Assembly (NCBI GenBank): GCA_026770705.1
Contig: JANJGN010000018.1
Span: 12,400,001-12,464,000, forward strand
Reading direction: 5' to 3'
DNA length: 64,000 nucleotides
Origin: Isurus oxyrinchus
Lineage: Eukaryota
Shown: piece after piece, positions 1-64,000 of the stretch
Layout of the letters: each line of letters starts with the position of its first letter
Position numbering within the stretch: the first letter of the stretch is position 1
Notes under the pieces: model-generated
Told to the model about the DNA's origin: nothing
The model's input: only the letters and a program-made list of their open reading frames with translations
Database searches by the model: none
Position numbers and translations under genes: made by a program

Positions 1-744
1 AAATACACAATAGGGGCCTGCTCTTTTGCTAAGCTGCTGCCCTGATATCTCAGTTGTATGAAAATATTGTATACAATATGGAAGAACTACAGGGAGTAGA
101 TCTCTAAGGGTGCCGGTGTCAGGGAGACAGAGCAGCATAACCAGATCCTTATCAAGCAATGTTCATACACATAGTAACACATAACCTGAAATTCAAGTTC
201 TGTGGGACTGAAAAATCAAATACATTTGAGCTAATAACTAAATAAATAATTCAGCGGAGGGGTAAGCCCAGTATTGTTGGCCCGCCTTGTACCGAGAGAA
301 GATTGGCATCCAACCAGACTTTTCAATTGCTATTATATGCAGTTTTATTTTCAGTCGCTCTACCTTAAATGCATACCTTCCAAGTATAGAGAAGTGTGTT
401 CCACGATTTACCCTATTATGTCAAGTCGTTCTGTTGGGCTCTTCTGAATGTTTACAGGTTAAAGCATGCAGCCAATACCACTGAAATTAAGTCAAGTGTG
501 GACTTCTTGGGAAGAATTTCAAATCCCACCACTAAAGCAGCAAGCAGCAATGTCTTGCATTAGCTGAGATCAGCAGCATCACACGTACAAGATGAGATTT
601 AATGTGCCTGTAGGGATTTATTGTGGGAGCAGGGAAGTATAGGGAATAGGAAGTCGTACTTATTAATACTGATCAGATAGTGAATTGTGGCTGCATTTAT
701 GTCAACTACATCCAGAGCTTTCTTGGAAGAGTGTCGAATAAAGA

Positions 745-905
745 AGAAGGAATTGATTTATATAGCACCTCAGGATGTCCCAAAGTGCTTTGCAGCCAAT
801 GAAGTACTTTTGAAATATAAGGTGAGATTTTAACTTACTTGCACAGGGTTAAAATTGGGCCTATAGGTACTGTGGTAGGGAAACATGGCAGCCAACTTGC
901 ACACA
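745..905 (-). mobile_element. Deu-domain SINE 3' fragment
   Basis: Reverse complement of the tail of the full copy at 26514-26972 (TTTATATAGCACCTCAGGATGTCCCAAAGTGCTTTGCAGCCAATGAAGTACTTTTGAA). Confidence 0.7.
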
Positions 906-1179
906 AAATGAGTAATAGCAATGGAGAATTTTAAATGCAGTTTAGAGGAAAGTTGATGAGAGCTAGTGTTTATTTAATCCACATATGTGATGAAGTGGCT
1001 ATAATATGGGCTGAAAGAAGTTGAGCTCATGGTTGATTTCCAGCTCAGCACAAATACAGAGAATAATCATTGGATCAGTCGAACGATGAACTATTGCATT
1101 TCAATTTTTAAAAAAAATTGCATTCAAATCAATTAAAATCTTTATTTTAATCTCTAAAATATAGAGTGTCTATTTTAAA

Positions 1180-1310
1180 ATGCGACTTAATATTGGGAAG
1201 ACCAAAGCCATTGTCTTCTGCCCTCACCACAAAGTTTGCAACCTTACCATTGATTTCATCCCATGCCTCGCCACTTTCTCAGAATGAAATGGCCTGTTTG
1301 CAACCTCAGT
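1180..1310 (+). mobile_element. L2 LINE ORF2 fragment
   Basis: Translates to LNIGKTKAIVF, a post-RT L2 motif; homologous to the minus-strand L2 piece near 5980-6100. Confidence 0.6.
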
Positions 1311-1485
1311 GTCAGCCTTAGCTCAGCGTTAGAACCCTTGGCTCTGAGTTAGAAGCTTGGATGTTTAAATCCCACTCGAAAGACTTAACTATCAGAGGAG
1401 ATGTTAAACCAAGACTATGCCTGACCTCTCAGGTGATTGTAAAATATCCGTCAACAATATTCAAAGAGGAGGAGGGGAGTTCTTA
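1311..1485 (+). mobile_element. Deu-domain SINE 5' part
   Basis: tRNA-like head (GCTCAG...CTCTGAGTTAGAAG...AAATCCCACTC) followed by GATGTTAAACCAAG and GGGGAGTTC blocks, as in the copy at 26514. Confidence 0.65.
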
Positions 1486-1499
1486 TTCCTGTAGGGAAG

Positions 1500-1795
1500 T
1501 AATATGCTTCTAGAGGTTTTTTATAGTTTAAAATTAATTTTCTCTTTCGCTATCTGATTTCACCCAATTTCATTCACTATCATTCCTTTGTTCCTTTCTC
1601 ATTGAATCACATTGACTGCTGGTCTCATCATTCACCCAGGTCCCAGATGCCCTGTTGACCTCGTCTTGTCATTATAAACGTGTGGCTCTAGCAATTTGTG
1701 GTGCAAAATCTTTGGAGCTGAAGGGTGCTAGAAAAATATCTAACAAACAGCTAATGTGGTGAGATGTTATCTGCTCTAGCAAATTATGGGACCAG
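1500..1795. mobile_element. Right half of an old non-autonomous DNA transposon (family also at 52140 and 57359)
   Basis: Shares GACTGxTGGTCTCAxCATT...CCCAGAT, AGCTGAAG and a terminal GCAAATTATGGGACC with 57880-58024. Confidence 0.55.
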
Positions 1796-2274
1796 GTTTC
1801 ACAATAACTGTCCCCTGGGGAATTACAGCTTTAATTCCTTCTGTTGCGCACCATGATTTTTGTAGGCAATACACTGTAACTGTCTCTTTTTACACTTTAC
1901 ATAATCTTTTGTTAACACGGAGAAGCACAATTACAAATAAATAATTTCCTTAGTATTGGAACAGGACCCGGCTCAGATGCTGCTGTTTGTTTACTGTATT
2001 TGTGGTAAAATGTGCTTTTGATTTAATCTATCCCTGAAGGCAGAGAACAGCGATGGCTGATATTTGACCATCCGGCTACACATGCCTTTGCATGTTCTGC
2101 AGTATCAAACCTCAAAGATGTACAAGAATCAGGAAAGTGAGTTTTCCTGAGGTCTTATATCAGGTCTCTTTGTGCACATTCCTTGGCACAAGGGTGCCAG
2201 TTATTCAAAGCAAATTGCTTCAAAAACAGGGAAAGAGAAAAAGACTTACGCTAATTTCTCTCAGTCTCAGAGCA

Positions 2275-2550
2275 CTTCACACCATGAGTTTCTTTTTGAA
2301 CACAGTGACTGTTGTTATGTAGGGCAATGTCATAACCATTTTGAGTACAGCAAGAGTCAGAAATTGCTCTGACTCGATATTTTTGGCAGTATTGGTAGAA
2401 GGTAGTGTCAGCCAGCTCACTTGGAGACTCGTTGCTTTCTTTAAATAGTACTGGTGGATCTGTACTGTGCACCATAACACCAAAACAAGGACTGATTTCA
2501 CACCTCATCTGAAGGCCAGAATCTCTGACAATGCAGCGTCTTCTCTGATA
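2275..2550 (-). mobile_element. Highly diverged Deu-domain SINE
   Basis: CACTGTTGT-like block, ATGTAGG, CTCATCTGAAGG and CTCTGACAATGCAGC occur in the order expected for a reverse copy. Confidence 0.5.
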
Positions 2551-2671
2551 TGTATACATTATATATTTTATGATATGTTATGTGCGGTTAATGCAGAGGG
2601 GGTCTGGTCTTAATTGTACTCAGGTGATGAAGTAACTTAATATAATTCTAGCAAAAAAAGGCCTCAGTAAA

Positions 2672-2810
2672 AATAACAACTTGCATTTATTTAACACCTT
2701 AAATGTAGGAGAACATCTCAAGGTCCTTCACAGGAGCACGCACAATCAGACAAAAAGTGACAGCGAGCCAAAGAAGGAGCTATCAGGACAAGTGACGAAA
2801 TGCTTGCAAA
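2672..2810 (-). mobile_element. L2 LINE 3' end
   Basis: AACAACTTGCATTTAT...CAAGGTCCTTCACAGGAGC is the reverse of an L2-type 3' terminus. Confidence 0.55.
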
Positions 2811-3689
2811 GTTAAGAGTAACCTTGGACACATTTGCATATCTGTAGTGTTGGCGTAAAGCAGTTTTGCTTCTTGTGGATGCTGTGGTTATTGTCTAAAT
2901 GCAGCCTGAATCCAACATGGAGCAGTGCAGTATGGGCATCCCTGGCAATGGTCATCTCAATGTGCTTTGTTTCAGAATCAGCCCAAGCCTTGACACCTAG
3001 GGTACTCTTTGTAAGTTTAATGATGGCACAAAGCTGATGCTCCTTTATACAATTGCTAAGTTTGTAGTAAAAGTCCAGAATGGGCTGCTATCCTGAAGAC
3101 TCTGTCAGCAATGTCTGGCCATTCAGGCCATTCAAGAGACATCTAGCACCTCAGTGTTAACAAACTTCTCTGATCTTTGCTAATCTTAGCCTCTCTAGGG
3201 TGCCAGTGTTGGCTCAATGCCAGAATTCTATTGACTAAGTAATGGTTGGGGAACAGAAGTTGTACCCATTTGTAAAAAGTGAATTTCATCATATTTAATG
3301 TCCTGTATGCTCTACTGTGGGAAAAGAAATGTATTACAGATCGAATCAAACAACGCTTGGCCAATTTTCACTCAGTCCAACTGCAAAGAGATTGAAGAAG
3401 TTCTTATGCTTAACATATGAATATCTGATCCAGATCATAAGGGAGTTTCACTGGTAACCTCCTGGGTCCTGCTGCCATGTTTGCTGATACAGAACAGTGG
3501 GAATCAGCTTCTATAAAAAGGCAGATAATAAGACCACTTAGGGACTGACCTGCTTCTCTGAACCTGAATAGACACCTGTGGCAGATCTGAATTTGTAACA
3601 CTTAGCAACACTATCGGGCTCATCCGTAATTGCTTAGCTTTTGCTCTGTGTCTCACATAAAGTCTTTCTGTATTTCCACTCACATGGAT

Positions 3690-4135
3690 ATTTTTTTTTT
3701 AATTAATACACAGGATGTGAGTGTCACTGGCAAGGCCAGCATTTATTGCCCATCCCTAATTGCCCTCAAGGAGGTGGTTGGGAACTGCCTTTTGAACCGC
3801 TTCAGTCTGACGATTATAGATTTTTGTAGTGGTTTTAATCTAATGAGTGGCTTGTGAGGCCATTTGAGACTACAGTGAAAAGTCAACCACCTTGCTATGG
3901 TCTGGAGTCACATTTAGGGCAGACTGGGTAAGGATAGCAGATTTCCTTCCCTTAAAAGCATTGGTGAATCAGATGAGGTTTTACAACAATTCAGTAGTTT
4001 CATGACCACCATTACTGAGACTAGCTTTTTGTTCCAGATTCAGGAAATTAACTGAATTTAAATTCCTCAACTTCTGTGGTGGGATTTGAACCCATTTCCC
4101 TGGATTATTAGTCCAGCAACATAACCACTATGGTA
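3690..4135 (-). mobile_element. tRNA-derived SINE with Meta-like core and LINE-derived tail
   Basis: Reverse complement matches 35647-36020 (GGAGTCACAT...GGTAAGGATAGCAGATTTCCTTCCCT; B-box GGGATTTGAACCC; tail CAGCATTTATTGCCCATCCCTAATTGCCC). Confidence 0.8.
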
Positions 4136-5869
4136 TTGAAACCCAGAAGATAAAAACAACTCAAAAGTCACCAACAACAGGTTTTCTTATTACCCAATTT
4201 GCTAACTAATGTTGTTAACATCCTTGCCTGATCTGGCATGCCACTCCAGTGCCACAACGCTTAGTTGACTATTCTTTGAAGTAGCCTTATAAGTCACCGA
4301 GTTGCATCAAATTGGTGCAAATGAAAGAAAAAATATTCTTGGGATGTGTGCACGGGCACATGTGTACATAGACACACATTCTAGCACGCATTACAGGATA
4401 TTGTTCAGGTGTGTGAACCCTTCTCTCAAGTCCACGATGTTGAGACCAACTGGAGACCTGCACTACCTCCCTGAGTGAAATCAACATAGACCAGGGATTG
4501 TACTGCAAGGTTTGTGGCCTGCACATGCTAGGTAGTGTATTTGCCAGCCAACTGCTGAGTTTTCCAATGGGAAAACAGCAGTGATATCTGGTAATCAAAT
4601 TATAAGTCTGTGGGATGGGGCCTATGTATATTTAAATGCCACGTATAAGAGGCACTGTTAATGCAGATTTATTTCTGTTATGTTTTGTTGGGTGTTGGAG
4701 TAGCAATGCAATTATGCTTTTTTCCAAATAATCATTGGCTATAAAATCAGACAGAAACATTCAGTAGTATTTGGAGAAAACTTACCCCTCATTTTAACTT
4801 TTACTGCATATAAAATTTCGATATATTGCAAATTACAAACAGATCTGTCCTTTCACTCAGTGCTCCAAGAGCCTGTAAACATCTGTGTCCACTATGCCTG
4901 CCGACCAAATTCAACAGTGCAGCTTCTCTAAGAGAAGGATAATCAACTACAAAGCCTTGTACTCTGCTAGACATGCTGGGATACATGCCTACAGTGTCAT
5001 TTGATACTGGGAATGTTTCTTTTTAAATTCCACTGAGTCAGCTGTAAAGAATGTTTGATTTATACAGCAGATGATTTTTGCCACCAAGGAGCTGAACACT
5101 GATGGTTAGCTTTGAAATCAGCTCAACTATTAGTTTCCCGTAACAAAGTAACAATCTCTGTTAACTAACTCAAGAGTAGGGTTCGGTATTGCCTTGACGT
5201 CCATACAACATTACATGGCGCTTTTGTAAACAACTTTGAAAAGGGTAAGCAGAAAGTTGATTTCACCTAAATTCCCTTGCCGACATGTGCACAGTTTGCA
5301 GGTGACGTTAGGTAGGAAATGTCAACTTTGCTCCATTTCGTTTTGTTTATTATCCATGTAAACTGCTAATAGGCTACATTTACAACACATTAGCTAAAGT
5401 GAGCAGACATAAATGTGAAGTGATGTGCCTTGCATTGTGTGCTCTGCTTTTCTCATATTCAGACTTTCAGACTTCACAGAACTTCCAGGATTGTTTCCAT
5501 TTTGTCCCTAATGAAGATCAAAATGAAAGAAAAATTTGCTTTTGATAGGAACAAAAAGTCTTGGATTTAAAAAGTTTTGGTTTTGATTGGGGAGGATCGT
5601 GCACACAAAAACATATCTTGCATATGGGTCTGAATGGAGCATGTTGAATGTCAATTACAGGCACAGTAATTGACCTTTTAGGTGTCCCTGACCTGATATT
5701 TAATTCCATTGACTTCAGTTGAACTGAATATCAAAAAATTATTTAGTGATAAGCCAGTGCAATTCCACTGCTTTGTCTTCCTGTCCATGTCCAATTTCAC
5801 CCTTTGAAAGTTGGGCATTCATTTCACAATGAGCATTCAGTATCTAAATGTATTATCCATAAAGCTGTT

Positions 5870-6350
5870 AGACATGAGTACTAAATGTTGTGAACTTATG
5901 GAGCTGGAAATAGGCAGTCTTGGTGATGGCATGCATATGTGTTCGGAAGCTCATCTCAGGGTCAGATATGACAGTAAGGTTGTTAACAGACTGGTTCAGT
6001 CTTAAATATTTGCCAGGGAGAGGGATAGAGTGGGTACAAGGGAATGGAGCTTGTGGCGGGGTCTGAAGACAATGGTTGTGGTCTTCCCAAAATTTAATTT
6101 AAGGAAATTTCTTCTGCTTATGCAGTGCTGGGTGTCGGACAAGCAGTCTGATCATTCAGAGACAGTGGAGGAGTCGAGAGAGGTGGTGATAAGATAGAGC
6201 TGAGTGACATCAGCGTTCAGGTGGAAACTGATATTGTGCTTTCAGATGATGTCACTGAGGGGCAGTGCGTAGATGAGAAATAGAAAGGGGCCAAGGAAAG
6301 ATCCTTGGAGGACATCAGTGGTAATGTTGTGGGAGTGGGAAGAGAAGGGA
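5870..6350 (-). mobile_element. L2 LINE reverse-transcriptase fragment (decayed)
   Basis: Minus strand reads [38 protein letters not shown], i.e. degenerate PQGS and YADD RT motifs of L2 type. Confidence 0.85.
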
Positions 6351-6359
6351 ATGTGCAAG

Positions 6360-6465
6360 TCATGGGGAGAAGGTGGGAGAATGGCACTAAGTGAATTGCT
6401 TGTTCAGAGAGCATGTGCAGACACAATGGGCCAAATGGCTTTCTTCTGAATTTCTGTGTTTCTGA
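6360..6465 (+). mobile_element. CR1 3' terminal fragment
   Basis: GGGGAGAAGG...ATGGGCCAAATGGCTT stem-loop tail shared with the other CR1 3' ends in the window. Confidence 0.6.
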
Positions 6466-7519
6466 GAAACAATAGGGTTTAGATGTGGCTTTCAATGCAA
6501 TTAAATAGTAACTCTTTGGAATCGGAATTGTAACTGTAGCACAGGTTTCCATTAAAACCAAGTATTTGAGGCCAAGAAGGCCGAGCTATGTAGAACTTTT
6601 CTTCCTAAACTGGGAGAGTGTGTGGGTCCCTGCAGGGGCAGCTTTAATGGAAATGAAAATTGAGTGGGGTGTAAAACGGGCTGCCAATTCACTATCACAC
6701 GTTTTGTGCTGTACCCAAGACCAATTTCAACCTTGTTGAAGCTTCAGTTGTAATGGACAGGAGAGGAGAGATAAAGTGAAAACCCCAGTTCCCTTCTATT
6801 CATAATCAGTGTGGTTTACTTTGAAAGGTATATGTGTATGTTTCTAAACCGCTGTTAGTATGTGGTCAGTTTTAAAAGTTCCAGAAGCAGACAATTGTGG
6901 GTTTAAACAAAAAGGACTATTTATTCTCACACTCACCCTGAAACATCTAAACATTACATCAGTCACACATCACATACTCAAGAAAGGTACAATTAAGGAA
7001 GATAGTGCACATCTACAAGTATAAACCAAAAGAATACTTAACGGTTCACATGTCTTTGTGAGTCCAGTGAAGAAGGAAGCTTTTCCCATTCTTGAATTGT
7101 AGTTCAGGTAAGTTCAGATGGCTGGGGAGCAGATACCAGGTTTACTTTGAAAAGAAGAACATTCAGCAGCTCATGAAGTCAGGAACTCATGGCTGTTGTA
7201 TCAGGCAGTCCAATTTCTCTGCTTCAGTGCTTTGGAATCAGGCTGGGAGGTTTTTAGAGAGACTTTTAAGCCTCTTGCTTCTTAAAGATAAAGATGGCAC
7301 AGCCTTTCTCTGCAGCTGTTGTCTTGTCAGTGTTATTCTGCAGGCTGCCCCAGGTCTCTTCTGAGTTTTGGGATAAAAGGATTTCAGTATCAGAGAATCA
7401 ATTTTAATCATGTGGTCATGGCCGTTGATATACAGTAGAGGACAGATGTTGATCTTTCACATTTGTGGATAACTGGTCTTGTCAGTTTTCCTTTGTTACA
7501 TTGCAAACCTGAATACGTA

Positions 7520-7830
7520 GGGCAGAATCTTACCCTTATACCCTTATCCCAGTTCTGTTGAAGGGTCATGAGGACTCGAAATGTCAACTTTGTTCTTCTC
7601 CGCCAATGCTGCCAGACTTGCTGAGTTTTTGCAGGTAATTCTGTTTCTGGTTTAGAATCTTACCCTTGTCAGGCAGGGTTGGCGGGGGTGGTCAGGAAGC
7701 TGAATTAAGGCCTGCCCAGCGTGAAACATGAGTGGCAGCGCTCAGCGCTGCCTGTGCAGGCAGGGGGAGAAGGGCAAGCGTGAACTTTGCACTTTTTTTT
7801 ATTATATAACTCTTCATCTCCCTGAGAGAA
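7520..7830. mobile_element. Harbinger-type MITE left portion, interrupted by a Penelope fragment
   Basis: Begins GGGCAGAATCTT, the TIR motif of the other MITEs; the GC-rich body resumes at 7654. Confidence 0.55.
7551..7653 (+). mobile_element. Penelope-like pseudo-LTR fragment with hammerhead motif
   Basis: Near-identical to 37943-38040; flanked by the 14-bp duplication AGAATCTTACCCTT (7524-7537 and 7654-7667). Confidence 0.85.
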
Positions 7831-7871
7831 ATCTGTGTTGCTCTGTGAAACGACAAAGGCAATTTCAGCTC

Positions 7872-10488
7872 TGTTGAAATTGGGAGAACCGTCTCACAGA
7901 CTAGTCAAGCAACAGCCATCCTCATGGAATCATATCTTACAGATAATGTCCCAGACACCATCATCACCATCCCTGGGTATGTCCTGTTCCACTGGCAAGG
8001 CAGCAGAGGTGGTGGCACAGTGGTATACAGTAGGGAGGGAGTTGCCCTGGGAATCCATTGAGTCTCATGGCATCAGCTCAAACATGGGTAAAGAAACCTC
8101 CTGCTGATTACTACGTATTGTTCCTCCCTCATCTGATGAACCAATGCTTCTCCATGTTGAACACCACTTAGGAGAATGTATTCTGGGTGGGACTTCAATG
8201 TCCATCACCAAGAGTGGCTTGTTAGCACCACTACTGGCCAAGTCCTGAATGACATAGTTGTTAAACTGGCTCTGCGGCAGGCGGTAAGGGAACCAACGAG
8301 ATCTGATCCCTCATCTGCCTGCCACAGATGGATCTGTCCATGACAGTATCAGTAGGACTGACCACCACACAGTCATTGTGGAGACGAAGTCCCGCCTTCA
8401 CATTGAGGATACCCTCCATCATGTTGTGCTACTACCTCAAGACGGGTCTTCAAAGAGGTGCTATGGGCCATCAGCAGCAGCAGAATTGTATACGAACACA
8501 AGCTGTAACCTCATGCCCTGGCATACCCCCCACTCTATCATTACCATCAAGCCAGGAGATCAACTCTGGTTTAATGAAGGTTGCAGGTGGGGCATTCCAT
8601 GAGCAGCACCAGGTATGTCTGATAATAGGGTGTCCACCTGATGAAACTATAACACAGGACCAATTGCATGCAAAACAGCAAAAGCAGCAAATGATAGATA
8701 GAGCTAAGCGATCCCACAACCAATGGGTCAGATCTAAGCTCTGCAGTCCTGCCACATCCAGTCATGAATGGTTATGGACAAGTAAACAACTTACTGGAGG
8801 AGGTGGCTCCACAAATATCCCCATTTTCATTGATGGAGGAGCCCAGCACATCAGTGCAAAAGATAAGGCATTTGCTACAATTTTCAGCTAGTCGTGCCGA
8901 TTGGATGATCCATCCTGGCCTCCTGTGGAGGTCCCCAGCATCACAGAAGCCAGTCTTCATCCAACTTGATTCACCCCACGTGATATCAAGAAATGGCTGA
9001 AGACACTGGATACTACAAAGGCTAAGGACCCTGACAATATTCCAGCAATAGTACTGAAGACTTGTGCTTCAGAACTTGCCGCGCTCCTAGGCAAACTGTT
9101 CCAGTACAGCTACAACACTGGCATCTACCTGGCTATATGGAAAATTACCCAGGCATGTCCTGTACACAAAAAGGGCAAATTCAACCCGGCCAATTACCGC
9201 CCCAAGGGGTCATCAAGAGTGCTATCAAGTGGCACTTGCTTAGCAATAACCTGGTCACTGATGCCCAGTTTGGGTTCCGCCAGGGCCACTCAGCTCCTGG
9301 CCTCATTACAGCCTTGGTTCAAAAATAGACGAAAGAGCTGAATTCCTGAAGTGAGAAGAGAGTGACTGACCTTGACATCAAGGCTACATTTGACCGAGTG
9401 CGGCATCAGGGAGCCCTAGCAAAACTGGAGTCAATGGGAATCGGGGGGAAAACTCTCCACTTATTGGAATCACTCCTAGCACAAAGCAAGGTAATTGTTG
9501 TTGCTGAAGGTCAGTTATCTCAGCTCCAGAACATCACTGCAGGAGTTCCTCAGGGTAGTGTCTTTGGCCCAACCATCTTCAGCTGCTTCATCAATGACCC
9601 CCCTTCCATCATAAAGTGAGGATGTTCGCTGATGATTGCACAACATTCAGCACTATTCACAACTCTTCAGATACTGAAGCAGTCCATGTTCAAATGCTGC
9701 AAGACCTGGACAATATCCAGGCTTGGGCTGACAAACAGTAAGTAACATTCGCACCAGACAAGTGCCAGGCAATGATCGTCTCCAATAAGAGAGAATCCAA
9801 CCATTGCCCCTTGATGTCCAATGGCATTACTATCACTCAATTCCCCACTTATCAACATCCTGGGGGTTACCATTGACCTGAAACTGAACTGGACTAGCCA
9901 TATAAATACTGTGGCTACAAGAGCAAGTCAGAGGCTAGGAATCGTGCGACGAGTCACATCCTGACTCCTCAAAGCTTTTACACCATCTACAAGGCACAAG
10001 TCAGGAGTGTGATGGAATACTCCCCATTTGCCTGCATGAGTGCAGCTTCTACACCAGCAGCCAGCTTGATTGGCACTACATCCACGAACATTCACTCCCT
10101 CCACCACCAACGCACAGTTGCAGCAGTGTGTACCATCTACAAGATGTACGGCAGGAATTCAACAAAGCTCCTTCGACAACATCTTCCAAACCCACAACCA
10201 CCAGCATCTAGAAGGACAAGGGCAGCAGCTAGATGGGAACACCACCACCTGGAAGTTCCCCTCCAAGTCAGTCAACATCCAGACTTGGAAATATATCGCC
10301 GTTCCTTCACTGTTGCTGGGACAAAATCCTGGAACTCCCTCCCTAACAGCACTGTGGGTATACCTACACCATATGGACTGCTGCGGTTCAAGAAGGCAGT
10401 TTAGCACCACCTTCTCAAGGGAACTAGGGATGGGCAATAAATGCTGGCCTAGCCAGCGAAGCCCACATATCGTGAATGAATTAAAAAA
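7872..10488 (+). mobile_element. CR1-superfamily non-LTR retrotransposon, ORF2 (APE endonuclease + RT) with frameshifts and stops
   Basis: EN motif (G)DFNVHHQEWL; RT motifs QFGFRQGHS, DIKATFDRV, GVPQGSVFGPTIF, MFADDC; A-rich 3' end at about 10488; possible 5-bp TSD AGCTC (7867-7871 and 10489-10493). Confidence 0.92.
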
Positions 10489-10620
10489 AGCTCCCCTGAG
10501 AAGATTGTAATCAGTCTTCTTCTTAGAATACTGTAGCAGTTTGATACAACTTAATGACTTACTAGGCCCCTTCTCAATGTAGTTAAGAGTCAACCATGTT
10601 GTTATAGGACCGGAGTCACA

Positions 10621-11527
10621 CTGGAGCAGGAGTAGGCCATTCAGCCCATCCAGCCTGCCTCACCATTCAATATGATCATGGCTGATCACGACTTCAGTGC
10701 CTTTTCCAACACTGTCCCCATATCTTTTTACATCATTGGCATATAGAAATATGTCAATCTTTACTTTAAATGTACCCAATGACTGAGATTCCACAGCCCT
10801 CTGTGGTAGAGAATTCCAAAGATTCACAGCCATCTGAGCAAAAAGGAAATCGCATCTCGGTCCTAAGTGGCTTCCCTCTTAGTTTGAAATTATGTTCCTT
10901 GGTTCTAAATTCCCCAACCAGGGGTAACATCTTATCTGCATCTACCCTGTCTATCCCTTTAAGTGTTTTGTAGGTTTCAATGAGATCACCTCTCATTCTG
11001 CAAAAGTAGAGAATATGAACCCTATCTGTCTTCAAAGGACAGTCCTGTGATCCTGGCATCAAGTCTGTTGGACCTTTATTGCACTCCCTCTATGGCAATA
11101 ATATCCTTCCCAAGGTAAGGGGACCAAAACTGCACACAGTACTCCAGGTGTGGACTAACCAAGGTTCTAAACAATTGAAGCAAGGTCACTACTCCTGTAC
11201 TCAAAACCTCTTGCGATAAAGGTCAACGTACCATTAGTCTTCCCATTTTAGTCTTCAGTGACTTATTGACAGGGACAACCAAGTCATTTTTACATCTATA
11301 CTTTCTAATCTACACTTTCTAGTCTCTTACCATTCCAGAAATACTCTGTGCCTCCTACCAAAGTGGATAACCTCACATTTTTCCACAGTATGTTCCATCT
11401 GCCGTGTTTTTTTCCCACTAAGACTGTCCAAGTCCCCCTGAAGGCGCTTTGCACCTTCCTCACAACACACATTCCCACCTAGCTTTGTGTCATCCATGAA
11501 CTTTGAATGATTACATTTGGTTCTCAC
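10621..11527 (-). mobile_element. 5'-truncated CR1 LINE (RT C-terminus + 3' UTR)
   Basis: SKFMDDTKLGG, KCEVIHFG, RMRGDLIETYK; TSD GTCACA at 10615-10620 and 11528-11533. Confidence 0.92.
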
Positions 11528-11661
11528 GTCACATATAGGCCAGACCAGTTAATGCTGAGAAGGTTTCTTTCCTGAACCAGTTGAATTTTTTGCCACAATC
11601 TTATAGCTCCATGCTAATTTTTGCTGGTTTCAGCTTTCTGTTTCCAACATTTAAATAAAGA

Positions 11662-12599
11662 AGATAAAAGCAAAAAAACTGCAGATGCTGGAAATCCAAA
11701 ACAAAAATAAAAATACCTGGAAAAACTCAGCAGGTCTGACAGCATTTGCGGAGAGGAACACAATTAATGTTTTGAGTCCGTATGACTCTTCAACAGAACT
11801 AAGGGAAAATAGAAGAGAGGTGAAATATAAGCTGGTTTAAGGGGGTGGTGAGACAAGTGGACCTGGATAGAGGGCCAGTGATAGGTGGTGACCGCTTTGC
11901 AGAACACCTTCAGTCTGTCCGCAAGCATGACCCAGACCTCCCTGTCGCTTGCCATTTCAACACTCCACCCAGCTCTCATGCCCACATGTCCGTCCTTGGC
12001 CTGCTGCAATGTTCCAGTGAAGCTCAACATAAACTGGAGGAACAGTACCTCATCTTCCGACTAGGCACTTTACAGCCTTCCAGACTGAATATTGAGTTCA
12101 ACAACTTTAGATCATGAACTCTCTCCTCCATCCCCACCCCCTTTCCGATCCCCCTTTTTTCCAATAATTTATATAGATTTTTCTTTTCCCACCTATTTCC
12201 ATTATTTTTAAATGTATTTCCATCCATTGTTTTATCTCTACCTTTTAGCCTATTTCGATCCCTTCCCCCCACCCCACCCCCACTAGGTCTATCTGTACCT
12301 TGCTCGTCCTGCTTTCTATCCTTAATGTCACCTATTATCACATTCCTTAGATAATATCACCACCGTCAACACCTCTTTGACCTTTTGTCTATGACATCAT
12401 TTGGTTATCTCCACCTATCACTGGCCCTCTATCCAACTCTACTTGTCCCACACCCCCTTAAACCAGCTTATATTTCACCTCTCTTCTATTTTTCCTTAAT
12501 TCTGTTGAAGAGTCATACGGACTCGAAACGTTAACTGTTCTCCGCTCCGCAGATGCTGTCAGATCTGCTGAGTTTTCCAGGTATTTTTGTTTTTGTTTT
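11662..12599 (+). mobile_element. Penelope-like element, 5'-truncated, with inverted pseudo-LTR and GIY-YIG C-terminal remnant
   Basis: 11889-12117 encodes DRFAEHL...VACHFN...KLEEQYLIFRLGTLQPSRLN; about 190-bp inverted arms at 11698-11888 and 12411-12599. Confidence 0.92.
12498..12536 (+). ncRNA. Minimal type I hammerhead-ribozyme-like motif in Penelope pseudo-LTR
   Basis: AATT-CTGTTGA-A-GAGTC(ATACG)GACTC-GAAAC-GTT-AACT; core position 6 is U instead of A. Confidence 0.6.
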
Positions 12600-13157
12600 A
12601 AAAAAATAACCTGGATTCAGATTCTTGAGTTGCTGTGGTGCAAGTTACCTCTTGTTCACTGGGTTATTATTAGTCCAGGCCTTTGGATTACTTGGAAAAG
12701 AAGGAGTCAAGATTTTTGTAACATGTCAGCCAAAGTAAAGTGGCCCACAAGTTGTATTACACTGCTATTAGTAGATCAAGAGGGCCTATCAATTTCTGCT
12801 TGAGGCAACTCTGGATAGACAGTAAATGTCAGCGGTGCCCATGTCTTGAGAACTAACAATAAAAAAAGACTTAGCAGGTGCATGTAGGTATGAAAAAGAT
12901 AGTTAAAACCAGCTGATCTGCCACAGCCCTTTTCATTAATCAGCTTCAGCAGAAATTTAAAACTTTTGACATGTCTGTTCGGTTGAACTTAGTGGATGTC
13001 AATTGTTAAGATGCTTTTTAGGAGGTGGGGAAGAGGCAGCGTTAAACCATTTGTAGTTGTGGCTTCGAGTAGAGCAGCCAATGTTTTGTACTCTTATAGT
13101 CTAACTGTGTTATAACTAATTTAGCTTAATTTATTCTGTTTCGAATAATTAAACTAC

Positions 13158-13398
13158 TTTGAAGATGAGGAGAGGGGTTCTCCTCCGTGACCACGACCAA
13201 TATCCCTCAACCAACAACACTAAGACATATGATTGGTGGTCATCATAATGATGTTCCTAGGACCTCACTGTGCTTAAATTTGGCTGTTAGGATTCCTCCA
13301 TTACAACAGCGACTACACTTGCAAAGTACTGTATTGGCTGCAGAGAGCTTTGAGGCATCCTGGGATAATGAAAGGTGCTACAGAAATGCAAGTTTTTG
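13158..13398 (+). mobile_element. Deu-domain SINE 3' half
   Basis: TATCCCTCAACCAACA...GACTACACTT...GAAAGGTGCTACAGAAATGCAAGT. Confidence 0.8.
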
Positions 13399-13481
13399 AT
13401 TTTGTTTGATAGACTATGTACCGGTAAATGAAGTAGTGGTAAAAGTATGCATCAAAGGGAATAAGTGGCATGCAACTGTAT

Positions 13482-14077
13482 GGCCAGGATTGTTAGGTTG
13501 GCAAGACGGGAGCGGGGCTGCTCGCCGACATGTAAAATGACGCAGAATGACATTGGGCGATTTTCAGATCGGCGGGGGCGCAGCCAAATCAACCGTGCAC
13601 CCGCTGACCTGTCAATGGCTTATTGAGGCCATTTACAAAGTAATTGAGATAATTAATGGAGCTGCCCATCCAACCTTAGGGTATGCGGGCAGGCCGGGAG
13701 CTCTGGCGGGCTTCAGAAAAAACATGAAACCTCATCCACGGGCGGGATGAGGTTTCATGAGGGTTTTTAAAAATTTAATAAAAGTATGCTTTGAAGTGAT
13801 GGACGTGTGCCAGTGTCACATGAGGGGACATGTCAGGGAAATTTTATTTTTGCACCTGCACTGTTTTTAAATTTGGCACCGATCTCTGTGAGGCAGCACT
13901 TAGTTTCAGGGAGATGAGTGTGCTCTTTCACACGCATGCACGAAAGAGCACACTCTTGGCTGAGGGACTCCCCCCCGGCCATGCCCGCAAAGGGAGTGCA
14001 TAGTGCTTCCTGGCAGACATCATGCTGGGCCCGCTCCTGCATTTTCCCCTCCCCTGACAGGGGGGAAAACTCTTCCC
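13482..14077. mobile_element. PIF/Harbinger MITE
   Basis: Ends GGCCAGGATT / AAAACTCTTCCC; 3-bp TSD TAT (13479-13481 and 14078-14080); inverted homologue at 32795-33198. Confidence 0.75.
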
Positions 14078-14744
14078 TATGTTAACAAGTGGGAAATTGC
14101 TGGCCATTTCCGCCCCAGGATTTATGGCTTGCCCAGCAATAGGTTTGGAGCCCACCTCGGGGTCTATACTTATGCCTCTGCCTGGATTCTCTAATTCTTC
14201 AAAGGACCCTTTTAAGACCCTTTTAAAATTACAGCTCAGGCTGTCTCAGCTGCTGACTCACCAATTAGTTGTTTACCAGCATTTGTCCCACCCCTCCTGC
14301 ACTAACAGGCATCCAAGATGAACCTAGAGCATTACAGGCATTCTCTAGTTTAATTAGACATTTCAGCAAGATCAGCAAATGAGCAACTCATTACTTAGGC
14401 TGGAATCAGTGACTCACAGATTTTTGGGGTTCTTCTGTTTATTGTTGTAGTTCCAACCGCTTACATAAATAGTTGGAGATTATGCCGTGGAGAACAGTTG
14501 CGAGACTGCATCTGGTAAATGGCTCTTGGTCATGTGACAGACCTGAGTCAGTCTTTTATTGATAATGCGTCAACTGGTGTGGTAACTGTACTGCACTGTT
14601 CTTGTTTAATGCAGGATGACAAAAAAACGTCTTTAAACAGTGCCCAACGGTGATCCAGGTCCCCTATAAAAAAATGTCCAAATTGCACATAACCTTCATT
14701 TTTTTTCCTGCTGAAAATTGGCTCCAAAGATGCTTTTATGGAGC

Positions 14745-15162
14745 AAGCCTTTGGCTTGGTGCTAGAAACCCTGCCCTCTCAGTCAGAAAGTTTGAAAGTA
14801 ACCCTAGAAAACTTTGTCTAGCGAAGACATAGATAATGGTCTCTAAATACTGGGTCGACATCTCTCGATACTCACATCTGAAATGTTAAACCAAGGCCTC
14901 CTCTGGTGGATGCAAAAGATTCCAGGGCGTTATTTCAAAGAAAATTAGGGTAGCTCTCCCTGGTGTCCTGGTCAACATGTATCCCTCAATCAACAGCACA
15001 AAAATGGATTATCTGGTCATTATTACATTGCTTTCTGTGGGAGCTTGCTGTGTTGGTGATCGCATTTCCTACATTACAGCCAATGAGGTATAGTGACTGT
15101 TGTAAAGTGCTTTAAGATATCTGGTGGTTGTGAAAAACACTATATAAATGCAAGTCTTTTTT
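14745..15162 (+). mobile_element. Deu-domain SINE
   Basis: Degenerate head, core GGTGTCCTGGTCAACATGTATCCCTCAATC...GATTATCTGGTCATT, tail TATATAAATGCAAGTC. Confidence 0.85.
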
Positions 15163-15924
15163 AAACCTCCCCTCCTCAAAATACTCCCGGAAATTGGTAA
15201 AATACAGATTTTAAAGATTCTGGAAAATATTTCAAAGCAACAGAAAATACTTTCAGAGAATAAAATAACTGCTTGTTTAAAATTATATTTGCTTTAGAAT
15301 TGATGTGATTTTTTTTCACAAAGTTAGTTCCATTTCCCCCTCTTTTAAGAATGACAGATTATCATCAGAGAATAGGTACATTGATACGGGGCTTTTTTGA
15401 GGATGTGGTATTTGCTTGGCTCACTCCTGTTGGTATGGGTGCAATTGGAAGATGGCTACATTTTCCAACAGTTGTATCTGTTGAACTGAAGGTAACCTCA
15501 ATTATACATTCCCCATCAACAGAATGTCTAGTTAAGGAGAGCAGCTGTAAACCTTCAGGATAATATGTGAGGCCTTACTCCTAGTCCTGAAGAGATTAAT
15601 AGTGGCCTCTGGCTGCAGGTTGTTGACTAATTAGAGATCCTTTTACTTCTGGCTGATGTAGCTTGATTGAAGTTATGGCCAATTTTTCTTCCATTAAATT
15701 CAGATTTACGTTGATCTATATGCAATAAATTCTAATCTGCTGTTAGCAAGTAGAAATGAAAGCACTTGTTTCAAAATCTTTGACTTATAAATGGTTATTT
15801 GGTTATGTTTTAATTGTGATGCAGCACACAAGCTTGTCATGTAACTAGATGAAATGTTGCAACATGATCGGTGTTTCCCCTGTGTAGCGATCTTTCCACA
15901 AAAGGTGAGGATGCTGTCAATGTC

Positions 15925-16110
15925 ACAGTAAAGGAGGAGGGGTTTAGAGGAACTGGATAGGATAGATGTACTTTAAAGGTTGGCAGTGCTCAAGGTAGAA
16001 AAAGTCAGTAGAAAAGGAGACTGTAAATGTTACACCTCTTCGAAACAAAGGGGAGGGATAAATCTGGCAACTAAAGGCCAATCAACCTAATGAATTTATA
16101 AAGACTATCG
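15925..16110 (+). mobile_element. Decayed CR1 ORF2 internal fragment
   Basis: Remnant of the NVTPL...KG...GNYRPI motif (AATGTTACACCTCT...GGCAACTAAAGGCCAATC). Confidence 0.5.
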
Positions 16111-16144
16111 TCTGAGTCTGAATGAATTGTTACTTGGAAAACAT

Positions 16145-17372
16145 AAAAAGAGTGTCTTGCATTTATATTGCACCTTTCATGACCACCACATATGTAAAAA
16201 GAGCTTTACAACCAGTGAAGCAGTTTTGATGTGTAGTCATTTTTGTAATGTAGGAAACACAGCAGCAAACTCCCTCAAACAGCAATTTTTAGTGATGTTA
16301 ATTGGGGGATAAATATTGCCTAGAGCCCCCAGGATAACTCCCCCTGCTCTTCTCTATGAAATAGGGCCTTGGGATCTTTTGCATCCAGCTGAGAGGACAG
16401 ATGGGGCCTTGGTTTAATGTTTCATCTGAAAGGCGGCACCTCCACCAATTCAGTGCTACACTGGAACGTGAGCCTTGATTTTTGTGCCTACGTCCTGGGG
16501 CTGTATTTTACGTGCTGGACGTGTTTTGAGTGGGGGAGGCATGTAAAATAGGGCTGGTGCCCACCCCCACCACCTTCCCTCCCACCCTGAGCTGACCACC
16601 GCCCCCCCCCCCCCCCCCACCCCGCCCCCATAATACTGGGGGTGGGTGGGTGCCATAATCAGCAGCCCACCCACCATATTTAAATAATTAATCAATGATC
16701 AGTTAGACTTGTTACCAAGCCAATTGACCTTGATATTATGCTGCCCGCACCATAAAATGTTTGGCGCGGGCAGTTGGGCTGGAGCGGGTAGCCCAATTTT
16801 TTTTTTGACCATGTTCTTCAAATGGTGGGAAGGAAGCAGGGTGTTCGATCTTTGGGGCTGCCATTTGCTGATCGGTGGGTGGGGGTTGGAGGGGGGTGCT
16901 CTCTGTCCCCCTGAGGTGGAACCCCCCCCCCCCCTTACTTCCTAACCGCCCAACAGCCTTAAGCCCAACCCCTGACCCCCTCTTGACCTACCCAGACCCT
17001 CCCTGCCCAAGACTCTGGACTTGCTCCTCCAGGGATCCAGGGCCTTCTTCCTTCTTCTTTCGCAGTCCCAGCCGCAGCCACTGATGCGCTCTTGGTGCTG
17101 CTGGGACTGGCGGACCTGCCTTCCAATGCAATTGGTCAGCATCTCCAGTGGGCAGGACTCCCTCCCCAGGCTGGGGTCGAAGTCCCATGCGGCCCTGGTT
17201 TAACCCATCCGCAGCGCATTATAGCATCTGGGAGGGCCGGGTTTGCTTCGGGGGTGGGTTGCGCGATGGGCTTCCCACCTCCACCTCCCATATTATTCAA
17301 CCCCTGGAGTGGGACTTCAACCCAGAATCGCTGTTTCAGAGGCAAAAGTGTGACCAAATGAACCACAGTTGA
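16145..17372 (-). mobile_element. Deu-domain SINE interrupted by a MITE
   Basis: Body at 16145-16497 and tRNA head at 17304-17372 are contiguous once 16498-17303 is removed. Confidence 0.85.
16498..17303. mobile_element. PIF/Harbinger MITE
   Basis: Ends GGGCTGTATTTTA / TATTATTCAACCC; TSD CTG (16495-16497 and 17304-17306); GC-rich body. Confidence 0.8.
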
Positions 17373-17387
17373 TATTACAATATGGGT

Positions 17388-18240
17388 TTATTAACGACAG
17401 TCACTATGGATTTGCCAAAGGCAAATTTGTCTGACAAACTTGATTGAGTTCTTTGATGAAGCAACAGAGAGAGTTGATGAGAGTAGTGTGGCTGATGTTG
17501 TGTTTGTGGACTTCCAGAATGTATTCAATAAAGTGCCACATCTTTGCAAAATTAAAACCCATGGGATTGAAGAGATAGAGAAAATTGGATACAAAATTGA
17601 CAGAGACAGAAAGCAGCGGTTCTACTGGTGAACTGTGGTTTTTCAGATTGGAGGGAAGGTGACAGTGTCCCCCAGGTGCCAATATTAAGACCACATATTT
17701 TTGGTATATAATGATGACCTGGACTTGAGCACAATTTTAAAGTTTACAGTTAACATTAATCTTGGAAATGTAATTAACAGTGTGGAAGATAGTAGCAAAC
17801 TTGAGAAAGACATAGAGAAACTGGTAAGATGGATAGAAACATGAAATTTATTGCAGTGAAGTGATGCATTTTGGGAGCAATAATCAGTACAGGAGATAAA
17901 TTAAAGGGTAAAATTTTATTTAGGGGCAAGAACAGAGATACTTGGTCGTGTAAGTACACTGTACTAATAACTGGGGAACACAGATTCAAGATAATTGGTA
18001 AAAAGAATCAAAGGGGAGATGAAACAAAAGAGATGATTTTTTTTACACAGCAAGTTGTTATGATCTAGAATTTAGTACTGAGTGGAAACAGATTCAAAAG
18101 TAACTTTGAAATGGGAATTGGATATATACTTTAAAAGGAAACAGTTACAGGGCAGAGGAGTGAGACTAATTAGATAGCTCTTTGAAAGAACCAGCACAGG
18201 AATGATGGGCCAAATGACCTCCTTTAGCATTGTCATACTG
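17388..18240 (+). mobile_element. Decayed CR1 LINE (RT + 3' end, internal deletions)
   Basis: IEFFDEATERVDESSVADVVFVDFQNVFNKVPH; tail GATGGGCCAAATGACCTCC. Confidence 0.88.
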
Positions 18241-21200
18241 GCAAAATGAGGTGAGGCCATGAGTGGTAGAGTTAAATTAAAAGCGAAATGTACTCAAATG
18301 TTCTCAGACACGTGACTATAAAAGGAGACAAAAATCCTATGTATCTGATGTGATTTAATAAGGACTGATAAAAGTATATTTCTCACAGATTTCACATAAT
18401 GGCTTAAGATGTAAGGCTATGTACATTTCTATCTCTACCTTGTGATGAAGCATATCAGAAGTTGGACTAGATTAATTTAATTCTTCTGCAGGAACGTTAG
18501 TTTTGAGCAGTGTTTTGGACACAGCAGAGATTTCCAATAAAGACTCTTTGCCAAATTTCTCTGGCTGTGTGACAGAAAATAAGTGCAGAATTCATTTTTT
18601 GTTTTCTCTCTGTTCCTTTATGAGATCAAGAACTGTAACCAGTTCCTGCAGCCCCAGTGGGACTGCCACCCAAAGTGAGGACATTCATTCTTTGTTGTTC
18701 CACATTCCAAGCCCACCTCTCAGTCTAATTCACTCCTTTATATATGCATAGACCAATGGTGGAATAATATTTCCGTATCAAGTCCTACCAGCACAGCTTG
18801 TCTTGTTAGTTGTTCCCTATAGCAATACTATGACAAATAGTCTATTTTCTGATAAATTGCTCTCCAGCGTATATAGCTTAGGAGTAAGAATTGTTTTAAA
18901 GATGTAGTACTTGAGCCTTAGAAGCTTTAAAAATAAATTATGTATTTTTCTGCAGCACATTTTACTTGGGAAAGAGGAACACTTTAGATTAAAGTATTGT
19001 TTCAATAATCCTTTTAAGGCTCTTATACATGATGAGCCATATACAAATGTGAGTTGCTTTTGCTTCCAACATCTGTACTGATAAAACTTATATTTAGCTG
19101 AGCAGATGAGAAATTGTGAGTGCACCATGAATAATTTTCAGTTGCAGAATTTTAAATTCTAGCTGCTATGTTTTATTGCAGCTTTAATTGTATAGTATTT
19201 CTCTCTTGCCATCCTTCCCCTTAGTTTGTTGAAGTTCCTTAGCCCTTTCTTTGATGCATCCATTCTTTGTTGGCTCATAGAGCCAATAATCACCAGAGAT
19301 GAAAATACAGAACCTTCTCAGAGTAAGTCTTTAGTCTTCCAAAATATTGCTGGCAGGTTTTTGACATTTGAAAACTAAAGATTACATTGGTACTTATAAA
19401 TATTTATCTGATTGCCAGAGGTCTGCATTCCCTGTGGACTATGCAAAATTGTTTGTATCAGTAAAATGAAAGCCAAATTGCAAAGACTTTGACAAGGCAA
19501 AGAGAAATTGTGTATTGATTTAAATGCCAGGGAACTGGATCTTATGCGCAATTGCACAATTCTACCTCTGTAAATCAGTGGGTCCTCATGAAGGGAAATA
19601 AAGCTTATTGTTTTATTCCATAAGAAGTTCCTTAGGAGAACTGTACAGAAATTGTACTAAATTAAGAGAAGCTCTTTTTTAGTTTTGACTTTATCGTGGG
19701 AACAGAATATAAGACAGAACAGTTTTGAGCTATTTTCAATGTGATAACATCATACCTAACTGGCACAATGATGCTTTTGCAAAGCAGTGGCATGTTTTGA
19801 CGTAAAACATCAGATGTTTTCCAGATACTTCAACGAAAGACCACAGTTTAAAAGTCCTTTCCCACCTGCATTCTTGTTCCCAGCAGATCATAATAAACAC
19901 AGAGGTCTGTACCTTGTAACAGCTTCAGCCAGCAGTGAATGATATTGTTTGCAGGCTAAAGATAGGCGGCTGACTAGTTCAATTTTGGTTCTGACCAGCT
20001 GACTGGTTGCTACAGATTTTCTTTTCACAACAGTATTCTCACAAGTCACATAGGATTTACATATGAACTTGCAAAGTTCATGGCAGGAAAATAACGTCTA
20101 GTCCATTGAGTCTGCTCCACACAATGATGGCTGGAGCATCATGACTAAATTTATCTTCCCTCCCCCCATTCCCACAGCTAGAGTATAGCCACTTTGAAGA
20201 ATGGGTCATGAAATGTGGAAGGCTGACACAAATCTTATGCAAATATAGGTTAATGCTGCATAGCATCAATAAAACATGTCTAGCTATCTCTATTGTTGTG
20301 ATCCCCATAGGGGATACATGAGCCAAAATAACCAAATTTACTGAATGACCCCAAGTGAAGAAATTAACAAGATTTCACTTTTTGTAGTTTCTACTTTAAC
20401 ACAATCAGAACCGACACAAATTACACATGAATTAACAGGCAAAGGTAAATTTCATTTTAAATAGTCCATACGACAAACATACAACTCATGCAATGACAAG
20501 CACCCACATCTCTCCCTGCACAAATGTGGCACCATGTCACAGTCTTACCAACTCGCCTCCTGGTATGTAGGATCTCTCACTTTCTCGTCAATTTGGCCCT
20601 TGAGTCGCATTCATCAGCAGCTGTATTCCATCTGAGGTCCCCAGATATGGTTACATGTCTACGATCCCCCTCTTACTTGGATCATGTCAGTCCTGATGCG
20701 TAGTTTGCCAGAGTTCCTTTTTAACCGACCAACCAACCAACAATATCTGGTTCACTTACTGGTTCTCTGATACAAACTCTCAGCTCTTTTGCATTCTTGA
20801 ACTATTAACAGTGCATTTAAGGTTCAGTCCCGTTTAGCTCAGTCATACATTGTCTCTCCATTAGCTTCTGGAATTCTATTTTCTTCTTACTGCCAAACAG
20901 AAAACTGACCTTTTCTAGAGAGCTCGGCTTGCTCTTAAAAACACCAAGAATTTGATAACTGTGTTTCGTTGCAGCATTTTTTGTGCCTGTATTCGTGTGC
21001 TGATCGCCTTTTGCCTCAAGCTCTCCTTTTGTGTCTGCAGCTCTCCTTTGTGTCTGACAGCCACATTTTAAAGAAATTCCAGATTTTCTTTACTGTACTG
21101 CTTCCGGGTCAATGGTCATTACACTATACTAATTATTATCTATTCCCTCCAGTATCTACAACCGGTGAAAGATAAAGAGCAACCCAAACATTCAGGTCAA

Positions 21201-21344
21201 ACAGAGGAATTAACCACATACATACAGTAATGTATGATGCATGTTTGTGATTTTACTTTTCAATCAAGAGTCAGTTTCTTCAGCACAAGTTACTGCAGGG
21301 GGGTTTGCAACATTTAATTCATACGAACGAAGCTGGCTGTAAAG

Positions 21345-21735
21345 AAAACAACTTTGCAGTTGGTATAGTACTTTTAAAGTATAGTCACTGTTGTCATGTA
21401 GGAAACACTGCAGCCAATTTATGCACAGCAACCTCCCACAAACAGCAATGTGATAATGACCAGATAACCTATGTTAATGATGCTGGATGCAAGATAAATA
21501 TTGACCAGGATACCAGGGAGGAGTCTATTTTGAATAGTGCCATGGGATCTTTTATGCCCTTCTGAGAGAGCAGGCGCGCTTAACAAGTCATCTGAAAGAC
21601 TCAGACTGCGTGGCATTGGCTCAGTACTGCCCTAAACTGCCATTCTAGATTTCGTGCTCCAGCTTCTGGAGTAGAACTTGAATCCACATCTTTCTCGCTC
21701 AAAACTGGGAGTGTTATAAAATGAGCCACAGCTGT
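21345..21735 (-). mobile_element. Deu-domain SINE
   Basis: GTAGGAAACACTGCAGCCAATTT...TGATAATGACCAGATA...GGAGTAGAACTTGAATCCAC head. Confidence 0.88.
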
Positions 21736-22084
21736 AGGATACTATGCTGCTTGTCACCTTATACACGACATGATATCACAATATAGATATGGGTTATCTT
21801 TGTCCCTCTTGATAGGTAATGATATTCTGGAAGGTTACTGATGCTGTTGAGTCCTTCAGAAATCTTGAGATTGTGATTGAGGATTGTAGCACAATTAACA
21901 ACAGTTTTTTTTCCAGTGCAGGTAGAGGGAGGACCTTATGGAATAAATTTTTCCGGGTTGCACTCCTGCCTTGGAGGAAGCTGAAGGTAGCAATACTGCT
22001 ATAGGCTTATCCCCGATCTGCACTTCTGTCTAGTGAAGCTTTGTGCTGGGGTATTCCCTTACTTTCAGTTTACCTGTTCTCCTT

Positions 22085-22345
22085 GGTTCACTGGCGTCAT
22101 GCCTCTGAATCAGAAGGGCTTTTGTTCAAGGCCCAAGCCAGAGGCGTGAGCACATAATCCAAGCTGGCACTTTAGTATAGTACTGGGAGAGTGCTGCACT
22201 GTCTAGGTGCCATCCTCTGAATGAAACAGGAAACTGAGGCCCCAGCTGTTCTCTCAGGTAACTTAAAGTATATTATTCTGATATTTCAAGAAGGGCAGGT
22301 GAGTTCTCCCCAGAGTCATTCTTCAATCAACTTCCAACCAATCAC
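22085..22345 (+). mobile_element. Deu-domain SINE 5' part
   Basis: GCCTCTGAATCAGAAGG...GAGCACATAATCCAAGCTG...GAGTGCTGCACTGTC. Confidence 0.75.
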
Positions 22346-23163
22346 CCCAAGGGTGATTGAAAAACCAACTCTATGTATCTAGTTGGAAATGGGCTATGCA
22401 TGCTTGTTGTATGCTTTTTAGCATATAACATTTGACTTGAAATGAAATATAATCTGATATCAGTTTAGTTGAAGTCATACACCTGATTCCTGTATGCTGG
22501 AAAGTGTAACCATCAGTTGAGGACAGGATCAACCTCAGCTGCGATTGCCCCAGAGTCATTGTCTAGACTTACACATGTAGGTTTGCGACTCAGACTTAGT
22601 GACCAGCAACTGAGCGCTACATTCCAAGATTAGCCACCACCTCAATGGCAAACAGGGCCAAGAGAAAGAAATTGAAGGAAAAAGCTTCCTTTGTCAAAGC
22701 AATGATCTGCTTAACTAAATAGGCAGTAATTGAATTAATAGGTTCCGATAATACCCTAAACTCTGAAACTGATAACACACCGACCATACAGCAAGAGTCG
22801 AAACCCAAACTTTCCTTAACATTAACATCATAAATCCTCACTCCTTAATCAATGATATCTTCACTGGTGAGACCTTCCAGCTAAGGACCTGGTCCAGCGA
22901 TTTCTTGCTCTTTGAAGCTTCAACAGACTCCTTAATAGCTGCTGAAGACTTGGTATTCTGCAACCTCCAAGAATAGCAGCTTTCCTGAATTCACCTTTGA
23001 CCAACGCTGTGACATTTGAGTAAGCTGATTAGTCTATTACTTGGCAGACACTGCCAAGCCTCCAGACAAATGGTCCTATTAAGTTACCTTTCTGACACAT
23101 AAGCTCGCAATCACGTGCTTTAAGCATTTATTGTGCTGTCATGGAATTAAATACTAACATAAT

Positions 23164-23568
23164 GGATTGAATTTTCCCAGTCCACTAGCAATGAGCTGGG
23201 AGGTGAGAGGACTGGGAATATTGGGGGGAGGTGGTTTCAGGAAGAGAGCCCGGCGTTCTTCCTGTCACCGTGGCAATAGCCTGCCCCGCCTGGCCCTGGC
23301 TTCCCCCAACCAAACTCATCACTCTTTGAGAGTGACTAGCCATTGAATAGCCCTCTCCATTGTGATGCAGCCTCAGCAATAGCCACTGCCTCAGCTCTTG
23401 GGGCAGACTGCCATCCTCAATTGCCATCCTCAAGAAGCCTCAGCAATGGCTTCTTAATTGGTCGCTGCTGGCAAAATGCTGTCCCAGGGTCTCAACACTG
23501 ATTGGAGCGGGCTCACCTCCCACATTCAGCCCCGGTGGGACCTCAAGGTCCCCTGAAAAATTCAGCCC
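23164..23568. mobile_element. PIF/Harbinger MITE
   Basis: TIRs GGATTGAATTTT / AAAATTCAGCCC; TSD AAT on both sides (23161-23163 and 23569-23571). Confidence 0.75.
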
Positions 23569-23824
23569 AATGGCTGAATTTTCAGAAATCTCGAAGATAT
23601 GGGAAAACCTGGCAAATTTTCAAAGCACCTTTAGGACCAATGTTGATCTGACAAGTTTTCTGTCTAGGCAGAACAAAGCTTTTAAAAGACAGAGTTTAGT
23701 TCTGGTGCAGTCCATAAAAGTCAATGAGGAGCAAGTTTCTTACCTAAGACAGTAGTCAATTGAAATTCCCTATTAGGTGACTTGCTTTGCATATTACACT
23801 GAATTATATTTGTAAGCCCTTCAT

Positions 23825-24140
23825 CATTTGTGGGTGATTCCAGAACAAGGGGACATAAATCTTAGTTAGTCACCAACAGATTAAGTAAAGAATTTTTTTT
23901 AGAAATTTCTTTATACAGAGAGGTGACAATGTAGAACTCATTGCCAAAATGCAGTGGTACTGTATAAACAAATAGCAACTCTGAATTTAAAAGGACGATT
24001 GAAAGAGAAAGAAATAGAAAGATGTTGGGTTAGAAAGTGGTAATTAGACTGGGAGGGGGCTTGAGTGGAGTATAGACACCGGCATAGACCAGTTGGGCTG
24101 AATGTCCCGTTCCTCTGTTGTATGTTCTTTGCAATTCATT
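23825..24140 (+). mobile_element. CR1 3' fragment
   Basis: AGAACAAGGGGACATAAATC and tail ATAGACCAGTTGGGCTGAATG. Confidence 0.65.
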
Positions 24141-24159
24141 AACAGCACCAACTAAGATA

Positions 24160-25160
24160 CTTAGTATAGGGTGTTGGTGACACCATATCTGGAGTACTGT
24201 GTACAGTTTTCGACTCTATACTTGAGAAAGGCATAATAATAATAGCGTTAGAAGCAGTTGAGAAAAGGTTCACTCTGCTGATTCCTGGGATGAAGGGGTT
24301 ATCTTATGAAAAAAGGCTGGATAGGCTGGGCCTGAATCCATTGGAGTTTAGAAGAATGCGAGGTGATCTTATTGAAACACATAAGATCCTGACGGGACTA
24401 CACATGGTGAATGCTGAGAGGATGTTTTCCCCTAGACTAGAACTGAGGAACACAGAGATGAGGAGATTTTTTTTTCTCTCAGAGGATCATTAGTCTGTGG
24501 AATTCTTTTCCCCAGAGAGCACTGGAGGCAGGGTCCCAGAATCATAGAAAGTTTATGGTGCAGAAAGGGGCCGCTTGGCTCATCATGTCTGTGCTGCTCA
24601 AAAAACGAGCCAGCTAGCCTAGACCAACTTTCCAGAATTTGGTCCGTAGTCTGGCAGATTAAGGCACTTGAGCTGCATATCCAGGCACCTTTTAAATAAG
24701 TCGAGGGTTTCTACTGTTTCGGGCAGTGAGTTCCAGACCTCCACAACCCGCTGGGTCAAAAATTATTTCCTCATCTCCCCTCTAATCCTTTTACCAATCA
24801 CTTTAAATCTATGCCTCCTAGTCACTGACCTCTCTGCTGAAGTAAATAGGCCCTTCCCATCAACTCTATCCAGATCCCTCATAATTTTCTACATCTCAAT
24901 CAAATCTCCCCTCAGCCTTCTCTATTCCAGGAAGAATGACCCCAGCCTATCCAATCTTTCCTCAGAGCTGCAATTGATTATTGAATATTTTGAAGGCTGA
25001 GTCAGTTGGATTCCTGATTGGCAAGGGAGTCAAAGGTTATCTGTGGTAGACAGAAAAGTGATGTTGAGGCCACAATCAGATCAGCCGTGATCTTGTCAAA
25101 TAGCAGAGCAGGCTCAAGGGGCCGAATGGCCTATTCCTCTTAATTCGTATGTTTGTATGT
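24160..25160 (+). mobile_element. CR1 3' region interrupted by an opposite-strand CR1
   Basis: MKGLSYEKRLDRLGL...RRMRGDLIETHKIL; resumes at about 24980 and ends GGGGCCGAATGGCCTATTCC...GTATGTTTGTATGT. Confidence 0.88.
24537..24975 (-). mobile_element. CR1 3' fragment nested in another CR1
   Basis: Starts AGAATCATAGAAAG (reverse of a 3' microsatellite tail); includes the reverse of RLRGDLIE. Confidence 0.85.
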
Positions 25161-25264
25161 AGTAACAAAACAAGAATCAGATTCCAGGTAAAGGTTATCT
25201 AAATAAGATCAATACAAAACCCACAAAATCACTAAGTAAGTTTAGAAAAAGTGGATTGTCTCTG

Positions 25265-25495
25265 TAGAACATAGAATTAGAATTACATAGAATGTATAGC
25301 ACAGAAACAGGACTTTTGGTCCAGCAGGACTATGTTGATTTACAGGCTCCATGTGTGCATGTTCCCACTCCACTTCATTTAATTCTCTTAGCATAATCTT
25401 CTATTCCTTTTACCTTCATGGAAGTCTAGATTCCATCTAAATGCATCTATGCTATTAACATCAAACTATTCTTTTGTGGTAGTGAGTTCAAATAC
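25265..25495 (-). mobile_element. CR1 3' tail
   Basis: AGAATTACATAGAATGTATAGCACAGAAACAGG, the inverse of the tail at 27270-27312. Confidence 0.7.
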
Positions 25496-25639
25496 ATTAT
25501 TTTCCTTTTGTACTATGAATTCTGATAAGAAGCACATTTTTAAGGCTGCCTTGCAAAGTTTTCAACAATTCTATCTAATAGTGCTGAACATAGCCTCAAT
25601 GGTGGTGGGTTACTCTTAAGTGATTAATAGTGTCCAGAA

Positions 25640-27312
25640 GAAGTATATTCCACTAAAAAACAAGAATAAACTAATAATGACACAAAATAGATGAATAAAG
25701 AAATAAAGCTTGAAATTGAAACCAAAGAGAAAGCATACACTAGAAAACCAAGGAAGGATTGAAAAAAGAAAGACTAAGATGTTAGGAAAGAAGTCTAAAA
25801 ACATTTAGGAAGGCAAAACAGAACTATGAAATTAAACTATAAAGCAATATATAAATAAATAAAGTATTCTACAGACACAGATAATAAAAGAAAAATCAAG
25901 GGTGCCACTAGGAGATGCACAAGATAATGTGCAGGGAATGATAGTGAAATGGAAGAAATGTTGAATAATTACTTAGTCTGCTGGTATATACTGAGGCAGA
26001 GAAGATGGAAATGACATTTGATGAAGCAAAAAGAGATATAAAGACATTTAAGATGGAAAGGGGGAGATATTTTATGTATGGATTATTAAATAAGTTAGTG
26101 AAGAGATAGTAGCAGCGCCTATATAAAGATTAATTAGAAAAAGGAGCAATACCAGAGGACTGGCAGACAGCTAATGTTATTTCTATATTTAAAATGGGAG
26201 ATAGAACAAGTCCAGGAAACTATAGATTAGTTAGCTTAATATCCTGGGAGAAAAGATAATGGAATCTTTACTCAAAGATGAAACAGAAAAATTATCTGCG
26301 GCTGAATTTTCATTCCTGAGTTGGGAACCAGATGTGGGAACTAGTTATAAAAAGGAGATAGAAGCACTGTAGAAGGTGCAAAAATACATAACAAGGATGA
26401 CACCTGAACTGAGAAGTTATACTTCTTAGGCAGAAATAACAGGCTGGAGTGCTTTTCTCCAGAAGAGAGATGGTTGAGGGGTGTCATGTTAGAGGTAATG
26501 AAGAATTTAAAAAGGTATCAGTCATGACCGAATTGGTAGACTCTCACCTCTGAGTTAGAAGGTGCAGATTCATGTCCGGCTCCAGGACATGAGCACAATA
26601 ATTAAGGTTGACACTCCAGGACAGCATACTGAGGGGAGTGCAGCATTGTCAAAGGTGCCATCTTTTTGGATAAGATGTTAAACCAAGGCCTTATTTGCCT
26701 CTCAGCTGAAAGATCCCATAGCACTACTTTGAAGAGGAGCAGGGGAATTATCCTTAGTATCCTGGCCAATATTTATCCCTCAATCAACATTACAAAAACA
26801 GATTATCTGGTTATTATCACATTTCTGTTTATGGGAGCTTGCTGTGCACAAACAGGCTGACCCATTTCCTACATTATAACAGTGGCTACACTTCAAAAGT
26901 ACTACATTGGCTGTAAAGCACTTTGAGATATCTTGTGACCATGAAAAGCCCTATATAAATGTAAGTCCTTTTTGGTAAGGTAGAGGTAGAAATGTTCCTG
27001 CTTGCAGGGATAGCCCAAACCTGGATGTCATAAATGTAAGCCAATCACTACTAAGTCCAATAAATAATTCAGAAGAAATGCTTTTGAAAGTGGTTAGAAT
27101 GTGGAACTCACTAGCACAAAGAGTAGTTGATGTTAATAGCATACATGCATTTAGATGGAATCTGGATTTCCATGAAGGGAAAAGGAATAGAAGATTATGC
27201 TAAGATAATTAAATGGAGTGGGAGCATGCACACACGAGGCCTGTAAATCAACATAGTCCTGTTGGACTAAAAGTGCTGTTTCTGTGCTGTACATTCTACG
27301 TAATTCTATGTA
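25640..27312 (+). mobile_element. Decayed CR1 ORF2 + 3' end, interrupted by a Deu-SINE
   Basis: PEDWQTANVISIFK.GDRTSPGNYRLVSL near 26150-26240; tail CATTCTACGTAATTCTATGTAA. Confidence 0.8.
26514..26972 (+). mobile_element. Full-length Deu-domain SINE (SacSINE1/AmnSINE1-like)
   Basis: tRNA-like head, conserved core CCTGGCCAATATTTATCCCTCAATCAACAT...GATTATCTGG, L2-like tail CTATATAAATGTAAGTC. Confidence 0.9.
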
Positions 27313-28609
27313 ATCTATTAATATTCTTTAAATCCCTTGCTTGTCTAGATTTGAGTTAATAATGAAAATAATGTAGCAGTTGAGCTCAATTAATTGATTG
27401 GATTTTCTGAAATCAGTAGCGCCCCGTGTTTAGAATACGGTCCACATTTTATACATCTTTGAAGCTAAGGTACCAGAGAGAAGCTATTTGGTATTATTAA
27501 TTTAAAATCACAATAAAATGATTCACTATAAAACATATTGCCCGTGTTCAGTCCAATCTGTGGAATGCAAGCCTGGACTTCCAGTTCTGACAAATGATGT
27601 ACAGATGAGAACCTGTACTGGCAATTTCCTGTGTATTTCTCTTTAGAGTGCGGACCATGCAATTTTAATTATTGTCATTCAGACATTTAAAAATTCATTT
27701 ATTTTGAATTTTCAAATGAGTCTTTTTTAAACAAGAAATACTGGATTACACACGATTGCAATTTACTATACTAATATTATTAAGGGTCGTGCTCGCTGGG
27801 CAAATACCTAATTTTAAAGAGTAAGTATTTGAAGATTTTTACATGAATTTTGTAATTGCAAACAGGACATACCCTGAAGCTTTCTGCTAATTATTTCTGC
27901 ATTTACTTCCCATTGATATCTTGACCAATGCACTTCTTCATAGTTCTGGCAACATGCATGACATGTTCATTCATCTGCACTTGATTAGTACAGAAGCATT
28001 CGAAAATACTGAAGATATTTAACCTTTCAAGTACTGATGTCTCTCTTCTAACTTGCATTGACTTTGCATTTTGGATAAGAGATGGCTCAAGCGACACTGA
28101 ATGCAGGAACTGCATTGACAGATTCTGATGAACAGTTGCCAAATGTGAAACGCTTCTGATCTGAGATACATTTGCTACTGTTGCTTCACTTGCTGAAATT
28201 ATATATGTATACCATATATTCACATTTCCTGTGGTTTCGCTAACAGCAAATTCAGAGGTTTTGTAACAACAGGGGATAGTGCGATAAATTGCCTGACCTT
28301 GAAAATTGATTGATGAGCCCCTGAGGCAACCTTGGGAGGAAGGAGGCCTGTGGTCTGAAAATTGTAGGAAAGGGTCTTAGAGTCAAAGTCTAGCAATAAC
28401 TTGCAGTGGGGTGGGTGGCACGTAGTGGGGATGGTGAAAGTGGAACAAGGAATTGGGAGTGGGCCTCTGAATTTTTCAGTGATGTTGGTTGGAGGATAAA
28501 GATTGACCAGAATTGCTTCGCCCTTCTTCGAATCATGACCTGCAGGGAAGAGACAGGACCTTTGTTTAGGAACCGAAAGAAGATAGAATATTATAGAATA
28601 TCATGTCTT

Positions 28610-28880
28610 TTTTTAATTCTTTCTCGGGATGTGAGCGTCGCTGGCTAGGTCAGCGTTTATTGCCCATCCCTAATTGCTCTTGAGAAGGTGGTGGTGAGCT
28701 GCCTTCTGGAACTGCTGCAGTTCGTGTGGTGTAGCCACACCCACAGTGCTATTAGGAAGGGAGTTCCAGCATTGTGATCTAGTGACAGTGAAGGAACGGC
28801 AATATAGTTCCAAGTCAGGATGGTGTGTGACTTGGAAGGGAACTTGCAGGTGGTGGTGTTCCCATGCATCTGCTACCCTT
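28610..28880 (-). mobile_element. 3' fragment of the same LINE family as 7872-10488
   Basis: AWEHHHLQVPFQVTHHPDLELYCRSFTV...WNSLPNSTVG matches the ORF at 10009-10404. Confidence 0.92.
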
Positions 28881-28976
28881 GTGATGTAGTTACACAGACA
28901 GCAGCTACTCTGCACAACCTCTCTAAAGTGACTGTCTTTCAGGTGCAAGTCTCCCTCAGAACACATTTATGTTTGG

Positions 28977-29086
28977 CTATGTGCTACTTTTAATGGACCC
29001 ATTAACCCAGGTTAGTGGCTGCATTAAAATTTTGCAATAAGAATGTGTGTGAATGCATTAATTGGCCCACTAAAAGTAGCACATAG
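28977..29086. repeat. 110-bp fold-back with 29-bp imperfect inverted arms
   Basis: CTATGTGCTACTTTTAATGGACCCATTAA ... TTAATTGGCCCACTAAAAGTAGCACATAG. Confidence 0.8.
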
Positions 29087-29539
29087 AGGCAAGTAAAGCC
29101 ATAAATGTTGACATTCATCCATCGAGGGCATCACATTCAAACCATATATTTCCTTATTCAGTGCACACACGCACACAAACATGCACACGCACTCCTCTTT
29201 TTAGTAGTAGTCGCAAATCAGGAGCTGACACTTGGACTGTGTTTTTTTACCTTTGCTAGTTCAGGAAGGCTGAGATCAATTGCAATTTTCTCAACTAGAT
29301 GGAGAATTGAACGTGGGACCTTCTGTCTATATGGCATGAAGCAATATATTTAACGGAAGAGCTACCAGGACAGTTCAGGATGTGGTTTTAATTGAGTGAC
29401 ATTACTTAAAAGTAGCTAAAGATTGTTGTGGGGCAGTGTACCTTTAACTCCAGGGCTGTAACTCTAAAGTGCTACTGTTTGTTTTCTGCCACTGTACAGC
29501 CATCAGTGATGTGTTGAAATATTTGAAATTAGAAAAAAT

Positions 29540-29810
29540 TGACTTGAATTTATGACCTCAGGATGTCCCAAAGTGCTTTACAACCAATGATGTATTTTCG
29601 AAGTGTGAGTTGTTGTAATATAGGGCACTTAGCAGCCAAATTGTGACAGAAGGTCTGACAAACAGGAATGAGGCAAAATGCCAAATTATCTTTTTTTAGT
29701 GATGTTTGTTGATGGATAAATATTGACCAGAGCTCCTCTGCTCTTCTTCACATGGTGCATTGGGATCCTTTATATCCGTCTGGGAGTGTATGACAGGACC
29801 TTAGTTTAAG
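29540..29810 (-). mobile_element. Deu-domain SINE fragment
   Basis: CTCAGGATGTCCCAAAGTGCTTTACAACCAATG...GGATAAATATTGACCAG. Confidence 0.8.
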
Positions 29811-30171
29811 AACAGGAGTAAGATTGCACCAGGGCCTAACCTGATTTTAAGTGCGCCTGCTTTGTGGTTTACCGAAGTACAAGAACAGAAACAGGAAGTT
29901 GTGGCAAACAGAAACAGGAAATTGACCCCAAGTGCAGAATATAAAAACTCAGCAGTAAGTGTTACCTTTCATTGTGATAGTGATCTTTTAAGTGCTTGAT
30001 GTAATTCATCTTTTAAAAACGGCAAGAAATTCACATAATACGTAGCATTTTACCAAAAATTAACACTGAGTGCATTACCAAAGTTATCAAAGATAATTGG
30101 ATTGTACACAAAAATATTACATTTACTAGTTATCCTTTTCCGTATACCATCATTTAAACGTTTGTCTCCTA

Positions 30172-30872
30172 GGCTAGGATTTTTAGATGGCGGGGTTTCC
30201 CTTCTTACTATCTGAAGAGTCGACAGGAACGCTTACCCACCGACACTGGCTGCTTCGCAGTGATTTCCACTCCTACACTTATTAATTGGCTGGAGACAGA
30301 GCTTCCGCCCCTCATTCGGGAGGAAGTCCCGTCTTAGAGAGCTGATTAGCTGGCAGCTCTCTAGTCTGTGCAATTCCAGAAGCTTCAGTGGCCAGGACTG
30401 GGACTGCAATCAGTCCCTGAAGCCTAAGTCCCGGGCTTTCAGGAACAGCTATGTTTTGGGGGTCTCAGGCCGCTGAGGGTAGGAGAGGCCGGGGGGGGGC
30501 GGAAGGTCCAATGGTTACCGGACCTTAAGGTGGGGGCTGCCCGATGTTAACTGGGGGCTGATGATGGAGGCCACCCCTCCCAATTCCCGCCTGAGGCCTG
30601 AACCCAATTATTTCCCGGCTTCCCACATACCCTGGATCTCCTTCCTACAGCCTGAAAATTGAGGCTGTGCAGGAAATGGCCCATACGTGGTCAATAATTG
30701 TCTACTTATGGGCCTCAGTTGGGGCAAGGGTGTGTGGAGGCCTTGCCTGGCCCAGCGTAAAATTGCAGAGAGGTCAGGGGCGGGTGGGAACCCAGCGGGC
30801 AGCCCATCCGAGGTATTTTATGCTCACCCTCCACTTACAAACCCACCGGCAGCGGAGCCTAAAATTCTGCCG
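30172..30872. mobile_element. PIF/Harbinger MITE
   Basis: TIRs GGCTAGGATTTTTAG / CTAAAATTCTGCCG; TSD CTA (30169-30171 and 30873-30875). Confidence 0.78.
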
Positions 30873-31339
30873 CTAGAAGCTCCTAATTTTTGATTTAACC
30901 CTCGTTCATCATAAGAACTTTCCTTTTAATTTATACAACCTAAATTGGAAGAAGTGTGTTAGGTAAGTTACATTTTAGAGTTTACTAATAAAGTTGCAAG
31001 AATGGCAGTGTCGTTGTACACAGTGGGATAACATTTAAAATGATATAAATGTCATTTTTAAAACTTTCTTGATGTAATCACTTCGCAAAAGCATTGCAGT
31101 GAAGCAGGTAGTTCATATTCTCAGAATATAACTTTCTCAGCATGGACTGGTAATATGGCTGTTCCACGAAATTAATTCTAATATTAACTTCCCTGACCTG
31201 CTGCTGATGCATCTCCAAACAAGATATTTCTGCTATGAGCAGGAACCCACTTAAATATTGACGTATGTTGAAATGGAAGTCTGAAGACTACTTCTGGGTA
31301 TGGCATTCAGCCACATCAGATATTGGTTTTAAGATAAGA

Positions 31340-31770
31340 GAGAAAGAATGTATTTGTATAGTGCCTTCCACAACCTCAGGATCTCCCAAAGTGCTTTATA
31401 ATCAGTGGAGTACTTTTTAACTGTAGGAAACATGGCAGCCAATTAGTACACAACAAGGCCCCATAAACAGAAAAGACATAACAACCAGATAATCTGGGCT
31501 TTTTAGTAATATTGAATGAGGAATAAAAATTAGCAAGGGCACCAGTGTGAACCCCCCTACTGTTCTTGACCTAGTTTTATGGGGTCTTTTACATCCACCT
31601 GGGAGGCCCTCAGTTTAATGTCTCATCCAGAAGGCAGCACCCCCAATAGTGCAGTGCTCTGTGCTGCATTGTAATATCAGTCTGAACTACATGTACAAAT
31701 CTCACGGGTATGTCTTGAACCCCTGATCTTCTGACTGCAGTGCCTTTTGGCCCATCACCCAGGCTCCTCA
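31340..31770 (-). mobile_element. Deu-domain SINE
   Basis: Complete reverse order of tail, core (GTAGGAAACATGGCAGCCAATT) and head (CTTGAACCC...TTCTGACT). Confidence 0.85.
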
Positions 31771-32529
31771 GTTGAAAGAAGAATATTAGAATGGTAATTA
31801 TTACTTGTCTGTATGACATAGTCCACATGTATTTTTAATAAGAAATGTTGGGGTGTCCATCAATGTGAGAAAAATTGCAGAATGATTGCGATTACTTACC
31901 TCAAACTCCAGACTGAACTACTTTTGTCGATAATGATTCAGTGTAGCTCAGTAATACAGGCTGAAAAATTTGGCTCTGTAGTCTTGCTGGTGTTGGCACT
32001 ACGGGAGCCTAGGGTCTGAAAACGGTGTCCAAGTTGCTTCCAACGGGGTCTTGCCAAGCTTGGGAGATTGTGAGCATTGGTGTGCCGGAAGCATACAAGG
32101 TGGGCAGATTGTAATGTCACTTAGTACCTAGTGCTGATTTGGTGCCTGACTTGTCAATTTAGACGTTACAGATCCTAATTCCCTCTCTCAAACACTTTCA
32201 ACTGAACATGCGTTTCCCCTCAATGAGTGCTATTTAAAGGGATCAGCATGGGCCTTTCAGGTGAAGTGGTTTTGACTTTCTTTTGCAGCTGTTGAGTTTG
32301 CGGCAGTAATGAATTTGGTAGTGTTGGAGGAGTTGTGAAAGTTGTTGGGAGTCAGAAAGAATTGGTGTGGGACGTTTCCAAGGTGGGGTTTGAAGCCCTC
32401 TTAGCAGACAGCCTGCTCTCTCATAGGGGCTATCATTGTGGTCCTTCTTGAGCTGCAGGAAGACGGGGAGAAAGAACACAGGTAGCAGAGAGGGGAAGCT
32501 CTATGTAGAGGGAGGACGGGGAGGGCTCT

Positions 32530-33790
32530 CAGTAGGAGGTCCTACCTGCCTAGGATATTCAGGAAACAATTCTCTTACCTCCACCTCAGCCAAGAGCAGT
32601 GTCTGAAGCACTTATGATTCACCAAGAAGGTGGTCACTGAACTGTGCCAGCTCCTCCAACTTGACCTGCAGTGTACAATGGTGTGAGTACCACGCTGCCA
32701 GTGACCATAAAGGTCACTGTGGTTCTCAATTTCCGTGCCTACAGATCCTCTCCAGGCTGGAACAGGTGCCAGAGGCCCTGTACGTAAGAAGAAAGAGGAG
32801 AATTTTCCCCCCGTTGGGGGGTTTGTGTGAGGGCTTATGTGGGTGGGCCAATTCAGGTCTGCCCAGCATGACATGCACAGAGGTGCCTCAGGGAGATTAG
32901 TTTTAAGTTTTAACAGTTCAATAAAGTGTTGAAAAAATTTTTATGACATGTCCCTTCATGTGAAACTGTCACAGGAGCCGGGACATGTGCATTCATTTCA
33001 ATAAAAATTGCTAAAAAAATTTAAAATCATTCATGAAACCTCATCCCGCCCGTAGATGAGGTTCCATGAAAAATGTGAAGGCCGCTTGTGCTCTTCTCCT
33101 GCCCCCCGCCAACCTTAAGGTTGGACGGGCAGCTCTGTTAATTATTTTAATTGTTAGTTAAAGGGCCTTAATAGACCTTTGACAGTTCGGCGGGCACAGG
33201 AGAGAAACAGGAGGAGCAAGCACATGTCTTTGCCAGGGTGGTGGGATCCTCATAGTGCAGGGAACCATTGACTGCATGTGGCTCTGCAGAGACCACAATG
33301 CAATGGGGAGAAGTATGGAAACTGCAAGGGATATAACTCCTCCAATGTGCACAGACTATCATGTTGGTGAATGTGCATTATCCTGGCAACAGCCTCAAAG
33401 CTTTCATTTTGCACCAGTCCCCTGTTTTGCCATATTTCAGTCACCATGACGAACCAGAGAGTGACTGCTTGATGACAGGGCTATGAGCTCTACACCTGGG
33501 TCATGACTCCTCTCTCCCATCTGATTACAAGTGGACAGCTCATGTACAAGCAGAGCCATGCTGCCGCCAGGCAGCAACTTGTGGAGTAAACCATCCATAT
33601 CCATGTTCTAAAGCAATGGCCCCATTGCTTGGACTGCTCGAGAGGAGCCCTACAGCACTAGGCAGAGTTGTGTCTCCAAATTTGTGGTGGTCTGCTGCAC
33701 GCTGCACAGCCTGGCTCTCATGAGGGCACAGCCTTTGCTATGAAGCCTTCGGCGAGGATCTCGGGAGGAGGAGGTGGAAAGGAGAAGATG
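32530..33790 (+). pseudogene. Harbinger (HARBI1-like) DDE transposase pseudogene
   Basis: RIFRKQFSYLHLSQEQCLKHL*FTKKVVTELCQLL; VQGTIDC; NCKGYNS; YPGNS..AFIL; LLDDRGY...WVMTP; CLDCSRGALQ; VVCCTLHSLA. Stops and frameshifts present. Confidence 0.88.
32795..33198. mobile_element. Truncated MITE inside the transposase pseudogene
   Basis: Reverse complement of about 13595-14077, including the CATGAAACCTCATC hairpin; starts GAGGAGAATTTTCCCC. Confidence 0.85.
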
Positions 33791-33979
33791 TCCTGGATCC
33801 CATTTCTCCGTATGAGCTGCCTGTGAGTGGGCAATCAGACCCCAGTTACCCTAAAATCATCTGTACGTATCGCTGCTTCAGAATTCCCCAATTTCGACAC
33901 TTCTGCTATGGACCATTACAGTATCCTCTTGGCCACAATCCTGAAATAAAAGATACCTCCCCAAAAATATCATTCCATA

Positions 33980-34214
33980 GGGCAGAATTTTCTGGCTGAT
34001 GTGCAGGTGGCGGAGCCCGCACACCAGCTCTTAAAATGTTGCTCGAGCGTCCCGAATTCAGTGTGCGGCATCGCGATATTTCGGTCGGCAGGCGCACTAG
34101 GCAGCAGGATGCACGCCTGCCATTAATTAAAGGCCTCGTTAAGGCCCTTAACTTGCCAATCGTTGACAATTTTGAGGGGCCCGTGTGAACTTCGGCTCAG
34201 CGCAAGGGCCCATT
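33980..34214. mobile_element. Harbinger MITE left end
   Basis: TIR GGGCAGAATTTT followed by a CpG-rich subterminal region. Confidence 0.7.
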
Positions 34215-34279
34215 ACAACTTTATCCATCAACAGTTCCAATTATCCAAACAAAACGGAACTATTCACCCTTGTGCATTC

Positions 34280-36225
34280 CCTTAGCACCTGTCTTGTGGG
34301 CTCCTATGCAGTGCTACCCCAGTGGTTGCAGCATGGGTGGTGTAAGACTGCTGACTTTCTCTGGGGGATGCGGCAGATGCCATGGAGGATGACCTCACAG
34401 CTCTGGGCCTTGAGGGCCTGGCTTTGGACTGCACCACCTCGGCAAGAGAGCAGCTTGGAATGGCTGACTGAGAGGCAAGAGCAGGTGCGCTGTGACAGAC
34501 TGATAGTGGTGGAAACACGAATGCTGCCCTCCTGAGTGTGCGCAGCAGGTTCATGGTCAATGGAGCCACCATCTCTCCCCCTGGGTGGTGCCTCAGCAAT
34601 TCTAGCAGTCTGCTGGAGTACTGATTGTTGAACTGCTGTGGGAGCCTGCAAGCCCCTTTGAGCATTAAGATCCACAACCATGATGGCAGCAGTCTGAGCC
34701 TGTGTGGCACCAAGCTGGGCTTGCAGAGCAACAAGCATGGATCTCATGACCTCTGTCTGAATTTTTACTATTGCACTGCAATATCAGCCACCAGATGCTG
34801 CATCCCAGCTGGGTCCACAAGTGCTGTTATGGAGTTAGCCACCACTTCTACATTGGAAATGATGGGCTCCAAACTCTGCAAAACCCTGTACAAAGTTGGA
34901 GTTGGACTCCTTCATGGTCCATGACAGTAACAAGGCTCTGTGACAGGATTGCCAATGTGCCAAACATTGCTGTGTGCATCACTATCAGCATTCTCCTGTA
35001 TGATGGCCCTTCAAAGTCCTTATCTGAGTCCTCTGCAGCAGAACTTGTGTGATGCTGTATGTACCTGCATGCCTTTGTAATGTAAAGGTGCTTGGAAGTT
35101 AATGTGGGACTATCCACACTATGATGTATAGAGTCACATGGTAATAGACTGAGAGAACAGTCTAGAAAGAACACTCTGGAACAAGCCTGCATGGAGACAA
35201 CAGGTCCATGCATGACCATGCTTTGGACCTGTAAATGGTTAAAGATTCACAGAAGGTTCATGTTTAAATGTACGTGCCTCAAGATCCCGCCGTTGAGACA
35301 GCTAAAGAACCCATATTACAACATAACTCACTTGCAATCTCACCACACCCCTCCCCCAACCTGGGGAACGAGCACCTATGCTAATCTTTCCCCCTGGCCT
35401 GGCTGTAACCCACTAGCATCCTCTAAAGTACCTGGGGTGCGAGTATCTGAGCTGGTGTCTGCAAATGTCAGATCAGCTGTTGGTGCTTCTTCATCAGATG
35501 TCTCCCATCCTTTATTGTGAGGTTGCCTTGGTTAACCAGGAAAGCATCTGAAAGCATAATCCCAGAAGATGAAGTTTGGGGTGAGGGAAAGGGGTTGGGT
35601 GGAAAGCAAGAGGTTCATTGTCACAGCTTGCACTTCATGCTAGATGGGGAGGTGGTGGCATAGCGGTATTGTTCCTGGATTAGTATTCCAGAGACCCAGG
35701 GTAATGCTCTGGGTGCCTGGGTGCAAATCCCACCACTGTAGATGGTGAAATCTGAATTCAGTTTAAAACAAAAATCAGGAATTAAAAGTCTGATGATGAC
35801 CATAAAACCATTGCCGATTGTCATAAAAACTCATTTGGTTCACTAGCATCCTTTAGCGAAGGAAATCTGTCGTCCTTACCTGGTTTGGCCTACATGTGAC
35901 TTCAGAATCCCAGCAATGTGACTGATTCTTAAATGCTCTCTGAACAAGGACAATAAGGGAAGGGCAATAAATGCTGGCCTAGCCAGTGATGACCACATCC
36001 CATGAATCAATAATAAAAAAGACAGTAGGTTGAGGGTGAAGTGGCATTTGAGAAGGTGCATAAGACAGGAATATACCAGAAGTAATGGATGCAATGGCCT
36101 TAGTCACTGCTGAACCAATAATTCGCAGCCCTGACTTCTCCATGGGACTCAGGAGATGCAGACATTCTTATACACTGCTGGTTCTCTGCCTCCTGTTACC
36201 TGTGACCTTGTTTTGCAAGAGAGAA
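34280..36225 (-). pseudogene. Remnant of Harbinger accessory (Myb/SANT, NAIF1-like) gene, multi-exon
   Basis: KVTGNRRQRTSSV*ECLHLLSPMEKSGLRIIG at about 36115-36210 resembles the K..N.R...TGGG...LTPMEE..L.IIG block; acidic and coiled-coil-like ORFs at 34848-35219 and 34304-34747; convergent with the transposase. Confidence 0.55.
35647..36020 (+). mobile_element. Full-length tRNA-derived SINE with Meta-like core
   Basis: A-box TGGCATAGCGG, B-box GGTGCAAATCC, core GAAGGAAATCTGTCGTCCTTACCTGGTTTGGCCTACATGTGACT, LINE-derived tail and A-rich end. Confidence 0.88.
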
Positions 36226-36294
36226 GGAGTGTCATTGAGTGTATCAAAAGGTGTTTGGGTGATGTGCCCATCATACCTGAATGTGCTGACAGTA

Positions 36295-37062
36295 GCAATA
36301 TAAAATAAAGGGTACAATTCTAAAGAAGGTGCAGGAGCAGAGGGACCTTGGGGTACGTGTACACAAATCATTGAAGGTGGCAGGGCAGGTTGAGAAAATG
36401 GTTAAAGCATGCAGTATCCTCAGCTTTACTAACAGAAGCATAGGCCACAAAAGCTATAAGCAATAATAAGGAAGTTATAATAATCCTGTATAAAACACTG
36501 GTTTGACCGCAGCTAGAGTAGTGTATTCAGTTCTGGACACCACACTTTAGAAAGGATGTGAAGGCATTAGAGAAAGAGTGCAGAAATCATTTGCAATAAT
36601 GGTTCCATGGATGAGGAACTTCAGCTACGTAAATAGTTTGGGGAAGTTGGGGCTGTTCTGCTTGGAGGAGAGGGGATTAAGAAGAGATTTGATACAGGTA
36701 TTAAAAACCATGAGAAGTCTGGACAGAGCAGGCAGGGAGTAACTATTCCCATTGGCGGAAGCATCGAAAACCAGAAGGAACTTATTTAAGGTGATTTGCA
36801 AAAGCAGCAATGATGACATAAGGAATAAATCTTTTTTATGCAGTGAGTGGTTAGGATCTGATATGCACTGCCTAAGAGTGTAGTGGAGACAGACTTAATT
36901 GTGGCTATCAAAGGAGAATTGGACAGTTATTTGAAGTAAAAATTTGCAGAGCTATGTGGAAAAGGTGGGCGGAGCATGATTGAGTGAGTTGTTTTTGCAG
37001 AGGGCTGGCACATATGATGTGTGAATGACCCCCTTCTGTGCTATAACCATTGTATGTTTCTA
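36295..37062 (+). mobile_element. 5'-truncated CR1
   Basis: LYKTLV*PQLE*CIQFWTPHFRKDVKALE; RGLRRDLIQV; CR1-type tail. Confidence 0.88.
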
Positions 37063-37881
37063 TATGGAAACTGAGATGTGGGTGTGAGGCTTGCAGCAGT
37101 GTATGTGAGGATGATGTTGAACATCTGAGTGCTCGGCATGAATCCTGATTGCTAGAGATTGCTGACGCGTGAGTGATGGAGCTGTGGCTGGGTCATAGAG
37201 GTCCACAGTACAGAAAAAGGCCCTTCAGCCCATCGGGTCCACACCAGTCAAACAAGTACGAAACTATTCTAATCCCATTTTCCAGCACCAGGCCCACAGC
37301 CTTGTATGCCATGGCATCGCAAGTGCACATCCAAATACTTCTTAAATGTTGTGAGGATTTCTTCCTCTATCACCCTTTCAGGCAGTGAGTTCTAGGTTCC
37401 CACCACCCTCTGGGTGAAAAAATTCTTCCTCACATCCCCTCTAAATCTCCTGCCCCTTACCTTAAATCTGTGCCCCCTGGTTATTGATCCCTCCACAAAG
37501 GGGAAAAGTTCTTTTCTGTCTACCCTATCTATGCTCCTCATAATTTAAACACCTCAATCATGTCCCCCTCAATCTCCTCTGCTCCAAGGAAAATAATCCC
37601 AGTCTATCCAATCTCTCCTCATAACTAAAACTCCCCAGCCCAGGCACTCTCTCTGTGCAATCACATCCTTCCTATAATGCGGATTCCAGAACTGCACCCA
37701 ATACTCTAGCTGTGGCCTAACCAGCGTTTTATACAGTTCCAGCATAACCTCCCTGCTCTTATATTCTATGCCTTGGCTAATAAAGGCAAGTATCCCATAC
37801 GCCTTCTTAACCACCTTATCTACCTGTCCCGTTACCTTAAGGGACTGGTGGACATGCACATCAAGGTCCTTCTGAACCTCG

Positions 37882-38040
37882 AGATAAAAACAAAGAAAAC
37901 TGCGGATGCTGGAAATCCAAAACAAAAACAGAATTACCTGGAAGTTCTGTCGAAGGGTCATGAGGACTCGAAACGTCAACTCTTTTCTTCTCCGCCGATG
38001 CTGCCAGACCTGCTGAGTTTTTCCAGGTAATTCTGTTTTT
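37882..38040 (+). mobile_element. Short Penelope-like insertion (inverted arm + pseudo-LTR end)
   Basis: TSD CCTTCTGAACCTCG (37868-37881 and 38041-38054); inverted AAAAACAGAATTACCTGGAA / TTCCAGGTAATTCTGTTTTT. Confidence 0.9.
37943..37981 (+). ncRNA. Minimal type I hammerhead-ribozyme-like motif
   Basis: AGTT-CTGTCGA-A-GGGTC(ATGAG)GACTC-GAAAC-GTC-AACT: stem I AGTT/AACT, stem II, palindromic ACGT, GUC triplet. Confidence 0.65.
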
Positions 38041-40229
38041 CCTTCTGAACCTCGCTACTTCCCAGGGTTTTACCATTCATTGTGTATCCCGGGCCTTGTT
38101 TGTCCTGCCTAAGTGCATTACCTCACAACTATCCGGATTAATTTCCATTTACCACTGATTAGTCCATCTGACCAGCCCGCCTATATCCTCCTGTAATCTA
38201 AGGCTATCCTCCTTACTATTTACCAGCCCACCAATTTTCGTGTCATCCGCGAACTTACTGATCAACACTCCTACATTCAAGTCTAAATCATTTATCTGTA
38301 CCACAAACAGCAAGGGACCCAACACTGATCCCTGTGGAACCCTACTGGACACAGTCATCCAGTCACAAAAACACCCCTCGACCATCACCCTCTATTTCCT
38401 GCCACTCAGCCAATTCTGGATCCAATTTGCCAAATTGCCTTGGATCCCATGGGCTCTTACCTTCATTATCAGTCTCCCATGCGGAACCTTATCAAAAGCA
38501 TTGCTGAAGTCCAAGTAGACTACATCAAATGCATTGTCCTCATCTACACACCTGGTCACCTCTTTGAAAAATTCAATTAAATTGGTCAGACATGACCTCC
38601 CCTTAACAAAACCATGCATACTGTCATTGATTAATTCCTGTCTTTCCAAGTGTAGATTAATTCTCAGAATTGCTTCCAATAGTTTCCCTACCACTGAGGT
38701 TAGACTGACTGGCCTGTAGTTCCCTGGTTTAGCGCTTCTTGAATAACAGTACCACACTGGCTGTCCTCCAGTCCTCTGGCACCTCTCCTGTGGCCAGAGA
38801 GGTATTGAAAATTATTGCCAGTGCCCCTGCTATCTCCTCCCTTGCCTCACTCAACAGCCTGGGATACATTTCATCCGGGCCTGGAGATTCCTCTACTTTA
38901 AAGTATGCCAGACCACTTAGAACCTCCTCCCTTTCTAAGCTAATTTCTTTAATTATATCACAGTCCCTCTGCCTGATTTCCATACCCACGTCGTCCCTCT
39001 CACTTGTGAACACTGACACAAAGTATTAATTTAGAACCCTACCTACGTCTTGGGCTCCACACACAAATTACCACTATGGTCCTTAATGGGCCCTTCTCTT
39101 TCCCTAGTTATCCTCTTACTCTTAATGTACTTGTGAAATAACTTTGGATTTTCCTTTATTTTACCTGCCAATGTTTTTTCATGCCCCCTTTTTGCTCTCC
39201 TAATTTCCATTTTAAGTTCCCCCCCTACACATTCTATACTCCTCTAGGGCTTCCGCTGTTTTGAGCCCTCAGTATCTGCCATAAGCCTCCCTTTTCCTCT
39301 TTATCCAAACCTGTATATCCCTTAATATCCAGGATTCCCTGGATTTGTTGGTCCCACCCTTTGTTTTCACTGGAATATGTTGGCCCTGTACTCTCCCTAT
39401 TTCCTTCTGTTCTGACGCACTTTACCTAAAAATAGCTGCTCCCAGTCCACTCTGGCCAAATCATATCTGATCTTATTAAAATCTGCCTTCTCCCAATTTA
39501 GAACTCTGATTTCTGGCCCATCCTTGTCCTTTTCCAATAACAACCTTGAATCGCACAGAGTTATGATCACTATCTGCAAAATGCTCCCCCACTGACACCT
39601 CTACCACTTTCTGGCTTCATTCCCTAAATTTAAGTCCAGTACCGCTCCCCCCCCTCCCCCCCCCTCCCCCCCGCTCCCCTTGTAGGACTTTCTAAATACT
39701 GCCTTAAAAAGCTCTCCTGTATGCATTTTAAGAATTCCGCTCCCTCTAAACCTATCACACTATGACTTCTCTGAAATTCGCCTGCATGTCTGCTCTTCTA
39801 TTTCTCTCTGACTGTTTGGGGGCCTACAGTACACACCCAGTGATGTTTTTTAATTCTACCCATATGGCTTCATTTAAGGAGCCTTCTAAGATGTCATCCC
39901 TCCTTACTGCTGTAATTAATTCCTTGATCAATATTGCGATACTCCTTCCTGTTTTACCTCCTTCCCTGTCTTGCCTGAAGACCCTATTTCCTGGAATACT
40001 GAGCTGTCAATCCTGCCCCTCTCTCAACCATGTCTCTGTGACAGCAATGACAACATACTTCAATTTCTGTTAATTTGTGCCCTCAACTCATCTGCCTTAT
40101 TCGTCAGAATTGTTGCATTAAAATAAATACCATCCAATCTTGCCAAACTCCCTTGTGCCTTAACTGGCCTATATTTTCTATGCCTTAGAGATTCACTTGC
40201 TCTCTCTTCTAATTTTGGCTGTGCATCTC

Positions 40230-41225
40230 CCCCTGCTGAACCTTCCCTCAGGATCCCATCCCCCTGCCAAATTAGTATAAACCCTCCCCAACAGCACTAG
40301 CAAATCTCCCCACAAGGATGTTGGTCCTATTCCAGTTCAGGTGCAACTTGTCCACCTTGTACAGGTCCTATCGCTCCCAGTAACGGTCCCAACATCCCAG
40401 AAATCTAAAGCCCTCCTTCCTGCACCATCTCTCCAGCGATGCATTCATCTGGACTACCTCCTATTTCGATATTCACTGGCACATGGCACCAGAAATAATC
40501 CAGGGATTACTACCTTTGAGGTCCTGTTTTTTAATCTGTTTCCTAGCTTCCTAAATTCTGCTTGCAGGACCTCATCCCTCTTTCTGCCTATGTCGTTTTA
40601 TACCAATATGTACCACAATCTCTGTCTGTTTGCCCTCCCCCTTTAGAATGTCCTGCAGCCATTCAGTGACATCCTTGACTCTGGCACCAGGGAGGCAACA
40701 TACCATCCTGGAGTCACATCTACGGCCATAGAAACACCTATCTGTTCCCCTTTCTATCGAGTCTCCTACCCCTATTGCTCTTCCCCTCTTTTTCCTCCCC
40801 CCCCACCCCGGTGCAGCTGAGCCATTCACATGGAGCCATGAGCGTGGCTGCACTCCCCAGAGGAACTGTCGCCCTCACCGTTTTCCAACACAGAGAAACG
40901 GTTCTCGAGCAAGATGCACCCCGGGGATTTCCTGATTACCTGTCTGATACCTTTCTTCTGACTGATGGTCAGCCATTCCCTCTCTGTCTGCACTTCCATA
41001 AGCTGTGGGGTGACCATGTCTAAAAACGTGCTATCCATGAGACTCCCAATCTCGCGGATGCACCTCAGCGTCTCCAGCTGCTGCTCAAACTCCGAAACTC
41101 GGAGCTCAAGTCGCTGCAGCTGGTGGCACTTCCTGTACATGTGGTCGGTCAGAGCACAAGGAGCGTCTAGGACTTCCCACAAGTTGCAGGCTGTACATAA
41201 CAAGGTACTGAGCTGCCATGCGATG
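40230..41225 (-). pseudogene. CR1 ORF1 (zinc finger/leucine zipper + SGNH esterase), frameshifted
   Basis: CTACNLWE...KCHQLQRLELRVSEFEQQLETL; VGDSIERGTD...VCCLPGARVKDV...IVVHIG. Confidence 0.9.
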
Positions 41226-41370
41226 CCACTAGTTGAAAAAGAACCTTACTTTAAGTTAAATACAGTACAAAAAGTTAAATTATTTATGTATTTTAAATAA
41301 AAACTAGAACCCTTACCTTTCCTTAGCTTAATCTATTTTAAACTGGAGGAAAGCACTTATCCACTGCCCA

Positions 41371-41401
41371 CCAATCAGCTCTCACCTTTGTGCTGACGTC
41401 A
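41371..41401. promoter_or_regulatory. CCAAT box + CRE palindrome at the CR1 5' end (candidate internal promoter)
   Basis: CCAATCAG at 41371 and TGACGTCA at 41394-41401, at the extreme 5' end of the LINE. Confidence 0.4.
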
Positions 41402-41479
41402 CGATCTTACTAAATGGCAGAGGCTCTAGGGCCCAAATGGCCTATTCCTGTCCCTATTTCTTATGTTCTGGGTTGCGCA

Positions 41480-42014
41480 TTGCAATTTCTGTGCGTGAAA
41501 AGCACGTGGGGGCGGGAAGAGAGCGGGCGCTGATGTCACTGCGGGTGCCGGGTGAGCGCTTCCAGTGAGCTCCCTAAAGACAGAGCTGCCTCAGGGAGCC
41601 GCGGACCTCCACAGAATAAACAAAACAACAACAATGCTGCAAAGTATGTCCAAGCAGCACAATCAAGCGTCTGAAAGCATACCTCATAAAATAAACAGTA
41701 CCCAGATATCTCTTTATTTTATTTCCCCACGGAGATTTCATCCAGCGACGGATCGAGGTTTATGCAGAACTGTAAAGGCCACCTGGCCGATTGGCCGATC
41801 CACCAACCATAAAATGGGATGGGCCACGGAAAATCGTTTTCGATTGCCTCCATCATTTTCAGCGGGCAGGCTTCTGACTGTCGTGTGCACCCGCCAACCT
41901 GAAGATTGCTCGCGTGCAGGATGACGTCAGGACACTCGCCCGATGTCATCTCACGCTATGTCATGTACTTTCAGCCTGGGCGTGCGCACGCCTGCGAGGC
42001 ACAAAATTCTGCCC
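41480..42014. mobile_element. Harbinger MITE right portion
   Basis: Ends AAAATTCTGCCC, the exact inverse of GGGCAGAATTTT at 33980; related to the 13482 family. Confidence 0.72.
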
Positions 42015-42959
42015 ATTGTGTGTGTTTTTTTTTATCCCTTGTAAGTTTCTGGCCCTCCTTTGCCGAAGGCATTTGCTCCTTTCTAAAGGCATGACTTCAC
42101 AGCAGTAAACTAAATGATTAATTATAAATATGTAAGCCTTGATAAGGAGTATCGATTGGCTATTTGACTGCAGGGATCATCACATTGTAATGTCGCACAT
42201 AAGCACGTCCAGCAGATGTCACTGCGTCGTAATCAAGGGCGGGAACACTGACTGATTGCCTATCCCTGGTCTGAAAGATGCTAAGGTCAATTGTTCACCT
42301 CCAGTATTGTCCCTTCTGAGCACAGATCAAAGTCAGCATATTCCTTTCCTATATGATTCACCTATTTATTGGATAAACCCACTGAGCCATCAAATGTGAT
42401 TATAATTGGGCATTTGATGGATGGTTGCAATGATTGACTCAGCAGGTTAGAATAATTTCAACGAGGGGTTGTATCTTGTGTGGCACTTCCAGCTGTGAGA
42501 GGTGGGTGGGTCAGCCTTGGCTAAGATTAACGTTTCATTATTGCTGTAGGTTCTAATGACAGAGAAAATGCTGTATATGAGAATTGCATTAATCTCAGCC
42601 CTCAATGCACTGATTGATAGAGGGACACTACAGAGAATAGCAGACTTAGCTGTTGCCTGCTGTCAATACAACAACACATTAGCATTTTGAAGATAGGTGT
42701 CCATGCATTTTTCTTTGCTGGGGAATTTCTGTTCCAGTTGCCATGGAGTGTTGTGCTTTGTTTTCAAACTGGTTTCACCCTGCTGACTAATCTTGGTCTC
42801 ATGAATGCTGTCTACAGCATTGTGGACTCTTTCAAATCACACCCAAAACATGGAATAATGCAGAAGTGAGTTTTAATTAATACAAAGATGTTTCACTTTA
42901 CAGCACCTCCAGCTGTGTGCTTGTCTAATGCTATCTCATTACTGTCTGATGTGATTTGC

Positions 42960-43398
42960 AGAGCCGTACAGCACAGAAGGAGGCCATTCAGTCCATCGTA
43001 CCTGTGCTGACTCTTTGAAAGGGCTTTCCAATTAATCCCACCAGCCTCCTCTTCCCCAAGAGCCCTGCAAATTCTTTCCTTTTCCTGTATATACTCAATC
43101 ACCTTTTGAAGTTATTATTGAATCTGCTATTTCAGGCAGTGCATTTCAAATCATAACAATTCACTGTGTAAAAATATTCTCCTTTTATGTTCTCCTTAAG
43201 TGTTAATCCCCACTGGTGCTTTTGCCAATTACTTTACATGTCTCTCTTCTGGTTACTGACCCTCCTGACAATGGAAACAGTTTCTCCTTGAATACTCTCT
43301 CAAAAAAACCCTTAAAATTTTGAACACATCTGTTAAATCTCCTCTTAACGTTTTGTGCTCTAAGGAGAACAATCCCAGCTTTTCTAGTCTCTCTACAT
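42960..43398 (-). mobile_element. CR1 3' fragment
   Basis: ACAGCACAGAAGGAGGCCATTCAG tail; reverse of FSLEHKTLRGDL. Confidence 0.85.
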
Positions 43399-43561
43399 TG
43401 TGGTCTGAAGTACTCCAAAATACTCAAAGTATTAGCATAAGCCTTTACTCATCGCCTTCAGTACCTCACCCAAATAATTATCGCTTTGATGTAAGCCTAG
43501 ATACTGAACTGTAAGCTATTTGACCATGATGGCATCACAACTCAGAAGAAGCCTATCATCA

Positions 43562-44485
43562 TACATAAGACCGTAAGACATAGGAGCAGAAATTAGGCCA
43601 ATCAGCCCATCAAGTCTGCTCCACCATTCAACCATGGCTGATAAGTTTCTCAAACCTTCTCCCTCCTTCTCCCCATAACCTTTGATCCCCTTACCAATCA
43701 AGAACCTATCTATCTCGGTCTTAAATACACTCAATGACCTGGCCTCCATAGCCTTCTGTGGCAATGAATTCCATAGATTCACCACTCTCTGGCTAAAGAA
43801 GTTTCTCCTCATCTCTGTTCTAAAAGGTCTTCCCTTTACTTTGAGGCTGTGCCCTCGGGTCCCAGTCTCTCTTACTAATGTAAACTCTTCCCCATGTCCA
43901 CTCTATCCAGGCCTTTCAGTATTCTGTAAGTTTCAATCAGATCCCCCCTCATCCTTCTAAACACTATAGAGTATAGACCCAGAGTCCTCAAACGTTCCTC
44001 TTATGTTAAGCCTTTCATTCCTGGGATCATTCTCATGAACCTCCTCTGGACCCTTTCCAGTGCCAGCACATCCTTCCTGAGATACAGGCCCAAAATTGCT
44101 CACAATATTCTAAATGTGGTCTGACCAGAGCCTTATAAAGCCTCAGCAGCACATCCCTGCTTTTATATTCTAGTCCTCTTGAAATAAATGCCAACATTGC
44201 ATTTGCCTTCCTAACTACCGACTCAACCTGCAAGTTAACCTTAAGAGAATCCTGGACTAGGACTCCCAAGTCACTTTGCACTCCAGATTTCTGAATTCTC
44301 TCCCCACTTAGAAAATAGTCTTTGCCTCTATTCTTCCTCCCAAAGTGCATGACTTCACACTTCCCCACATTGTATTCCATCTGCCACTTTTTTGCCCATT
44401 CTCCTAACCTGTCCAAATCCTTCTGTAGTCTCCCTGCCTCCTCAATACTACCTGTCCCTCCACCTATCTTTGTATCATCTGCAAT
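43562..44485 (-). mobile_element. Relatively young 5'-truncated CR1
   Basis: ORF 44033-44416 (WQMEYNVGKCEVMHFG...LYKALVRPHLEYC); MRRNFFSQRVVNLWNSLP; TCTTATG-type tail. Confidence 0.95.
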
Positions 44486-47400
44486 CTACATCTTGATCTA
44501 CTTGATTTTTCACAAGTGTCAGTGAAAAGAGTAGCAATGGGATGATATATTTTTCGCTTTCAGCTCAAAGGCAGTGAAACTAATTGTAGTACATTACAGA
44601 TAATGATCAGCATCTGTTGAGGATCTATGACAAATTAAGTCTTTATAGCTTAATTCTATACTACCATATTTACCACTGGCCCATTGTGAACACTGCAATT
44701 TTGCATTCTGCCAATGTAATAAGTATATTACTAGAGTATAAGCCTGGGATATAAATTTAATAAGGTACAGAGAAACCCATTAGTTCTCATGATTGAGTAA
44801 TTGACTTTCAACCAGAAAGTCATAAAATGAAGACTGACTTAAAACCTATTTAAACATGTTTGGCTATACAAAAAACATTTTGAAATCTCTAATGGCACTT
44901 AATATTCTTTTAATGATCAGCACGTAAGCCATCAGGAATTAATTTCAAGGAATTGACAAAGACAGCCGAACAAATGCAAACATAAACAGATGCCTTCAAT
45001 CTTCAAACGACTTCTACAATCTTGACAATAATGAGTAGTCTGTGTGGGTTTATCATTCTATTTAGTGGAGTTGCCATATTCTCACCTCTGAGTCAGAAGG
45101 TTCAAATCCCACTCCAGAGTCAAATTGAGCCTGTGAATCAGAATCGCGTATTACATGCCATAATATAATATATAGTACATGCTGTCCATGTTATTTTCTA
45201 GTCACTCATCATTTTCTTAACAGAAAAAAGCACTCGCATTTACGTAGTGGTAAACCACTTGAACATGCAGATTATGATGTTATCTGTAGCTGTCAGTTGG
45301 ATCTGCATCCGGTGATACACTTATCTCTTATGCTGTATACAATATAGTCATAATAACTGAGATCACTTCTGCACAGTGTATCTTATATCCATGGTGAGAG
45401 TGCCACAGTACCTTCCCGATCCTTCATTAAGGCAGGACTTTATCATTATGGGCCCGGATTTGCCTTGTCTAATATAGTTGTCACTGGTTTTGACTGAATA
45501 AATCTTAACCTGTCCTGAATAAATCTTCCTTAGGCAAGGTACTCCATACCTTTTTCAATTTATGCAGTGTGATAATAAAAGCAAAAGATACCATTACTGT
45601 AATAAATCTGATCAAACAGTAAGGATCAGATTATTTAGAATAAAAGAAAAAGCATTTATGACTTTTATTTTGCTTATCCGTATTTTTAAATTCCAGGTGC
45701 CTCTTTAAATATGTTTGCAAATTAGACTTTAGTGATCACTCTTGCAATTTTTCCTCCTATAGTAGTCGAGGCTTCCCACAGCTTCATGTCAGCTGCAAGA
45801 AAACACTGAATACCAAAGCCCAGCAGAAAGGTTGATTTATCATCCCGAGTAGCTGGAACACTTTTCTAGGAATGTTGTTTTGCAAATTCTGACTTAGAGG
45901 AATGGAATAGTCAGCATTAGATAAACCAGCAAGCTCCTAGCAGGCACCCAAATCACAGAATAATAAGTACGTAGTAAGTGATAAGTATGCCTTTTTGCAA
46001 TGTGCTACAGGCCTATTTATTGAGTGCACACACCTTTAAACCATCTCCATATGAGTGTGTCAGAGCTTATGCTGAAGTGAAGACGTGTACATTGATCTGC
46101 ACCAGAATTTAGACTTCAAGGTAATCAAAAGTGACATGCCATTCAAAACATGTTATGTTCATTAGGTCACCTATTCAGTGAATGATAGGAGGAGGGGAAG
46201 ATATATTCTGTACCCTTGTTAAGTGTTCCTACAGCTGTATGCAAGATTATTTTGTTTATAAGAGGTTTATTCTTTCAGTTTGGTCAAATGTTTCTATGAG
46301 CCAGTGACGTGCCCATTTCCTTTGGGCGTCTACACCTTAGTAAGCCAACACATCTTGGGTTTTTAAAATGACATTGGCTTCATGTTGACCTAAAATTGTT
46401 CATTGCGTCTTGAGTACAAGGTTCCTAAATTGAATATATACAAATGGTGCGAGTGCATTTTTGGGATATATTATTGTACTACTTCAGCTTTGCACTGATT
46501 ACATAAGCAGAACATAGGCAGAAAAGGGCGAGAAAAGTCCACTTACTGTGACAGTATAATTTCACATACTTGTTGTTCATTACTGTTATGGACTTGATTT
46601 TTCAGACAGGTTTCACATTAGAAACATTGAACTTTATTTATAGGCTGTAGCAGCAGTTACATGCTTCTATCAAGCTCCACGACTAGAAAAAGAACTCCCA
46701 CGCTAAGGTTTTCCGGGCTTGGAGCTGATTTGTTCACACTGTCATGTGATACTATACAACTCAATAAGTCTTAAAGCTGCAGTCACTACATTCCTTAAAA
46801 CTACAATTACTACAACTACCTGGTTGTGCCGTCCCTTGAAATAGGCAAAAGAAAAGAATAAAAATAGCCGACCAATTTATGAAAATCTCAGGAAAATTCC
46901 TTTCCAACATTTTAAGGTAAAGAAATAAACTCCAGTAGCTGTGGTTGCCCAGATGCATCACATTTACAGCGACCAACTACTTTCTCTCTAAAATTGGAAA
47001 GGTCCCTCTTGCCAAGACTTTGATAAGTTCCCTTTTAATGGACTGTGCAACTCTGTGCACACCACATGTTGTCTTTGCAGTTTGTTCTTTTAGGGAAAAA
47101 AATTATGGCAAAGGAATGTTTTCTGACATCCAACTATACTGTTTTTAGAACCTCTAGTCCTATTGTCCCTTTCCATTTCAAAGAAACCACTGATTGAACT
47201 TTATACAATCATCTTAAAAGCTTCAAATCATATCTCTTCAACTATAAGTCTACACAAAGCCCAAAGTAAATCTCTCATTAGGAGGATCCTATCCACCATC
47301 TCCCTAAACACTCTCTGATAAATGTCAGCAGGTCCAACAGAGCCAGCTGTTCCATTGACCATTCTTTAATAACGAGATTTAACCTTCATTTGGACATCAA

Positions 47401-47504
47401 TATGCTTCCAAACAGATCTGATCACCCCAGAGCAGAATTTGGTGCAGAACCAGCATTGTAAGTTAGCCCTGACAGCTTGCCATCGCTGTAAAAAGCACCT
47501 GTCT

Positions 47505-47670
47505 CTGCTTTCAGAACTGGAGTCACATACAGGCCGGACTAGGTAAGGAAAGGGCATTAAGTGACCAGTTTGGTTTTCACTACCATCTGACAGTTTCATG
47601 GTCACTGCTATTGATAGCAGCATAAAGGGCAGATTTTCAAACTGTCATGGTGGGGTTTGAACTTGTGTTT
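47505..47670 (-). mobile_element. Meta-like SINE fragment
   Basis: CTGGAGTCACATACAGGCCGGACTAGGTAAGG...GGTTTGAAC. Confidence 0.7.
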
Positions 47671-48209
47671 GAGATGGCAAGAAGGGATGGAAATATGCGG
47701 TTGGCAATGCCTGTGCGACCTACTTGTGGATTGCTAGGGCAGAAGGTATTCCTCAGGCACCAGTAGGCAGTATGAGCTGGGATTGGCTACTTATTGTCAA
47801 AGGGACCAGTCAAAGAAGTAGCATGGAGATACCTACTCCCTGGGTTGTGTGCATGGACAAAGCAGTGGGGAGAGGAAGGAGGAAATTCTGCTTATATGCT
47901 CCTGCCCTGGAATTGGAGGGAAAATGCCTCCCTGTCTCTCCCAGCTACAACTGCTTCCTGGACACTGAGCTGCAGAAAGGGCAGTGAGAAGAGGAAGGAG
48001 TGTCACCAGTGGATATTCCATCAGTCTGTTCCTTACAGTAAAGAAACTTAGTCTTTAATATAATGGGACTGGTTGCAACAAAAATCTTGGAAAGACTGCA
48101 CTGCTTAAAAAAGCAGCGAGACACCTGTGCTGACTCTTAGGAGGAAGGCCTGCCACATCTTCTGTTCATCACTGGACAGCAGTAGCAGTGGGCCTTCCAC
48201 CCAAATGGG

Positions 48210-48829
48210 GAGCCTGAAATAAGATGTACCGCCCACCAAGAACCGCCAGCCAATTAGAGGCAGCTGCCAGCCAACTAGACGAGGACATTACTGTTGCCAG
48301 AACAACACCCACCACCCCAAACCCCCTGCCTCCTGAGCCCCAGGATTGCAGAAAAAAGCGCTCTGGGCAGGAGGGGAGTTTGGGGGGGGTGGGTGCGGGG
48401 AGGTGCAGAGGGAGAGGGGGGAAATGAAGATCATCAGCAAGGGCAGGGGTTGGCTGTCAGCGGCCACCGCCCCTACCCCATGTCCATGCCCTTGATCATA
48501 CACAGGTTAGTTCAAATGGAGGGAGCCCCCTCCTCCAGCTGACATGCAGCTCATCCAGTTTAACCAGCTGTGCAAGCTGCATGTCAACAGGCCTGCCTGG
48601 AGCTGGGAGGATTGCAGCAGAGTTGGGAATAGGCACATAAGTGGTCATTAATTGGCCACTTAAGGTATTCAAGTGGAGCTGGGGCAGCAAGGCCAACCAT
48701 GGGCCTTCCCAGAACTTAGTTCCAGTGGAGGTGGGAAGACCTCGGGCATTGGTCCCGATGCCAACCCACCAAATTTTCAGGCCCTCCTGTCACCTTCCTC
48801 ACCTCATATGGGATCAGAGGATTCTGCCC
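48210..48829. mobile_element. Harbinger-type MITE (right TIR clear, left end unclear)
   Basis: Ends GGATTCTGCCC; TTAATTGGCCACTTAAG block seen in related GC-rich elements. Confidence 0.55.
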
Positions 48830-48854
48830 ATAATATATAAATAAATAATATACT

Positions 48855-49625
48855 AGCCCAGCTTTTCTGGTCTCTGGATCATCAGAGACCTATGACTAAA
48901 GGTGCGCGTTGGGTCCCTGAGGAAGTTCTGATGCATTCACTCAGTGGAAATTACCTGGGAAGTTTCAACCTCTGATGGGCTAATTCCCCTGTGCCCCGGG
49001 ACCCTCCATGACTGTCTCCGACTCTGAGTTAAGAGTCAGAGACTTCAGACAGTGCCATGGGACTTACCCAGGAAATATTAGACAGATTAAAACATGGTCT
49101 AACCCCTGGGTAACGACAGAACTAATCCCCATAGTACTCATACTGACCCCCCCCCACACAGCTATCCAGCTGCCCGACCTGACTACTCCTCCCAACCTGA
49201 CCACCGCCCAACTACCCCCCCCCCCGCCCAATCCAACCTGACCAGCCCCCAACCTGACTACCCCAACCCACCTACCCACCTCAGCAATCTGTCATCCTGT
49301 CCACCCTCCACCTCACACACCTGCCACCTTACCCACTTGCCACACCCCCTGACCCATTCACTCATTCATCCATTCACAAACATTCACATTGGACTTTAAA
49401 CTTACCATGCGGCAGCTAGTGTCATAAAAAAAGGGGGCGTGTCTTGTATTCGCCCCAATTCTACAGCATTGTGAAGCAGCTCTCCGAGGGATGATGCGCT
49501 CCGCATTTCTGGAGAAGCTGGAATGAGAAGAACTAGCAAGAAATGTGGACCAGCATTGAGATATGGAAATGCTTGAGCAAACCAGCAATCTGATGACAAT
49601 TGCCGCTCCATGGAAGGTCTGGGCC
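48855..49625. mobile_element. Non-autonomous Harbinger-like element
   Basis: Ends AGCCCAGCTTTTC / GGAAGGTCTGGGCC; flanks ACT and ATT. Confidence 0.55.
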
Positions 49626-50841
49626 ATTCTATATAATTATTAATATTGCTGATATTGAAGGGAACTAATTTGTTCTTTTTAACTTTTAGACTTCCTTGCT
49701 ATTTTAGAAAGTTTTAGTGAAACTGCCTGGAAGTTGTTACAAATACGAAATTTGTAAGATTATGTTTTGTGGCTGTCTCTTTAATTTAGTTTAAAATGGA
49801 AAAATAAAGGGGACTGTGTGTCCGGTTCTGAATTCTGCTTGACAACAAGCTTGGATAGCTTGGTTGCTAAAGGTTAAGATTGGGGGGGGGGGGGGGGGGG
49901 TGCGGAGGGACGGGACGGACGGCCTAAGTTATCTCTCTGGGAAGAAGAGGCGAGGTATTCATACCTGTAAACAATGACCAGAGCAGCTGTGCTGATGGTG
50001 GATTTCTAAACCTCACAGGGAGGTGTTAGGAATGTCGAGCTTTATAAACGGTTATACTTCAATCTGTCTATTTAATTCCAAGATAGAATGGTGTTGGGAT
50101 TTGGAAATCAATTTCTAGCATTTCTACCTGGATACGTGGCTCATGTGGTTCACATTGCCTTGGAGGTGGACTTTGAGAGGGGAACAGGGCATAGAAAACC
50201 ATTGTAGTATTGTTTTTCAGGGTTTGCTTAAGATAATCCCAAACAGGTCAACCTTTCATTTTGGAGTTTTATATTGGCTTGGCTAATCTCCTGTCCTACT
50301 TTCTGTGGAGCTACCAATTCTTCTAGGTAGGTCTTGCATTATTATGTGGAAATAATAATTAATTAGACATTTTAAATATTAAAAAGTGATAAATTTAATA
50401 GTTAAGTTTTGATGGTTTAAAAGTTGCATCTTTGACAAACGGGGAATTTAAAATACGTGCATCTAATCTATTCCTGCCTTCTAATTACTTCGTTACAATT
50501 CCCTTAGAGACCAATGGCTTTTGAAAAGAAATTCTAATTTCCAGTGACTGACTAAAAGGATCACACAACAAGATTTCAAGTTTTAAGACTTTTACATGTA
50601 AGAAACATACTTGAAGCAGCATTGACTAAACACTATATCAGTAGGTAATTTACACTCTAAATTACAGAATAGATTCCCCATTTAATGACCAAAAATCCTT
50701 CCTCCTTTTCCAGCTGGGTAATTTTTGATCCCTAAACTGACTTCCATGGTGAGGATTACCCTAGAAATCACTTCCTCTAGCTACTACCCCCCTTCAATCC
50801 GAGCACAAGCTACCACCCGCATTCTGCATGAACAATAGAGT

Positions 50842-50868
50842 CTGTCTCTCTCTCTCTCTCTCTCTCTC
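50842..50868. repeat. (TC)n microsatellite
   Basis: Direct reading. Confidence 0.85.
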
Positions 50869-51037
50869 ACGCTCTCAGATTCTTGTTGATTGACCTGTAA
50901 CATGACCCGAGTAACTATTACTCATTTTACAATGTTGTCACTTACAAGTGGGGCTATTTTTGAGTCATCTGCTTCATTTTTAGGGCCACATTTACATTTT
51001 TGAAGCTATACAAATAGTTGTTTGGTATTACAGAACT

Positions 51038-51209
51038 TGAGTATTGCCGGAAAAAGACATGTTGTTGAAGCTTTTTGTCTAACCAATCAGCACTCTCTTC
51101 TCATGTGGTATAAATTATTGTTCACTTTACAATTTGGTAGTCTTGTGAATTGTCTTGATGCGTGCAAGACGAAAAGCTTCGACATCATGTCCTTGTTCAG
51201 CAATGCTCA
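51038..51209 (+). mobile_element. Fold-back Penelope-like remnant of a second family with a decayed hammerhead
   Basis: 44-bp inverted arms (51038-51081 and 51166-51209); GTC-TTGATGC...GAAAAGCTTC-GAC at 51152-51183. Confidence 0.6.
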
Positions 51210-52139
51210 TTTTTAAAGTTGTTGGTCAGCCATTTCTAAATTGGGATGTCTCCTTCACATTCATCTCATGGAGCTCAAAATCCTCTTCTGGCACAAGCCA
51301 AATTTGGGAGAACAAAATCTAGAATTATGGCTTCAGTTCAAATTGGAATAATACTAGATATTCACATATCAACCATTATGTTAATGTAAGTTCCAGTAAC
51401 AGCACAGAATATAGTTATATAATATACAGAACAACAATCACTGGCACAGTACAAAGTCATGATTTAATTTGTTTCCAATTATATAAACTATGTGTGCCAA
51501 GCCCAGGCGGTTTCAAACATTAGCAAAGTCTTGCCTTGAACTCACTGCCAGACATTTGTTCTTCTTTATATTGCAGATAGCTTAATGTTTATTTTAAAAT
51601 GGTTCCTGTGGGGTGCCATTGCGACTAAAAAAATGTCATCCATTTAGAGCAACTGTCCAAGATTAAATTATGATGGTTGGAAGGTTAGACAGATAATCTG
51701 GAGCTTCTCTCACATATGCTTTGGGCTCAGGGAGAAATTTCACAGAACTTTCCCTCAGGAAATTACATACAATTTGAGTTGAGTCCATGGTAAGAAAAGC
51801 TACTCATGGTCCTTGGAGGGAGCAGGCTTGATAGGCTAAATGGTCTTTTAAGAACAGTGTAAGAGTACTTGGAAGAAGGAAAGGTTCTTCAAAACATTTT
51901 GATTTCTCATTGCACTTTGTATTGAAATCATGCTGTATGATATTAATAACAAATATCCTAAATGTTCATATGAAATTCCCTTTACCATCATTTACAGCAT
52001 GGCATTAACTGACATATAAATTAGATATCTGGATGTCTTCATTAATATATCAAAAGCAATGTCAACCAGACACCACACAACACAATTTCAATCCAAGAAT
52101 TATGCTCTTCTCACAGCAACATTTTGCAGGAAGTTGATG

Positions 52140-52680
52140 TGCTAGAATTTGCTAGTAAAGTAATGGCAAATTTGATGTGCATAAATGTGTAAGTCATCCA
52201 GCAATTGTGGCAAGTAACATATACCCCATGTTATGAATCAATACAAATTGCTATGCAATTTATGCTGCTCTGCCATTAGTCTCACAAAAAAACTGAGCTC
52301 ACCATCAACTTCCCCATGACTTTTAATAGGTTGCAGCATTTGCTTTGTCAAAATGAATTAATCCTGTTGCAAAAAGTTAGTGCTGGTACTTAACAGTATA
52401 AGGACCTCTTCAATTATGGAATTTATGTTCCTGCAATGCTCGTTAATTAATCTATCCCAGAAAGTGAACAATTGAGATCATGGTCTCTTAGGTAGTAAAT
52501 TGATCTTGGAGAATGTACACGTTAAATGTAAATGTATTTCTTACATGACCTTTCCGTCTCTTTTCTCTCTCAATCTAATATTTTGTTCTTTCTTTATGTG
52601 TCTAATTTCACTCTAATTCAGCCTATTTCCTTCTTTGTTGTTCCTTGGCTTCTTTCTCAATCCTTAAATCTCATTTGTGT
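52140..52680. mobile_element. Old non-autonomous DNA transposon (family of 57359-58024)
   Basis: Shares AGGTAGTAAATTG, ACTCTAATTCA and TTAAATCTCATT blocks in the same order. Confidence 0.6.
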
Positions 52681-52827
52681 TTCTTAAAGAGCAGAAACAC
52701 AAGTTATATAGTATCATGTGAATGGTACTTCAGCAATAAATCAAGTTCTTCCTTCTTTTTACTGTTTCTAACCTTTTTGATGTTTGTTCAGGGATCAATA
52801 TTGGCCGGAAAACCAAAGGAGACCAGA

Positions 52828-52847
52828 CCACCCCCCCCATCCCCCCG

Positions 52848-52880
<33 letters not shown>

Positions 52881-52888
52881 ACCGCCCT
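52828..52888. repeat. Poly-C tract
   Basis: Direct reading; explains the poly-Pro and poly-Gly ORFs. Confidence 0.9.
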
Positions 52889-53012
52889 GTTCTGCTACAA
52901 AATATTGCCATGGAATAGTTACATATACTTGAGAAGGCAAATAGGGCCTTAGTTTAATGTCTCCTCCAAAAGAAACACCTTTGAAAGTGCAGCACACTCT
53001 CAGGACTCCACT
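52888..53012 (-). mobile_element. Deu-domain SINE fragment
   Basis: TGCCATGG...GGGCCTTAGTTTAATGTCTC...GTGCAGCAC. Confidence 0.6.
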
Positions 53013-53040
53013 GACTTCTCATCTTCCTTCACCCAATCTA

Positions 53041-54432
53041 GGCCTGAATTTTCAAAGGGACAGAAAAGGACCCCAACTTAGCCAAAATGGCACCAGAGCC
53101 CCGATTCCATAAGTCCCACCCTCCAAGCTCAAAGCCCAAAACCCACCAATTTTGCCCAGGTGGGGTGGGGCAATGGGGGGCCATTGTATTTTGCACATCC
53201 ATGGTTCACAGAGGCAGCTGGACATGTAAAAGTGCAGCTGCCTTCAAACAGATCCAATTTTCATTAGCAGGATGTCCAAAACACAACTCATTGGCTTTAG
53301 ACCTTTGAGAAAAAAAGCTCCAAAAACTGCCGGAGTTATTTGGAGAGGTAGGGTACCCTTTTGGAAAGTTTCCAGGTACCCCTTTGGTAGAGGTAAAGTG
53401 TCCTTTGGGATTCGTAAGAATAGATATGAATGCACATAATAAATGGATATTCTCTGTGGAACTGTCAAGCTTTCAAGGCATTTAAATCTCCTGCCTTTTA
53501 TATTTTTTAAAAAGTCTGCAGCTGGTTCTTGCATTTTCACTCTGTCTGTTGACATAAGCCTGAGGGTTATCATCATAGAATTAGTGCTGCATGACTGATT
53601 CCACAAACTGTCATCACAGTGGGGTGCCTGTCAGTTCACAGTTTGAGTGGTTATAAAGTCTTTAATGTAGGGCAACGAATACAGATGAGTGTTTTCATGT
53701 GGGATTAAATACTTGAATTAAATATTTGCTTTTATTAAGGGATTAAGTAGTTGAAAGAATATATATGTATTGAATGGAGGTTTTTGTGAATGCATTTTTG
53801 TGAATGACAGTCTGTTTTAAAAATAAATGCTGCAATGGGCACTTAGGCCAGGATTTTATGGACCCGCTGTGGTGTGTCTCCCCACGGCGGATGCAGCAAA
53901 CCATTTAAATCTCCATTCAGTTCGGTGCGACCATGATATCCTCCTGGGTGGGAGGGGCCATAAAATCCTGGCCTTAGAACTTTATTTCATCTTAGTATGG
54001 CTCCTGAGTTCTGCCCATGGTGGATACTGGGTGAGTTGGCATAGAGGGCTGGAGGGCTAAAGGGCCATGGGGGTGGGTGGAGCAGTATAGGTTGGCATGG
54101 AGGGTATGAGGGACCATGGGTGTGGGTGGGAGGCATAAAGTGGCATGGATGGAGCGTGGGGAGTGTGTGGGGGGTGGGGGTAAGGGGGTTGGAGGGGTGA
54201 GGGATGGAGGGCTGTTTTTGTTGTATTTTTCACAAGTGCCGCACTGCCCGCTTCCACACCCAGCAGGCCCTGCACCTGCCTGCACGGTGGGTCCAACTCC
54301 CGTTAACACCTGCCCACCCCACCCCAGGGACAAAAATTAGAACATCTGGGGCACTTTCTCTTGTGTTGGGTTTGCAGAATTGGGATTCTTTTCAGATTCT
54401 GTGCTTCTGACTTGAAAGCAAAAATTCGGCCC
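53041..54432. mobile_element. Non-autonomous Harbinger-like element hosting a mini-MITE
   Basis: TIRs GGCCTGAATTTT / AAAATTCGGCCC; flanks CTA and CTC. Confidence 0.65.
53846..53973. mobile_element. 128-bp Tourist-like (PIF/Harbinger) MITE
   Basis: Perfect 16-bp TIR GGCCAGGATTTTATGG / CCATAAAATCCTGGCC; TSD TTA (53843-53845 and 53974-53976). Confidence 0.92.
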
Positions 54433-54959
54433 CTCGTGTCAAAACAATCTCAGGCAGAGGAAGAGAATTAGATCGTAGGGGAATCATGTTATAAATGTAC
54501 CATGCTTGGGAGGAAAGGATAACTTTGAACCTAATGATTCCTGAAGCTGTCCATCACGGGTGGTTTTCCTTGTCTAATATCTGGATCCATTGTTGATTAA
54601 TTGAAAAAGATTGTTTGCTACGTTTAGTCAACAACTCCGTTATTAATGTATCATGCAACTGCCAGGATGGTAGAATGCAAACTAGACAGACTAAATACCC
54701 ATCCAAAGAAGGAAGCGATGAGAAGCAGGTAGCAAAAAAAAACAAGGAAAAAAGTTAAAGCTTTGACAATAGATTTTCTGCATCTGTTATGCCCAATAAG
54801 TGTTTGTAAAATTAGAGTAACTGATAGAATTATGGACAGAGATAGATTACACCAAGTCTCTACCCACTAAATAATAATTTAAGGAGGAGGAAATGTGTCC
54901 AACAATGTCCAAATTGTAATCATTTGTAAGTGATAAACATCAATGTGAACAAATTCAAA

Positions 54960-55470
54960 AGGGCCTCAACAGGTTACATCAGGAAGTGGAGGAATGGCAG
55001 GTGCAATTTAATATTGCAAAAAAGCATGGTTATGAGATTTGGCAGGGGGAAAGTTGATGTAGATCTTGTGCTAAATGGCAATACTCTTTAAATGTGCCCA
55101 GGCTGCTAAAAGGAGCACACAGAATATTTGGATTTGTCTTAAGCGGTATAACTTATAAACCTAGAGAGGTAATTTTAAAACTGTATTCAGCCCTGGTGAG
55201 ATTACATCTGTAGCACTGCATACAGTTTTGGTCCCCCTATTTCAACTAGGATATTGATTAGTGGGAGGGGGTACAGAGAAATACTATATGACTTAGGAGA
55301 AGGTTTATTACAATAGGTCTTTTCTGACTTGAATACAATAGATGCATTTAAAGGAAAGTTAGATAAACTCATGAGGGAGAAAGGTTATACTGATAGGGTG
55401 AGATGAAGCAGAATGGGAGGAGGCTCATGTGAAGTATAAACATTAGCATGGACTAGTTGGGTCAAATGTG
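54960..55470 (+). mobile_element. Old CR1 fragment(s)
   Basis: EWQVQFNIAK, LKLYSALVRLHL*HCIQFWSP; tail GGACTAGTTGGGTCAAATG. Confidence 0.75.
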
Positions 55471-55589
55471 CAGTAACAGCCCATTCTTTGTGATTTTCCT
55501 TTTACCTATATTTTTCAGAGAGTTTAATAACCAGAACAAGTGGAGAGGTGCCTAGCAATTCAAGTTGCACATCCTTCATTCAATAGTTT

Positions 55590-55700
55590 TTTACATCACA
55601 AAAATGACTGTAACTTCAAAGAGTACTTAATTGACTGTAAAGCATTTTGGGATATCCTGGGCTTTGGAAAGATACTATATAAAAGCAAATCTTCCTTTCT
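55590..55700 (+). mobile_element. Deu-domain SINE tail
   Basis: CTTCAAAGAGTACTTAATTGACTGTAAAGCATTTTGGGATATCCTG...CTATATAAAAGCAA. Confidence 0.7.
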
Positions 55701-56624
55701 ATTTGCCAGAATAACACTACGTATACCACTTAAGCCATCAACAATTTACAGACATTTTAAAATAAAGGTGATTCAAATTCTGTACATAATCCAAGTCATT
55801 CAATTCATTTCATGAAGAGGCACTACCTCACGAATTGTTACATAAAGGTGAATAAAATCATGAGAAATAAAGGGTTGATTAATGCCATAGGCTCTTTGTA
55901 CAGTGGTGTATTTTGATGGAAAATACATCGTTTGTCTTGAGCAGATGGAACTAGAAGATTTACCAAATACTTGCAGTGAAGACGGGGTCTCTTCAGGTTG
56001 ATGGTTTTCAAAATAAGATTCAATCTTTGGTTACGTTTGTGTGAATTGTAGAACTCTCAGGCAATTTCTTGTCAACAAACTGGTTATTTTTCATGTACTA
56101 ATAACATCAATGTAGATTAGAGAAAGTAATCATTGCCCATTTTGTTTTGGGCTGACAAGCTACAACAATAATGAGATTCTACAAACCCCACCACTTTGTG
56201 TCTATCTTCTGGAAATCGTGCCTGCTGTGTGTTGCTTGCTTCCTGATGCTTCATTGTGGTCATGCTCCCAAGTTGCTCAAACTTACAAAGCTGAGGAAAC
56301 AGTGGATGATTTGGGGACATCTCAACATCACTGGCCAAAGCCGGGAAACGGCAGATGGTGACAAATAGGATGAATTTGAAGTGGATGCTAATCATCATAG
56401 CAGGTATTAAAAATTCTCTCTCCCTGCTCAATGTAGGAAATGAGCAGGAGGCTTCAACAAAATCTGACCACTTCCTAAATTACACCAAATACAATCTTGC
56501 TAGGACAATATTGCACGTACCTTAGCACTCATTGTAGAAGGTGAAGGACATTTGAAGAGGACAATGTTCCCTTCAACTCAGTTTTCACTGTGCAGTAGGA
56601 ATGATCATATCATCCAGAAATAAA

Positions 56625-57352
56625 GGGGGGAATTTAATGGAGTCCACTGAAGCGGGCATGATGGCTGGGAGGCAGGGAGAATCAGGCAGGAGTAGCCACA
56701 TTGGATTCCTGGCATCAGGAAAACAGTCCCAAATTAAATTGGGGTGGGAAGGGTCCGATACGGTAATCCTTGCTGATGGGTGTCATTTAGGCTCATTAAT
56801 GAGCCACTTGAGAGTAATTATCCTTGAGCCTGCCAGAATTTAGCGGTGGCTCAAGGATTTAATGGGACTCGCACAGCTCTCCTGAACCTTCCAGAGGCAG
56901 CCCAGCAAACCCCATTGGGTTTGCCTGCGGCCATGGAAGGGGATCCTTCATTGTCAGATGCTCAGTGCCCGATCGAAGGACCTGGTATCAGGAAGGGGGC
57001 TACTGAAAGCCACCCCCTGCACTTGCGTCTGAAACAGCAACCCCTCCCTAGGACCCCCATACCGTCCCATTCATCTGTGTGCAGGGAACCAGCAGCGATC
57101 CTTAAGCTAGGCATTGGAGCATTACCAGCAGCAGCCACCATTCCTGGTGATGCTGCCAGCAATGGCGAGCTGCTGGCCCCTGATTAGCCATTAGATCTCA
57201 GGGTGGGATTTCTGCACGGACAGCCCAAAGCTGGCCAGTTAAGTGCCTGAGAGCACTTAAATAGCTTTGGGCCTTCCCAATACAAGCGACTCAGGGCTCC
57301 CACCAGTTCTCCAATGAGGATGAACCCCCATTGCTAGCATTAAATCATGGCC
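56625..57352. mobile_element. PIF/Harbinger MITE
   Basis: Ends GGGGGGAATTTAATG / CATTAAATCATGGCC; AAA on both flanks. Confidence 0.65.
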
Positions 57353-57358
57353 AAAATT

Positions 57359-58024
57359 GAGCCAGATTTTACGACTAAAATAGTGGGAAGTTTAATGGCA
57401 TTCACTACTTTGATGTATAATTCATCCAACAACTTGTGGTGAAAAAGAAATATCCTGTGAATCATGAATTATAAGTTTCTGTATAATTTGTACCTTTTGG
57501 CTAGTAAAAATGGCAGCTTGTCCTCAACATCTCAGAGTTTCATTTCATCACTGCATTTGCTCATTAAACTTGCCACAGAAAGAAAGTGCAGTAAATTAAC
57601 TGCATAAGTACCTTTTTAAATGAGAAGGTTTTTTTGTTTGCAATGCCAGTCAACCTCTCTGGCCCAGAAAGGGAACATGTGAAACTCGAGTCTCATTGCT
57701 ACAGGTAGTAAATTGTTGTTTGAGATTTTCTCTTAAATTTCTTCTTTTACATTCTCTCTCGATCTTGTAATTCAATCTGACTCTATTTCACTCTCTGTAT
57801 CTGGTTTGACTCTAATTCACCCTGTTTCTTTCTCTGTTTCTTTCTTGGTCTTTAAATCTCATTGGTTAAGGAAACAGACTGTTGGTCTCAACATTTACCA
57901 AGATCCCAGATACCCATTGCACTTGCCACATCAATGCTAGTAATTCACAGGGAAAGATTTTCAGCTGAAGATCAAGGGGAAAAGTCTAAATAATGGGAAG
58001 TCCTGCTTCAGCAAGATCTGGGCC
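57359..58024. mobile_element. Old non-autonomous Harbinger-like element
   Basis: Ends GAGCCAGATTTT / AAGATCTGGGCC; homologous copies at about 1500-1795 and 52140-52680. Confidence 0.62.
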
Positions 58025-58934
58025 AAAGTATGTGCAAACACAGACAGTTACTTGACAGGTGCTCTACGAGCTGAGGAAAACCTGTACATAGCAGCAACAG
58101 CTCAACATAGCAAAGCTTGGTGAAACATCTGTATGTTACTATTGACACTGCATCCAACTATTTATTTTAGCAGAGAAAAGTCAACAGAGACAAATTTCAA
58201 ATAAACTATCCAGAATTCCAGTAGTATGTCACTATAATAACAGTCCTTGATCGCAACATGTGTACCAACTAACAACACATGAGTTGCAGCAATCAAATAG
58301 TTTTGATTTAAACACAGCAGGTGTAGGATCATTCCATTATGTTAAATTCAGCTGCAGAGGAAAAAACACCCAGTCAAAACTGCGAGAGTAAAGTACAGTG
58401 ATGTGTGCTTTCTGACCTTTCTGTGATGGAAGAAAAGGGTACATTTTGATTGGAGGCAAATCTTTGATTTTTCCAACCTGTTGGTTACAAGTTCTCAAAA
58501 ATTGCTACACTCTCACCAAACATTTACCCAAACCAAAGGGAAGAGTCAAAATATCACCTCTGCTCAGGATAGAGGGCCACGGGTACTCAACGGTTCTCTC
58601 TCTGATACACATGCATTCAGTGGTTCTCTCTTAATCTCCATTCTCTCAACTTTCTGTTCTTTCACATATAAGCAGAGATTATAACCCTGCCCACAAGAGG
58701 ACTTCAACCGTGGGAAAATCATCACCGAGCCACTCATTCATACCCTAGCAGATAATTTAGAGTTGAATTGGTGAAAGCCCAAAAGCAGCTGATTCACACA
58801 CGTCAAAGTTACTTATGGCTCAAGGAAATCAGTTGGTGAGCAGGAAGTATGATAAGAAAATGCTTAGGCTTTGACATGATAGGTTAGTAGCTTTGGAATA
58901 ATAGCTTAGCTCTCAAACGCCTGGGGTTGGTTGT

Positions 58935-59350
58935 AAAAAGAAAGATTTGCACTTGTAAGCACCTTTCATGGCTTCAGGATGCCCAATGTGTTTTACAACT
59001 AGTGAACTAATTTTGTAGTGTACTGTAGTTAGTTGTAATGTAGGAAAATGCAGCAGCCAATTTGTGGACAGCAAGCTTCCAAGAACAGCCATAATGTAAT
59101 GACAGGATAATCTGGTTTAGTAATGTTGGTGAAAGGACAAATATCAGTTAGGACACCAGGGAAAACTTCACAATAGGGCCATGGGATATTTTATTTTCAC
59201 CTAAGTGGACAGACAGGGCCTCAGTTTCAATGTCTCAGTAAAAGGTAGCCTCTAACAGTCAAGCTTATTGCTAATGTCAGTGGAGTTGGATTTGAACCCA
59301 TGATCTTCTGGTTCAGAGGTGAGAGTTCTACCACTGAGTTATGGCTGACT
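58935..59350 (-). mobile_element. Deu-domain SINE
   Basis: Tail, core (GTAATGTAGGAAAATGCAGCAGCCAATTTG) and head (GGATTTGAACCC...TCAGAGGTGAGAGTTCTACCACTGAG). Confidence 0.88.
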
Positions 59351-59914
59351 TCATAATGTGTTAAGTGCATTTTTGGTTAGTAAAAAGAAAATAAGTAATA
59401 GATACTGACATTGGGCATGTAATCTCAATCCTCATATTTCCATGGTGATGCATACTTAATCTTCTTGTGCATTTGTTGGAAAATGTTAAGATTAAGAACA
59501 GTGAAGAAAAGTGTTTTTATATTGTTGTGAGTGCTTTATTTCCATGGTTACTGAATGGTGGTCAGTACACATGTGGAGTACATTAACCTACATTATGTAA
59601 GTGTGTGTAAGGTGTTTTCTACTAAAGTTAGTGTAATTGGCTAAAATGATGTCACAATAGTTAAAACTGTGGCTCAGTGGCAGATTTACTGTTAGTGGGG
59701 CCCTGTGCTCAGCTTCATTTTTGACCCCCACCACCCCTTGTAGACAACCCAAAACTACGGGGCATTTGTTATTTCACTGGCTTTTTCACAGTCACGTAAA
59801 TGCTTCTGCACACTGTCATATTACCTCAGTTTTGGCCACTCAGTCGAAAAAACTTAGTGCCTCCAACGAAATGATACCACTTAAAATTTAATTTATAAAT
59901 TAAGGCACTGATTT

Positions 59915-60008
59915 GCTCTCGTGACGCAATTGGTTAGCATGTGGTATATTAATGGCAGGATTGAGGTGTGTGCAGTGCCGAGGTTGAGTTCAAGCCAAAC
60001 CTAGAGGA
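59915..60008 (+). pseudogene. Intron-containing tRNA-Ile(TAT)-like pseudogene
   Basis: GCTCTCGTGACGCAATTGGTTAGCATGTGGTA...intron-like TGGCAG..GCA...TGCCGAGGTTGAGTTCAAGCCAAACCTAGAGGA aligns to vertebrate Ile-TAT (GCTCCAGTGGCGCAATCGGTTAGCGCGCGGTAC...ATGCCGAGGTTGTGAGTTCGAGCCTCACCTGGAGCA, from memory), with CpG decay and a damaged anticodon loop. Confidence 0.75.
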
Positions 60009-60167
60009 ACTTTGGTTGAGCAGTTCATGTTGTGAAAAACATGAGCGTTCAGCTGGCTGTGGAATGGAACATGGTGCAATCTCAAGCAATAAAATAATTT
60101 AATTGGAAGGGTCCAAATTCTGTAGATTTAGAACGAATCTGTCCCAGTTAAATGGCTCAAGTGTCAA

Positions 60168-60278
60168 CATAAATGCTGCAAATACTCAGCAGATGAAGCA
60201 GCTTCTGTGGAGAGAGAAACAAAGGTGATGATCCTTCTGCTCTCGCTGATCCTACTGTGTGTTTCATTTCGGCATTGA
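60168..60278. mobile_element. Old Penelope-derived fold-back remnant
   Basis: AAATGCTGCAAATACTCAGCAG...CTGTGGAGAGAGAAAC resembles the inverted arm at 11720-11760. Confidence 0.55.
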
Positions 60279-60659
60279 CTGTTTAGTTCATGCTGTTCAA
60301 TTTGTTGCCAATTTATCGGATTGAAAAAAGTTGAAGCGACTGTTACTATAATCTAAACCATCCGATGTTTATAGGTAATATAAAATGTTATGAACAGGTT
60401 AAACGTTCAGGATAGAGGTTAAAGTCCGTGGTTAAGCTCAGTCTTATAGAACAGTTAATTTATACCCGAGCTTACCTCACAACTTATTTATTACCCTTTA
60501 AACTGCATCAATGTATGAAGTAGGCAATAGAATTCTCGAAGGGCATTAGGAGGTGTGGGCGGGAAGGGGGTCATCATGTAGGTTCCTGACTAGCGGTCTC
60601 CAGGTTAATTTAACCTGTGACTCTCTTCAATCTCTCTCCCATCTTTATGCTGGAGTTTT

Positions 60660-60830
60660 TAAAAAGAGATTGAAATGTAACAACGTGATGAGATACCCGG
60701 TGGTTGGGAACAATGGCAAAACAGCCAGTAAAGTACTGTTGAGTTGCAGTCACTGTTGCACACGGGAAGCTTCCACAAACAACACGTCACTTTTATTGGA
60801 TAACCTGCTTTCGTGACGCTGCTCTCCTGG
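60660..60830 (-). mobile_element. Diverged Deu-domain SINE fragment
   Basis: ACAGCCAGTAAAGTACT...GCAGTCACTGTTG...CCACAAACAAC. Confidence 0.55.
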
Positions 60831-61223
60831 AAGTCAGTGCCAGCCTGAACCCCCATTAACAGACACCAGAAAAAGGGCTAAAGCTTCAAGGAAACATCAA
60901 AGCCACTCCCTTTCCTGCTTGGTTCCCTCTGAATGAATAGGGCCACAATGGAATGGGCATCCCAATTTCTTCTCGTCCTGTCCCCCAAAGTCCAGCCAGT
61001 CATTGTCCTGTTCAACTCGGATTCCCAATCCGTTTTTGCAATATTCAGGTTTTCATTTCCTGCCACCACACTGCCCACAAAGAGAAGGGTTATTATGCAG
61101 TAAAATGAATGTGCTGTGCATCCAGGTTGATTCTCTCTCTCTCTCTCTCCCCCACCCCACTCGTCTTATAATCTACATTGAAAACTAGCCGGCCAGCAAT
61201 GCAATCTGGGCCTCTGAAAGGTA

Positions 61224-64000
61224 GAACACTGTCACTATTCCTCTCCCTGGAACCCTGTCACCATTCCTCTCCCTGGAACCCTGTCACCATTCCTCTCCCT
61301 GGAACCCTGTCACCATTCCTCTTCCTGGAACCCTGTCACCATTCCTCTCCCTGGAACCACGTCACCATTCCTCTCCCTGGAACCCTGTCACCATTCCTCT
61401 CCCTGGAACCACGTCACCATTCCTCTCCCTGGAACCCTGTCACTATTGCTCTCCCTGGAACTGTGTCACTATTCCTCACCCTGGAACCCTGTCACTATTC
61501 CTCTCCCTGGAACTGTGTCACAATTCCTCTCCCTGGAACCCTATCACTATTCCTCTCCCTGGAACTGTGTCACTATTCCTCTTCCTGGAACCCTGTCACT
61601 ATTCCTCTTCCTGGAACCCTGTCACTGTTCCTCTCCCTGGAACCCTGTCACTATTCCTCTCCCTGGAACCCTGTCACTGTTCCTCTCCCTGGAACCCTGT
61701 CACTATTCCTCTCCCTGGAACCCTGTCACTGTTCCTCTCCCTGGAACCCTGTCACTGTTCATCCCCCTGGAACCCTGTCACTATTCCTCTCCCTGGAACT
61801 GTGTCACTATTCCTCTCCCTGGAACTGTGTCACTATTCCTCTCCCTGGAACCCTGTCACTATTCCCCTCCCTGGAACCCTGTCACTATTCCCCTCCCTGG
61901 AACCCTGTCACTATTCCTCTCCCTGGAACCCTGTCACTATTCCCCTCCCTGGAACCGTGTCACCATTCCTCTCCCTGGAACCCTGTCACTATTCCCCTCC
62001 CTGGAACCGTGTCACCATTCCCCTCCCTGGAACTGTGTAACTATTCCTCTTCCTGGAACCCTGTCACTATTCCCCTCCCTGGAACCCTGTCACTATTCCC
62101 CTCCCTGGAACCCTGTCACTATTCCCCTCCCTGGAACCCTGTCACTATTCCCCTCCCTGGAACCCTGTCACTATTCCTCTCCCTGGAACCCTGTCACTAT
62201 TCCCCTCCCTGTAACCCTGTCACTATTCTGCTTCCTGGAACCCTGTTACTATTCCTCTTCCTGGAACCCTGTCACTATTCCTCTTCCTGGAATCCTGTCA
62301 CTATTCCCCTCCCTGTAACCCTGTCACTATTCTGCTTCCTGGAAGCCTGTCACTATTCCTCTCCCTGGAACTGTGTCACTATTCCTCTCCCTGGAACCCT
62401 GTCACTGTTCCTCTCCCTGGAACCCTGTCATCATTCCTCTCCCTGGAACCCTGTCACTATTCCTCTCCCTGGAACCCTGTCACCATTCCTCTCCCTGGAA
62501 CCCTGTCACCATTCCTCTCCCTGGAACCACGTCACTATTCCTCTCCCTGGAACCCTGTCACCATTCCTCTCCCTGGAACCGCATCACCATTCCTCTCCCT
62601 GGAACCTGTCACTATTCCTCTCCCTGGAACCCTGTCACTATTCCTCTCCCTGGAACCCTGTCACTATTCCTCTCCCTGGAACCCTGTCACTATTCCTCTC
62701 CCTGGAACCCTGTCACCATTCCTCTCCCTGGAACCGCATCACCATTCCTCTCCCTGGAACCTGTCACTATTCCTCTCCCTGGAACCCTGTCACTATTCCT
62801 CTCCCTGGAACCCTGTCACTATTCCTCTCCCTGGAACCCTGTCACTATTCCTCTCCCTGGAACCCTGTCACTATTCCTCTCCCTGGAACCCTGTCACTAT
62901 TCCTCTCCCTGGAACCCTGTCACTATTCCTCTCCCTGGAACCCTGTCACTATTCCTCTCCCTGGAACCCTGTCACTATTCCCCTCCCTGGAACCCTGTCA
63001 CTATTCCTCTCCCTGGAACCGCATCACCATTCCTCTCCCTGGAACCCTGTCACTATTCCCCTCCCTGGAACCGTGTCACCATTCCCCTCCCTGGAACCGT
63101 GTCACCATTCCTCTCCCTGGAACCCTGTCACCATTCCTCTTCCTGGAACCCTGTCACCATTCCTCTTCCTGGAACCCTGTCACCATTCCTCTCCCTGGAA
63201 CCCTGTCACCATTCCTCTCCCTGGAACCCTGTCATCATTCCTCTCCCTGGAACCCTGTCACCATTCCTCTCCTGGAACCGCATCACCATTCCTCTCCCTG
63301 GAACCGTGTCACCATTCCTCCCCCTGGAACCCTGTCACCATTCCTCTTCCTGGAACCCTGTCACTATTCCTCTCCCTGGAACCCTGTCACTATTCCTCTC
63401 CCTGGAAACCTGTCACTATTCCTCACCCTGGAACCCTGTCACTATTCCTCTCCCTGGAACTGTGTCACAATTCCTCTCCCTGGAACCCTATCACTATTCC
63501 TCTCCCTGGAACTGTGTCACTATTCCTCTTCCTGGAACCCTGTCACTATTCCTCTTCCTGGAACCCTGTCACTGTTCCTCTCCCTGGAACCCTGTCACTA
63601 TTCCTCTCCCTGGAACCCTGTCACTGTTCCTCTCCCTGGAACCCTGTCACTATTCCCCTCCCTGGAACCCTGTCACTATTCCTCTCCCTGGAACTGTGTC
63701 ACTATTCTTCTTCCTGGAACCCTGTCACCATTCCTCTTCCTGGAACCCTGCCACTGTTCCTCTCCCTGGAACCCTGTCGCTGTTCCTCTCCCTGGAACCC
63801 TGTCACTGTTCATCCCCCTGGAACCCTGTCACTATTCCTCTCCCTGGAACTGTGTCACTATTCCTCTCCCTGGAACTGTGTCACTATTCCTCTCCCTGGA
63901 ACCCTGTCACTATTCCCCTCCCTGGAACCCTGTCACTATTCCCCTCCCTGGAACCCTGTCACTATTCCTCTCCCTGGAACCCTGTCACTATTCCCCTCCC
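61224..64000. repeat. 26-bp minisatellite (consensus CTGTCACTATTCCTCTCCCTGGAACC), about 106 units, continues past the window end
   Basis: Direct reading; the translation repeats every 26 aa, equal to 3 units. Confidence 0.98.

Follow-up and report, generated by a model that had tools for sequence, protein, structure and literature searches.

A hammerhead-like motif with U at core position 6 in a Penelope-like element of Isurus oxyrinchus

The DNA analysed here, a stretch of 64,000 nt from Isurus oxyrinchus (the window), contains at 37943..37981 a motif laid out as a minimal hammerhead ribozyme, with U at the core position expected to be A6. This raises the question of whether the element carrying the motif has multiplied with a core variant that works, with a crippled ribozyme or with a mere remnant. 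Minimal hammerheads are known from the pseudo-LTRs of Penelope-like elements, where an extra nucleotide follows A9 (PMC4209133). Their role is stated to be unclear in the account of PMC8557442, which considers them as possible passengers and describes Naiad elements that proliferate without canonical hammerheads.

Hammerhead-like motifs in the window

The motifs and the features around them are as follows.

7551..7656, plus strand: solo end repeat with hammerhead at 7551-7589 (core CUGUUGA) and a 14-bp target-site duplication at 7524 and 7654
11648..11842, minus strand: inverted end repeat with tail; hammerhead at 11762-11800 (core CUGUUGA, G12 changed to A)
11887..12599, plus strand: 5′-truncated element of an early U6 subfamily, with endonuclease C-terminus at 11890-12114, 3′ UTR and hammerhead at 12498-12536 (CUGUUGA)
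37867..37881 (left) and 38040-38054 (right), plus strand: 15-bp target-site duplication of the focal copy
37881..37943, minus strand: inverted piece of the same end repeat plus tail (unit positions 79-141), 100% identity over 63 nt
37943..38040, plus strand: forward end-repeat (pseudo-LTR) piece, whose first base coincides with the 5′ edge of the hammerhead
37943..37981, plus strand: focal hammerhead-like motif, minimal type I, core CUGUCGA with U6 at 37950; extra A at 37954, stem II at 37955-37969, GAAA at 37970-37973, predicted cut at 37977/37978
38056..38418, minus strand: decayed LINE reverse-transcriptase fragment (PQGSVLGP and FADD motifs), the target of the focal insertion

All four motifs lie where the first-pass annotation had placed them, and U is at position 6 in 4/4. 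It had also described hammerhead architecture for every one of them, which is accurate for the focal copy; the other three have partly decayed after insertion. In the focal motif, stem I (AGUU/AACU), stem II (GGGUC/GACUC), ACGU and GUC are in place and only A6 is missing. The copy at 7551 has AUGU instead of the palindrome ACGU, that at 12498 has a mismatch in stem I, and that at 11762 on the minus strand has AAAA instead of GAAA and the triplet AUU. The focal insertion is judged to be recent because over 99 nt it matches the end repeat of an intact element perfectly (100% identity) and because the 15-bp target duplication flanks it. It interrupts a LINE fragment that we take to belong to CR1/L2. 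Elsewhere in the window, a 26-bp satellite, repeated over 100 times with about 90% similarity between copies, begins at 61090 and reaches the window end at 64000.

The GAAA box and GUC of the focal copy occupy 37970-37977, and GAAA, U16.1 and an NUH triplet are the majority state in every subfamily. Stems I and II, G10.1-C11.1, the extra nucleotide after A9 and the palindromic ACGU are also present, with 95% of the cells at the nine base pairs able to pair. An Rfam scan of the window (E up to 10) returned 18 matches, hammerhead families being absent, and inspection together with a two-strand scan found neither a hammerhead on the other strand nor a shifted register that restores CUGANGA. Judged by its sequence, the motif is built like a minimal Penelope hammerhead and descended from one; as A6 is absent, we class it as a non-canonical variant.

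The closest published counterparts are the minimal hammerheads of metazoan Penelope-like pseudo-LTRs (Cervera and De la Pena 2014, PMC4209133). They share with the motif the position in the end repeat, a 4-bp stem I, the lack of stem III, the extra nucleotide between 9 and 10.1, G10.1-C11.1, the palindromic 15.2-16.2 and a presumed dimer. They differ at position 6: the only core variant found there was U3-A8, and the supplementary sequences examined have CUGANGA. Our literature searches turned up no natural A6U core, including the parts consulted of PMC6765202, PMC6155905, PMC11014351, PMC2377424 and bioRxiv 10.64898/2026.07.22.740005; Lunse et al. 2017, the likeliest place for one, and one supplement of PMC4209133 lie outside this scope. 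Nor did the literature yield a measurement of A6U activity in a minimal hammerhead.

The host element

The assignment of the host to the Penelope-like elements, made on first reading, is borne out by an endonuclease C-terminus, a reverse transcriptase, a GIY-YIG domain and pseudo-LTRs. Using a 200-residue stretch of the N-terminal part of a U6 element as query, we scored 150 of 21,396 candidates, many of them in 926-codon frames. Twenty loci were taken for this frame length; with a U6 query, an intact sister family with A6 could be missed. They contain 24 intact frames of 926 codons with a mean difference of 1.0%. The encoded protein matches RVT_1 with 32.7 bits (cut-off 29.6), with YIDD at 571, and has a GIY-YIG match that falls below the cut-off (E 0.0089), with YIGET at 842. 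Between the two domains is a CX4CxxC linker (CPRKRCNTC). The closest named protein relative is from a shark (67% identity).

The element unit is 3,326 nt long and is arranged both in tandem and inverted; it has two 3′ end points, most 3′ ends lying near unit positions 100-110 or 130-150. Tandem copies of more than one unit were found; they are compatible with both copying of circular RNA and strand transfer and were given no weight. A search by RVT_1 family yielded other retroelements, whose frames reach about 1,300 codons, and its results were set aside. Among these were 1,303-codon reverse-transcriptase frames with recurrent identical scores in arrays about 7.2 kb apart (G000:C2:61840771-61878254 and others), which suggests another young retroelement in tandem.

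By its features, the element is probably of the Neptune/Nematis kind. [quoted passage not shown] Canonical hammerheads are described there as universal, whereas the lineage reported here lost a core letter while active. Poseidon elements lack the Cys linker that is present here. The green anole Poseidon element PAc (PMC11167929) resembles our element in having an end-repeat hammerhead, two 3′ ends separated by a tail of 30-40 nt and an intact motif in inserted copies. In PAc, a working, protein-assisted ribozyme overlaps the start codon, whereas here the first in-frame AUG follows about 175 nt after the motif start.

U6 in the genome and in intact elements

Across the 4.98-Gb genome, the motif pattern matched 91,114 times with U6 and 6,013 times with any other letter at position 6; the patterns demand intact CpGs, so young copies are favoured in these counts. 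The reversed pattern gave 0 matches in the same genome, which argues against chance as the source of the motif. A looser A6 pattern had 6,686 matches. In an unbiased 664-kb sample anchored downstream of the motif, 24/47 copies fit references of the U6 stages and 23/47 those of the A6 stages. Within the 20 loci with intact frames, U6 was found in 43/43 hammerheads scored, a set in which one was counted twice through overlapping loci and one has a private G5 change.

These counts uphold the earlier proposal that U6 was present in the master elements, and the majority sequences of the young subfamilies are not CUGA. Decay after insertion, considered as a source of U6, is ruled out by the genome-wide count and by U6 in the intact elements. 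In the contigs of sequencing runs labelled organisms A, B and C, no other letter at position 6 reached 2% or more; older A6 copies align less readily in such data, and one label may denote the source species.

Origin and later history of U6

A tree was built without the motif from 58 of 80 copies with long flanks, the remaining 22 being near-identical young rows. Its shape is a ladder from A6A7 through A6U7 and U6U7 to U6C7. A clade of 41 rows (99/87) contains every U6 and C6 row but one, and this last row groups with two A6 rows at a sister node that is unresolved. A single A6 row lies within the youngest copies and reads as a back-mutation. Terminal branches are about 0.03-0.06 in the earliest U6 copies and 0-0.02 in the youngest. 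The sampled A6 copies are old, with terminal branches of mostly 0.04-0.25 (0.004 for the nested one). The change from A6 to U6 arose once, and many subfamilies amplified after it.

A side-lineage went on from U6 to C6. It has 1,220 copies, as compared with 69 for a T-to-C change at U16.1 on the same background, which is the one comparator used. This difference means that a C6 source element also transposed, and that position 6 behaves like a free site. An A6 side-branch (L077, L079, L083, L090 and L102) has GGGUC and GUC changes like those in the later U6 lineage, which point to either parallel change or recombination between subfamilies.

Constraint and predicted folding

Sequence constraint since U6 was assessed by setting the subfamily majority of 10 copies from the earliest U6 stage against that of 12 copies from the youngest. 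Only 1/31 structural positions changed (an A-U pair of stem II to G-U), and none of the other 11 core letters did. By comparison, changes were found at 4/7 free motif positions, 76/333 adjacent UTR positions and 25/150 third codon positions. The p values for structural positions are 0.002 against free positions, 0.01 against the UTR and 0.053 against third positions; for the core alone, p = 0.13. All of the changes in the motif after U6 would be tolerable to a working hammerhead (N7, loop II, A-U to G-U in stem II and GUU to GUC). Conserved blocks also occur elsewhere, as 18/302 overlapping 32-nt UTR windows have one difference or none. Covariation was two-sided in 0 and one-sided in 3 of the nine pairs, a result from 12 distinct rows of one lineage that is uninformative and does not refute the fold. 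The motif is probably still constrained, in a manner that fits catalytic and non-catalytic roles alike.

Isolated from its surroundings, the focal motif has a predicted stem II probability of 0.98. Within 110 nt of context, the median stem II pairing probability is 0.83-0.89 in the early U6 stages (n = 9, 14) but 0.04 and 0.20 in the two latest large ones (n = 9, 52), the predicted fall arising from possible pairing of the purine-rich 5′ strand with a U-rich tract after stem I. Stem II may thus be out-competed in the two latest large subfamilies. This prediction lends weak support to the crippled state of the ribozyme, since the A6 side-branch also scores low (0.01, n = 4). A per-position table drawn up alongside it was set aside, as the patterns that selected the copies bias it. 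At 10-20 nt upstream of the motif, the youngest subfamily carries a newly gained sequence that nearly repeats the 3′ strand of stem II plus GAA (GGACUCGAA; L029:1403-1421 and all youngest copies); in read-through RNA, this sequence could be a competitor for stem II.

Start points of inserted copies

In the unbiased sample, 7/24 U6-stage and 4/23 A6-stage copies start within -5 to +4 of the 5′ edge of the motif, in a mapping that undercounts inverted junctions. The first base of stem I is the start of many insertions of both A6 and U6 stages (37943 and 7551 in the window, and many other loci) and may mark the transcription start.

Few copies start near the predicted cut, where 215 matches were spread over five start positions with no clear spike, the detection rate being about 1 in 4 by design. 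A hand tally among the 100 matches listed gave 30 at +36, 11 at +35, 25 at +34, 16 at +33 and 18 at +32 or earlier. Of 30 loci inspected, 8 begin at +36 and 25 join element-derived sequence; one +36 start joins outside DNA. The older A6 family was likewise without a clear spike (by eye), so the lack of a cut footprint in inserted copies cannot tell U6 from A6. We infer from these starts that inserted copies derive from uncut RNA beginning at the 5′ edge of the motif, which is compatible with the cutting of other molecules. No GT..AG joint that would mark an intron at the motif was among the joints listed from four contig runs, contigs being unable to show absence. At the AAA/CGTT point of the hammerhead, older A6 copies frequently harbour a different repeat that has inverted ends (by eye, about 30 of 100 rows listed; L197-L204), and L203 displays both halves of an interrupted motif.

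Discussion

We favour, at a probability of roughly 55%, the reading that the motif is a crippled ribozyme in an active Penelope-like element, kept for a non-catalytic role. It builds on what was observed directly, namely the host element, the single origin of U6, the continued amplification, the constraint on the rest of the motif and the insertions that keep the motif whole. The master lineage would have changed A6 to U once and gone on transposing with most of its cleavage lost, as published mutagenesis of other hammerheads suggests. Copying would have been from uncut RNA with transcription starting at the 5′ edge of the motif, and the motif would have been retained at the RNA start as promoter sequence or as a fold bound by the protein of the element. 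Because the family went on multiplying once the core letter was lost, cutting is probably weak or not needed for transposition. A complete mutant scan (PMC9901934) reported low activity for every single change in the CUGA turn, and among the second mutations reported there none except a C3-G8 swap rescued such mutants. In one ribozyme, A6C lowered the rate in 0.3 mM Mg2+ from 0.3 to 3.55e-6 per min (PMC7151607). In the anole element, RNA reads ending at the cut were reported as none, and dead hammerhead mutants still inserted in vitro (PMC11167929).

It is possible, if rather unlikely, that U6 is instead a working core variant, whose dimer cleaves usefully in cells with the help of the element protein or Mn2+, slow cutting balancing processing against the supply of whole templates. 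The contrast of structural positions with free (1/31 against 4/7, p = 0.002) and UTR positions (76/333, p = 0.01) is in keeping with this, as is the occurrence of the GUU to GUC and A-U to G-U changes in an A6 side-branch too. In the anole element, cleavage by the hammerhead required protein (PMC11167929). A natural A6C ribozyme, that of phage Bcep176, is slow in Mg2+ and reaches 0.3 per min in Mn2+ (PMC3088659, PMC7151607). Bcep176 shares the natural loss of A6 with our element, which has a C6 side-lineage as well, but it is one phage RNA whose activity has been measured and is favoured by Mn2+, whereas here the loss is fixed across tens of thousands of animal retroelement copies. Weighing against a working variant, minimal hammerheads are weak even with an intact core (PMC4209133) and the CUGA mutants of PMC9901934 are near-dead. 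The largest bin of start points, +36 (30 of the 100 matches listed), would agree with cutting, but at least 8 of these 30 starts resemble microhomology joins to an inverted copy (by eye), the +34 bin holds 25, and only 1 of the 8 +36 starts in the 30 inspected loci joins non-element DNA. A bolder form of the idea, which we regard as doubtful, has the U-turn adenine dispensable, with U6 and C6 dimers cleaving in the presence of the retroelement protein and slower cutting giving the burst of tens of thousands of copies.

That the motif is a neutral, unconstrained remnant whose apparent conservation reflects its shortness seems improbable. The 18/302 equally conserved UTR windows, the comparison with ORF third positions (p = 0.053) and the absence of two-sided covariation would suit such a remnant, but structural and free positions differ within the same 39 nt (p = 0.002) and the U16.1 change is rare among copies. 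We give very little credence to the idea that A6U was favoured for translation, A6-U7-G8 being an upstream AUG, and that A6 partners in mixed dimers provide in trans whatever cutting is needed. The immediate ancestors did have CUGAUGA, which contains AUG, and about 6,700 A6 matches persist in the genome; against this, the lineage later acquired a new upstream AUG in loop II, and the sampled A6 copies are old.

For surveys of hammerheads, searches requiring CUGANGA overlook about 90,000 motifs in this one genome. The dated natural series from A6 through U6 to C6, in one lineage with intact copies, makes the role of the hammerhead in Penelope-like elements testable. If the core is dead, an autonomous element thrives without cleavage; if it is live, a textbook invariant of the hammerhead is broken.
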